This document shows, in pieces, positions 1-64,000 of a DNA stretch of 64,000 nt (the first letter of the stretch is position 1; the number at the start of each line of letters is the position of its first letter). The notes under the pieces were generated by a model. It was not told where the DNA came from. It saw only the letters and a list, made by a program, of their open reading frames with translations, and ran no database searches. Source of the DNA: Hyaloraphidium curvatum SAG 235-1 (Eukaryota > Fungi > Monoblepharomycota); NCBI GenBank assembly GCA_025558095.1, contig JAIVFI010000003.1:868001-932000 (forward strand), given 5' to 3'. The translations under genes and the position numbers were made by a program.

Positions 1-1284
1 GCCTGCTCCTCGAGCTCCACCGCCGCGGCCTTCTTCCCGCGCGCGAGGTCGGCCGCCGAGGGCCCCTTGCCCGCGGCCTTGATGGCCGCCACGGCGCCCT
101 CGACCGCCCCCCGCACCGCGGCGGCGTCGTCGGCGACGACCGAGATGCCAAACAGCCCCGTGTCGGAGTAGCTCGCGCTCACGGCCTCGACCGTGACGCC
201 CTTGCCCGACAGCTTCGCGAACGGCGCGGCGGCCGACCCCGACGGCACGGCGTACTTGACCCTCGGCGCGCCCGAGCCCAGGATGCCCTTGAGCACCAGC
301 GCCGCTGCGTGGTCGGCGGTGCCGAACGGCACGCCCTCGGTGGCGACGACGTAGCGCGACGGCCCGGGGGCCTCGATGCGGGCTTCGCCGCCGTGGTAGC
401 TCGATGCGGCCTGCGCGGGCGCGCCCGAGCCGAGGTCCGCCCCGCGGAGCACGGCGTCGACCAGCGAGACGAGGTCCTCGTGGTCCACGCCGGCGCCGAC
501 GACGGCGAGGTTCTCGGGGCCGGCGGTCTTGGCGAGGTACTCGAGCACCTTGGTGCGCGTGATCTTCTTTGCGCTCTCGGGGGCGGCGAACAGCGAGTTG
601 CCCAGGCCGCCGCGGAAGGCGGTGCGGTGCAGCGCGTCGGCGACCACCGTGGCGGGGTCCGCGAGGGCGGCCTGGGTCTCGGCGGCCACGTCCGCGGCCA
701 CGTCGGCGAACTGGTGGCGCACCATCAGGTTGGCGAGCACCTGCGAGAGCAGGTTCGGGACCACGTCGACGCTGTGCACAACAAGCGGGTGAGCGGGATC
801 GCGGGGGCGGGGGGCGGGGCGACGCACAGGTTGTCGCGGAGGAAGTCTGTGCCGACGACGATGTACTCGCGGGTCAGGGCGGCGTACGGGTAGTTGCCCA
901 TGAGCTCGGCCTCGCGGGCCTGGCGCAGCGCGGTGCCCTCTGCGGTGTCCTGCGCGAGCATTGCAGGGAGGCGTCAAATTGGGAGCGAGGCGCGCGGATG
1001 GCCCCGCCCACCTTGAAGGTGTAGTCCTTCAGGAAGTGCGACACGCCGGGCGCATCCTTCGGCTCGAAGCGCGAGCCGGCCTTGAGCACCACGGCGACCG
1101 AGCTGGATGGGCCGGGCAGGTCGAGCGTGGCGACGGTGACGCCGCCGGCCTTGGAGACGGCCTTGGGCGCGGCGGCGGCGGCGGCGGGCTGCGCGCGCTT
1201 GATGTTGACCACCAGCGGCGAGCGGGAGGAGGGCAGCACCGCGTAGCCGCGCTTTGCGACCAATTGGGCCGCGTGCCGCTGCAT
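1..1284 (-). CDS. QCR2: Mitochondrial cytochrome bc1 complex core subunit 2 (M16/MPP-like family), 3' end runs off the window, 2 introns visible
   Basis: Presequence-like N-terminus MQRHAAQLVAKRGYA; VAVVLKAGSRFEPKDAPGVSHFLKDYTFK; LMGNYPYAALTREYIVVGTDFLRDNL; DALHRTAFRGGLGNSLFA; ASYSDTGLFGI. No HxxEH motif, as expected for QCR2. Confidence 0.88.
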
Positions 1285-1631
1285 CGTCGCGGATGGGAAG
1301 GAGGTGGCGCACAGAGCAGGAGGAGGGTTAGGAGAAAACGCTATGTATGCGGGAGGGCCGCGGCAGGGCCGCGGGCGCCAAGGTTAGAGCCCAACTAGGG
1401 AAAATCGCGCGAAACAAGCTCCGCTCGACCCCCGAATCCAACGGGTTTCCGGGCCCGCCACGGCGTCCGCACTGCGTGGGGTGGGCTACCGCGGTGCAGC
1501 TTAGCTCGCGGAGTGGCCGGCCGGGGTCCGTCAGCGGGATCCGCAGCGTGCGCGCCCGCATGCCGCGGCCGCGTGACAGGCGCATGCATTGCGGCGCGCG
1601 GGTCGGCACGCACACCGGCAACGGCGCCGCC

Positions 1632-3089
1632 ATGCGCGGGGCGTGCGTCGGCGGTGCGCGGGAGGGCGGCAGGCGCGACAGGGCGCCGCGCGGGGCCGCC
1701 GGACGCACCGCGCTGCCGCCGCCGGCGGGGCTCCGAACGCTGCTGCTGCTCGCCCTGCTGGCCGCCGGCGGCCGCTCCTCCACCGTTCCGACCCTTCTCC
1801 ACGAGAGCCCGCGGCACGCGGCCCCGAGTGCCGCCCAGCCCGCCCCGCGCGGACCCCGGTCGCCCCCCGCTTGGCCGGACGCGCAGGCGGAGCCGCCCCT
1901 CCCTCCACCGCCGCCGGCCTGCGCGACCCGCTTCCGCACCGCGTCGGCGCACCTCGCCGCATACGCGCCCCCCGCGGACCCGCCGTTCGACACCCCTTCG
2001 TTCCCAGACCCGAGGGACGTCGTGGCTGCCTCCCGCGCCTCGCGCCAGCCCCCGCTGACAGTCTCGCCCGCCCTCTTCGGCTACTGCATGGAACCGGGCC
2101 TGCCGGTGTGGGGCTCGCTGGTGAGCTTCCTGGGCGCCGCGGACGGCTGCCGCCCGCTCCCCCTGCGCGCCGAACCGGGTCCGCCGCGGATCGCCGTCCT
2201 TGGGAGGGGCAACTGCTCGTTCGCGGCCAAAGCGTCCAGGTGCGCCGCGGCGGGGTACGGCGGCATGCTGGTGTTGGACCGCGGGCCGGCGGCGGACGGC
2301 AGGGAGGGGTACCTGTTCATGGACACGGACGGCCGCGGTGTGCCGGACCCGGGGATCGCGGCGGCGCTCGCGCAGGACGACGCCGCGGAGCGGATCGAGG
2401 AGCAGCTCATGCTGGCAGCGGCGACGGAGACGGAGCTGGCCGTCGTCTTCTTCCTGGACCCGCACAACCCTCCACGCCAGACTCGCCGCCCGGAATCCCC
2501 CTGGCCACCCTCTGACAACCCTCCCCCCCCGCGAGACCGCTCCTTCCCCCCCTCCGACACCTTCTGGCCCCCCTCTCACCCACCCCGCCGGCGCTCCCCC
2601 CCTTTCGCCCTCGCCTCGGCCCTCCTCCCCCTCGTCACCCTCCTCTCCGCCTTCACCTCCCTCCTCTCCCTCGCCCTCCTCCTGCTCGCCGCCGCCCGCA
2701 CGTACCGCCGCACGGGGACCCTCGACGCCGACGCCCTCATCGAGGAGTTCGAATCCGCCGCCTCCCGCGCCCTCCGCGGCCCCGCGATGCGCGGCATGTC
2801 CGGCCTCCACCGGCTCCCGCTCCGCCCGCACCCGGGCGGCGACTCCGGCGCCGAGGGATGCCCCATCTGCCTGGACGACTACCCCCCCTCTTCCCTCGTC
2901 CGCGAGCTCCCCTGCGGCCACTTTTTCCACGCCGCGTGCGTCGACCCGTGGCTCGCGGAGCGCAACGGCGTGTGCCCGTGCTGCAAGGCCGACGTGGAGG
3001 GGATGCTCGAGGCCCACGGGAGGGGGCTGGGGTGGAGGGGGAAGGTGGGGGGATGGTGGAGGGAGGTCAGGAGGACGTGGACGGTTTGA
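1632..3089 (+). CDS. PA-domain / transmembrane / RING-H2 E3 ubiquitin ligase (RNF13/GRAIL/RMR-like); start codon uncertain
   Basis: Hydrophobic signal LLLLALLAAGG; PA motif IAVLGRGNCSFAAKA; TM helix; RING-H2 CPICLDDY..VRELPCGHFFHAACVDPWL..CPCCK. Confidence 0.85.
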   Translation: MRGACVGGAREGGRRDRAPRGAAGRTALPPPAGLRTLLLLALLAAGGRSSTVPTLLHESPRHAAPSAAQPAPRGPRSPPAWPDAQAEPPLPPPPPACATRFRTASAHLAAYAPPADPPFDTPSFPDPRDVVAASRASRQPPLTVSPALFGYCMEPGLPVWGSLVSFLGAADGCRPLPLRAEPGPPRIAVLGRGNCSFAAKASRCAAAGYGGMLVLDRGPAADGREGYLFMDTDGRGVPDPGIAAALAQDDAAERIEEQLMLAAATETELAVVFFLDPHNPPRQTRRPESPWPPSDNPPPPRDRSFPPSDTFWPPSHPPRRRSPPFALASALLPLVTLLSAFTSLLSLALLLLAAARTYRRTGTLDADALIEEFESAASRALRGPAMRGMSGLHRLPLRPHPGGDSGAEGCPICLDDYPPSSLVRELPCGHFFHAACVDPWLAERNGVCPCCKADVEGMLEAHGRGLGWRGKVGGWWREVRRTWTV

Positions 3090-3165
3090 CGTGATGGGGG
3101 GTCTGCGTCGCGCTTCGCAAGCTTCGTCGATTGGCACTCTAGCATACATTCGATACCACGCGCCG

Positions 3166-4161
3166 TCAATCGCCGTCCTGTGGTGCCGGTGCCGGTGCAG
3201 CGACCGGACGAGCGGGTCGGGATTTCGCCCTGGGTCGCCGCGCGTGCGGGGGGGCGTCGCCGTCCGGGCCGCTTTTCGCAATCCGCGGGGCCGTCGCGTC
3301 GGAATCTCCGCCGTGCACGGCCTCCCCTGCATCCTCGGTCCGCGGATCGGAGGAGTCAGTCGGTGACGGCGCGCCCGCCTCGTCCGCGGCCGGCCTCTCC
3401 GCCGGCTCCACACCCGAAGCTCCTCCCACGCCGGTCTTCCGCGGCGGCGCATTTTTCGGTCCCGGGCCGATCCGTCCTTTGGGGGCGGCAGATCGCAACG
3501 GCGCGGCGGGAGGCGGTATCCGTGGCTTCGGCTCCGGCGATGCCGGTTCGGCGTCCGCGTCTTTCGCGTCCGCCGCGGATTCCGCGCCACCGCCGTCCGC
3601 AGCTTTCGCAACCCCGTCCGCGCGGCCGGAAACTCCATCCTCCGAAGATCCGGGATCGTCCCTCGTCGCGTCCGGATCCGGAAACGCCTCCGCGTCCGCA
3701 CCGTCCCCCTCCTCACCATCCCCCGGCCCAGCCCTCAGCCTCTCGCTCCACCCCGGCCCCACCTTATCCCCCCACCCTTCCCCACCGTCCCCCGTCCAAC
3801 CCGCCCTCACATGCCCGTGCAGCGCCCCCGTCGGCATCCCCGCGCCCCCTTCCACCCCGCCCCCCGCGCCCACGTTCCTCAACCGCTCCGCTATGTCCCT
3901 CTCCAGCTCCCCGGGGTCGAACTGCGGCACGAACATCCCCGGCCCGCCGTCGTTGCCCGACGGCGGCCGCGCTTTCCGCAGCAAGGCGTCGATCCTGTCC
4001 CTCTCCGCGCGCTCCTCCCGGGATTCGAGGCGGCCCGAGGGCAGCCTGCGCCGGGGGAGCCGCCGCGGGGGGGTGAGGATGTACAGGACGAGGAGGAGGA
4101 TGAGGCATAGGAGGAGGGGCTGCAGGCGGCGGCGGAGGGCGAGGGGGAGGTCCTTGGGCAT
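3166..4161 (-). CDS. Hypothetical type II membrane protein with low-complexity luminal region
   Basis: 331-aa ORF with an N-terminal TM (LLLCLILLLVLYIL) flanked by basic residues, followed by an acidic/Pro/Ala-rich tail. Confidence 0.5.
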   Translation of the reverse strand: MPKDLPLALRRRLQPLLLCLILLLVLYILTPPRRLPRRRLPSGRLESREERAERDRIDALLRKARPPSGNDGGPGMFVPQFDPGELERDIAERLRNVGAGGGVEGGAGMPTGALHGHVRAGWTGDGGEGWGDKVGPGWSERLRAGPGDGEEGDGADAEAFPDPDATRDDPGSSEDGVSGRADGVAKAADGGGAESAADAKDADAEPASPEPKPRIPPPAAPLRSAAPKGRIGPGPKNAPPRKTGVGGASGVEPAERPAADEAGAPSPTDSSDPRTEDAGEAVHGGDSDATAPRIAKSGPDGDAPPHARRPRAKSRPARPVAAPAPAPQDGD

Positions 4162-4443
4162 CGCGGGACCGAGGTTGCGGGGAAGGAGCGGGAGACGCGG
4201 GGGGCAGCCGCCCGGCGGGGATCCGCGAGAAGAGATATCAGGGAATCAAAATCGCGCTTCCATTTCGGAGATTCGCGGCCGCGGAGGGCCGCAGCGGTCG
4301 GAGTGTCTTGCGGGAGCGGACGCGGAGCGATCACGCGACGCGGGAAACGTTCTGCCGGCAGCCAGCACGGAGGACGCCTTGCCGCCTTTGGTGGCATTCC
4401 GGACATTGTCTGCTTTCTGCCAGCCGCCGTGCCGCCCTTCCCC

Positions 4444-4924
4444 ATGGCGGACGGCAAGCCCGCCGACAAGGCAAAGGACGCCGACCGCGCCGCGCACCTC
4501 AACATCTTCTCGGACGACGGCTCGTTCCTGGAGCGCTTCAAGCTGCTCAAGGGCGAGGAGGACGCGAAGAAGAAGAACGAGGCGTCGCTTAGGAGGTGGG
4601 CGGGCCGCCGGGGGGCGAGATCGAGTGTCGCTGACGGGCGTTCCACGCGTTTCTCCTTCTGTCCAGGAAACGGGATTGGGAAGAGGCGCTGGTGCGTGCT
4701 GGCTCCATCTCTCGACAGCGTTTTCTGACGCGATTCGCCCCACGGTTCCGCAGAAGAACCGCAAGAAGCGGGCCAAGAAGGCGGACGACGCCGACGGCCC
4801 TTCGGGCGGCACAAAGGCCGCGGACGGCGACACCAAGGCGGCGCCGTACGTCAAGATGGTCAGCGACGCCGAGAAGCTGGCGGCCAAGGAGGCGGGATCG
4901 GGGGTGCGGCCTCTAATGCGATGA
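4444..4924 (+). CDS. TRIR/C19orf43-like small nuclear protein (3 exons)
   Basis: NIFSDDGSFLERFK motif near the N-terminus and C-terminal RPLMR, both typical of the family; two short GT-AG introns join the frames. Confidence 0.65.
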
Positions 4925-4947
4925 CGCCCGCGGGGCCACGCGCGGGG

Positions 4948-6258
4948 TCACTTTGGCGCCGGTGCGGCCGGCGCCGCAACCTGCGGGCCGCGCTTGACGA
5001 CGCCCTTGGCGGCCTGCTTTTCGACCTTCACCGGCGCGCTGTCGAGCCCGATGAAGGAGACGTTGCCGCCGTCGACGAGGGCCACCACCGTGCGGGCCTT
5101 GTCGCCCTCGCGGCGGCGGGAGAGGAGGCTGCGGACGTCGCGCAGCGAGAGCGCGCCCGACGATGGTCTGCTTGGAGGGGTCGGTCAACGGAGGGGCGGA
5201 CGGAGGGGCCGGAGGATACCCACTTGACGACGGCGACGTGGTAGTCCGGCGGGCCGGGGTCCTTCCGGCGGAAGGGCGTGCTGGGTTTGTACACGTCGAA
5301 GGTTGGCAACATGGCCGGGGGTTCGGAATCTTGCCCCGAAGGGGGATCGCCCGTGAACCGCGGGACGATCTGCAGCTGCGGATACACGCTCTGCGGCGCT
5401 GTTCCAAAGTCAGCATCCCCGGCTGCGGCAGCAGAAGATTCGCCGGCGCTTACTTCGCGGCCGGAAGAAGCTCCCCAAAAGAGTCGTCAGCCTCCCGTAC
5501 AGCCATGTCCACAGCTTCCAGGCGCGCGCGACTACATCAATCCAATGCCGCCTCAGAATGAGTCCGTTGCTCTGGTCCGCCCGCGCCGCGGAAGCGGGCA
5601 CCAACGCGCCCTCCGATCGCGGCTGATGCCGCCTGACGACGTACCCCAGCCTCTTGAGGTACCCGTAGACCGCAAACTCCTCCAGCGTCAGCCTCTTCTC
5701 CCCCCCCTCCCCCCCCTTTCCCCCAAACACGATCGAATACGCCTGCTGCATCGACACCGGCGCGCCCCCGGACGTGAGCACCAGCGCGTTCTGCTCCATC
5801 AGGTACAGCGTCTCCTCGGGGAGCAGCATCGTCACCGGGCCCGCCGAGGTGCCGGCCGACTTGAGGTGGTTGCCCCGGGGTTCCGAGACGGAGGAGACGC
5901 CGTACGGGGTTTCGAGCTTGGCGTGCATGGCCTGCTTGCTGTACGGATCGCGGCGGGGCGTTGGTACGTTGGGTTCCCGAGGGTGGAGAGGCAGGTGCTC
6001 ACGCGGAAACGACCCGATCCTCCTCCAGCACGAGCTTCAAACTCCGCAGCGACGTCTCCAGCGCGTCGCCCTCCGTTTGGACCTCCTCCACGGCGTCGGC
6101 GGCGGTCCCGCGGAGGAGGTTGCTCGGATCCCTGAGCCGAGCGTGAGTGGGACGTGTTGGGGCGTGTAAGCCCAGGCCCACCGCGATTTGTTGGTAAAGA
6201 GCACCGAGTAGTCGACGGCCAGGTCATCTTCGTCCTCGGATTCCTGGGGTTTCGCCAT
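4948..6258 (-). CDS. SEN54: tRNA-splicing endonuclease subunit Sen54 (multi-exon)
   Basis: LLPEETLYLME, SMQQAYS, FAVYGYLKRLGYVVRR, FDVYKPSTPFRRKDPGPPDYHVAVV, VVALVDGGNVSFIGL; ATG 6258, TGA 4948-4950. Confidence 0.88.
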
Positions 6259-6287
6259 CTTTGCGAACGTCGAGGTCGTTAACAATA

Positions 6288-6409
6288 CAACAAAGAAAGG
6301 AGACTAGGGAAATCCCTCGAGATACCCCGCATCCCCCGAAACCCTGAAGACAATAGCCCGGCAAACGGGCCCCAAGGCCTTTCGGCCACCTTACAAAACC
6401 CCCCATCCC
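6288..6409 (-). ncRNA. Candidate Fanzor omega-RNA scaffold (element right end)
   Basis: Directly downstream of the Fanzor stop and ending at the proposed element end. Minus-strand hairpins: GGCC-GAAA-GGCC (6376-6387, GNRA loop), GCCCG-UUUGC-CGGGC (6356-6370), AGGG-AUUU-CCCU (6306-6317). Position matches known TnpB/Fanzor omega-RNAs; exact boundaries inferred. Confidence 0.55.
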
Positions 6410-9400
6410 TCACTCGACCTCGACGCAGAAGCCGCGAGGCCGCCTCCCCCCCATCACGCACTCGTAAGCCAGGAGGTAGAACATGTTGAGGGACGCCGAA
6501 ACGTCCCGGTTCCACATCACGTGGCATAACCAGCACTCTGCGCGGCAAGATGCAGAAGGTTAGCTCGCGACTCTGGGCGGAAATGACGTGCGATGCCCAC
6601 TCTTGACCCCCCAGACGTACTTCCGCCTCTCGACAAAGCGCGACATGGCCATGGTCAGCTTCGTCTCCTGTGCGACAATGCGACGTGAGCAGGCGTCGCG
6701 CCCGAGAGAGCTCATCCCTTCCCCACCTTGCACGAATAGCACATCATGGAGGTGTGGTACTCCCGGACCGAGAACCACCAGAGGTACCGGATGAAGACGC
6801 CTCCGGCCCGGTCAACGCACCGAGGCGCGAGCGACAGGGCGCGGAAGGCGACGGAGAGCTGCGGCGGCGATCGCGATGAGAGGCGCCGCGGGAGACGCAT
6901 GCTCGCAGACGGCAACTCACGCGCATCAGAGGAGTGCTGGGGGTTCCTTTGACGTGGGGCCAAACGGCATCTCCCAGAGCGACAATCTGGGCCACGGCAA
7001 CCTTCACCACCACCTCCTTGACCGCCTCCCCTCCACCGTCCTTGTCGGGCGGCTTCTTCTTCCGCCGGAGCCTCGGCTCGTCGGCGATCTCCATGACCTG
7101 GACCCGGAACCGCTTGTCCGTCTTGGCCATCTCCTGGAGAGCCTCGGCGGCTTCGGCGGACACGCGCATGTAGAACGGTTCCGTGACCTCCTTGACCAGG
7201 TCCTGCAGGGCCGACTTGGCGTTCCGCGAAGTGCGCAGGTGCAGGTCCCTGTCGAGCGGGAAGCGGGATTGTGAGCGGAGCGGCGGTGCGTGGGCCAAGG
7301 CAGGTAGTTCACCTGAGGCGCGCCTGCTCGTAGAACTCTATAGAGAGAAAAGAAACGTGCTGTCAGACGACGGGTGGTGCGCAACGCGCGCGTGACTCGC
7401 CGGAAATCCACGGCCTCGAGTTGATGATGCACATGAGGCGGAGCATGAGCATGTCCGGATCCGTCGTCTTGGAAGTGGGGATGTTGGACTCGAAGAGCTT
7501 GAGCCCGATGTCCCGGATCTTGACGACGCGATCCCGCGGAGGAGGAGCTTCCACACCGGCCTGGGGCACGTCCGCGGACTCGGCATCCACGTCCATGCCC
7601 ATGGTCGATTTCTTGCCCTTGCCCCCCTTGCCGAGGCGCTCGGCCACCTCCACGGGAACGTAGGCGAACTGCAGGCGGCCGGCGGAGATCAGGGACACGG
7701 GAAAGAACAACGCGGCGATGGAGGCCAACCTTCATGACGTGCGCCTTCTTCCACTTCTCCGAGATCTTCTGGTACGTCACGAAGCCGGCGGCGCGGCGGT
7801 AGACGTCGAGCGGGATGGTGCAGACCGCGATGAAGGTGCCGTCGATGGTGTTCGGGAGGAGACCGAGCCCGCGGAAGAACTGCTGCTTGGTCGGCTCCTC
7901 GCCCGGCTTCTTCAGTCCCTCGTCGTTGACGTAGACGGGCTCGCAGTCGAAGTACGTCTTGGTGTAGTCCTTGAGCTTCTCGACCCTAACCCTCTCCTCC
8001 TCGGTCGCGTCCCGCAGCTTGGCGCGAGCCTGCTGCTCCTCGGTCGGCTTGCGGTGCTTCGGGAGCATCGACTTGTCGGGATTGCCGGGGTACCTCTCCG
8101 GCTTGTACCCCGCCATGGTGTCGGGGTGGGAGCCGAAGGGGAGCTTGGGCTTGGGGACCTCGGGCTTCTCGGGCCGCACGTTCCGGAACTGCGGCTGTCC
8201 GCCCTGGTCCCCGAGATCGAGCTCAAGACCGTAGCCGTCGGCGCGGGCCTTCATGCGCGCCACCATCTCCGAAGTCGCGAGCCGTTCTTTGCCGCTCACA
8301 TGCACGACCACCTCCCGGCCGCGGTGCGTCTTGGTCTCGCGCGAGACGTAGACGACCTTGGAGACGCCGTTCCTCTCGCAGTACAGGGTGGTCAGGCGAG
8401 GGTTGGGGTCTCGGACCTCGCCCGTCCGGTGGTCGATGACGACGTTCCTCTTGAGCATCGCCATCACCCCTTCATACTTGTCCTCGTTGAGTATGCGAAT
8501 CATGGTGGGGATCTCGCGCTGTCCGGCGTCGCCTCCGATCTTGTCCGGCTCGGCGAGTTTCGGGTAGTCGTTCAGCGCGTCGTTGAGGACCTCTGGAGGT
8601 TCAAGACGGATTAGAATAGGTAGAGTTGCGACCGAAACAAAACCTCACCGAGTCCCTCCTTGCACCTCTTCTTGTACGCCTCGTCCCGGAGCTTGAGCTT
8701 GTCGAGGTCGTTGGCGGCCTTGCGAGGTCCATCGAGCCATTTGCCGTCCGCATCCACCCGGTGCAGCGTTAGGTCCTTGAAGATGGGAACGGCGCACGTG
8801 GGGTCTGCGTACAGCCCCACGAACTCGCGCCGGACGCGGCCGCCTCCGTCAATCTCGTCCTGGAACTTGCTCATGTCGAACACGCTGCTGGAAAGGTGAC
8901 CAAAGTTGTGCACGAACAGGGTGGCCGCCGCGCTCTGATCGGCGTGGTTGATGGGGTTGACCTTGGCGCTGCAGAGCGACAAAGGTCAGCACGGGATCGG
9001 CGGCGATCAACAGCGTCGACATACCCCTTGAGGACCTGGAAGAGCGTCGACTTCGAGTAGTAGTGCATATGGGGGGAGATGCTGTACTCGGGGCCAAGCG
9101 GGTACTGCTTAGGGGGGCGCGGAGGAAGGCGAGGAAGCTTGGCGGGCTTCGGAGGTTCGGGAGGGGGCGTCTGCGCCGGCTTGGCGGGCTTGGCGGGCTT
9201 GCCGTCTTTGCCTGCCTTGCTGGCCTGGGGAGCCGGAGCCGGAAACGCCGGAGAGGAAGGAGGGGAAGGGGAAGGGGCGAAAGGAGCAGAGGATGAGGAA
9301 GAGGAGGAGGGAGAAGGAGGTCCTGCCGGGGCAGGGGCAGAGGCGATTGCAGCGCCGCCCGAGGGGCCGGCCGCCGCCGCAGCCGCCGTCTTGGCTGTCC

Positions 9401-12400
9401 TCGCGGGCTGCACGCGCGGAGGAGGCGTTTGCGACGAAGAGTCGACGCGGTGTCGGGGCTTGGGCAAGGGGAGGTCGCGGATGGCGACGTCGGTTCGACC
9501 GATGGCCTTGAGCTTGGCCGCGAAGCGGGCGAGATGGCGGCCCGCCGACTTGAAGCCGCTTTTGTAGCCCTTCTGCACGCCGCCGTCCGAATTGGCCTTG
9601 ATCTCGAAGGTTCCGTCGGGCCCTTGCTCATTTTCGGCTGACGTCGAGGCAGAGGAGGTCGGCGGAGGTGCGGAGGTGCCCGTGCTGGCGGCGGCGGGAG
9701 CAGGCTCGTTTTGCTGGCGTTCTTTCTCTCTCTCGTCAGCCGCAGCGCTCCGCGCATCCATCAGCAACTTCCGGTGAGGTTCAAGGAGCCGGAGGAGGGC
9801 AAGGCGCACGGGCATGCAGCGCGTGATCTTGATGTGGTCGGCGCTGCGGCGCTTGCGCTTCTTCTTAGTCCCGTCCTCGGCGTCCGCGGCTGCGGCTTCT
9901 TGAGCAGCAGCAGGCGCGCCGCCGCCCGCGGGGAGACCCTCGGCCTCGACGTCCGCCATCTCCACATCCTCGTCCTCGTCCTCGTCCTCATCATCGTCAT
10001 CGCCGTCGTCGCCGTCCGCCTCGGCGAGATCGTCGCTGCGCTCGACCTGAGCCTTCTTGCGAACGCCGGGCGCCTGAATCTCGAGCTTCCCGGTGCGGAA
10101 GGAAGTCAGTTTCGCGGAGACGAGCGCGGCAGTCGCCACAGGCACCTTGCGCACGTCGTCCTCCGTGGCCTCGCCGGCGGCCTGGTACGGAACGTACGAG
10201 AGCATGGCCGGCTTGCCCATCTCGGGATAGAGCCGAGGATCGGCGTACTTGTACCGCGGGTGGCTCCAACGCTTGCCGTTCATGGCGTTGGCGAGCTGCT
10301 TGAAGTACTCGAGCCTGTTGTCGCACCACGCACTGTACGCGTCCTGCGGGAGACCGTGTGTCAGCAGCGCGAAAAGAGGCTTCGGGTGGCAAGGCAACGG
10401 ACCTTCCGAGTCTCGTGCTCCTCGCCGTAGCCCACGTAGACCTCGTGCGTGAACTGGCCCTTCCGGTCCGGGTGCTCCGTCTCCATCTTGAACGACCAGG
10501 TGTTGAAGAGGTCCGGAGGAGGATTGGGGAGGACGAGCTGCGGGCGATCGAACGTTTAGGCAGCGCAAGCGGTGGCAGCCAGAGCCGCGGTAGCTCACCT
10601 GTTTGGGGGTTCGGAGCTGGTCAACGACCTCGGGATCGAACCGATCGAAGAGCGCGGATATGGTCTTCAGCACCGAGACGACCTTGTCGGCGTCCTCCTG
10701 CGTCATGTCGGTGCGGATGTGGCCCTTCCGCTCCGCTTCCTTTTGCGCTGCTTCGGCAGCCTCCTCGAACTGCTCGGCGATCTCCTTGGCGTCCTCGATC
10801 GACAGCTCCTCGTCGTCGTCGTGGTCATCGTCGTGGTCATCGTCGTGCTCGTCGCGCTCGGCGTGTGCAAGTGCCTCGGCCTGTTCGGTCGCCTCCGCCT
10901 CCTCTTCCTGCGCCTCCTCGTCGTCCTTGTCCTCGGCGATCCCCATCGGCCGGCGGCCCACGGTGATGAAGGCGAGGTCGACGTCGTCCGGCTTCATGTT
11001 GCGGTTGAACGCCTCGCGCGCGCGGGAGGCGAGGTGCTTGACCTTCCTGGGGTCGGCCTTGGAGGAGAGGAGGAGGCAGCGGATCACGGTGGTGATGAGC
11101 GGGCCCGAGGCGACGAGCATGTTGCAGAGCGCGGTGAGGTATCGGTCCGCCGTCTGGGCAAGGGCCTGCGAGGTCCATGATTGGGCATGGTCAGGGTGGG
11201 ACGGGGCTGGAGAGCCACGAGGACGCACCAAGTCCGTGACGCCGTAGTCGTTCTTGACCTTGTCGTCCAACAAGCCCTTGTCGATGACCTCCTGGACCGA
11301 CTTGCGCAGGCGATCGAAAGTGTTGCGCACGCGCACCTTGTCCTCCTCCGAGACGTTGGACTCGTTGAACGAAAACTTGATCTCAGGGTCCCGGCGAGCA
11401 ACTGAGGATGCCGATAAGCATCGTGCCGAGCAAGCGGCGCAAAATGCGAGACCAACCCATCTTGAAGAGCGCACGCATCGAAGACGACGACATGGCGAAG
11501 TCAAAGTCGTCCGGAAGATGGGCGACGAAGTGATTGACGAACATCTGACTTGCTTCCGTATCTGCGCGGCTGAGGTTGGACATCCCCCGTTTCCAAGGCC
11601 CGAGCAGGTCGCGAAACATGGGCAAGACGAGGGATTCGAGGGCCACGTGGGGCCTCGCAACGTAACGTTCCTGCATGAGCCGCAATCAGCGCGATCGGAT
11701 GAGCCGGCGCGGCACGACCCACGTGGACGCGGAAAAGCTGCTTGCCCTCGGGGTCGAGCTGGTTGGCGAGCGACTCGGCCCACAGCACCGTGGCGAGCGA
11801 GCACCCCTTGTCGTGCTTGTCGCCCTTGCGCCCGCACGAGATGCACTTTTCCTGCGCGCGACCGCGGCCCGCCTGCGCGCCGTCCTTGATCACCGCCTCG
11901 GGAATGTCGCCTGCAGTGTGCCGCGTGCCCGTCAGGCGCGCCGCGGCGATGTTCCGGTCCTTCTTGAGTGTGATGTCGGTGACAAGCGGCAGCCCTGGGG
12001 AAAAGAGCGTCAGTCTCGTTCATTGCGATGGCGAGTGATGCCTCACCGTGCGCGATCGCGCTCTCCCTCGCGCGGAAGAACTCCGCCGCATCGTAGACGG
12101 GAGGGAAGAAGATGGCGGGGCCCGGAGGGGGGTGGAAGCGCTTCCGATCGTCGTCCTCGCGCTCCCGCGCCGTCGTGCGCTGGGCTCGCTCGGTGCCGAT
12201 CCTGCGGAAACGAAAGGGCTGTCAGATCGCACGCCGCAGGCGATCGGCCGAATAGCTGGCTTACCGGAAGCCGCGGACGAGGTCCTCGGGCACGCCAGCC
12301 TTGAGCGCCGCGTGGACGATCGCCTCCAAATCCTGGCCCTTGACCGAGACCTCTGTGCCATCCCCCAACTTGAAGGTAGCCCTTCCATGCTCCCGCTCCT

Positions 12401-15400
12401 GGTGCTGGCCGATAACACGGTCGGGCTCGAACAGCACGCCGCGCGCCGCCATCGAAACCAGTTCCCGCGGGTAGCCGCCGCAGTGGATGCAGTAGCCGTG
12501 CTCCGCGGCCGCGGAGGTGCCGGCCTGGATGCCGCACTTGAAGTTGAGCATTCCGAGGATGTTGGAGAGCGCGACAAGCGCCTCGCCCTGGATGGCAAGG
12601 TGGTGTAGGGTCGTGGCAGCACACTTGGGCGTCTGAAGGCAGAATCCCACGGCCGGCTCGGTGCGGTGGAAGATGTTGTGGGGAAGCGCGGAGTAGTACG
12701 ACTCGAGGTGCGCGCGGATCTTCGGCAGCCAGGCGAGCCACCTGGCAAGTGTGTCGGCGTCAGCTTCCGCCTCGTCGAGGTCCTTCTTCAGCTTCTTGAA
12801 GCGCTCGTCTGCGGACTGAAAAGCCCTCCGTAGCCCTTGGTAGCCGGTTTGGCGGCCCAGCTCGGTGCGTATCAAGTCGTTGCGCGCCTCGCGACTGCCA
12901 GGATCGATGCCGCGCCTCTCGGCCTCCCGCCTCACGAAGACGTCGTACTCGTGCCAGGCCTGCCGCGCAGCCCGCTCGGCATCTTCGAAATGCCCACGCA
13001 GCTCGGCCACGCGCTTGTTGCGCTCGGCAGCGTTCTCCTCCGAAACGATCTTGCACTGCAGAAAGAGGTCGTGAAGGCTGCGGAAAGCACCCAGGGTGGT
13101 GGCAGGGAACGGCCTCTGCGTTGCCCGGCCGTCGAGGGTCCAGATAACGTCGGCGTGCTTGAGGCTATCCGCGGCCCGGATTATGCCCTCCTCCTTGGTG
13201 AGGCGCTCCGAAACGCTCCCGTCGGCGGTGCCCTCCGGCGGAGCCCGGATGGCGGCAAAGCCTGCCCGAAGGTTGTACCAGAAGTCCCAGGCGCAGCGAC
13301 GGAGCCGGATGCATTCCGCCGACTTCACCTGCCGGAGCTTCGCCTGCTTGTTCTTCTCCGCCTTGGAGAGCGCTTCCCTCTGCGCTTTGGAAGCCGAGGA
13401 CCTGCGCAAGGGGTCCAGGGCCTCCTCGACGAGCCGCTCGAAACCCGGTCCCGGTTCCTTTCCCGCCAGCTCGGCTAGCTTGTCGGGCACGTGCACGCCT
13501 CCTGCGCCGAGATCCTTCAGCCTGCCGACTAGCTCCTCGACCATCTCCCGCAGAATTAGCCGCTTCTTGGGCTGCAGCTCGCCCTCCTTGGCGAGGCAGT
13601 CCCTGGGGAACACCTCAGCAATGAGCAGCTCAAACCCCCTTCGGTCTTTCGCCCTCATGATGTCGTGGAGGAGGAACTCGTTTGCCAGGTTGTGGCCGCC
13701 GTTCCGAAAAGGCTTGCCGGCCAGCTTCTCGGCAATCTTCCGCACGATCGGGCCGTAGATTTCGTCCGCCGCGAGCATGTCGATATCTTGGCCTGGAAAG
13801 AAGTCATCCACGATGTGCCTGACAGTGAGGGACGGGATCGGCGCCCTCTTGCCCGCGGGAGCGCAATTCATCTAGCGGGAAGGAGCCGAGTCAGCTGAGA
13901 ATCCAAGGCAGCGGACGCGGAGTACCCACCCGGAGTTGCATTCGAAAGCGCTCGTCCCCTTGCCGCTTGATCTCGGCCTCCTCTTCCGCCAACATGGCCC
14001 GGATGTTGAGATTGCGCCTGAGAAGCTCCGGGACCGGTATCGCGGCAGCGCCTTCTCCACCAGCCTCCTCCGTTCCCGCCCCGCCGCGAGGTCGCTTCGG
14101 CGGTGGGCTGTTGCCCACGGAGGGCGCGGCGCTGTGCACGGGCCCCGGAGGCCCGGTCCCGCGGCGCACCTCCTTCAACGCGCGGTGCTCGAGGTTGGTC
14201 GAGGTCTGCACGGCGGGGTGGTCAGGCTGACGGAAATGGTGCAATAGACTGGGAGCCAAAACGCACGTTCTTGGAGGCCACGGCATTGAAAGGCTGCTCG
14301 CGGTGGATAGACCCCGGCTGCCTGTCGTCCATGCCAACGTAGGGCAGCTCCTCGCGGCTGGGCACCGGCTCCGCTCCGTCGTCGCTCTGATTAGAGGCGG
14401 CGAGTCAGCTTTGGTCCGAGCTCGAGAAGGCGGCAACCCACCACCGGGTTGCTGGCAAAGTAGGCCCCCAGGAAAGAGTCGAGCCCACGATCGCGGTGCA
14501 GGTACGGATCGAGCTTGTGGCCTTGCTGCACGCCGAGCCGCTCCGCGATGCCGGTGATGCCCTTCTTCTCGTAGATCCGACGGACGTCGGCGACGGTCTG
14601 CATCGACGACCGAGACAGAAGGTACTCAAGAAGCGACCAGAGCGGCGACACGTTGCCGAAGCCGTTACGGAAGAGCTCGAGCACGGACTGAAGAGGATGT
14701 CCGTCAGGCAAACTATGCAGCACAGCGCGCGCGCAGACACCCACCGCGACGGGAGGAGGGCCCACGGGCTCCGGCTCCAGGCGACTCCCGGGGAGCTGCG
14801 CGGCAACCCGCCTGTAGTCGCCGGCCGAGATCAGCAGCTGTGGTCCAGATGTGCCGAAGTCGCTCTGTGCGGGCTTCGGTGAGCAGGGACTTGCTAGCGG
14901 CAAGCATGGCGAAGCCAACCTTGATGAAGATGGCGCCGAGCTCGGTCCAGCCAGGAAGCACCCGGGAGTTCGGTTGCGCCCGAAACGTAGCAAAATGCCG
15001 CACATCCCGTGCGGTGTCCTGGTCGATCTCGAGGCCCTTTCCGTGCGCCCAATCGATAAGGCCGAAGAAAAGCCGGCGCCCGAGCTCGTAAGCGTGGTAC
15101 TTGAGGATCTCCAGACCGAAGACGGGATCGCCAGCACCCAGATTGAGCAGATGGGCCTGAACGGCCGCAGGAGCAGCGAAGCCCATCAAAGTGCAGAGGC
15201 CATGACAAACGAGGTGCACCCCAACTTCTTTCAGCCGGCTGTCCATGTAAAGCTTGCCCGCAAACGCTTCCCATTCGTGAAGACCGGCTGACGGCAGGTG
15301 CCGACGCTCCAGCACGTTGGCCTGGTCCGCGACGGTCTGAGCGGCGGCGCCCACGTCCGCGTCGGCCGCCGGGATGTCGCGGGGCTCAGCGGCCTGTGCC

Positions 15401-16369
15401 GTCGGCTGACCATACGTTAGGCCGGCCAGCTCTTGGTCACGTACGGCCTTGACCAGGTCGGCGCTGCCTATGCCGTAGCGCTCCCGTGTCTCCCCGACAA
15501 TACGCTGGATGCGCTCGCGCTGCGCACGGGAACAGCAGTGAGCCAAATGCGCAGTCTGCGCACTCCCGGAACTTACATGGAGGCAGTACAGCATGAGGTT
15601 GTCGACGAGCGGGTTTGCTCGGTGAGATAATCCCCCGACCTCGTTCGTAAGGAGAATCCTGACGTCCTGGTCCTTAAAGACGTCGGCGAGCTTGCCTTCT
15701 GCCAGAAGCAGCTCGCGCACGCCCTTTAGGCCGCCGCTGGCGAACTTCTCGAGCAGATCTGCCACCGACTTGAACACCACGTCCACGCGTGCCAAGAGCT
15801 TGCGGCGGTCCTCGGGATCGCGGATCGCCTGCACCGCATGCCTGAATAGATCCGACGGTTTCTGAGCGCGGCGGAAGAATGTCAGCCTCGGTTATGGTCC
15901 GCCGATGGAAGTTCACCACCTCCGGGTTGCTCAGCGGAGGCCTCCTGAACACGTAAGCCTCGTTCAAGTCGACGCCGCCCTGGAGGAACCGTTCCCTTCC
16001 GGAATCCGTCCTGCTCGGCCCGGCGGATGGTGGCTGCTGGAGAGCGGCCTGCTGGAGAGCGGCCTGCTGGAGAGCGGCCGGCGATGCTGGCCGTGCGACG
16101 AGGGACGCGGCCGGTGGGACAAGTGGCGCGACGCCGCCGCGGCCCCGTCCCCTCGGCTGCGTAGCACCTCGCTGGGCGGCGGGCTGGGGGTTAGCAGATC
16201 CACCGCGTCCGCCTCTGGGCGCGGCAGCGGCAGGTGCGGCCGGCGGAGCCGAGGCGGGCGTGCCCGCGCCCCCGCCTCCGCGGGAGGCCCCACCACGGCC
16301 GCCGCCACGCCCTCCGCCGCGGCCACGTCCGCCGCGTTGAGATCCGGCGCTGGAAGAGCCGCGAGTCAT
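6410..16369 (-). CDS. Giant Fanzor1 (TnpB-like RNA-guided RuvC endonuclease), 22 exons, about 2,909 aa
   Basis: Manual splicing with introns 15862-15916, 15520-15576, 14865-14919, 14387-14441, 14206-14266, 13872-13929, 12202-12264, 11995-12046, 11671-11722, 11402-11456, 11166-11228, 10538-10598, 10344-10402, 8969-9024, 8593-8648, 7669-7729, 7338-7400 (GC-AG), 7249-7312, 6859-6920, 6668-6726, 6538-6600 gives one open frame with every phase compatible. RuvC-I KIGGDAGQRE (D 8528-8530); NIPTSKT..EFY..LR; IVALGDAVW..GTPSTP; SVREYHTSMMCYSC (E 6760-6762); CWLC; WNRDVSASLNM (D 6503-6505); C-terminal RRPRGF. Confidence 0.85.
16034..16078. repeat. Three perfect 15-bp tandem copies of CTGCTGGAGAGCGGC (encode AALQQ x3 in Fanzor exon 1)
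   Basis: Read directly at 16034-16048, 16049-16063 and 16064-16078. Confidence 0.9.
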
Positions 16370-17593
16370 GGCTGATGGGCGCTGCTGGCGTTCTCGCACG
16401 CGTCGTGCCGCAAGTGATGAAGGGCGCCGACACGGCGCGCCTAACCCAAGGCCACGCGTCCAGACGCGTCCAAAAGCCCTTCGCAGTTTCCGTTTCCAAA
16501 CAGTTCCACAGCAGCCTGCCGCTCGGCTCGCCCTCCCTACTTGCCAGGGGCTCACCAGCCGGAGCCGATTGACCGGGGGTCCCGGCAACTCCGCCACGCT
16601 CGGACCGGCGAGCGGGATCGGACTCCCGCGTCCCCGCGAAAGCTCCCTGCACCGCTACGTAGAGGCTGGGAGATTGAACGCCAAGGAGCTCGCGCTCGAT
16701 TCCGCTCTTCTTTCGATTCGGCTGCCAGCTTCGAGGGGATTCCCGCCGCGCATTGTCCTCGCGCCGGCGGATGCCAGCGCGGCTCCAGATACCCGGTCCT
16801 TTGAGCTCCAGAGGAGGATAGCCGCGACCACGGGACCTCCGTTGCTTCCAATGTTTCGGCGAGGCGAGACGGTCAAGCAACGGATGCGGTGCGGGATCCT
16901 CAGCATTGGCCCCTGAACGGCCCGAATCCTCCTGGAATCGTTTTTCCTCGCGGCATACCGGGAGCTCGGCCACCTTTCTGTGGAATGCCTGCGGTGGCAG
17001 GTCGCGGAAAGGAAGTTTCCATGGTTCGACAGTACCGCGGAGCTTCGGCCGTCATATCGGCGGTGATCGGGCGCAAAAGGGAGCCGCGCCGTCGGCATCG
17101 CCTTCCAAGATGCGTTTGGCGCCGTCTAGGTGTCATTTCAACGGGGATGCGCTGCAGGTCGAGGGGTTCGTGGCGCGGTCGTCTCGAGGCAACATCAAAC
17201 ATCGATGAAGTCGCTGATTTGCAATCTCTTCATGTACGGCCAGACCAATGCATCTCGAGAAACTAGCTTGGGCCGCCCGTACTTCGGTCAAGTTGTCTCC
17301 AACCTCCGTTGCCTGAGGAGCGTTGCGCCGTTCCGAGCTGACCCGGCGACCCCAAGGCTATGCCTTCAATAATACTCACGCCTGCCAAACCGCGCCCGCG
17401 GGCTGTCCGTCACTCTCTCCTCTCGTCTCGATCACCGTCCAGAACCTCTCTAATGGTTTACGTCGGGCTCATCTGTGTCCCGCGGAGTGGAGTCCGCCTC
17501 GTAGCGTTGTTCAAGCGAGAGGCAAGCTAGATTCCTGCATCCGGCGGTGATCGTCGGGCAGATCCTTTGGTTAGTGCCTACGTCCACCATCCA

Positions 17594-19359
17594 CTAGGAT
17601 TGCTCCGTTTTGGCATCGTCGGCATCGCGTGGAAACGTCAGGGCTTCCGCTGCTGGTCGCAGTCGAGGGCTGCTCTGCAGCCTTATCGCGCCACGCGGCA
17701 ACAAGGTCTGGGGCATCGCAGCACGGCACGGCGTCGCACACCTCGGAGCAGCAGCCGGGACCACGTCAAACAGGACCTTGTGCTTGCCATCCACCATGAG
17801 CACGCACGAGACTGGCGGCGAACCGAGGGATTGGAATACCCGAACCAGCCATTGCGAGTCGGGCGCCGAGGCGGCAATCGCCCCGACCGCTTCAATGGTC
17901 TTCATCCCGCACAAGTGTACGCAGAGCAAATCATACACCTCTACAACGGTTTTTTGCCCTTCAAGCTCTCGGAACCGCCCCAGGATTGACGATGCAGGCG
18001 CTTGACCGTTTTGGCTGGGAGCATTCCCTGCCTTCATCTGCCCCCAACTCGATCAATACCTCTGTTCCGACATTGTCGATACGATATAGCACCCAAAAAC
18101 TCGTGCTAACCGGGCGGATGTGGTCGGGAACGCGCTGTATCTTGCCCAGTTGTTTGTTCCATCTCGGGGAGAAGCGCATCCGGACGATCCCTGCAGATAC
18201 ACGCACTGGCAGTACAAGCAGTGCATGCTTGTTCATTGTCATCACCCGGACTCGCCGATTGGTTCTCCATCTCAGTAGCTTTTGCCGTTCGGCTGGACAC
18301 GCACGTCCGACCTCCCCCAAAGCATACAGTGCGTACTTCCATGCTGGGAAGATCTACAATAGCGATAGTCTGCCAGAATGAGATCACAGATATGCTGTTT
18401 CTTTTTCTGGGCCCGTGGTGACCGCAGCTTCTCACTTTTGGCTTGTCAAGTCGTTTCCGGTGAACGGTCTCGGCTGGCGAGAAAGGGGCACCCACCCAAA
18501 AGCCAGTCCACGAGGCAGGTCGCAGCAAAGCCGGCCCGGCAAGCATGTCAAGAATGAACGGGCATCCACTTCATACCCTGCACTTCAGGTTCCCATTCCG
18601 AGTGCACGGTGTGGGCCTCCTTGCATCTGCGGTCCTCCGGTGCATGCCGTTCGGAGCAGGCAGTCTCCCGATGCTCGATTCTGCTGTACCGTTATGTGGA
18701 CGTTCCATCTCAATGGAGGGAATGATGGCAGGTGTCATGATCAGGCTAGGAAAACTCAAGGTGTGGTTCAGAAATCCGAGCTACCGTCCCATCTATGCGT
18801 CTTGATTGGTGCTGCACGCCTCCTTCGATTGCGTTGTAGGCACTTGGTTGATGATTTCTTCACGTTCAATGCGGCTGGAAGCAAACTCTGGGGCATGTCA
18901 AGACTCTGGTAACGTTGCCTACGAGAGGCGGAATTGGAGGCCATGAATACGGCACTTAACGACAAGGAAGCCAGGAATCAGTCCCAACATGGATCATAAT
19001 GACGCATAAAATGGCTTTCTGAACCGAAGCATCAGTGCTCCAGTGTCTGTGCCGATAGCGAGAGTCAGCTTATGCTTCCACTTTGCAAGATTCACGGCAT
19101 CGATCACAATGACGAGCTTATCAGCATCCATGTTTCGACGGTTTCGGCTATCAGCGTAGGTTTCGTGGCCCAACAGCTTCTCTCCCTCCCCGGCATGAGC
19201 AGGGAGATGCCGGACTGTGACATAGGTCAAATCAAGATCTCGCCATGGATCGCACCAGCGCGTGACAAGGCGCGTGCCTCCTGCCACCGGCAATGGCAGT
19301 CTCAACAAGCCGTTTTGCTGTGCGTGATCATCCTCGTCCAATAGACTGACGAGCTCCAT
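17594..19359 (-). other. Unresolved lower-GC cargo segment, possibly a spliced or degenerate gene
   Basis: Protein-like minus ORFs 18994-19359, 17961-18320 and 17594-18037; visibly more AT-rich than flanking host genes; no family recognised and no convincing splice model. Confidence 0.25.
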
Positions 19360-19513
19360 GATCGCCGCGAGGAGGGGGGCTCAGTCTTCAAGCTGATAGA
19401 GCCAGGGAATCAGGCACGGCCCCGTGCTGCGTAAATTTGATTCAGCGGACCGAAAAATCCATTGTGAAACGACGGTGGCTTGCTTTGACCCAGGCACGGG
19501 TGAGAAAAGGGTT

Positions 19514-19783
19514 GGTTGACTTTGTCCTCGGGCGGTCCACGAGTTTGGCTTTGGTCCACGAGGACGTTGCCCGGCCGGTCCACGGCCACCGCTTCTGGTC
19601 CACGGCCACTGTTGACGGTCTACCATTTGCACGAATGGCCCACGCCGGGGTTCTCTGGTCTGCCAAACCTGAAGCGGTCCACGACTGCGCGGACGGTTCA
19701 CGGAAACCTGAAGTGGTCCACGACTGCACGAGCGGTTCACGGATGCCCCAAAATGGTCTACGGCGATGCGCAGGTGGTTCACC
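19514..19783. repeat. Phased array of 14 GGTYYACS-like octamers at about 20-bp period with variable spacers
   Basis: Motif starts at 19514, 19534, 19553, 19577, 19597, 19617, 19637, 19657, 19676, 19695, 19715, 19734, 19755, 19776; includes a near-perfect 39-bp duplication (19665-19703 / 19704-19742). Confidence 0.85.
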
Positions 19784-21092
19784 GCCGCTGTTTCCGACTC
19801 GTATCAGCGTCCTTCACGCGGAACATTCCGCCGACCCCACGGGGCATCTATGGCCGCTGCCGCGCGCTCTACGGTGCTCCAGAGGGCGGCAAGGAGTCGG
19901 GGTCCGAGCTTCGCCCCGCGCGGACCGGAGCGCCAGGACTTGGGAAGCCGGAGATATCCTTCAAACTGCCGCCGGCCCCGCTCGTTGAGGCTGCTCAGGA
20001 AGCGCACGGTCGTGTCGCCCGAATCGTGCGAGTAGCCACACAGTGCCGCCGCACGAACAAAGCGATCCGCGACTATTGCGATCTTGGCGCCAACTGATGT
20101 GCGGACGAGTCGCAAGACTGCCCGGAGGGACGGCCAGGCCGCATAGGGCCCGTCTGACGCCCACAGCGGGGTGCGTGCGCCCGAGGCGTCGGCCGCCCAG
20201 TGATCGGACCATTTGGACCTAAGCCTTTCGACGAAGCACCGGGTGCGGCGCATCTCTGCGCTGTCTACGAGCTGTTCACCGCTCATCAAGGAGAATCGGC
20301 GCACGGCAGGTGCACAGTAGCGGCCGCAGCATCCGCAAGATCGGAGCACAACTCAGCCGGAAGGACTGCTTGCGTAGTGAAGACAAAGGAAAAGCGACGC
20401 AATGCCATCTCCGAGATTCAAACAGCAATCAGACGCTTTGAGGCTGGCTCTCGCTGCAATCAGGCTGGGCGATGGTGTTGCAGGTGCAAGAGATTCGGAG
20501 CAGGAGTCAGCCGCACCCACAAGCCGGCACAAACACCAAACATCAGTGCTTCCGAAACTCTTCCATGCAGCCGTCATAATCTAATCTCCGGCAGTTCAAG
20601 TGTGCAGCTGCGGTCCATGGCCCCGGCGGACATCCGACAAAGGAACGGGCAATTTGCCCAAAGAAAGGAGCCGTTCGGGGCGAACCAGTGTGGTCTACAT
20701 GTTAGCTACTTTGAATCTCACGGAATTGGCTTGCCTAAACAGTGGGACTGTGCTCTTCTGGAGTCTTTGGCAAGGAAATGCTGTTCGGATGGAATTCGAG
20801 ATCGTCGCAAGTGTTGCTCGGGCGGCCAACCGGGCGGCCAGCGCGCGCGCGCCCAACGTTCTAGCCCCACACAGCCAACTCTTTTGAGACGAGGGTGCCG
20901 CCGCCGCGCCGAATCCTACGGGCCGCGTCGCTCCAAAAACGTGCGTTGGAAGCGCGGTGTCGGGTCGCCGGCCAGGAAGCGCACCGCGTCCGGCGCGCAG
21001 CACGCCCACCATGTTCGCACCGGCTCACACCGGCGGATCCGCATTTGCCCCGCAGCTCCCGCCGATTCCGAGTCTTTCCGCAGTTTGCCAGG

Positions 21093-21934
21093 ATGACAAA
21101 GTCCGCGAAACCCACGGCGCCTGCGAAAAAGGTCGTCAACTCGCTCCCCCTCCCGCACAACCGCATGAAGGTCAACTGCCACGCCGGACACACCGGCTGC
21201 GCCGAGTACAACATCATCGACGAGCCGCCGAACAGCACGGACCGCAAGGCCTACTTCGTCCAGGAGGTGGCGCCGCTCACCGTCAGCATCGTCGAGCAGC
21301 AGGAGGTCAAGCACGGGCAGAACCACTGCAGGTTCCGCAACACCATGCTCGGCCCCGACGGCATGACCTGCACGCGGTGCAACTGGACCTTCGGGACCAA
21401 ATCCAGCGCCCAAGGCGTGGGTAGATCGCACGCTGTCGGGCACGGACGGCACTGACGGTCCGGCAGCACGAGATTTGTCCCTCGAAACACTACCGCTGCG
21501 CGTGCTGCGGCTCCGGCTTCACCACCCTCCGCAAATTCCTCGATCACTGCAAGACCGCGCACCACATCAGAACCAGGGCAGGCTGGACCGTCTACCCGCA
21601 CGGGCAGGACGTCGAGCATGCCGAGGAGGAGGTCGGTTATGTCGAGGAGGTGGTCGGCTACGAGGACTACGGCGGGCCCGCGGCTGGCTACCACAACACC
21701 GGCGGGCAGGGCGGTGACGGCGGCCCGGAGCAGAGTGGGTCAACGGAAGCGCTGTTTGAAGTCGCCCGCTCAACGAAGGCAAAGAAGGCGAAGAGGAGGA
21801 CGCGCAGGAGGTCTAGTCGCCGGGGAGCAGGAGCCCGTCGAGGCCACGCCGCCTCGCCGATGACAGATCGAGACCGGGGTAGAGTCAGGGCTGTCCGCCA
21901 CGAGGCGAAGGAGATAAAGCCCAATGAGTTCTAG
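21093..21934 (+). CDS. C2H2/C2HC zinc-finger protein (element cargo, 1 intron about 21417-21466)
   Basis: After splicing GTGGGT..CTGAC..GCAG: CTRCNWTFGTKSSAQGHEIC and YRCACCGSGFTTLRKFLDHCKTAH; acidic middle; basic NLS-like KAKKAKRRTRRR; joins ORF 21650-21934. Confidence 0.7.
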
Positions 21935-22007
21935 TGATGCATGATGCCTGCCGAGGCGCAGTCAGCGCCTGAGCCAGTATACCGAAAGCAGTCCCTCGAG
22001 CCGTCAT

Positions 22008-22469
22008 CTAGGTCACGATACCCGAGCGTTGTCGGCCGGCGGCCGGCTCGCTAGCGAGAATCTGCTCGTGGAAAGCAATGTGCCTCTCCGGCTGCGCCGC
22101 AGCCTCGGAGCTGACGTATCTGACCTTCTTCCGCACGATGCCCTGCCTCCGCAGCACCGTGGAGACGTGCTGCTGAGTGACGGGCACACCGAACCTGGTT
22201 TCAAAGTCCTTCGCCAGTCGCGCCTGGGTGACCGTGACCCGCTCCAGGGCCTCCTTGGCCAACCATGCGGCCCGTTCAGGAGTGACCTTAGAGCTGGTCG
22301 GCGCCCGGCGGGGCTCCTTTTCCTGCGGGACAGCGGCTGCTTCGGCCTGCCAGCGGAACAGGGTGCTGCGATTGATGCCGAAGAAACTGCATATGTTCGG
22401 GACGGGGATTTCGAGCCCATTCTTCATGCCGAGGGCAACTTCCCGACGGTCCACGAGATGCCGGGACAT
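22008..22469 (-). pseudogene. IS630/Tc1-mariner-like transposase N-terminal double HTH, truncated before the DDE domain
   Basis: ICSFFGINRSTLFRW (HTH1), SKVTPE linker, TQARLAKDFETRFGVPVTQQHVSTVLRRQGIVRKK (winged HTH typical of IS630); stops at 153 aa where the first catalytic Asp would follow. Confidence 0.7.
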
Positions 22470-22588
22470 CGCGGGAGTTGTGTCGGTGATGATACCCTTC
22501 CGCAAGGTCCTAGTCTCGACTGTGGAACAGTAATGGTCGCGACGCCGTTTTTGAGACGCGACCAAACAACCAACATTCCTTCTTCGCG

Positions 22589-23540
22589 ATGCCGAAATCG
22601 AAGCGTTCGAAAGTCGGTGCGTGTCCTGCTGCCTCCCTCGCACCGCCCTGCCTCTTTTCTGAAGCTTGCGGCCCAGTCCCGCTCACGCGGACCAAGAAGA
22701 AGCCCGCCGCGGCCCGGAAGCAGGACCTCGTCCGCCGCATCCAGGACGCCCTCTCGCTGTGCGACTCGGTGTGGCTCCTCTCTGTGGACAACATGCGGAA
22801 CGAGTACCTGCAGGAGCTGCGTGGCGAGTGGAAGGGCAAGGGGACGATCTTCTTTGGGCGGAACAAGGTCATGGCGCGGGCCATGGGGGATTCGGCAGAG
22901 ACGGAGTACAAGGAGGGGCTGAGCGAGCTGACTCCCGTGGGCATCGAATGGCGGTTTCTTTCGGCAAGCGGAAGCTGACGTTCGGCGTCTGTTCTTGTCG
23001 GTGGCAGCGGCTCAAGGGGCAGGTCGGCCTCCTCCTCACCTCCCTCGACCCCGACGCCGTTCTGGAAACCCTCCGTCAGCAATCTTCCCAGCGATCATCT
23101 TACCTCCGCTCCGGTAATGTCGCCCCGCGGACGGTCGAGCTCCCCGCTGGCCCGCTCGTCCGCGGCTTCGGCGACGAGGTCGAGCCGGTCCCGCCGAGCC
23201 TCGAGGGGCAGCTCCGGAAGCTGGGGATGCCGGTGCAGCTCAAGAATGGGAAACTGGTGCTGTTGGAAGACTATACCGTGTGCGAGGAGGGGAAGGCGCT
23301 GACGGCAGATGGGGCGCACATCTTGGTGGGCGGCCTACGCTCGTCGGATAGCGGATTCAAGGCTAACGGACGGATGCACGACAGAAGCACTTTTGGACGG
23401 AGCTCGCGCAGTTCACCGTCACCCCCTTGTCCTACTGGCGGAACGGGGAGGGCGTCGTGGTCCTGCAGGAGGACGGTGCTGATGGGGAGGGCGAGGACAG
23501 CGGGGTGGAATCCGGGGAGGAAGCTTCTGACATGGAGTAG
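22589..23540 (+). CDS. MRT4: Ribosome assembly factor Mrt4 (uL10-like), 4 exons
   Basis: MPKSKRSKV, VDNMRNEYLQELR, IFFGRNKVMARAMG, LKGQVGLLLT, LRKLGMPVQLKNGK, YTVCEEGKALT. Confidence 0.93.
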
Positions 23541-23668
23541 AGATGATTGTGCTGTGCTGCGGTATCGGACTATGATCGATGAATTGTGTTTGCAGAGTGG
23601 CCGGGTTTCCCGATGCTCCTGAGGATCGCCGCCGACCCGGGTGTCTCCCAGCTTTTATCCCCGACGCG

Positions 23669-24931
23669 ATGATGGACGCTTCGAAGGAACTCTCCCGCCA
23701 GCTCGCCCAGCACGCCATTTTGGCCGCCTATGCCCTCTACGCGCGCGCCACGGACCGCCTCGACGCGCCCCTCCTCCGGTCGCTGTTCACCTCGGACTGT
23801 GAGATCGACATGGGGGCCGTGCGCGGCAGCGGGCACGAAGCGCTCAAGACGGACATTCTCCGGGCATTCGCAACCCAGCAGCATGCCGTCTCGAATGTCA
23901 GGGTGTTGCTGAGCGCGGACGGGAGGGAGGCACGGACCGCGGCAACGCTCTCTTCCCGCTCGCTACTCAAGCCCCCCAAATCGGACTCGTACTTGCTCAT
24001 GATGATGCACGCAAGGTATTTGGACGAGTGGAAGCTCGAGGCGGACGGACAGTGGCGGATTTCCAAGCGAACGCTTGTGCACGATCTCGATACTGCGACT
24101 CCTGTGGCCGACGCGTCGTGGACCTCCGTGCGGGACCCAAGCGATCCTTCGTACGCCTTTTTTGGCGACGCGGACCTGCGTTCGGCTTCGGCTCCCCGCA
24201 ACATGGAGGATCTCTACGACTGGGAGGCGATCACGGAACGCCTCACGATCCAGAGCCTTGCCCGCGACTCGCGCGACGGGGCCGCAATCGCTAGATGTGT
24301 ATGGCCAGACTCCGGTGCCGCCGTTCCCAAAGCTCCCTCGAGCGGCCCCTTTTCCGCACCCGCGCCAAACTTGCACCTGCTCTCGCACGCGCTGATCGTC
24401 CGAACCTCGCCAACCACCGCCAAGACGGAAACCTACGCTGTCGGATCCGGCTTCTACCCGAACGAGGAGCGATGCGCGTGGGGGAGATACCTCGACTCGT
24501 GGGAAAGGCGGGGAGATGAATGGCGGATGGTGTCCCGGGGATACGTTCAGGACGGCGGAGTGGCTCGCATTCCGTCAACTGTGGTCGGGAGGTACCTGCC
24601 CAAACTCGAACATCTGAGAAAGCCGGGCGTTGGAAGCCGCGGGGAGTGGCTGGGCGCGAAGTGGAAGGCGAGGCGGGCTGCCCAAGCGCTCTCGGCAGAC
24701 CTTGCGGCGATCGACCGCGGGATCGCCGAAGCCTTTTTGTTTCCCGATGCAGCGCCGGAGACTACCTTCCACGCGTCGTACGTGGATAGGGCGGAGGAGC
24801 TGGAAGGAGTTTCCGTCCGCCTGCACGCGATCGTAAAGGGGATCGCTTTGCAGGCGGGCAAAAGGACGGTCAAGAGCGCCACAGTGGAGGCCGTTTATGC
24901 CATGGACGGCGCCGCTCCCAGGTTGATGTGA
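23669..24931 (+). CDS. Tandem SnoaL/NTF2-like domain protein (intronless)
   Basis: YARATDRLD..LRSLFTSD..TQQHAVSN..ARYLDEW..GQWRISKR, then a second copy HLLSH..GRYLDSWERRGDEWRMVSR. Confidence 0.75.
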   Translation: MMDASKELSRQLAQHAILAAYALYARATDRLDAPLLRSLFTSDCEIDMGAVRGSGHEALKTDILRAFATQQHAVSNVRVLLSADGREARTAATLSSRSLLKPPKSDSYLLMMMHARYLDEWKLEADGQWRISKRTLVHDLDTATPVADASWTSVRDPSDPSYAFFGDADLRSASAPRNMEDLYDWEAITERLTIQSLARDSRDGAAIARCVWPDSGAAVPKAPSSGPFSAPAPNLHLLSHALIVRTSPTTAKTETYAVGSGFYPNEERCAWGRYLDSWERRGDEWRMVSRGYVQDGGVARIPSTVVGRYLPKLEHLRKPGVGSRGEWLGAKWKARRAAQALSADLAAIDRGIAEAFLFPDAAPETTFHASYVDRAEELEGVSVRLHAIVKGIALQAGKRTVKSATVEAVYAMDGAAPRLM

Positions 24932-25239
24932 GTTCGATTCGGACCTCTTCTCAGGGGCATTAATCCGACGCTTCGCGCTGCAGATCGAGAACCGCCCTGG
25001 AGCTTCACTCGCACGAGGCCGCGCAGCCGCCGGCGATGCCGTCCAAGCTCCGGAAAGGGACGAAAGGAAATGATGACCCCGAGTTTGCGCACTTCACCCG
25101 GAAAGAGGCGGAAGCAAAACTGTAATGGGACAACAAATGGCTTTATCGCAATAAGTGGTATCTACATGAGGAGACGTATCGATTCACCTTAGCTATAATC
25201 AACCTCAAGAAGAGCAAGAAGAGTAGATTGCCAGCTGCT

Positions 25240-26280
25240 TTACTCTGAATGTCCGAAGTGGATCTGGCATTCGACGAGTGAAGCCACCTCGTCGTCGTCG
25301 CCCAGCAGCACTTGGCCCGAGTGCACCCCGTCATCATCCTTGAGCAAGAACAGGAGATCAAAGGCCCAGCGCTTCAACTTGTAGGGGAACGACTCTTGTT
25401 CCATGCTCGGAATGAGGTGGACGACGGTTCCGTGACTGTGTCCGAGGGGCCGGTTGAGAATGGACACCAAAAGGGCGCAGAATTGCATGAGCATGTAAGA
25501 GGCGGCTGGAAAAAAAACATGAAACAAGGCATGCGCGGGAATCTGCAGGGACAGACGGCTTCAGCATAGGGTGACGATATGGTTCGCACGTCGTGCCCAT
25601 ACCTTGGAAAGGACAGCCTCGTTTCGGTCGCACGTCCCTTCAACAGCCCCCATGAAGACAGTGGAAAGTAGGCTGCTCGCGATCCCCAAAGGCACCATCC
25701 AGTGCTTGACGTAGCCGCAGTGGGGGTGAGAATCCAGGAGGCCGAGCGGGAAGATCGCGAGAAGCGCAAAGACCAGTCCGATCAGGCTCATCCCGCCCAG
25801 CGTCGCGTAGTAGTAGATCGGGCTGCCAGGGAAACGGTTGTGCTGGCCAATGATGCCGAGGCACAGGATAAAGGCAACGACGGTCGCCATCGTGCCCCTC
25901 GCGAGGCGGTACAAGGCCAGCCTCAGGCCGTGCGGTGCGATCGGCCCGCCCAGGCCGCGGAGCCATTGGTCCAGCACGATCTCTCCGAGAGTGACGGCCA
26001 TGAGCGCCGCGGGAACCAGCATGGTGCTACCGTCGAGGGTGCACGCCGCGTACTCCAGCGTCGTCGACCAGGAAACGCCGTAGTGACACGAGAAAGAGAA
26101 GACGCCGTTGAGGAGGAGCAACGCCCCGGCGAGTCTCATGGAGTGGGCCCGGTGATCGGAGAGGAACGTGAAGAAGCCACAGACGATGATCCAGAGGGCA
26201 GACACGCTGTTCATTAGCTCGTGACTGTCCCAGCGGGACTCGCAGCTTCCGCGGTGGTGAGGGAGATCGAGGTCGGCCAT
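25240..26280 (-). CDS. Alkaline ceramidase-like CREST-family multipass membrane hydrolase (1 intron)
   Basis: CE..HELMNSVS, GVFSFSCH (SxxxH), LDGSTM, HALFH (HxxxH) and multiple TM segments. Confidence 0.7.
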
Positions 26281-26441
26281 GACGGGTCGGAGGATGTAGT
26301 CCCGTAGCAAGTTCTCCGCTTGCTTGAGTATCGAAAGAGGAGACGCGGGGCAGAAGGTTCCAATGTCGGAGTCCAGGATGGTGACACGGACAGCAGCGGC
26401 GTCCAAGGGTTCGGACACATTGACTTTTTCGCAGAGCAAGG

Positions 26442-28210
26442 ATGACCGCGGCGCCGGGCGAGCGGGTTCCGCTGCCTCCGCAGCCGGAAGACATTGACGT
26501 GACGACGCTCACGCCGCTGTCCCACGAGGTCATTCTGCGGCAGGCCACCATCAACATCGGTGGGCGTCGCGTCGGAGCGGCCTGCGTCTCCACACACTGG
26601 ACCTGACCGAATGCCCGTGCGGTCATGCTTCGCCCCGAATCAACGTTTGCAGGAACGATTGGGCACGTGGCGCACGGAAAATCGACGGTGGTGAAGGCCA
26701 TTTCGGGGGTGCAGACCGTCCGGTTCAAGAACGAACTCGAACGCAACATCACCATCAAGCTGGGCTATGCGAACGCCAAGGTGGAGCGGGAACGATGTGC
26801 TGGGGATGCACTGGGCGATGCTGAGCGTTTTGGTGGTGGCAGATCTTTAAGTGCGACAACGAGGCGTGCCCGAGGCCGGGCTGCTACAAATCCACGCGGT
26901 CGGACGTTGCGGACGATTGGCCCTGCCCGAGGTTCGGGTGCGGCGGGAAGATGAAATTGCTGCGGCATGTTTCCTTTGTCGACGTGGGTATACTTCTTCA
27001 GCATAGGTCTTTTGGCACCGCTGAACGCGCTTCCAGTGCCCCGGCCACGACATTCTCATGGCCACCATGCTCAACGGCGCCGCCGTCATGGACGCTGCCC
27101 TCCTGCTTATCGCGGCGAACGAAAGCTGCCCGCAACCTCAGACTTCGGAGCACTTGGCCGCCATCGAGATCATGCGGCTCCAGCACATCCTCATCCTCCA
27201 AAACAAAATCGACCTCGTCAAGGAGACCGTGGCCTTGGAACAGCACAAAACCATCGTCGAATTCGTCAACGGTGATTGGCGACGTGGGCCCCGCTGAAGG
27301 CGCTGCTAACCCCAGTCTGCAGGTACCGTCGCCGATTCGGCGCCCATCATACCCATCTCCGCCCAGCTCAAGTACAACATCGACGTCATCAACGAGTACA
27401 TCGTCAGCAAAATCCCCGTTCCCGTGCGCGACTTTACCAAGTCGCCGAAACTGATCGTCATCCGGTCCTTCGACGTGAACAAGCCGGGCGCCGAGGTCCA
27501 CGAGCTCAAGGGCGGCGTGGCGGGCGGCAGTATTCTCGAGGGCGTTCTCCGGGTCGGCGACGAGATCGAGATCCGGCCGGGCATTATCAACAAAGATGCC
27601 CAGGGCAACATCCGGTGTCGCCCGATCTTTTCCCGCATCATCACCCTTTTTGCCGAGACCAACGACCTCAAGTTTGCCGTGCCCGGTGGCCTCATCGGTG
27701 GGCACTTCTCGTCTCGGAGTTTGTGCGTCTTCGTCTCACACGGATCTGGCAGGTGTCGGCACCAAGGTCGACCCCACTCTCTGCCGTGCCGACCGTCTTG
27801 TCGGCCAGGTGCTCGGTTCCGTCGGGCAGTTGCCCGACATTTTCACCGAGCTGGAGATCAACTACTTCCTCCTCCGCCGGCTTCTTGGCGTCAAGTCTGA
27901 CGACAAGAAGCAGACCAAGGTCGCCAAGCTCGCGAAGCAGGAGATTCTCATGCTGAACATTGGTAGCACGAGCACCGGAGGCCGCGTGACGAGCGTCAAG
28001 GGCGATCTTGCCAAGGTCGTCCTCACGAACCCGGCATGCACGGAGATCGGGGAGAAGATCGCTCTTAGTCGGCGCATAGACAAGCATTGGCGGTGAGGAG
28101 CAGCCGGGCTTGCGCTGCAAGAAGTCATCTAATTGTTGATCTTTCGCAGGCTAATCGGGTGGGGCAAGATCACGAACGGGAAGACGATCGAGCCCGATAA
28201 CGTCAAGTAG
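26442..28210 (+). CDS. GCD11: Translation initiation factor eIF2 gamma subunit (multi-exon)
   Basis: [86 protein letters not shown]. Confidence 0.97.
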
Positions 28211-28332
28211 AGATGCTGGATGTATTCTTCTCGGTCATGGAAGCCGAATGAGCCGTGCTGGGTCGAATGCTCGGGAGAACTGATCCCGTTCTCCGACGGA
28301 AGTGTGGCGGAGCAGGTGCGCAACCACAACCA

Positions 28333-29661
28333 ATGTCAAACTCCGGGACTCTTGGCAGACGGAAGCGCCTGGTCGTCCCGCCAGCCGGCGATGAAGATGA
28401 AGGCTACTTTTCGATGCAGCGCCGCGCCGGGTCCGGGGAGGCACGGGCAACGGTGTGCGAGTCTCCCGTAGATCTGGCGCCAAGGTCGCTCGGGTGGGAG
28501 GTTTCGGGAATCGCGGAGGGCCCTCGGAAGACCTTTCGTCTGCCGCAAGAGGTCGTTCTTTCCATCCTGGGCTGCGTGGACAACCTGTCGGCGCTCTGGA
28601 GCTACCGCTGCGTGAACAGCGCGTTCAGGGACGCCGCGGAGTTTCTCGTTCTGCACCGGTTGAAGGAGTATGCCCTCCATATGGTGGCGCCAACTTCTCT
28701 GCGGAGGCGCCGGAGAGGCGCCGATGGCGTCGAGTTCGGCGATGAGGACGAGCCGACGCTCGCGGGGCAGACCGACTTCCTCATCGATTCGTACGATCCG
28801 CTGGGGTACTTCTCCTTCAAACCCGATCCTTTGATGTGGAATGGATTCAGCGGGCACGGGGCGTCGTCGTTCAGGATCTACATTTCTCACAAGAGCACCG
28901 GGAACGTGGTGTCTCTGTGGGACCTTGACGTGGACGTCGGGACTCGGCCTGCAAACCCTGCCGCCGCAAACCAGGCATCAGTATCGTCGCGGAGATCTTT
29001 TGCCGTTCGCGGCAACATTCTGGTGCGCTTCGATTTCGCCTGGCCGACCGCAGAGGGTTCTCCCTCCGGAGTTGTTTCCGAGGCACCGCAATCACCCGTC
29101 GATGTGCTCGACACTGGACTGCCGGAAAATGTCGCTTCAAGTTCGTCGTGGCTGGAATGGTTGTTTGAATTGTTCAGCAGCCGATCCAGATCGACGACCC
29201 CGGCCCAGCCTGCAGGCAGTGGATCTTTTGCGGAGCTTGTCGTCACTCCAGGGCGCCTCTTTAGAGCTCTTGCACCGGTCGGAGTGTTGAGACGCAGGAA
29301 AACGGTGATCCGGCGCCGTAGCACGCAGGACTCTGTTTCGTGGCTACGTCCGATGGCGATCGAAGAGGCGGTCTCGTACCTGGAGCAATCGGTCAGGATT
29401 CCCCTCGATTACCTGCACCACAGGGACAACTTTGGTGTCCTCTTGGACTGCATTCTCAAGGACCGTTCGGTCCTCAGAGGCGGTCGACTGGAGAGGATGG
29501 AGGACAGCGAGCTGGTTCGGAAGTGGTCGAGCGCTCCCGACGAGGAGAAAGCGGCTGCAAACGGCCTGATGCTGCGGCCCTTGGAGTCCTTTGGCGCTGC
29601 AGGGATGCTGATCTGGTGTATCTGGGCCGGCCTCGTTGTGGCAGGCGTAGGCAGCATCTAA
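28333..29661 (+). CDS. F-box-like protein with C-terminal TM anchor
   Basis: FRLPQEVVLSILGCVDNLSALWSYRCVNSAFR F-box pattern; hydrophobic C-terminus. Confidence 0.55.
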   Translation: MSNSGTLGRRKRLVVPPAGDEDEGYFSMQRRAGSGEARATVCESPVDLAPRSLGWEVSGIAEGPRKTFRLPQEVVLSILGCVDNLSALWSYRCVNSAFRDAAEFLVLHRLKEYALHMVAPTSLRRRRRGADGVEFGDEDEPTLAGQTDFLIDSYDPLGYFSFKPDPLMWNGFSGHGASSFRIYISHKSTGNVVSLWDLDVDVGTRPANPAAANQASVSSRRSFAVRGNILVRFDFAWPTAEGSPSGVVSEAPQSPVDVLDTGLPENVASSSSWLEWLFELFSSRSRSTTPAQPAGSGSFAELVVTPGRLFRALAPVGVLRRRKTVIRRRSTQDSVSWLRPMAIEEAVSYLEQSVRIPLDYLHHRDNFGVLLDCILKDRSVLRGGRLERMEDSELVRKWSSAPDEEKAAANGLMLRPLESFGAAGMLIWCIWAGLVVAGVGSI

Positions 29662-30746
29662 TGTAGCCGAGATCTCCATAATCTAACTCCGACCCAGACG
29701 AGATAGAGAGCAGCTTGCACGCCGAGCACGCACAGCGCCCCGGTTGCAACTCCCAACCGATAATGATCGTGGTCCCACAAGCTGCGGTGGGCCGGGACTC
29801 CCTCCCATCCTTTTGTGGCCTCGGTGTCCATCTCACGATCCAACACCTTCCTCGTTTCCTGGCCCCAAGCTTCTCGCAGAGCATGGCCTCGGAATTGGAG
29901 TGGAACATCAAGCCCGAGCGCAAATAGGATCGTCGGGGCAATGTCCGTTATGGTGATGGGGCGAGTCGTGAAGACGCGGGAGGATGCCGGTCCCGCTATC
30001 GATTTAAAGGCCGGTGAACTCAAAATGAGCCTCGTCGTGAGGCACGAGTTGGTGAAGAAGCCGTGATGCTTGCCAGAATCGTCCCTTCCATGATCCGAGC
30101 ACACAATAACCAAGAAGTCGTCCCGGTCCGCGATGCCCACTTCGCGGTAGGCATTCAAGATCGCAGAACATTCGTCGTTGGTCCTCTTCAAGGCCTTTTC
30201 CCACGTTCCAGACGCGTGGTAACCAGCTGCATGACAGTCCTCGTCCACGTCATCAAGATGGACAAAGACGCAGGACGACGGTGCGTCTTTCAGTGTTCCG
30301 ACGAACTCGATGACCTCCTTGGTCGTATTCGGGTCCGTCCGGCCGTGTACCTTGGCCGTGAAGCAATCGTCGGGCTTCAATATCTCGTTAAAGCCAACCC
30401 ATGTGTAGAAGGCACCGAGAGCGGCGTCCGGGAGCTCCCTCCTGATCACGGAGAACACGTGCGGCATGAAGTGTCGCTCGCCCTCAGTGGACGACACGAC
30501 GGGCCGTGTTCGAACGTGGTTGTTCGAGTCTATCCCGTGTATGTGCGGTTCCGTCGACGTGAAGAGGCTAGTCCAGTTTGGGTACGAGTCCGAGGGAAAC
30601 ACTGAGCGGCACTGGTCGCTCCAGATCCCATTCCGCGACGCGAGCGCGTGGAGAGCGGGGAGATTGGCATCAAGGCTGTACGGAGCCGGGATGGCGGCCG
30701 GAAGCCCGTCGATGCCCAGGATCAGGACATGTTTCGCGGTCGCCAT
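29658..30746 (-). CDS. Alkaline-phosphatase-superfamily nucleotide pyrophosphatase/phosphodiesterase, tail-anchored
   Basis: VLILGIDG, PSDSYPNWTSLFT..PHIHGI, FVHLDDVDEDCH, LVIVCSDHG, ITDIAPTIL. Confidence 0.82.
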   Translation of the reverse strand: MATAKHVLILGIDGLPAAIPAPYSLDANLPALHALASRNGIWSDQCRSVFPSDSYPNWTSLFTSTEPHIHGIDSNNHVRTRPVVSSTEGERHFMPHVFSVIRRELPDAALGAFYTWVGFNEILKPDDCFTAKVHGRTDPNTTKEVIEFVGTLKDAPSSCVFVHLDDVDEDCHAAGYHASGTWEKALKRTNDECSAILNAYREVGIADRDDFLVIVCSDHGRDDSGKHHGFFTNSCLTTRLILSSPAFKSIAGPASSRVFTTRPITITDIAPTILFALGLDVPLQFRGHALREAWGQETRKVLDREMDTEATKGWEGVPAHRSLWDHDHYRLGVATGALCVLGVQAALYLVWVGVRLWRSRLH

Positions 30747-30787
30747 CTAGGGGGGCGAACGTGTTTCGACTCGATCGCGCTCGATCA

Positions 30788-32149
30788 TCATTCTCGTTCG
30801 ACCTGCACAACGCAGACCTCGTCGAACCAGCTCCAACCTTCGGAACCATCTCCGCGACCTTGGCAGCTGCTTTCGCACGTGTAGACGAGCACGGTGCCGA
30901 AGTCCATCCCCGCGTCGATCCCCCTGGGGTTCACAGGCGCCTGCTTCCCCTTCCCCTTCCCCTTCCCCTCCGGCTTCGAATCCGCAGAGATCGAGGTGTG
31001 GTCCATCATCCGCAGCGTGGTAAGCACCGAGGGCATGACTTGGAACTCGTACGCGCGCTTTCCGCCGCACCGCGGACACCGAGGCACGGAGGCTGGTGCG
31101 ACCGGTTCAGAAAAGAACGTCGGCTCGCCTTCGTACCGCAAGGCCTGCTCCGGGGCGCGCTCGACGACCTTCTGGAAGGTGCGGAAGATCTTGCTCATCC
31201 CCTTGGGGTAAACTGCCTTTTCGTACTCTTCGGGTCCGAGCTTGCCGTCCACGTCGGGTAGATCTAGGTCGGCGGCGGACGCCTCGGCGAGATCCATCGC
31301 TTGTGGAGCATCCTTTGGCCGATTCTCTTCGGATGCATAGTCGTAGTCCCAGTCGAGAGCAAAGCAAGGCAGAGACGGAAGCGTTGACCACGCTTGCTCC
31401 GCAACGGCGGTGTCCTCGACAGCTTCCTCGGTCGGCAGAACAGATGCCACCGAGGCACCAAAAACTTTGTGATCCTGCTTCGCCGCACCGTTTGCCGAGG
31501 CGGTGCCCGCTGCTTGTGCGTATGACGGCCGCTGTTTGCCAGCAGCCGAGGCCTGTTTCTGCTTCTGTTCCCGCAGGGAAAGCAAGGCGTCCAGATCGTC
31601 CTCCAGTCCAGTAGCAGAGGCTTTGCCAAAAGCCGTCAATGGCTTTGAACCGAAGCCTCCCTCTTCGTCATCGCTGTCCTGGCCGCCGAATGCTGGAACT
31701 CCAAACTCCGCTGGAGCTACCTTTACGGGCACTTCAGGCTTGCTGAACTCCTTTGCAGAAAGATCCGGCACGGCCGCATCGTGTGCCTGTCCTTCTTCGT
31801 CGGGTTTTGGCGTCGAAACGTCCCGGTTGCTTGCCGCGGGTCCTTTCCGGTCTGCTGTCGGCCTCTTCTGACACCTCAGAGCCCGCACACTGCCGTCCTT
31901 GCCGCTGCACGCCCCGGAATTGCAGCCAAACACAAACATGCAGCGCCCTTCGGCCCCGGTCATGGGCGCTTCGAACTGGCAGACCAGGTTCCACATGTCA
32001 GACCTCCCGCACGCTCCACAGCGGGCAAGCGACGAGGGCGGGAAAGATCCCGGGGCCGAGGGGAAGGAAGCGGAGCCTCCAAACTTCGAAAGCTCTTTGG
32101 CATTGCTCTCCAGCGGGTCTCCCGCAAAGGCAAGCTGCGAGGTCTCCAT
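30788..32149 (-). CDS. TSR4: PDCD2-like / Tsr4 ribosomal protein chaperone
   Basis: SKFGG..CGAC..LVCQFEAP..R.MFVFGC; FQKVVERAPEQALRY; PRCPRCGGKRAYEFQVMP; MDFGTVLVYTCESSC. Confidence 0.85.
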   Translation of the reverse strand: METSQLAFAGDPLESNAKELSKFGGSASFPSAPGSFPPSSLARCGACGRSDMWNLVCQFEAPMTGAEGRCMFVFGCNSGACSGKDGSVRALRCQKRPTADRKGPAASNRDVSTPKPDEEGQAHDAAVPDLSAKEFSKPEVPVKVAPAEFGVPAFGGQDSDDEEGGFGSKPLTAFGKASATGLEDDLDALLSLREQKQKQASAAGKQRPSYAQAAGTASANGAAKQDHKVFGASVASVLPTEEAVEDTAVAEQAWSTLPSLPCFALDWDYDYASEENRPKDAPQAMDLAEASAADLDLPDVDGKLGPEEYEKAVYPKGMSKIFRTFQKVVERAPEQALRYEGEPTFFSEPVAPASVPRCPRCGGKRAYEFQVMPSVLTTLRMMDHTSISADSKPEGKGKGKGKQAPVNPRGIDAGMDFGTVLVYTCESSCQGRGDGSEGWSWFDEVCVVQVERE

Positions 32150-32236
32150 TGCCGGCCAGTTCCAGTATTTACGTTTGTTTGGTCGGTCTTCCGTAGTCAC
32201 CTGTCCTGTGTATCCGGGCATCGCGTCACGCGCACG

Positions 32237-33449
32237 ATGTCCGTGTCGCTCATCCGGCGATCGCTGCTGATGGGGGCGCGGCGGCTTGCCACGGTCGCCG
32301 CTCAGCAGCCGCTGGAGGAGCCGCCGGAGCAGCCCGGCCCGGGCGACGCCTGGCCGCCCGAGCCGGAGCCGCAGTTCGAGAACGCGATGCTGCCGACGTC
32401 GCCCTCGACGCGCATGTCGCGGCTTGAGTTCCACTACCTGAACACGCTGCGGGAGGACATGATGATCCTGCAGTACGACCACGCGTCGCGCATCGTGAGG
32501 AACATCGACACGAACCCGGAGTGGATCCACGGCATAAAGGCGCCGGACGACATGTTGTCCAAGCTCTTTTCGGTGCAGAACCCGATCCGGCGCGACAGGG
32601 TGCCCGGCGGCGGCATCAAGCGATACGGTGGGCCTCTTCCAATGCGGCGTCATACCGTCCGTTGACGCCCTCCTCGCAGGCCCGCCGATGCCCACGTCGC
32701 GCCCGCTTTTCCTCTCCGTGCCGATGAAGCGGCCATTTTTAAACCCGATCGACTACAGCTCGCACAAGCCGGGCCGGGAATGGCGCATCCTCCCCACCGA
32801 CCCCTTCCCCTATGCGCCCCTCGCCTCTCGGCTGCCCAAGATCGAGTCCATCACCCTCTACTGCTTCCCCAAACTCGCGAGCCAGAACAAAATGTCGGTG
32901 CTGCACGCCATCATGGCCCTGCAGAGCATCTCGGGCTGCAAGGCCGAGCCGTATTTTGCCGCGCACAGCGACGCCGCCCTGGGCATCAAGGCCGGCCACG
33001 TCGCTGGCGCGGTTTCGACCATCGAGGAGGGCGACCGGATGTGGAGCTTCCTGGACCGCTTCGTGAACTGCGTGCTCCCGCGCGTGCGCGAGTGGGAGGG
33101 GTACAACGGTCGGCAGGCGTGGAAGGACAATGGCGAGATCCGCCTGCACCTGGATGCCCAGGCCGTCGGCTACTTCCCGGAGATCGAACCGTACTTCGAC
33201 CAGTACCCGCAGCTCCACGACATGGAGATCTCGTTCCAGACGACGGCCAAGTTCCGCAACGAGGCCATCTCACTGCTGAGCGGGTTCCAGATCCCCTTCC
33301 TGGACAGGGAGACGGAGCTGGCCACGCTGGAGCAGGCCAAGAAGGCGGCGGAGTCGAAGGATCCGTTTGCAAAGTTCCGCACCAAGAAGCGACAGGCGGG
33401 GATCAACGCGCGCGGCACGGCGAGCGTGACCAGGGCCAAGCGGAAGTGA
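32237..33449 (+). CDS. MRPL7: Mitochondrial ribosomal protein uL5m (1 intron)
   Basis: Presequence; SRLEFHYLNTLREDMMILQYDH; LPKIESI; ALQSISG; FLDRFVNCVLPRVREWEG; FPEIE; LLSGFQIPF. Confidence 0.88.
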
Positions 33450-33556
33450 GATATAGATGCAGATGCTTGATGCCTCGAGATATACGACGATTCTTTTCAA
33501 CAGTGTGTCTCGAGTCACTGCCGCGACTCAGCCCACTCTCGCTTGCGCGCACAAAT

Positions 33557-34781
33557 ATGGCTCCAGTCACCGCAGAATCCTCGAAGCCGGTCCGATGGGG
33601 CGCCGCGCAGGTTCCCCCGGTGCCCTTCGAGTCGATTCCGAGGAGCGTCTCGGGCCCCGCCGTCTGGTCCGGGCAGGAGATGGAGAAGGACCCCTCGCTG
33701 TGGAGCTCCAACCTCACCCCCGAGGAGGTCGACGAGGTGTCCAAGGCCGCGGACGCGTACCTCGCATCGGGAAAGGAGCTCAAGGACATCGCGGAGGCGG
33801 ACTTTCCGCTGCCGACGCTGGGGAAGAAGCTCGCGGGTATCAGGAAGGAGCTGTTGGAAGGCAGAGGATTCTTCGTGCTCAAGGGCCTGCCGGTCACGGA
33901 ATGGGAGCGGGAGAAGCAGATTGCGGCGTACATGGGGATCCTGAGCTCGTTTGGAGACTTTCTGCACCAGAATGGCAAGGGGCACATCTTGGGCCACATC
34001 AAGAGCCTGGGTGTGACGTTCGACGCCAAGACTGCGCCTTCCGTGCGCCTGTACCAGACGGCGCAGCGCCAGTTCTTCCACAGCGACAGCTGCGACATCG
34101 TCACGCTCCTGTGTCTCCAGGTTGGCCTCTTGCGCAGCGGCTTCTGACCGGACGGGACTCATGCGTCGATCCAGGTCTCTGAAAAGGGCGGCGAGTCCAT
34201 GCTCACCTCCGTCGGACAGTTCTACAACTCGCTGAGGGAGCAGTACCCGGACGAGCTCGTCAAGATCCTCTTCGAGCCTTTCTACCGTGACAAGAAGGGC
34301 GAGATCGGCCCCAACGACGCCCCCTTCGAGCTGTCGGCTCCGCTTTCATACTTTGATGGACGGCAGATTGTTCGCTACGACCGCAACTTCATCCGGACGG
34401 CGCAGCGACACCCTGGCGTGCCCCCGCTGACCCCGGAGCAGGAGCGGGCGTTGGATGCCTTGGACAAGGCGGCGGAGGACAACGCGATGCACATGGTCCT
34501 CGAGGTGCGTCGGCAATGGGTTGCGGTTGAGAAGGCGCGCCTGACCGATCCGAATTCCGCAGGTCGGGGACCTGCAGTTCGTGCACAACCCCGGGCTGCT
34601 GCACGACAGGTTGGGGTTCACGGATACGCCTGAAAAGACGAGGCACCTGCTGCGGCTGTGGGTGTCCACCGGCGGGCTGGGAGGGTGGAAATTGCCTTGG
34701 GACCCCGAGGCCACGCAGCGTCCGCGCGGCGGATTCAAGGTGGAGGGGGTGCCGGACAAGGTGCCGCTGGTGGAGGAGTGA
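33557..34781 (+). CDS. TauD/TfdA (clavaminate synthase-like) Fe(II)/2-oxoglutarate dioxygenase, 2 introns
   Basis: GRGFFVLKGLP, FHSDSCDIVTLLCL (HxD), GDLQFVHN..LLHDR, RHLLRLW. Confidence 0.9.
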
Positions 34782-35472
34782 TGGATTTAGAATCCCGATG
34801 GATGGCTCCCTGCGGCGTCCCAGAGGCGATCTGGATGGCTTCCAGGGGGCGTCCCAGAGGCCATCTGGAGGCGCCCTGCACTTGATGATCTTGTTGCGTC
34901 TACAATCCACGTTCTCTGCCTGCAAAAACACTCTAGAATGCTACTTCAAACGTGCCCGATACTTTGCGCTGGGCGATCTGGAGTCCACCCTGCGACAAGG
35001 GATCGCAGGAGCGGAGGCGGAAATCGCAGTGGAGCGGGTTGATGACTTGTTTGGCGGCTCCGCGCATCCCGCGGGTCTAGATTGCAGCGAGATACACCTC
35101 CCCCGTCGCCTTCAAGGACCGGGAGAGGCCGAATCGGTGCGCATACGCGTCTCCGAGGCGGTCCCGAGGGTTGCTGACGGCGCCGCCCCGCCCCCGCTGC
35201 CCCGCGCCACCGTCCCGCCGCGGCGCGGCTATCTGGTGCCTGAACCTTGGCATCGCGCGCATCACGCCGCGGCCGCGCGCCGCCCGCCGTCGGTGCGTGT
35301 CGCGCCGGCTCACATCACTGTCCCGCCGCGTTTGCTGACCCGTCCCGCCGCGTGCGGCCACGCAGGACACTTTGTTGCGTCGCCACACCTGCGCGCCCCC
35401 CATCCCCCGAACCTCCACGCGCAGCTTGCCGCAGGAGACCGCCGTTGGGTCCCGTCGCCCGACATTCCCGCG

Positions 35473-38400
35473 ATGGGGGTGATCTCGGAGGAGGGCGTGC
35501 TGCCCGTGGGGGCCGCCGCCGAAGTGGACTATGACGACGAGAAGTTCGTCTCGTGGGCCGATGCGATCCCGCAGGCCGCCGGCCTGTACGACCCGCGCGA
35601 GGAGCGCGACGCGTGCGGCGTCGGCTTCCTGGTGCACATCAAGGGCCAGCCGTCGCACAAGATCCTGGCCGAGGGCAAATTCCTGCTCTGCAACATGACC
35701 CACCGCGGCGCCGTCGGCGCCGATGCCCGCGACGGCGACGGCGCAGGCGTCATGTGCGGCATCCCCCACGACTTCTTCGCCGCGCAGGTGGAGTCGGCCT
35801 TCCGCGTCAAGCTGCCCCCCAAGGGCCAGTACGCCGTGGGCAACCTGTACTTCAAGCCCGAGAAGTCGGTCCGCCAGGAGTGCAAGGAGAAGTTCGAGGA
35901 GATCGCCGAGTCGCTCGGCCTGACGGTCATGTGCTGGAGGCCCGTGCCGAGGGACAACAGCATCCTCGGCCCCGCTTCCAAGTCGAAGGAGCCCGTCATC
36001 GAGCAGCCCTTCGTCTGCGTGGCCAACCAGGACCCCAACGGCGAGTTCGACTACGCCAAGTTCGAGCACACGCTGTACCTGCTGCGCAAGCAGTCCATCC
36101 ACGCCATCGGCTTCAAGAAGTGGTTCTACATCTGCTCGCTCTCCAACAAGAACCTCATCTACAAGGGCCTGCTCGCCCCCGTCCAGGTCTACTCCTACTT
36201 CAAGGACCTGACGGAGCCCGAGTTCAAGACGCACTTTGCGCTCGTGCACTCGCGCTTCTCGACCAACACCTTCCCCTCGTGGGACCGTGCCCAGCCCATG
36301 CGGTGGTGCGCGCACAACGGTGGGCCTCCTTCAGCCGGCTTCCTCTCCCCTGCTGACGCGCCCGCCGCCTTCCAGGTGAAATCAACACCCTCCGCGGCAA
36401 CAAGAACTGGATGCGGGCGCGCGAGGGCGTCATGCACTCGGACTCGTTCCCCGGCCAGCTCATCAACAGCCTCTTCCCCATCATCGAGGAGGGCGGCTCG
36501 GACTCGGCGGCGTTCGACAACGTCCTCGAGCTCCTCACCATGTCGGGCGTCTTCTCGATGCCCCAGGCCGTGATGATGATGATCCCCGAGGCGTGGCAGG
36601 ACCACCCCGAGATGGAGGCCTACAAGCGGGAGTTCTACGAGTGGAGCGCGTGCCTGATGGAGCCCTGGGACGGCCCGGCGCTCATCACCTTCGCCGACGG
36701 GCGCTACGTGGGCGCCGTGCTGGACCGCAACGGTCTCCGCCCGGCCCGCTACTACGTCACGGACGAGGACATCATGATCTGCGCGTCGGAGGTCGGCACG
36801 GTCAAGATCGCCCCCGAGACGGTCACGGCCAAGGGCCGCCTGCAGCCCGGCAAGATGCTGCTCGTGGACACGGAGGAGGGCCGCATCGTCGACGACGCCG
36901 AGCTCAAGAAGCAGGTCGCCACCTCCAAGCCCTTTGGCGAGTGGATCACCAAGAACATGTTCTCGCTCGAGGACGTGGTCGAGTGGGCCAAGAGGTGGGC
37001 TTTTTTCAGCGATCCGAAGCCTCGGGTTCCTGACGCTCGTTCCGTCCAGGTCCGGCCGCTACAAGAACGCCGTCCTCGACCCGCACTCCGTCTCGCAGGA
37101 CCCCCGCATGCGCTGCTTCGGCTTCACCATCGAGCAGCTCAACATGCTGATCCAGCCCATGGTGCAGGACGGCAAGGAGGCGCTCGGGTCCATGGGCAAC
37201 GACCAGCCCCTGGCCTGCATGTCGCAGATGCCCAGGCTCATCTACGAGTACTTCAAGCAGCTCTTTGCGCAGGTGCGTTGGCTCCCGCGGACGTAGGCGG
37301 AAACGTCCGCTGACGCCGATCCGTTTGCGCAGGTCACGAACCCCCCGATCGACCCCATCCGCGAGGAGATCGTCATGTCGCTCGGCTGCTACGTCGGCCC
37401 CGAGGGCAACCTGCTCGAGATGTCGCCCGAGCAGTGCGCGCGCCTCTTCCTCCCCGCTCCCATCATGTCGGTCGAGGAGCTCAACGTGATCAAGCAGATG
37501 GAGCGCTTCAAGCCCGGGTGGAAGGTCGCCATGATCGACATCACCTTCCCGCGCAGCGAGGGCCGCGAGGGCTACCTGCTCTGCCTCGACCGCGTCTGCG
37601 CCGAGGTCTCGCGCGCCATCTCGGACGGGTACAAGATCGCCGTGCTCAGCGACGCCAACACCGGCCCCGAGCGCGTGCCCATCTCGGCGCTGATCGCCGT
37701 CGGCGGCGTGCACCACTACCTGGTGCGCAACAAGCAGCGCAGCCGGATCGCGCTCATGCTCGAGACGGCTGAGGCCCGCGAGGTGCACCACTTCTGCGTG
37801 CTCCTCGGATACGGTGCCGATGGAAGTGAGTTTCCCTCCAGGAGCGCCCTTGTGGACCGTGCTGATGCCTTTCCCTTCAGTCTGCCCGTACCTCGCTCTC
37901 GAGTCGATGACCAAGCTCCGCCGCGAGGGTCTCCTCCCCAACACCCTCACCGAGGAGAAGATCACGTACAACTACAAGAAGGCCGCCAACAACGGTATCC
38001 TCAAGGTAATGTCCAAGATGGGCATCTCGACCCTGCAGTCGTACAAGGGCGCGCAGATCTTTGAGGCCGTCGGCATCGACTCGAGCGTCATCTCGCGCTG
38101 CTTCGCCGGCACCGCCTCGCGCGTCAAGGGCGTGGGCTTCGACGTGCTCGCGCTCGACGCGCTGACGTACCACGAGTACGCGTGGCCGACCCGCGAGACC
38201 GTCATGGTCGACGCGCTGCCCGAGGCCTCGGACTACCACTGGCGCAGCGGCGGCGAGAACCACATGAACTCGCCCCTCTCGATCGCCAACCTGCAGGACG
38301 CCGTGCGCCGCAAGAACCAGGAGGCCTACGACGCCTACTCGCGCGAGGTCCTGGAGCAGGTCCGCAACAGCACCCTCAGGGGCATGCTCGACTTCAAGAC

Positions 38401-41400
38401 GGACCATGTCGTGCCCGTCTCGATCGACGAGGTCGAGCCGTGGACCGAGATCGTCAAGCGGTTCTGCACCGGCGCCATGTCGTACGGCTCCATCTCGTGG
38501 GAGGCGCACACGACGCTCGCCATGGCCATGAACAAGCTCGGCGGCAAGTCCAACACCGGCGAGGGCGGCGAGGACCCCGAGCGGTCCGCGTCGGTCGTCA
38601 ACGGATACAGGCTGCGCTCCGCTATCAAGCAGGTCGCCTCGGCCCGCTTCGGCGTGACCTCCTTCTACCTCGCGGACTCGGACGAGCTCCAGATCAAGAT
38701 GGCCCAGGGCGCCAAGCCCGGCGAGGGCGGTGAGCTGCCCGGCCACAAGGTGTCGGAAGACATCGGCAAGACCCGCAAGTCGACCCCCGGCGTCGGCCTC
38801 ATCTCGCCGCCCCCGCACCACGACATCTACTCGATCGAGGACCTGAAGCAGCTCATCTACGACCTCAAGTGCTCGAACCCGTCCGCCCGCGTTTCGGTCA
38901 AGCTCGTGTCGGAGGTCGGCGTCGGCATCGTCGCTTCGGGTGTCGCCAAGGCCAAGGCCGACCACATCCTCATCTCGGGCCACGACGGTGGCACCGGCGC
39001 CTCGCGCTGGACCGGCATCAAGTACGCCGGCCTACCGTGGGAGCTCGGCCTGGCCGAGACGCACCAGACGCTGGTGCTGAACGACCTCCGCGGGCGTGTT
39101 GTTGTCCAGACCGACGGCCAGCTCAAGAGCGGTCGCGACGTGGCCATTGCTTGCCTGCTCGGTGCCGAGGAGTGGGGTTTCGCCACCGCTCCTCTCATCG
39201 CCATGGGCTGCACCATGATGCGCAAGGTATGCCGGTCGTTGCCTTGGTTTCTTCTTTTGCTTACCAGCATTCCTCGTTCAGTGCCACCTCAACACCTGCC
39301 CCGTGGGTGTCGCCACGCAGGACCTCGAGCTGCGCAAGAAGTTTGCCGGCGAGCCCGAGCACGTCATCAACTTCTTCTACTACGTCGCCGAGGAGCTGCG
39401 CAAGGTCATGGCGTCGCTTGGCATGCGCACGATCAACGAGATGGTCGGCCGCACCGACCTGCTCGTGGTCAACCCGGCGCTCAAGAACCCCAAGACGCGC
39501 AACCTCGACCTCTCGCCCATCCTCGTGCCGGCCTTCTCGCTCCGCCCCAACGTTGCCACGTACAACGTCAGCAAGCAGAACCACCTGCTCGAGAAGCGCC
39601 TGGATAACAAGCTCATCGAGGCGGCCAAGCCGGCCCTCGAGAGCAAGAAGCCCGTCGTCATCGACGCCGAGGTCGTCAACACCGACCGTGCCCTCGGCAC
39701 CACGCTCTCGTACCACGTGGCCAAGACCTTCGGCGAGGACGGCCTGCCCGAGAACACCATCCACGTGATGCTCAAGGGCTCCGCCGGCCAGAGCATGGGC
39801 GCCTTCCTGTCCTCGGGCATCACGCTCGAGCTCGAGGGCGACGCCAACGACTACGTCGGCAAGGGTCTTTCGGGCGGTAAGATCGTCATCTACCCGCCCA
39901 AGGTCTCCAAGTTCAAGGCCGAGGAGAACATCATCGTCGGCAACGTGTGCCTGTACGGCGCAACCGGCGGCAAGGCCTTCTTCCGCGGCGTCGCCGCGGA
40001 GCGCTTCGCGGTGCGCAACTCGGGCGCCACCGCCGTCGTCGAGGGCGTCGGCGACCACGGCTGCGAGTACATGACCGGCGGCCGCGTCGTCATCCTCGGC
40101 GGCACGGGCCGCAACTTCGCGGCCGGCATGTCGGGCGGTATCACGTACGTCCTGGATGAGGACCGCACCTTCAAGAAGCGCTGCAACATGGAGATGGTCG
40201 AGCTGACCACCTTCGAGGACGACACCGAGGTCGCTTTCGTCAAGGGCCTCATCCAGGAGCACTTGGATCTGACTGGCTCCGAGGCCGCCAAGCGGGTGCT
40301 CGACAACTGGGCTCAGATGCAGGCCAAGTTCGTCAAGGTGTACCCCTCGGACTACAAGGCCGTCTTGGAGGCCAAGAAGAAGGCCGCTGCCAAGCCTGCG
40401 CCCGCCCCGGCCGAGGTCAAGAAGGCCGAGGTGAACGGCCAGGCCAACGGCCACAAGGAGGCCGCGCTGGGCGACATCGAGGAGTCGATGCCCGACGTCC
40501 AGGCGCTGAAGAAGCGCCAGGAGGTCATCGACAAGGTCAAGGGCTTCATGAAGTACAAGCGTGCGACGGACCCGTACCGCAACCCGCGCAAGCGCGTGAA
40601 GGACTGGAAGGAGATCAACGCACGTCTTGACGTGGACGACCTTCGTGTTCAGGCCGCTCGCTGCATGGGTTGGTGTTTCGTTACGTGGCGGCCTCCGATG
40701 GTTTGGTCTAACTCTGCGTTCCAGACTGCGGTGTGCCGTTCTGCCAGTCCGACACTGGGTGCCCCATCGGCAACATCATCCCCAAGTGGAACGACCTGGT
40801 CTTCAAGAACCAGTGGCAGGAGGCCCTGGAGCGCCTGCTCATGACCAACAACTTCCCGGAGTTCACGGGCCGTGTCTGCCCGGCTCCCTGCGAGGGTGCT
40901 TGCGTCCTCGGCATCAACGAGCCTCCGGTGTCGATCAAGTCGATCGAGGCCGCCATCATCGACCGCGCGTTCGAGGAGGGCTGGATCGTTCCCACGCCCC
41001 CCAAGTACCGTACCGGGAAGCGCATCGCCATCATCGGCTCGGGCCCCGCCGGTCTCGCCGCTGCGGACCAGCTCAACAAGGCCGGCCACAGCGTCACTGT
41101 CTACGACAGGAACGACCGCATCGGCGGGCTGCTCATGTACGGCATCCCCAACATGAAGCTGGACAAGCGCATCGTCCAGCGCCGCGTCGACCTCATGGCG
41201 GCGGAGGGCGTCGAGTTTGTTCCCAACGCGTACGTGGGCAAGAACGTTGACGGCCGCAAGCTCAAGGCGGAGAACGACGTCGTCCTGATCTGCACGGGCG
41301 CCACGTGGCCCCGCGACCTCAACATCCCCGGCCGCGAGCTCAACGGCATCCACTTTGCCATGGAGTTCCTGCAGAAGAACACCGCCAGCCTCCTGGACTC

Positions 41401-42243
41401 GGAGCTCACGGACGACAAGTACCTCAGCGCCAAGGACAAAGACGTCATCGTTATCGGTGGTGGTGACACGGGCTGCGACTGTATCGGCACGTCGATGCGT
41501 CACGGTGAGCAGCGGTCGCTGACGGATCCCTCAGTGGCCGTTCTAACCTGCTCGGTCTGCAGGCGCCAGGAGCGTGACCAACTTTGAGCTCCTTCCGCAG
41601 CCGCCCATGACTCGCGCTCCCGACAACCCGTGGCCCCAGTTCCCCCGCGTGTTCAAGGTCGACTACGGCCACGCCGAAGTCGCCGCGATCCACGGGCAGG
41701 ACCCCCGCGAGTTCTGCATCCTGTCCAAGGAGTTTGTCGGGGACGGGAACGGCAACCTTACGGGCGTCAACACGGTCCGCGTCGAGTGGACCAAGGACGA
41801 CCGCGGCGCGTGGCGGATGAAGGAGATACCCGGCAGCGAGAAGTTCTTCAAGGCTGACCTCATCCTGCTCTCGATGGGCTTCCTCGGCCCCGAGAACGAC
41901 CTGCTGAAGCAGCTCAACGTCAAGCAGGATGCGCGCACTAACATCGCTACCCCGAAGGGCAGCTACCGGACGTTCGTGGAGGGCGTGTTCGCCGCGGGAG
42001 GTGCGTTCCAGCCGGCCAGGTCGCCTTTCGTCCGTTGCTGACCGTGCGCACGCAGATTGCCGGAGAGGGCAGTCGCTCATCGTTTGGGGCATCAACGAGG
42101 GTCGCCAGGCGGCACGCGAGGTCGACATCTACCTGATGGGCAACACCCGGTTGCCCGTCACGGGAGGTATCGAGCAGCGGCCAGTCGAGTCCCTCGAGGT
42201 CATGAACCTCGTCGAGACCGACACGTCGAACAAGTCTCACTGA
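35473..42243 (+). CDS. GLT1: NADH-dependent glutamate synthase (GOGAT), multi-exon
   Basis: [96 protein letters not shown]. Confidence 0.98.
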
Positions 42244-42526
42244 AGCCAGACTTTTGGACATTGGACTGCTGACAAATCGACATTTGGAAGCGAGCGCCGC
42301 CAGAAGATCGGGGCTATGTGATCCTCAGAGACGGTAGACGGTGGCGCGGAGACGGTGGGGTGGGATCTCTAGTCTTTTCGTGGTGTTGTACACATCGGAT
42401 CAATGGGATCATTCGATGAAGCTCGCGTGCTATGATCATGATCAAGCTTGGGGTCGGACTGTTTGACAGGGCGGGGCTTGGTGACCGGCGCCAAGGAAGC
42501 AGCTCAGCACTCCTCTTCTTGAACCG

Positions 42527-43721
42527 ATGTCCTCGGGGGAGACTTGCAAAGAGGCCACGGTCGTGTTCTCGGCCTCCGTGTTGAGCAGCCTCATCTTCCA
42601 CGGTGCCGACGAGGAGTCGGAGGGGATCCTCTACGGAACAGCGTCTACGGCTTTTGCACGCGTCCTAACGGACGGTGCCGCCGGCGATGGCGTCGGGAGC
42701 AGCATAGCTGGTGCATCACACGACGGCGACGCGTCGCAGACGGCCGACGGGCTCACCGCGGACACCACGATCGGTGGGCCTTTGAGGCCGTTACCCTCCC
42801 CCGGCGAGCAGCTTACGCGACCCGAACCCATTCCTCTCGGCACCGAAACTTCCAGTGGTGACGCATGCAGCGCGTTTAGGGTCATCCTTGAGCTTCTATG
42901 ACCATTTGGGGCGGTTGAAGAACGAAAAATTGGCGGACGCGGCGACCGGCCGGGTGGGTGTGTCCTCGCGCTTATGGAGGAGATCGAAGCTGATTCTTTC
43001 CGCCGAACACCGCAGGTTGTTGGATTTTTCAGGTTTCGGCGACGTTTCCGGCCGCCTGCCGTTGTTTCCCTGCGAGAGAATGCCGTCTATGCCGCTCTGG
43101 CCAGCCGCCTTGTCCAACAGGCGGACGCGAAGCGCTCCAGCGGCGGTGCAGCGCCAATATTGTCGCGGGCAGGATCTTTGCCATCGGGAAACGCTGCGGC
43201 CGATGCCTCCGCGCGGGATTCCGCCCCAGTCTTCCTGCTCATCACCTCGTCGACCACGGATTCCAAATCTATCCACAACTTTGACTATGCCTGCTTTCGC
43301 AAGAGCTCCTCGTGGGTACAAGGCTATGGTTCGCAGCCAATTTGTGTCCTGATCCCGGCGCGGGCTTGGCAGTGACGCTCTTTCCCGGATATCGATATCG
43401 ATCGCAAACATCCACGCAACCCGTTCAGAGGATGCTTTCGCCTCGGTCCTGAGGTAGGTTGTTGCAAGCAGTGCAGGCTCGCACGTTCTGACGGGTCTCT
43501 CCAGATCGTCTGCTTTTCCTGCCTTGGAACGATCGATCTCTGCGGTTCAATACGCCGGTTTCGCGGACCAGCTTGAATCGGTCGCGAAGGCTTCCTTGGA
43601 GGGTTTGAAATCAGCGTCGAATGACCTGGCCAAGGTCCAGGAGGACTACTTGAGGCTCGTCGCATCCTTGGAAGCGATCAAGGCAAAGGGGCGGAAGGCG
43701 AAGAGGACCGAGGCCAGATGA
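42527..43721 (+). CDS. Abraxas/FAM175-like MPN- protein (BRISC/BRCA1-A scaffold family), multi-exon
   Basis: VLSSLIF..EGILYG, SFYD..G, VVGFFRFRR..SLRE, PVFLLIT..SIHNFDY and a C-terminal coiled coil. Confidence 0.65.
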
Positions 43722-44214
43722 CGTGCGGCTTGGGGACATATATACTCGCACATGGTCGTTGTTGGAGACTAGAATGTGGTCTTGTGGGTTTAATGGGGCG
43801 TATGTCCGTGCGTCAGACCGTCGCGGGGCGGAAGAGGGGGCTAGCCACTCTTCCCGGGTCGCTCGAATTCGCCTCCTTCCCCCCTCCCCCACGGAGCCCC
43901 CCGAGGCTCTCAAACCGTTCAGAGTGCGCATCTATTTGTCGCGCACCCGGCGCGGCCCGAGGATTTTCGGCGGCCGGGCCGGTGCGGGCGACAACTCGGT
44001 GTTCACACTGGCCTCCGCACGCGCCGCACAGGAGCTCTTAGTCTCGCGCACCGAGTGCAGCCCCCGAAATGCTTGTTTGGGAGGACAATGCTTCGTCGTG
44101 TGGGTGTCTCGGCTTCGGCCGGACGCTGCTGCTGTTCTCACCGAGCGGGACCAAACAGCCACCCTCCCGGACGGCGCGGACTCTAGGGTCCAGGTGATCT
44201 CGCCGTTCGCCACC

Positions 44215-45785
44215 ATGGAAGACGACAGGAAGCTTGCCGTGGACACCACCGTCCCCGACGTGGAGGAGTCATGGTGGGCCCCGTCCGGCGCGCTTGCGGG
44301 CCAACTTGGCCAACCTCGAGTGCCTCGCAGGGACTCGCTTCGGCAGGCCGTTTTCATGCCTGGGACCCCGCTGCCCACTTTGCAGTACCTCGCTTCGGCG
44401 TTCTTCGCCGAGAGCTCGGAGATTGTCTTCCTCGCGACGGGCGTCGTGCTGAAGGGGCCGGCTGCCATTCTGGAACTGTTCAAGCAAACCGCTGCGTCCA
44501 GCTACGGCGTTGACGCACTGCAAAACGAGATTATCAGTCAAGTTAGCGGGACCGACGTCGTGTCTGGACGCCGGACCATGGTCGAGACCGTGATCTTTGG
44601 CCTCGTGCACGACCAGCCCATTTCGTGGCTGCTTCCGGACGTGAAGCCCACAAGGAAGCGCATCGTGTTGCCCATGGTACCGTACATGTGCGTGGTTGGT
44701 CCAGTGCGGCAGTTTACTCTTCTTTTTGGCACAGGACATCAACGTTGCGTTCGGCACCGACGGGCAGACCGGAAGGAAGGTCGTCACTTCCGTCCGGGTC
44801 TTCTTCGACCTCGGATCGGTGATGCGCCAGATCGGGCTGCTGCCGCAGTCCCTCTACTGCAAGGCCAATTCGTCGGAGACGACGCTCCCAGTTGTCGGAG
44901 TCCGCGTGGCCGATCCCCTCACGGTCAACCGGAAGCCTTCCCCGACCGACGAGGAGGAGCGTCCCGCCGGGCCTCGCGTGAGTCTCTTGCATTGTGGTGG
45001 AAAGAAGACCTTAAGCCAACACCTCTCCGCAGTCGCACATTGTGTCGCCCCAGAAGATGAAGGAGTCTCGCGTCTTCTCAGCCCCCGCCGATGAACCGAT
45101 CCGCACAAGCACGCGGATCTTCCAGAAGCCTACCTCGGACGTGTTCAGCGACAAGACGGAGCCCCTGCGGACCTCGGTTCCCATCGACCCCCGTCGCTAC
45201 GAAACTCATGTCAACGTGTTCAACCCGAATGAGACCCCGGTGGAGGAGGGCGAGAAGCCGGGCAAAAGGCTCGTGGCGGTCAACCCCAACCTCACGTCCC
45301 ACATGGCGACGCTCGGGATCTCAGCTCCGCCGCCGGACCAGGATGCCGACACCTTCAAGCCGACCCGGAAGCTGGTCGGGGACCCGACGAGCCGGATCTC
45401 CCCCGACGAAAGGGAGGAGACGTTCAAACCCCAGAAGAAGCTCTTCATGGACCAGGCGAACAAGCAAGCGCCGTCTGCGGACGAGGCATTCCACCCGAGC
45501 TTGAAGCAGTTTGGCCTGAGGAACAAGAACCAGATCAACATTTCCGGCCCCACCGAGGAGGAGATTGCGGCGCAGCAGGCCGCGGAGGTTCGAAAGCCGC
45601 GGAGGAACGAGAGCCAGATCACGCTGTGGGGGGCGCCCGGCAACCTGACGCCGAATGGGTCTACGCCCGAACGACCAAGCTCGCGGTGCGTACTTTCCGT
45701 TTCTCTAACTGGGCTGTGACGTGACCTCTCTTCTTCCAGTGTGCTGCGCCCGCCCGGCGGCGGCTCCACGCTCACGCTGTCGTGA
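44215..45785 (+). CDS. NTF2/SnoaL-like domain protein with low-complexity repeats and C-terminal SSRVLRPPGG motif
   Basis: VHDQPISWLLPDVKPTRKRIVLPM..VRVFFDLGSVMRQIGLLP; repeated FKP.RKL; PSSR/VLRPPGGGSTL end (HN1/Jupiter-like). Confidence 0.55.
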
Positions 45786-45943
45786 AGTCAAAGTCGCCGA
45801 ACCATCAACCTATCTCATGGAGCCGAAGAGAAGATCGCCGTATCTTCCAATGCAGTTTCTACTCTTTCCAGCATGTATACGTCGAAAAGATTCATCGAAA
45901 TCAACCAGCAACGTGTTTGCGGCTGTGGCGCCGTGGAACCACA

Positions 45944-47365
45944 ATGCACTCGCCAGAGGACCGCTTGATTCCCGCCATTGAACGGGACCGGATACCGATA
46001 TCGCTATGGCGGAACATTCCTCTGCTGGTCGTCTCGGGGAATTGGATCGCGATGGCTTGCGTCGTGTTCCTTCCGGTCTACGCGTTCGAGCCGTCGTCGC
46101 CGAGCCTGTCGCCCGAACACACATTTCTTGAGGAGCCTTCGGCATCCGGACTTGCCTTGGTCGAGTCCATGACATTTTTGGGCTGGATGATCGGGGCCAC
46201 GTGCCTCTCGATGCTGTCCGACGCCTTTGGTCGGCGTCCTACCATGCTAGTGTCGGGCTACCTGATATCGAGCTTCCTGCTCATGTCGGTGCTGGTGCTA
46301 GAGCGTGGAGACGTCCTGGGTTTTGCGATTTTTCGAGCTGCCCTCGGATTCTGCGTCGGAGGGGGCGGTCTCGTGGCCTTTTCGCTCGGCATCGAGGTTT
46401 ACGGCCCCGAAGTGGAATCGCACACCGGATGGGGAGCCGTGCTGTTCAACAACAACTTTGCAATCGGCGGCTCCGTGCTCGCCGCATTTGCGTATTTTGT
46501 CCCGGACTGGCGGTTCATGACGGCGGGCGTGGCCTTGTTCCAGATCGCTCTCGTTACCGCTTGTCTCTTCCTGGCGCCTGAGTCGCCGACATGGCTGGCA
46601 GCGACGCAGGATGGGCTCAAATCCGCATCAGCTGCCACAAACGGCGATTTAGCTCCGGGCAGTACGACATTTGGTGATTTCCTTCTCCCGGAATTTGCCC
46701 GGCCCCTGCTCCGACCTCCTTTGGCAACCCGGCTGGTTCTTCTGTTCTCGGTCTGGTTCACCGCGGTACACGTGTACTATGGCATAACGTTGGATGCCAC
46801 GAATCTTGGCACCGACGGCCCGGACGCGACCGGTGGCACGCCACCTACCGGGCTCTCCTTGTACCAGCTTTCGTTCCTGCTCAACTTGCTGGCCATCCCC
46901 GCGCAGACCTTGAGTGCATTTGCGATCGCCAGGATCGGCGGGCCACGGACATTGGTGCACAGCTTCTGGCTCAGCGGGGCGAGCTTCCTCGCAACCGCTT
47001 GCGCTGCTCAGTTTGGCCTTTTGCGACTGGCCAGCGCGTTCGTCACCGTGGGATCGTTCTTTGAAAACCTTGCCTTCTGCGCTCTGTACTCCGCTACCGC
47101 CGTCATGTTCCCCACGACGGTTCGGAACACTGCGATGGGGTGGCTCGCGAGCGTGAGCAAAACGGGAGCAATGCTTGCTCCTGTCGTGGTGCATCAGATC
47201 GGAGGCAAGAACTTGGCCGTGCCATTCTGGATCTTCAGCTCCATGTCCTTCCTCTGCGCTTGCGTGATGCACTTCTTCGGCTCTGTGTGGTTGGAGGAGG
47301 AGGCAGGGGAGACGGACGAGGATCTTGGTCGCGAGGACGAAGACAACGAGGGACCGTCCATGTAG
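45944..47365 (+). CDS. MFS transporter (SLC22/sugar-porter-like)
   Basis: LSDAFGRRP motif A, PESPTWL, FPTTVRNTAMG and multiple TM helices. Confidence 0.9.
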   Translation: MHSPEDRLIPAIERDRIPISLWRNIPLLVVSGNWIAMACVVFLPVYAFEPSSPSLSPEHTFLEEPSASGLALVESMTFLGWMIGATCLSMLSDAFGRRPTMLVSGYLISSFLLMSVLVLERGDVLGFAIFRAALGFCVGGGGLVAFSLGIEVYGPEVESHTGWGAVLFNNNFAIGGSVLAAFAYFVPDWRFMTAGVALFQIALVTACLFLAPESPTWLAATQDGLKSASAATNGDLAPGSTTFGDFLLPEFARPLLRPPLATRLVLLFSVWFTAVHVYYGITLDATNLGTDGPDATGGTPPTGLSLYQLSFLLNLLAIPAQTLSAFAIARIGGPRTLVHSFWLSGASFLATACAAQFGLLRLASAFVTVGSFFENLAFCALYSATAVMFPTTVRNTAMGWLASVSKTGAMLAPVVVHQIGGKNLAVPFWIFSSMSFLCACVMHFFGSVWLEEEAGETDEDLGREDEDNEGPSM

Positions 47366-47518
47366 GGACGTTTTGGCGGACGTGAGGTGACGTTGGCGCA
47401 TGGGAGCCATTGTCGAGGAGATGATTGAGATGTTGTGGTATTTCTGATTTCTGAACATAGATCGCGCTCTCGCCTGGGTATCGACCGACCGTGCAAAAGA
47501 CCCGGGAGCAGCCCGCGG

Positions 47519-48929
47519 TTAGTCTCCCTCGGGCATAGCACCCGGAGGCGGTGGAATCCAAAAGGCCTGGCAATCAATGAGCGGTCAGCACGTGAGGGCG
47601 GATAATGGCAAAGCCCCCAAGAGATCTCCGACCGCGCGAAAAACCACCACGGCATTCTACCGCGAATCGTTTTCGACATGATGGGGAAACAGCGGGTCGT
47701 TTGGGTGCGCTGATGGCGCTGCTCACCAAGTTCGCATCCGCAGACGCCGCCATGTTGAACTTGGGGTTGTATGCCACAACCTTTGACCCCTCGGTGTGTC
47801 CGTCCAGAGAGCAAACGAGCTGCTGCGACTTGATCTCCCAGAAGTGGACTTTGCCGTCTTGCGATCCTGGAAGGAACAGCTTGTTGGTTCAAGCTGCCCT
47901 CGTGAGGACATCGGTGAAACTCACCACACATCGCGAACTTGGCGTCAGGGGTGAAGTCCGCGTGAAGATCGAGAGCGGCTAGATTCTGGTGGCCCGTGAG
48001 TTTTGCCACCAGTTCTTTGGGATCCAAGCCGCTGACTACGTAGAGCTCTGGCCCGTTGGTCGAAATGAGAATGTAGTTTCCGTCGTTCGAGAACTTGATC
48101 CCAGTCCATGTAATGTCCGTTTGCAAATGGTGTGTAGGAGCACCCGTCACAAAGGGCCCGTTCTCAAAACTGGCGATATCATAGAGCCGTATCACTTTAG
48201 ACTGCAAGGCTATGGCAAACACCTTTCCGGAGGGATCGAAGGCGACGAGCGGATTCCCGTTTGGGACCTGCATGAAGCCCTGAGCGTTCTCCGTCCGAAG
48301 GTCCCAGAGCCGTACGCTGCTGTCGCTGGCGGCGGAGATGAATCGGTCGTCGAGAGGAGACATGTCCAGGGAAGTGACGCTTTGGAGCAGCCGCGATCAG
48401 ACTCGCAAAGCGCGACCGCAGTGTAGATACCCACTTGCCCTGGTGTCCCTTGAAGTAGCGGATGAATTTGTTGTCGTGGAACGACATGTACCGAATCGCG
48501 TCTGCGAGACTGGGGTCAGTTGGGACCTTGGGACCCGAGGGTGCTCGGCACACCGTCTTCCTTCGTGGACGCATAGATGATGCAATTCTTGTGGTGGGTA
48601 AACTTGGCGAGATTGCAGCCGTACTTCTTGCTGTTCGAAGTCTTTACTTTGCTGTGAACGCAGAGTGGGCGAGCGTTTCCGGAGACCAGGGCTGCCCTCA
48701 CGTTCCGCGCTCGCAATCGTACAAATGCAGCGACTCATCGTCCGAAGATGTAACGCAGAACTGTCCCGTATGGTCGAAGTCGATCGAGTTGATGTGTTTC
48801 TTGTTGTCGTGGAAGACGGCACCTTCCCTCGAGCTTCAGACCGCATTGTCACGTGGAAACACGCGATGAGGCCGCACCGACGACTAGTTTGCTCAGGGAA
48901 TCTCTCGTCAAGATTCCTGGGTCCTCCAT
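47519..48929 (-). CDS. SWD2: WD40 protein WDR82/Swd2 (COMPASS/CPF subunit), multi-exon
   Basis: SKKYGCNLAKFTH, IRYMSFHDNKFIRYFKGH, MSPLDDRFISAASDSSVRLWDLR, IKFSNDGNYILIST, FTPDAKF, NL/AFW end. Confidence 0.92.
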
Positions 48930-49132
48930 GGGCGCGACGTGGCCTCAGTCCGGCCACCAACGCGCCCTCGATCACTGCGTCGCGTTGCGGCGCTCCGATC
49001 ACACCTGTCGGCTCGGCAACGGACTGCCTCCCACCGCGCATCGCCCCGCTTGAGCGACAGAATCGCCTCTTCGGCGATTGCTTTTCGCTCATCGGCCCCA
49101 TCGAGCGACAGAAAGGCCGCCAGTTCTCTGCC

Positions 49133-50163
49133 ATGGCTTCTCAAACCTATTGGGACGAAGCGCTGAAGTTGGAGAAGACCGGGCCCGGACGCTACGTCGT
49201 CACCATTTCGGGGAAGTCGGCCTTGACCAATGTCAACAAGAGCGTTCACGGTGGCTACGTTATCGGGCTCGCCGCCAAGGCGATGCAGGAGGAGCTGAAG
49301 GCCGTCGCTCCCATGCACCTGCTTCCCGTGGCCCTCAACACGTCGTTCTGCGGATCGGTTTTCGAAGGAACGCCATTGGAGCTCATCGTCGAGGTCTCGA
49401 AGCAGGGGAGGAGGTTTACTTTTCTACGCTGTCAGCTGCGGCAGAAGGGCGCGGTGTGCCTGGACGCGAACGGGTGCTACGGAGCCCCCTCGGAATCCCG
49501 GGACGGCAGGGACGACTACCGCACCGGCGCCTACGCCAAAGTGCAGCTTCCTCCGTTCGAGCAGTGCAAACCGTACGAGAAGGTCATGGAGGACCTGGGC
49601 GTCCAGCCCCGGGTCGACCGGCCCGAGGACTTTAGGATCCGTGCCGTCGATCCCAAGCCCGTGGGCGAGCTCGTCTCGAAGTGGATTCCGCGCCTCGAGT
49701 CCCTGGGCAAGACAGCCGGCGCCAAGGACGTCGATCGCGAGGTCCACGACTTCAAGACCGAAGCGTACTGCGGCTTCACGGACCAGAGGCCGCACGACGT
49801 CACCTCCGTGATCTATTTCACCGATTTTATCCCCCCGCTGAACTTCTCCATGTCGCTCCGGCCGCACATCCCGAACCGGAACCACTTCTGGTTGGTTTCC
49901 TCCGCCGCTCCGCACTTCACGAGGCTAACCGATTCATCAGGGACTGGACGACCATCTCATACAGCGTCAATTTCGTCAACCCCGTTCCTCCGACCCCACT
50001 GATCGCGATCCGCGTCGAATGCGAGATCCTGCAGGATACGGACGAGCGCCGGTGCCTCGTCCAGAACATGGCGATCGACCCGGTGTCCGGCAAGGTCATC
50101 TGCGTGGCAAGGCAAGCAGCACTTGCCACGCCATACCCGATCCGGGGCGCGGAGAATCTTTGA
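49133..50163 (+). CDS. Double hot-dog thioesterase-like protein (1 intron)
   Basis: VHGGYVIGLAAKA, VEVSKQGRRFTF, YFTDFIPP, WTTISYSVNF, SGKVICVARQ. Confidence 0.8.
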
Positions 50164-50192
50164 AAGTATGTGCGGGCATAGATGGAGACGAA

Positions 50193-50477
50193 TCATTCCT
50201 CGAGAGAAGACAGCTTGGACGCAATCTCGTCTGAACCGAGTCCGTGGATCGCAACTGTCTTCTCCCTGTCCTTGTGGCCCCGCACTAGCTCTACCGAGGA
50301 CTTTGGGATCCCGAGCAAGTCCGCGACTGTGACCACGACGTCCTTGTTTGCTTCGCCCTCCCTGGCGGGTTTCCGTGTCCGGATCTCCAGGACTCCGTTC
50401 GCGTAGCCGACACCCTCCGTCCGGCTCCCGGGCTTGACGTGGAGCTGAAGCATCACAGGCTTTGCCTTTGACGACAT
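50193..50477 (-). CDS. UPF0235/DUF167 (YggU-like) protein
   Basis: LHVKPGS..PAREGEANKDVV..LLGIPKSSVELVRGHKDREK. Confidence 0.88.
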   Translation of the reverse strand: MSSKAKPVMLQLHVKPGSRTEGVGYANGVLEIRTRKPAREGEANKDVVVTVADLLGIPKSSVELVRGHKDREKTVAIHGLGSDEIASKLSSLEE

Positions 50478-50632
50478 CGCTCGTCGAAGGGCTCCGAATG
50501 GCATTTGCAACGGGGAAACGTTCGGCGCGCATTCTAGTCCGCGCGGCACTTGCTTGACACCCTCACCTCAAGGACAAACAACGGCATCGTCAGTCCATCG
50601 ATTGAGTCCCGCTCTGTCCCGTCTTATCCGCA

Positions 50633-52342
50633 ATGTCGGGTGCCGATGCGTCCCCGCCGAACGTATTCGCGGGCCACCGCGAGTCCGAAGAGCCCTTGGA
50701 GCCCTACGAAAGCTCCGACGCCCCCAGCGACCCCGAGGACCCCCTGGAGCCCTACAAGAGCGACGACGAGCCGACCGAGGATGAAGTCGAGGAGATCGTT
50801 CCGCACCGGGTCGCGGGCTCCGATTCCGACGGCGAGGGCGGCGCGAATCCGCTCATGGCGGCGCTCCGCGCTTTGGGGCTGAGCTCGCCGGGGAGGGCGG
50901 CGGGGGACAAGGTGCTCCCCGAGCCGACGGTCGCGGCGGTCGCCGAGTACATCAAGGAGAAGAAGCCGCACAACGTCGTCGTCATGTGCGGGGCCGGGAT
51001 CTCGACAGCGGCCGGTATCCCGGACTTTCGGACCCCCGGCACCGGACTCTACAGCAATCTCGCGGAGTACAAGTGCGATTGCGTGCCGGGATCGCGGTTC
51101 CCGTCGCCTGACCGAGTATTGCCTTGTCCAGCTTGCCGACACCGGAGGCCGTCTTCGAGATCAGCTACTTCAGGCACAACCCCCTGCCCTTCTACCACCT
51201 CTCTCACCATCTCACGCCCGGGCGCCACCTTCCCACCATGACCCACTACTTCCTTGCCTTGCTCGAGGAGAAAGGCGTTCTCCGCCGGATCTACACGCAG
51301 GTAAGGCGCGCTCTGTGACTCCGCCGATCGAGGCCAACCATCGGTCTCAACGCAGAACATTGACACGCTCGAAACCCTGGCCGGCGTTCCCCGGGAAAAG
51401 ATCGTCGAGGCACATGGCAGCTATGGCGCCGCGCACTGCGTCGGCGGCTTCGTCGACCCCGCCGTCGAGACCTTCCTCGGCGAGGGCGGCAGGCTCAACA
51501 CGACGTACTGGTCCACGGACCCGCGCACGGCGCGGCGGGGCTGTGGCGCGGCGTACGACACGGCGCTGTTTGCCCGCAAGGTGCGGGAGGGCAAGGTTCC
51601 CCTGTGCGAGCGGTGCGGCGGGCTTGTCAAGCCGGACATTGTGTTTTTCGGGGAAGGCCTTCCGCGGCGCTTCTTTGACCTCGTCGAGGTGGACTTTGAC
51701 CCGGACTCGTGCGACCTGGTCATCGTCATGGGCACCTCGCTGCTCGTGGGGCCGTTCAACCAGCTGCCGTACATGGCGCCGCCGCGGGTTCCGCGGCTGA
51801 TGCTGAACATGACCCCTGCGGGCGGGTTTGACTACTCGATCCACCGGCCGCCGTTCCGGGACGCGTTCTGGAAGGGGCCCTGTGATGAGGGCGTGGTGGA
51901 GCTCGCCAGGGCGCTGGGCTGGGAGGAGGATCTGAAGCGGATGTTCGAGGAGGGGAGGGCGGAGCTGAGGAAGCAGTGGGCCGAAGCGGCGGCTGCCGGG
52001 GCGGAGGCTGCGCCTACAGAAGGTGCATCGGCTGGAGGCGCCGCCGAACCTACAGAGGCCGGCGGTCCAGTGGAGAGCTCCCCTGCGGCCACGCCGCAAC
52101 CGGAACAGGCGAATGGGGCCGACTCGACAGGGACCTCGAGCACCTCGTCGCCCACGGGCCCATCGACCGAAGCCCGATTCAACGTCTACAAGCCCCACGG
52201 CACGCAGATTATCACCTCGGGCGGGGTCGTGATCGAGGAGGTTCTTGAAGACGAGGCGGAGCTGGAGTTGTCGGCCAGCGACCAGGCCAAGGTCGACGAA
52301 GCGGTTGACGCGATTCTGCTGGCGGGATTGAAGCTCAAGTAG
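50633..52342 (+). CDS. NAD-dependent deacetylase, SIRT2/Hst2-type sirtuin (2 introns)
   Basis: [63 protein letters not shown]. Confidence 0.93.
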
Positions 52343-52506
52343 ATCAGCCAGACTGTTTCATGCTGTATCGATTGATTTCCTGCGTTGCATCCCCTGATGA
52401 CACTCGGCGGAGGATCGCCCCTCTGATTTCGGGCCCGGCGGATTCCAAGCCCCGACAACTTTCCCTCCTCCCCATACCCCTCTGGCCTCGCTTCGAGCGG
52501 ATCGGC

Positions 52507-54021
52507 ATGAACCCGCCGACGTCGCCCGTGCCGCGGCGAGTGCTCGCGACGCCGCTGCTCGGCGACCCGCCGCCGCCGCCGCCGGGGGTGCCGCCCGCGC
52601 CGAAGCCGCTGGCGCTGGCCACGCTGGGCCCGGGCGGCTTCGCGGGCGCGGCGCTGGGGCTCGCCGGCCTGCCGTCCCCGCGGACATCATCGCTCGGCGC
52701 CGGCAGCGACGCGTCGCCCGCCAAACCGCCCGACGGCTACGCGGCCGACAAGGGGGACAAAGGCGGCCGCGGCTCGGCGCTGGCGCGATTCATCATGCGG
52801 ACATGCTCGGTCGACGTCTCCGCGCCGCTGGCCGCCGCCTCGGACGCGCTGCGGGCGGCCGCTGGGCGCGCCAGGGCCGCCGTCGGCTACCGGGATACCG
52901 GGAACGGCGAGCGCAAAAGCTTGCTGCCCTCGCGGACTTTTTTCGGCGGCCGGCGGTGGAGGCCGAACGTGTGGACGCTGCTGCTGTACCTCAACGTGCT
53001 GCTGGCGCTGTGGCACATCGGGACCGCCTCGTGGACCTATTTGTCGTGCCGGGCGTGGACGGACGGGTGGTGGCGATCCGGCCACGAGCCGTGTCCGTAT
53101 CCGGGGGGAACGGTGGGTTGATGCCCTCCAGGAAACGAGTCGGTTGCGCTGACGTGCCCCGTTTGACAGCGGCTGCCGAAGGACTACGTGCCCGTGTGCC
53201 CCGAGCGGCAGCAGATCCCGCGCGTGGCACAATACGTCTTCGATTCGTCCATCAGGCCGCGCACCTTCACCTTCTGGAACTACCTGTCGGTCAAGTCGGC
53301 CAAGAAGCAGCTCGGGACGGACCTGATCCTGCTGCACTACCCGCACCTTCCCCCGACGGGCCCGTGGTTCAAGCTCGCCAAGCGCCACGTCACGCTGTCC
53401 AAGATCCAGGTCGTGGACATCTACGCGTGGTCCCTCGTGGAGCTCCAGAAGCGCCTGGGGAGCATGTACCTCTACGTGGTGCAGATGCTCCAGAACGGCG
53501 GGCTGTACCTGACCCCGGACACGGTCGTGCTGCGGCCGCTGGACGACCTTCTGCACCACCGCCAGGTGTTTTTCCAGACCACCTGCGAGGGGGAATGGTC
53601 GCCCAACATCTTCCTCGCGACCCCGGGGTCCGAGTACATGAAGCGCTGGGAAAAGGCCCTGGCCAGCAAGTGGTACTGGCTCGGCTGGTGGGTCGGCCAC
53701 CCCGGCGAGCGCGGCGGGCTGGGCACCCTCGCCAGCAGGATAGGCAAGTACATCCCCGAGGAGGTGCGGACGCTGCCCATGGACCGGCTGCGGTCCGTTG
53801 CGGACGACGCGGTGTGGGACTTTCTGGACGCCGTGGGCGGGCCGGACGGGAACCTGACGGCCATCATGGTGCTGCCACGGGGCGACGACGGGGTGGGGAA
53901 GGCGGTGAGCAGGGACGAGGCGCTGCGGGCTGTGGGATCGAGCAAGGTGGCGATGGCGCTGATCGACGAGGACTGGGAGGACGTCAAGGAGGTGCTGCGG
54001 ACCGTGGGCATAGGGAGATAG
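52507..54021 (+). CDS. Type II membrane glycosyltransferase family 32-like protein (1 intron)
   Basis: TM anchor; IPRVAQYVF..FTFWNYLSVKSA..ILLHY..P.GPWF; GGLYLTPDTVVLRPLDDL. Confidence 0.65.
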
Positions 54022-54134
54022 CACGGAGAGTGTCGCAGAGCGGTGTGCAAGAGTGTGAGCCCGATCGCGTCGATCCCCCGGGTTGATGATTCGATGATTC
54101 GAAGGGGCCGGTCCCTTGGGAACTGCAAACGGAC

Positions 54135-55497
54135 ATGGCGTTTCCCCGTCTCCCGCGGGGCCTGCTGCGGCTCATTGCCCCAGGAATCCTCATCTTGATA
54201 TTCTGGCGGATATACATCGCCCGCCAGGCGGACGACGGGCCGTCCCCGCCCCTCGTGGACGTGCGCGACCCCGGCTCCCCGCGCGGCCGCGACGCGTCCC
54301 TGCCCCCGGCCGCCGGCGGGCCGGACCGGACATTCGGCTGCCAGCTTCATCTGCTGCAGCAGCCTCTACGCGCGGTGCGCGTTTCGGGCGGGATCAACGG
54401 ACGCACGCCGTACAACATCTTCCTCCACGCGCCGCTCAGAGACAAGCACATAAGCGAGCAGTGGAGTGTTTCCGGGCGCCCATCTTAGGGTCTGGACGAC
54501 TCATATGTGTCCGTAGGCTTTGGCTCTCGAAGGGAACGCAGTTTTTCGAGGATGGGTACCAGGAGGACTTTGCCAACGCGGTCGAGGTGGTGCAGAGGGT
54601 CACGGGGAAGGAAAAACTGGTCGTGCTGGACCTGGGGGCGAACATTGGGCAAGTGGTTTGCCGTGCGATTGGTGGGATGGGAGATTGACGTGCTGGCCTG
54701 CAGGTTACACGCCCTCTTCTTCGGCAAGGTGCGCACTCGCCCGCGAAAAGCTTACTTCGCCCTTCTCAACCCCTCATCCACAACGGCGTTGCCGTTAACG
54801 CACCTTTCCTGTCCAGCTGGGCCACACGGTTCACGCTTTTGAGCCGCATCCCCCCAATTTCCGCCTCCTGCAGTGCTCCGCCTTCCTCAACGGTTTTGAC
54901 CCCGCCCTCTTCCACCCCCACAACCTCGGGATTGCTTCCAACCCCAGCCGCAAACGCGCCTGCATCCAGATCCCCGAGGCAGACAACCAGGGCAACGCCG
55001 TGATCTCGAGCTCCCTGGAACCGTCCCGCTCCGGCTGCCCAGTGGGCTCCACGGCCGTCAACCTGACCACCCTGGACAGCTTCTTCCTCTCCGCCACGGC
55101 GCTCGCCTCGCGGCCCGTGGACATTATGAAGATGGACGTGCAGGGCATGGAGCACGCCGTCCTCCTGGGCGCCTCGACGCTGATGACGATGAGCCCGCCT
55201 CTCTTCCTTTTCTTCGAATTCGAGCCCTTGTCCATCCGGAAGCAGGGCGGGGACCCGCTCGAGCTCCTGAGGAGGCTGAGATCGTACGGGTACTCGCAGG
55301 GCTACATCATGCCCGGATCCGGCGTCGAGGCAAAGTACAAGACCAAATCCTTCATCGGGCTCGAGGAGGACCTCGCGGCGGGGAAGCTCGGCGGGATGGT
55401 GGACCTGGTTGCCGTGCACGGCAAAGTGGGGAAGGAGCTGGGGGACCTCTGGGGCAATGCGCGCAAGCCGAACGGAGAGCTGAAGGACGACGCATGA
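54135..55497 (+). CDS. FkbM-family SAM methyltransferase, membrane-anchored, multi-exon
   Basis: VVLDLGANIG, VHAFEP, TTLDSF, DIMKMDVQGMEHAVLLGA, FFEFEP. Confidence 0.85.
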
Positions 55498-55757
55498 TTT
55501 TGTTCATGTCCGATCCGCGCTCGGTTGCAAGCCCACGATCGATACCGAGCCCTTTGCATACGGTCCCGAACAAGAGTTTGGATCGTGCAAGTACCGTGCG
55601 CTCCCCTTGAAGCGACTTGGTACGCCGGTCCGTCAGATTTCGGGAAAGGCGATTGCTCACTCTCCAGTATCTACTCAGGTACCACCACACACGGGCCAGA
55701 CCTGTCATACAAAGAACCCCAACCCCCAAGCGTCGAATGCCGGCTACGTGGCGTGTG

Positions 55758-57803
55758 CTACATCTCGTGCACTAGACGATCGATCTTGGACGCCAGGTCC
55801 TCTCGAGTCAAGGTCCTATTGACGCCCACGGTCCCTGCCGTGGAGCTAATCTCAATGTCGTCTGGAATCCGTGGTGAACCGCTCTGGTCAGGGACAATGT
55901 CTTCGCACGGTTGTGCGTTGCCAGGTTCCCCAACATCCCCGCGCAAGGTTGCGCCTACACTTTCGTGTGCAGGCGCCGCGATCTTGGATTCTCGAGGTTG
56001 AGCTCCACGGATTCGGCTCTCAACCAATCTCGGCACTCGGCCGATCGAGAACACGCAAAGCGAGTCCACAATGTTGACAGGGATCTGCACGACCAGTTCG
56101 TTCCTGCGATCGAGGTTTAGGGAGGCGCACGAGAGCGACAGAGAGCAACTCACTGTCTTGACGTCCCAACGGCAACTTCAACAATCCACTGCACTTCAAA
56201 AAGAGCCCCCCTGGTTGTGCGTGCTCCGGGAGGAATGGAAACGTCGAACGTGTAGCGTGAGCTGTCACCCGCGGCTACGCCTGGGAAAAAAGCCTCCTCG
56301 GCAAAGGATGGGGCCGCAAATCGCTCCGTCCAAGGTACAGGAGTCTTTGCAAGGAAGGTGCCGGGTTTGCCAACGTTGGTCCCCGTGGTGTAGTTGGTCT
56401 CCGTCGCCGGTGCGACATCCGTGCGGAGTGCCGAGTGCTTGGCCCCTTCCGTGCGATACGTCGCCAATCGGCGCATCAACGTGATGCGCCCCGTCGTCAA
56501 CTTGACTTCGCTCCAGTTGGCCACTGCGATTTCCACAAGTCCTCTCGTGCCCGTCGTCCACGCGCCCTTCTCGCCACCGGTCAAGACCGCCGTGGCCCGC
56601 ATCCCAACCCATCCCTTTGCCTTGGCCCAAGGCATGCGGCCTGAAAACTCGCGTTTGGCGCTTTGCGACGGACCCTTTGGCTCGCTCGAAACGCCCGGAT
56701 AGAGCCCGCGACTGAGGATGTCAACAACAGGTCCAACGACTTCGATCTCTTGCGCGTGGATCAGCCGAGCAGTCCCACCCAACCCCATGATTCCGGCTAC
56801 GACGTAACGAATTCCTCCGAAGCGATCGCACCAGTACGAAGGGGGGCAAGGGGTCTGCTCTCCTTCGGGAGCGCAGTTCGTCGGGATGCGCAGCCTGAAG
56901 GCGAGCGCGGTGGATCCGGTCTTGGCCCTCTGGTCATCCATCTCCGAGGATCGAAGCTGGAGAGAGATAGAAGCGAAAGCTCGTCGAGAGACTTCAGATT
57001 TACCCGCCCCGCATGTTTCTACGGATTCGTGTGTGAGGGAGTTCTGTCTCCGAACTCTACGGCAACCGCCTCACCTTCAAACCCAACGAGATCTACGGAG
57101 ATGTCTCCGAGCGAGACTTTGGAAGCAGACGAGCGGATGACATGCAGCGTGCCTGTTACTTCCTCGCCCGCGACGAACCGGGTCCGTTCGACATGTATCT
57201 CCAAAGAGACCGGGCCCTGCGAACTCTTCACCGAGGGCGGGTCCGCACTGCAAAGCAGTGCAAGAAGTGCACTGTCCGCAGGGGAAGCTTCCGTTCGAAT
57301 GCTCGGGCGCGAGTCGGCGCTGCCAGGGGACGGCGTGGCCAAGGACTAACAGACGGCATTCAGAGAAGGGGACCGGGCTGGCCGAAGGGCGCAACTCACC
57401 GCGGGCTTTGAAACTATCTCGTCCGGAGATATGCCCGGGTCCATCGTGGGGCACCTCTGATCGCCCGGGGGAATTAGACGTGTTGTTTACTACTACGTCG
57501 TCGTCGGATGTGTGCTCGTTCCCCCCGCTCTGCCGTTCAAGGCCTCGGCAGATTCGAAAGCACACTTCACTGGCCTTGACAATCATCCTTTAGATTGAAG
57601 AATGCTGCATTGCTTCTACACTCGCCAGTCCAACGAGTGGCTTGGCTTGGAAACAGTCTTCCCCCGGTGAGCCAATAGGCAACTCTCCTATAGCAAGCCT
57701 TTGCCAGGAGTTGCTTTTGACTGCATTCGATCTCCGTGAGTACTGCCTGCACCCGCGTGGCTGTCGGGGAAACCGATTCGGTGATGACGGGAAACCTCTT
57801 CAT
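55758..57803 (-). CDS. Arrestin-fold protein (approximate boundaries, multi-exon)
   Basis: FVAGEEVTGTLHV..VDLVGFE, FRLRIP..PPSY..GGIRYVV, GALFEVQWIVEVAV, ELVVQIPVNIV. Confidence 0.55.
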
Positions 57804-58098
57804 AAAACCTCCTCGTCACTCACGACTCGAATTCGTTGGCTATTGTCCTCCCTCCCCTGCGTTCCCTGCCTTTGGCGCCCAGCGCACATGTTAGCTTTCG
57901 GTCTACGCGTCTAACGCCGGCCGGTCGGGGCGGGACTTTGACGGAGGGCGCGCGCGGAGCCCCGAGTCCGGGCGGACGACGGACGCGGCAAGGCAGCCAC
58001 GACGGCGGAGGACCATCTTCGGGCTCCCGGAAACACTACCGCACTTTCGGCAACATGCTCACCGTCGCGGCTTCTCCCGGCGTCGTGCACCGGCCCGC

Positions 58099-61000
58099 GA
58101 TGTTGGCAGTCTTTGTCATCGATGTCGGCGCGTGCCCGGTCGCGGCAGACGCACTCATGTGGGCCACACGGGTCTCTCTGGCCGTCGCCCGCGTGTCACT
58201 GCATTTGAAGTCGGCAGATCCGAGGTTGGAGGTGGCGGTGGACGTGTTTTCTACCCGCGAGAGACCGTCCTTGGCCGTCCCGCGGCTGCGCCATTCGCGG
58301 CCGGACTCTGTGCTGAGCTCGCTGCCGGAGCTCCTCGTTTCTGCTGTCCGGGGCCTCCCCAACAGCAGCAGAACTGCCGGAACGCGGCTGGAGGCGTTGG
58401 ACATGCGGCTGCGGGCCCTGCAGGGTGCCGCCGGTTGGGACTCTTCGACTTCGATGGATCCGATACCAGCGCAGTCGCCCCTTACGGCGAAACACCGCGG
58501 ACACGGAGTCCACAAGAAACCGTTGTCGGAGCAGCTGACCTCGGAGTCGGACCGCGTGGGAGTGCTCAAGAGGCTGAAGGCTATGCCCCCGAGCGCTGTA
58601 CGGCACCACGTTTTCGTCATCTCCGATGTGCCGACCGGTGCCGAATGGTTCGGTGGCACCGCATCGAATAGCTCGGAACGTACGAGACGCCAGCTGCAGG
58701 ATGCCCTGCTCGGCAAGGACGGCATCAACTGGGCAACCTGGACCGACTTCCGGGTCGCCCTTTCCTGGCTGCCGCTTTCGCCCCCGCCGGATCGGACGCT
58801 GGAAGCTGTCGTCAAATGCCTCGGAGGCTGCATGGTGCCTCTTCCGTGGCTTACCTTGCCCGAGACTTGGGTTCCCTCCGGTTCCGTTTTTGGTCCCAAA
58901 AGGCCTCGAATGATTGAGCGCGAGTTGGGCCGCGTCGCGATCACAAAGGGAATTGTGCCCGTGCTCGAGGATGACGAGGACGAGCGACTTGTCGTGGAAG
59001 CTCACGGCCGATCGTTTGCGCTGCATGGGACGCGGTTGGGTTCCTGGGAATCGGCCGCGACCTTGTTCGCGGACAGCGGGGTTCCTTCTTTGCAAGCGGA
59101 GCTACCCATTACCTCTTCGCCGGACTGCCCTGCCTTCATCATGCAATCCATACCGGACTCATTTCCTTCCGAGCTTTCTTTCTCGTGCGACGATCGGACA
59201 TTTTCGCTCCATCTGGACGGCGGCGTGGCCGTTTTGCTTGCGCAGGACGCAGGGCCTGGAGCAGCTTTCGACGATCGCTTTGACGAAGCGGTCGATCTCC
59301 TTCGCTGCATGCCCTCGCAACTTATGCCCGTGCCTGGCCGGAGTTTGTGCACCTCGCCCCTCGCTAAGGCGCATCTTCGGTCGCCACAACCCTACTGCAA
59401 AACACCGCTCAAGAAGTCCTGGGGCGCGGATGAACTCGCAATGGAGGAAGATTCGTCATCCGCCGAGGCCAAGAATGCGGCAGACCTCGTCAAACTGTAC
59501 GAGGCCTGGTACGAGCATGCTGCTTCGGGTGACGAGGTGGGTTATGTTGTTTTGTCACCAAAGCCCCCGCCGAGTGACTTGTGCACTGCCTTAGGGCTCG
59601 CTATCTGGTTTGGCGGAGTTTCTCAATGGCCAGGTTCCCGCCTTGCAGGCGTTGGGTCCGCAGATCGCCGTCGAACTTCTGGACCTACTCCTTGTCCCAA
59701 TGTCTGCGGTCTCGGAAGCCGACACTATCCCGGACGAAGGCATGGTTGACGGGTCGGATCTTGTCGTGACCGAGCAATCTTTTCGGCTGCTCAGCGCCTC
59801 CGCGCTCGATAGCAATTATCGGGCCTTGGAGACTGCGGTCCTTGAGGCCGTCGAGTCCCAGGGATCGCAAGGCGATGCTCTGGAAGCCGCGGCGCGGCAT
59901 TGCTGGGCGACCAAGGTTGCTGCATTGCAGGCAATGCTGCTGCTGCACCTGGAAATGCTCCGGATTTCCCTTCAGTTGGAGGTGCCTCTGCCGCAATTCG
60001 ACGAGCCCGAGAGCGCTCTAGGCAGAGAAGGAAAGAAAGCCAAGAGCCGGCCGCGGACCGGCGAATCGCTGCTCAAGTCAAGAATCGACGACCTGCTTGT
60101 GGATTTGCGCACCGAGATCGGCATGTACGATCCGCCGATCACCGAAGAAAGCGAGCCCGAGAAGCCTCCGGTGGATTTAGAACTGCTCCGACGGCTTGTC
60201 GGTGGCTACGATTGCCTCGGGCCGGACGCACGGCGCTGGTGGAAGGAGATCAAGGAGATGATTGCCATGGACGCACCGTTGGAGGACGCTCCGGTCGGCA
60301 AGCCTTGGGCTGAAGAGGAGCCGATCAAAGTCGAGGTTGTTCCGGCCCCAATCCCCGCGTTTGCCCAGCAAGAGCGGCGGGTCAACCGGACGTCTTCCCA
60401 GTCTTCGGTTTCCTTGTCGGCGGCGTCTGTTTCCCTCCCAGCCCGCGCCGACTCCGTTGGTTCCACTGGCTCGCACGCCTCGGCGGCAACCGTGGAAGGT
60501 TTCCTGCAGCATCGCGCAAAGCAGCGATCGGGAATCGGGGGCGGACGGATGCTTCAGATTGACGTCGGGCAGATTGGCAGCGGCAGGATGCCTGGGAGGG
60601 GACGAGACGGCAGGAAGAAGGCCAGCGGCGGGAGGCTTGAGGCTCCCCAAGGCATCCGCATTGGGGCCAAGGTGCGTTGCCGATGCGACCCACCAACGAA
60701 AGGGCTCTGATCCAGGACTCAGAGCCCCTTCAAACCAATCAAGCCATCCGCCAAGCCCCCCATGATTCCGCAGCACAAGCCGCAGACCAAGATTCCGGCC
60801 GCCGCTTCCCGGCCGAAGCCGGCAGACGAGCCAGCGTTGCTGGTTCCCGAAACCCCGGCAGCATCGAAGGCGCGGCGCAAATCCTCCGCCAAACACACCC
60901 CTGTTCGTGCCGTTCGTGACGAAGAGTGGGAAGTGCGGCGCCACACCCCCGACGAGTTTGCGAGGCGTCTGCGCGGTGATGATGGACCCGTCGTGCTCGA

Positions 61001-61184
61001 AAGGAAGCGCAAGGATCGGGATTCTTTCGGGCGGACGGGACCAGAGTGGGAGCCTGAGCCGCCGGCGAAGGCAGGGAAGATGAAGGAAGGGACGGCTGTC
61101 GCTGCGGAGGAAGTGGAGATTGCTAAGGTCAGGAAGCCGAAAGGGGCCAGGCGGGCGGTGGACGATCTGCTTGGGTTGCTGTAG
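58099..61184 (+). CDS. Treslin/TICRR-Sld3-like replication initiation factor (multi-exon)
   Basis: N-terminal vWA-like VFVIDVG..RVSLAVARVSLHL..VDVFST; central KVAALQAMLLLHLEML resembling the Sld3/Treslin domain; CDK-type site LLVPETP in a basic disordered tail. Confidence 0.5.
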
Positions 61185-61285
61185 CGACAACGCAGAAATT
61201 GCAGAGACCTGCATCCAAGTCGCACGTTGCGTATTGCAAGAAGGCCAAGAGCCACATAGCATTACCGTGCCCGAGCAAAATTACA

Positions 61286-64000
61286 TCAACTACCGTGTTT
61301 CAGCACCTCCGCCACAACACCTTGCGTATAGATCGCGTTCTCTTCGAGCTCTTCCATAAGTGCCATGATGTCCGACAGTGTCGCATTCAATTCCTGAGCC
61401 GGGCTCTTCAGACTGCCGGACCGGTGCCGGGCTTCGGCACCGGCACCGGTTTCATTTGCACCATGCAAATCCTTCTTGTCAAATGCCGAAGCTTCCGAGA
61501 CGCCGAGCTGAGCGCTGACGCGCTCGTCGGTCCGAATCGTGAGCGTCGACGGCTTGTGCAACGATCCCTCTGACTCTCCGCGCGCCAACCCACGCAACCC
61601 CTCTTCCTTCGCCGCCGAAGAAGAGGGCACAGTCCCTTCCGAGTCCGCATCCCCGTCGGTACCCGGTGCAGCCGCTTCTTCGGTGGCGGAAGCATCTCCC
61701 TGTAAGCCATTGACAATGTCCAGTGTCCCTTCAGAGTCGCTCGGACTCTCCCCAACTGCAGGGAACACATCCGAGCTCCGAGCCGAAGTCGCACCTCCCT
61801 CGCCATCATCGGCTTCTCCCGCTATGGCCAAGGAAGGTTCCGTTGTGGCCATCGGCGTCCCCGATTCAACCACATCAGTTCCGTTCTCCACGCCCTCCTT
61901 TCTAGCATCAACCTTGTCTTCAGGGGTAATGGGTCCGTTCTCGGTCGCAGGAACGCCGTTCTCGGTTGTAGGAGATGCGGAAATCAAGACATCCTGTTTC
62001 GACCCGCCACCCTCCGCGCCCTGGTCCGGTTTCTTCTTCCGTTTCCGCTTCTCCTCCATCTCCCGCTGGTGCCGCTCTTTCTTTTCCTTCTCGAGCTTCC
62101 GTGCCCTGGCGTTTTCGTTCTCCAGCTTGGCCTGCTGGTATTCGACGCAGAACTTCCAAAAGATCCCAAAGAATTCCTCGCTGGGCATTTTTGCCGACTC
62201 CTCACCGAACATTGTACACAGAGCGTCGTAGTCGGCATCGATGCCATCAATCTTGGAGGTAAGGTCGTCAAGGAACGAGGCGGAGCTTGCGTGGAACTCC
62301 TTCATGATCCTTTCGAAGTCCCCCGCGTTCTTCTTGGTCGAGCGCGACAGCTGGTTGAGAAGCACCTCAAGCTGTTCAACGCCATGCTTGATCCGGACAA
62401 GGATCGCACGTAGGTCCGCCATTGTCACGCGGGTCCCATCCTCGACATCCACCAGCTCGTCGGTAAAATTGAGAAGATGCGGCATCTTGTCCTCAAACAA
62501 CTGGGCAAGATAGTGGAGCAGAGTGTACTTGCGATCTTCAACCACCGTGGATTTGGTATCCCCGAGCCGCAGGAGTGCATCGAGCTTGAAACCATACGTC
62601 GGCCCACGTTTCCCGTTCAGAAAGTTTCCCAAGCCAAGAATGACCTTGAGCACGTCGGCGAATTTGGGATCGCGGGAGCTGATCAAGTAGCCACCGCGCT
62701 TGACCTCGATCCGCTTGACCGCGCTCTTGTTGATGGCATCGATGGCACGCCGGATCTTTTCGACCATTTCTGCGCCGTCGGCTGCCCCTTCCTCCAGAAA
62801 CCACGCCCGGAAACCCAGCGCCCTGAGGCGAGCCTCGTAGAAGGGGATCTTCGAAACCGAGTACATGAAGCGTTCCGCCGGAGCAAGCGATTGCGGATCG
62901 TCCTCGTGCTGTGAGAGCACGCCAAGCTCATCCTCCGTCGGCACAAACTTGAGCAGCTCAGTAATGAGCTGCGTAGGAAGCACCGCGTCGTCGACTTTTG
63001 ACATCGCTTCGACTAGCTGCTCGGAGCTCAGCTTGGAAGCCCTCAGAGTGATGTCTGTGCCCCAGTGTCAGATACCCCGAAGCAAGACCACCAACCAAAG
63101 CGAACTCACTAATATTCTGGGAACGCTTCGAGTCCAGGAACGTGACCTTTGTGGCGGCTGTGGGCTTCGTCGCGGGATCTTCCTCTGGCACCTCCTTCTT
63201 GACAAACTCGGCGGAGAAGACCTCCTCAAGCGTCTCGTATTCCTTGAGAAGCTTGCCCTCGAGAGATCGTTCGTCGGTGGTTGGCTTCGCGAAGGGTTCC
63301 GAGAGGTGCGTCCAAACGGTGTTGCGAATCTGAAACGGGGAAAGTTTGGTCCAGTTGAGCGACTTGACGTTCTTCTTCGGCTTCGGGACGCCCCAAGACC
63401 ACGGTGCAGGCGGCAGCGGATGACCGGATTGGATACCGGGGGGAAGCGGCGCTGCGGGTGGCGGCGGCGGGCCGGGCGGGCCCGAACCAGGCGGCGGCGG
63501 AGGTGGCGGTGGTCCCTGCAACACCTAGTCACTCAACATGGGCCTGAACATGTGTGCGAGAGCATACTCACGCCACTGGAAGGAGGAGGCGGGGGCGGAG
63601 GTGGCGGACCACCACCGGGCATTGGTGGCGGGGGCGGAGGAGGAGGAACGCCGCCGGAGATAGGGGGCGGAGGGGGAGGAGGCGGGATCGACGAGCCCGG
63701 CATTGCGGTTTGTGGGGGCGCTGCAGGAATGCTGGAACCTAGTGCGAAGTCGACGGCTATCAGACGGCAGGGAAGAAAATGCACGTCAGGGACATACCCG
63801 ACGGCATCGGCGGTGGCGGTGGAGGAGGTGGAATGGTCGATCCCGGCGCTGTAGGAGGCGAGAAGCATAGAGCGCGATCATTAGACGGCACTACCATGCG
63901 GCCGACATCGGAGGCATACCCGGCAACATCGGCGGCGGCGGTGGAGGAGGCGGGATCGACGGGCCGGGAACAAAAGGAGGTGGTGGTGGCGGAGGAGGAA
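61286..64000 (-). CDS. Formin (FH1 poly-proline + FH2), 5' end outside the window
   Basis: Poly-Pro tracts; VKSLNWTKL..NTVW; FLDSKRSQNI; ILGLGNFLNG..YGFKLDALLRLGDTKS..TLLHYL; FGE..EEFFGIF. Confidence 0.93.

Follow-up and report, generated by a model that had tools for sequence, protein, structure and literature searches.

In bacterial elements of the IS200/IS605 type, such as ISDra2, the omega-RNA (reRNA) of TnpB is guided by sequence that adjoins the right end of the element on its outer side; it targets the empty site, with the TAM in the left flank. There is extensive overlap between this RNA and the 3′ end of the ORF, and TnpA mobilizes the element by a single-strand mechanism. The omega-RNAs of Fanzors have been experimentally mapped in only a handful of species. 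In Spizellomyces punctatus, the omega-RNA of SpuFz1 lies between the Fanzor stop codon and the right end of the element, on the same strand, and the element also has ORF-less ghost loci, Spu-1 (Saito et al. 2023, PMC10432273). A conserved scaffold of 75 nt is followed there by a variable flanking stretch of 14 to 15 nt that acts as the guide, and 134 ghosts are known; the rule for Fanzor and TnpB is that the guide is the DNA just past the right end (PMC10432273). The fRNA of CrFNuc-1 in Chlamydomonas reinhardtii, a non-coding RNA, maps within the 3′ UTR of its Fanzor transcript, and its sequence is conserved from copy to copy (Jiang et al. 2023, PMC10530073). The same study reported the association of Fanzor1c with transposases of the Mariner/Tc1 superfamily as a pattern and described the rearranged RuvC-II glutamate of Fanzors, an alternative E that follows a RuvC-II-position Gly/Pro by ~45 residues (PMC10530073). 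The arrangement that concerns us here, an RNA after the stop codon with a guide from the flank and with ghost loci, is thus already described for other Fanzors; we found no paper naming both Hyaloraphidium and Fanzor.

The window analyzed here is a stretch of 64,000 nt (G000:C3:868001-932000) of a eukaryotic genome of 31.9 Mb with ~63% GC, and coordinates given below without a contig name refer to it. A preliminary description had proposed a candidate omega-RNA in this window, downstream of a Fanzor stop codon. Its observation is partly confirmed and its interpretation partly supported by our analysis, according to which the minus strand from 6404 to 6280 is probably both omega-RNA scaffold and right end in a 16-kb IS630/Tc1-like Fanzor1 element, with a guide taken from the leader of SEN54.

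The Fanzor/TnpB-like gene lies on the minus strand, and the stop codon on which the proposal was built is indeed present, as a TGA at 6412-6410 (translated frame end ..CWLCHVMWNRDVSASLNMFYLLAYECVMGGRRPRGFCVEVE*). Run X1 was taken as the transcriptome of the same organism because its spliced contigs show zero mismatches. One of these (record 2) is a Fanzor contig of 6,735 nt, the last 2.2 kb of which map to eight window exons delimited by contig joints on the minus strand: 8969-8649, 8592-7730, 7668-7401, 7337-7312, 7247-6921, 6858-6726, 6666-6601, and 6537-6372. The introns between them, as read from the contig against the window, all measure 56 to 64 nt and are of the GT..AG type except for one GC..AG; the last one occupies 6538-6600. 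Exon-wise translation, with the phase set by the stop, gives a frame that is open from 8969 to the stop codon. Since another 4,565 nt of the contig lie upstream of 8969, the nuclease domain forms the tail of a very large transcript. The upstream part of the contig is coding sequence of low complexity, rich in acidic residues and proline (ORF 8871-12023; window 8970-14126, minus strand). Two pieces of the Fanzor exons were also found in run X2, which is an oligo-dT environmental RNA run.

The last coding exon (6410-6537, minus strand) reads ..CWLCHVMWNRDVSASLNMFYLL..FCVEVE* and holds the second CxxC of the zinc ribbon together with the RuvC-III motif WNRD. The two exons before it (6858-6726 and 6666-6601, minus strand; ..REYHTSMMCYSCK) encode the alternative glutamate of RuvC as well as the first CxxC; they are based on the X1 contig joints, a phase-consistent translation, and motif comparison with the paralog L012. 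Reading the exon translations, we noted as candidate catalytic motifs ..IRDIGLK.., assigned to RuvC-I solely by motif resemblance, ..ALGDAVW.., then ~50 residues further on ..REYHTS.., and finally ..WNRD... A glycine at the RuvC-II position, the later REYHTS, the split CxxC..CxxC ribbon, and WNRD correspond to the reported Fanzor signature. Compared with the C-terminal ends of its paralogs in this genome, the last exon showed 44-47% identity (E 1e-9 to 2e-11); the best match, 47% over 36 aa (E 2e-11), was to a paralog with an ORF that passes Pfam PF07282. A Pfam search with the window exons one by one gave no PF07282 match, the zinc ribbon being split over three exons, and nothing useful otherwise. 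The window gene is a Fanzor-type nuclease gene that is transcribed and spliced. An exhaustive protein search with the N-terminal exon of 287 aa among 1.8 billion representatives returned one weak true relative of 326 aa (E 2e-6), encoded on a 1.4-kb contig that stops short of the 3′ end; the other two matches were repeat-protein noise. Ten identical open frames of 199 aa (e.g. C15:545749-545823 and C5:5540-5614) have the same weak, sub-cut-off match to PF07282 (22.6 bits) and form a multi-copy family of their own, which has a motif like a zinc ribbon.

Across the 9 kb from 5500 to 14500, only 6334-6448 recurs in the genome, besides the repeat edge at 14126-14500. Its counterparts, at 79% identity, are the right ends of two ghost elements of 1.1 kb (C5:133977-135080, or L006:6978-8081, and C11:51444-52549), which are 97% identical to each other and carry the window-type scaffold at the right end without a Fanzor ORF; from this stretch to the element end the similarity is patchy. 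The 29 nt at 6372-6400 are identical in all three window-type loci, and one substitution is followed by 16 more identical bases. The strongest conservation covers 6349-6403, which lies 70-125 nt inside the element end, and conservation is lowest over the terminal 70 nt. This core on the minus strand, outlined by a genome pattern and by the table of hairpins, comprises a G/U-rich lead, hairpin 1, and hairpin 2. Ghost similarity, the right-end junction in run X3, and the start of a solo copy on C29 place the candidate scaffold, which doubles as the element's right terminal region, at 6280-6404 (~125 nt, minus strand), the 3′ limit coming from an X3 contig and the 5′ limit from the solo C29 start and the top edge of the high-depth contigs. 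The Fanzor stop (6412-6410), the core start (~6404), and the element end (6280) thus follow one another on the same strand. As for the ghosts, they have ~eight GGTCYACGG repeats in their first 250 nt, a TATA-like box (CTATAAAAG), and a short basic ORF (MRARKKRKKDPL*); their left end is also present as a 115-nt fragment at C35:490622-490736, and an internal piece of 90 nt (positions 384-475) is 76-89% like six other loci. Carrying this scaffold beside different flanks, the ghosts would rely in trans on the one window-type nuclease.

Sequence comparison revealed a short, 64-nt version of the core 3′ of the stop codon, on the strand of the Fanzor gene, in three diverged Fanzor paralogs (C23, C12:33.9k, and C15:378.8k). 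A solo short-type copy of 62 nt at C29:418170-418231 (L028:1488-1549) is 100% identical to the C12 copy; it begins 8 nt past the stop position and finishes exactly at the element boundary, with no other element sequence alongside. The core therefore stands directly after four different Fanzor stops, always 6-10 nt away and on the same strand. A degenerate core pattern had seven matches genome-wide, all of them Fanzor-linked, ghost or solo ends, compared to zero in a reversed control. A covariance model, the check suggested at the outset, was built from the three near-identical window-type copies and found the C23 copy weakly (E 0.019), but missed C12 and C15 with default filters. No Rfam family was detected in window 5800-7200 or in either ghost locus, and a metagenome scan with 23 nt of the scaffold core gave zero matches.

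Three short hairpins, one of them with a GAAA loop, had been noticed in this region, and all are in the sequence of the minus strand: H1 at 6387-6376 (GGCC-GAAA-GGCC), H2 at 6371-6355 ((G)GCCCG-UUUGC-CGGGC(U)), and H3 at ~6318-6307 (AGGG-AUUU-CCCU). Their folding energy, however, is at the level of dinucleotide shuffles (z = 0.02 for 6288-6409 and z = -0.67 for 6268-6470). As z is near 0 in GC-rich DNA, the hairpins by themselves are no evidence. H3 is not conserved in any relative, whereas hairpin 1 is kept in all copies, with a GGC..GCC stem in both types and the loop CGAAAG in the window type or UGUAA/U in the short type. Hairpin 2 pairs GCCCG with CGGGC around the loop UUUGC in the window type, and GCGAC with GUCGC around GUUA in the short type. 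Both sides have changed in three of its five pairs between the subfamilies, which represent only two independent lineages; a sixth, outer pair is G.U in the window, A-U in the ghosts, U-A in C12 and C29, and unpaired in C23 and C15. By our estimate, a diverged sequence would have a perfect 5-bp hairpin at this position by chance in a few percent of cases. The compensatory changes in hairpin 2 thus suggest that pairing is constrained, and we regard them as supportive rather than conclusive. RNAalifold on the window and the two ghosts found both hairpins invariant, hence zero covariation inside this trio. The subfamilies were compared by a table of their hairpins, MAFFT alignments between them not being structure-consistent.

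To place the right end, we used a contig of run X3, which is unspliced, hence DNA, and 91-99% similar to the window. This contig matches 6344-6280 over 65 nt, with a single mismatch, before continuing with 86 unrelated bases. The first 30 of these have one occurrence in the genome, at C12:498949, an empty site (..GCGCCAAA|CAATGTTCG..). Since X3 joins the right end to DNA that is unoccupied in this genome, the element end falls at 6280|6279 (+/-1), as ..GTATTGTTA|. This is 8 nt further out than the end first proposed, ..CTTTGTTG|TA at 6288|6287. In keeping with this, the ghost ends (..GGTGGTA|C), right-justified in an alignment read by eye, agreed best with an end at 6280. The four short-type copies have ..GTAGTAGTAGAA in common before diverging completely. 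The predicted picture of a conserved scaffold followed by abrupt divergence in other copies stands, but with the break at 6280 instead of 6287. The presence of the same right end at a different place in the X3 data set is an insertion polymorphism, and its near identity (one mismatch in 65 nt) implies recent movement. In X3, the junction at C12:498949 (L017:1501) reads ..TTGTTA|CAATGTTCGCGG.., and the site is ~65 nt upstream of a minus-strand gene start.

With the boundary at 6280|6279, the Fanzor/TnpB rule predicts a guide at about 6279-6260 (ACGACCTCGACGTTCGCAAA, minus strand), with its last base 1 nt before the ATG of SEN54. The gene start and first exons of SEN54 cover 5721-6258 on the minus strand, with the ATG at 6258-6256 (PF12928, 36.7 bits; cut-off 24). 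The guide would therefore be the SEN54 5′ leader, as the preliminary description had it, the element ending 21 nt upstream of the ATG. The guide it proposed, however, starts with 8 nt (TATTGTTA) that belong to the element. The empty allele, originally given as CCATTA|TTGTTAACGACC, is corrected to ..GCGACCA(TTA)ACGACCTCG... A TAM ending in TA had also been predicted. TTA does precede both known left ends, yet the empty C12 site reads ..GCCAAA|CAATG... Because the right end itself finishes in GTTA, TTA would mark the occupied site as well, so that TTA alone cannot be the whole TAM. A right end very close upstream of a host ATG, in the same orientation, is seen in the window (21 nt; 6258-6280), on C23 (~16 nt; L019 ~1040-1090), and at the C5 ghost (~45 nt); the right flanks of the C5 and C11 ghosts were both considered. 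In the window, the element splits an apparent divergent promoter of 80-100 bp between SEN54 and a plus-strand gene starting near 22590.

Transcription over the scaffold was followed as summed X1 contig depth per bin; as this uses assembled contigs rather than reads, RNA ends are indirect. The depth was 271 in 6170-6283, 15,326 in 6284-6397, and 1,721 in 6398-6511, with 140-403 in the other bins, which places the core bin ~40-fold above the flanking mRNA (~15,300 versus 300-400). The 271 in the lowest of these bins is exactly the contribution of the SEN54 contig (X1 record 1, 588 nt, mean depth 300), whose exons are 5721-5938, 6003-6130, and 6181-6400. Since this contig runs unbroken from 6400 into the SEN54 exons, transcripts do cross the element boundary. 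Another X1 contig fits the window only from 6355 upward and then continues with 42 nt of C11-ghost sequence, which shows transcription of the ghost scaffold. The surplus of 1.70 and 0.15 million depth-bases in the two high bins is compatible with contigs restricted to 6355-6400, a stretch shared exactly with the ghosts, at a total depth on the order of 10^4 to 5x10^4; the abundant core RNA is at least partly ghost-derived. Window-specific words sit in the SEN54 contig, and we estimate the scaffold RNA of the window copy at roughly 1,900 at most, far below the level over the core. There are no high-depth X1 contigs below 6284, and abundant guide-bearing RNA from the window locus was not seen in X1. 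The upper limit of the high-depth contigs lies near 6400. Ghost sequence upstream of the core is present in no X1 contig (X3 has one with 208 nt), suggesting a 5′ end of the abundant RNA no more than a few bases from where the core begins; the solo C29 copy has its first base there too. A Pol III-type unit was rejected on direct reading, no copy having a T-run after the predicted guide, and splicing within the scaffold was rejected because the SEN54-leader contig is continuous over 6181-6400.

The whole composite element covers 6280-22533 on the minus strand (16.25 kb) and consists of the left end, a broken transposase gene, a middle part, the giant Fanzor, and the scaffold. The left end (22491-22533, minus strand; ..CCA TTA|CTGTTCCACAGTCGAGACTAGG..) is followed by the HTH of an IS630/Tc1-type transposase. 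Its original placement at 22531 and above is confirmed, at 22531-22533, by a second copy on C23, which has the same start (..CTT TTA|CTGTTCCAC.. compared to ..CCA TTA|CTGTTCCAC.. in the window) and 97% identity over 490 nt. The part from 22533 to 14126 is multi-copy (85-97%) and that from 14126 to 6410 is the single-copy giant Fanzor transcription unit; the element's C5 copy is homologous as far as this limit at 14126. The C23 locus is a colinear, strongly diverged copy of the whole element, of ~18 kb and with the same order of parts. Its Fanzor homolog (25-50% aa identity) ends in ..FFVEVE*, after which come ~64 nt with a recognisable core, and its transposase has both HTH_33 and DDE_3 (DDE_3 29.7 bits; cut-off 28.6). 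The window transposase has HTH_33 alone, at 24.1 bits just below the cut-off of 25. In window 22041-20355, homology to intact transposase copies breaks at 22041 and resumes at 20678/20355. With its DDE part replaced or lost, the window copy cannot supply its own transposase.

An inverted 9-mer, GAGACTAGG, is common to the left and right ends at offsets 17 and 21. In a control of 20,000 random 43-nt windows, 87 shared a word of at least 9 nt, 22 of them at a similar offset (p ~0.001-0.004). The evidence for terminal inverted repeats consists of this 9-mer and 8/13 terminal matches; an inverted copy of the left-end 23-mer is found nowhere in the genome, nor is any strong inverted left end, and the window element contains no ghost-type left end. 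TA or TTA stands at both window ends and at none of the short-type ends, and the empty site (..CCAAA|CAATG..) is without TA; a TA/TTA target duplication was accordingly rejected as a firm feature. On the strength of the same part order on C23, the inverted 9-mer, and the confirmed left end, we accept 6280-22533 as one composite element. At 19533-19780 (plus strand), in the multi-copy part, there are ~ten GGTCCACG/GGTTCACGG/GGTCTACGG repeats that resemble the subterminal repeats of the ghosts; relative to the Fanzor gene they are on the opposite strand compared with the ghosts, and they could represent an array bound by the transposase or else one end of an element nested here.

The main rival to the scaffold reading, which we consider rather doubtful, is that the block is a cis-acting right terminus of the transposon, with transposase sites and perhaps DNA hairpins, combined with the Fanzor 3′ UTR, and that its RNA is a non-guiding by-product. 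Because the conserved block is also a transposon terminus, constraint at the DNA level could account for part of its conservation. It stops exactly at the element boundary and has the inverted 9-mer in common with the left end; it is retained in ghost and solo copies, as non-autonomous elements retain their termini; and its folding energy is ordinary, with no guide-bearing RNA seen from the window locus. The distribution of conservation argues the other way, being strongest 70-125 nt inside the end (6349-6403) and weakest over the terminal 70 nt. Furthermore, short-type and window-type ends have the two hairpins in common but not the 9-mer, the compensatory changes of hairpin 2 point to pairing, and core RNA is ~40 times as abundant as the flanking mRNA. 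To our knowledge, pairing is not a known requirement of the ends of cut-and-paste IS630/Tc1 elements.

Two further explanations make different use of the abundant RNA. In one, which we hold to be unlikely and which overlaps both the scaffold reading and the terminus explanation, the region is a relic: a former omega-RNA in an immobile copy, now mainly promoter and 5′ leader of SEN54, with only the ghosts producing abundant RNA. Immobility would agree with the window transposase keeping only its HTH, homology to the DDE_3-bearing C23 copy breaking at 22041, and a leader function with the continuity of the SEN54 contig from 6400 into coding exons; the ghost-shared stretch accounts for the high depth. 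Against a relic stand the Fanzor frame, which is open, spliced, and also seen in the oligo-dT environmental RNA run, and the near-identical right end at another site, which speaks for recent movement. The other explanation, very improbable in our judgment, regards the core as an unrelated abundant host non-coding RNA, with the 1.1-kb repeats as its genes and a copy after the Fanzor stop by accident. The very high core depth would suit it, as would the 1.1-kb units with a TATA-like box, of which there are just two. It is contradicted by the Rfam search, which gave no family in the window or the ghost loci, by the position of the core 6-10 nt after four Fanzor stops on the same strand, and by the finding that all 7 of 7 genomic occurrences are Fanzor-linked, ghost or solo ends.

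If 6404-6280 is the omega-RNA scaffold, as we favor, transcription of the Fanzor 3′ UTR would continue past the element end and into the leader of SEN54; boundary-crossing transcription of this kind is shown by the contig of the SEN54 transcript. The nuclease would bind the structured core, with its G/U-rich lead and two hairpins, and so keep an RNA that ends 15-20 nt past 6280. The 3′ tail of this guide-bearing RNA (~6279-6260) would pair with an element-less copy of the locus, beside a putative TAM contributed by the left flank. Cleavage there, followed by repair from the occupied copy, would result in homing, the element being retained or re-installed. A more far-reaching version, which is speculative and on balance quite unlikely, is that the scaffold RNAs of the ghosts are among the most abundant of the cell and load the single giant Fanzor in trans, mostly programming it for gene-proximal sites, while at SEN54 the same scaffold, as part of the leader of the host gene, would couple transcription of an essential tRNA-splicing gene to guide production. 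If true, this would be a step from selfish homing toward a host-integrated RNA-guided system in a eukaryote. The locus bears on whether a giant transposase-linked Fanzor is RNA-guided, and on its TAM. For a genome that holds unusually large Fanzor genes, a candidate scaffold, a corrected boundary, and a predicted 20-nt guide are now available, and an insertion that differs between two data sets and a ghost RNA visible at a very high level are further starting points.

Among the known systems, SpuFz1 resembles the window element in the position and strand of the RNA region, in ghosts that keep the right end, and in a conserved scaffold with a variable flank (a candidate here); the host is likewise a chytrid-grade fungus. 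The two differ in scale: the scaffold is ~125 nt here (64 nt in the sister subfamily) versus 75 nt, there are 2 ghosts and 1 solo copy versus 134 ghosts, and the nuclease is part of a transcript of >6.7 kb versus a single-ORF element of 2.1 kb. The window element also lacks the 30-nt perfect inverted repeats of SpuFz1, and it is known from sequence and transcript contigs. With CrFNuc-1 it has in common an intron-containing Fanzor gene, a (here candidate) RNA region in the 3′ UTR that is conserved among copies, and the rearranged RuvC-II glutamate, and its Tc1-type transposase follows the Mariner/Tc1 pattern reported in that study; CrFNuc, however, resides in Helitron-2, whereas the carrier here is an element of 16-18 kb with an HTH_33 + DDE_3 transposase. 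The predicted guide source, the empty-site target, and the TAM in the left flank are those of TnpB in ISDra2. Unlike the bacterial RNA, the one described here appears to begin after the stop codon, and its carrier encodes a DDE transposase.
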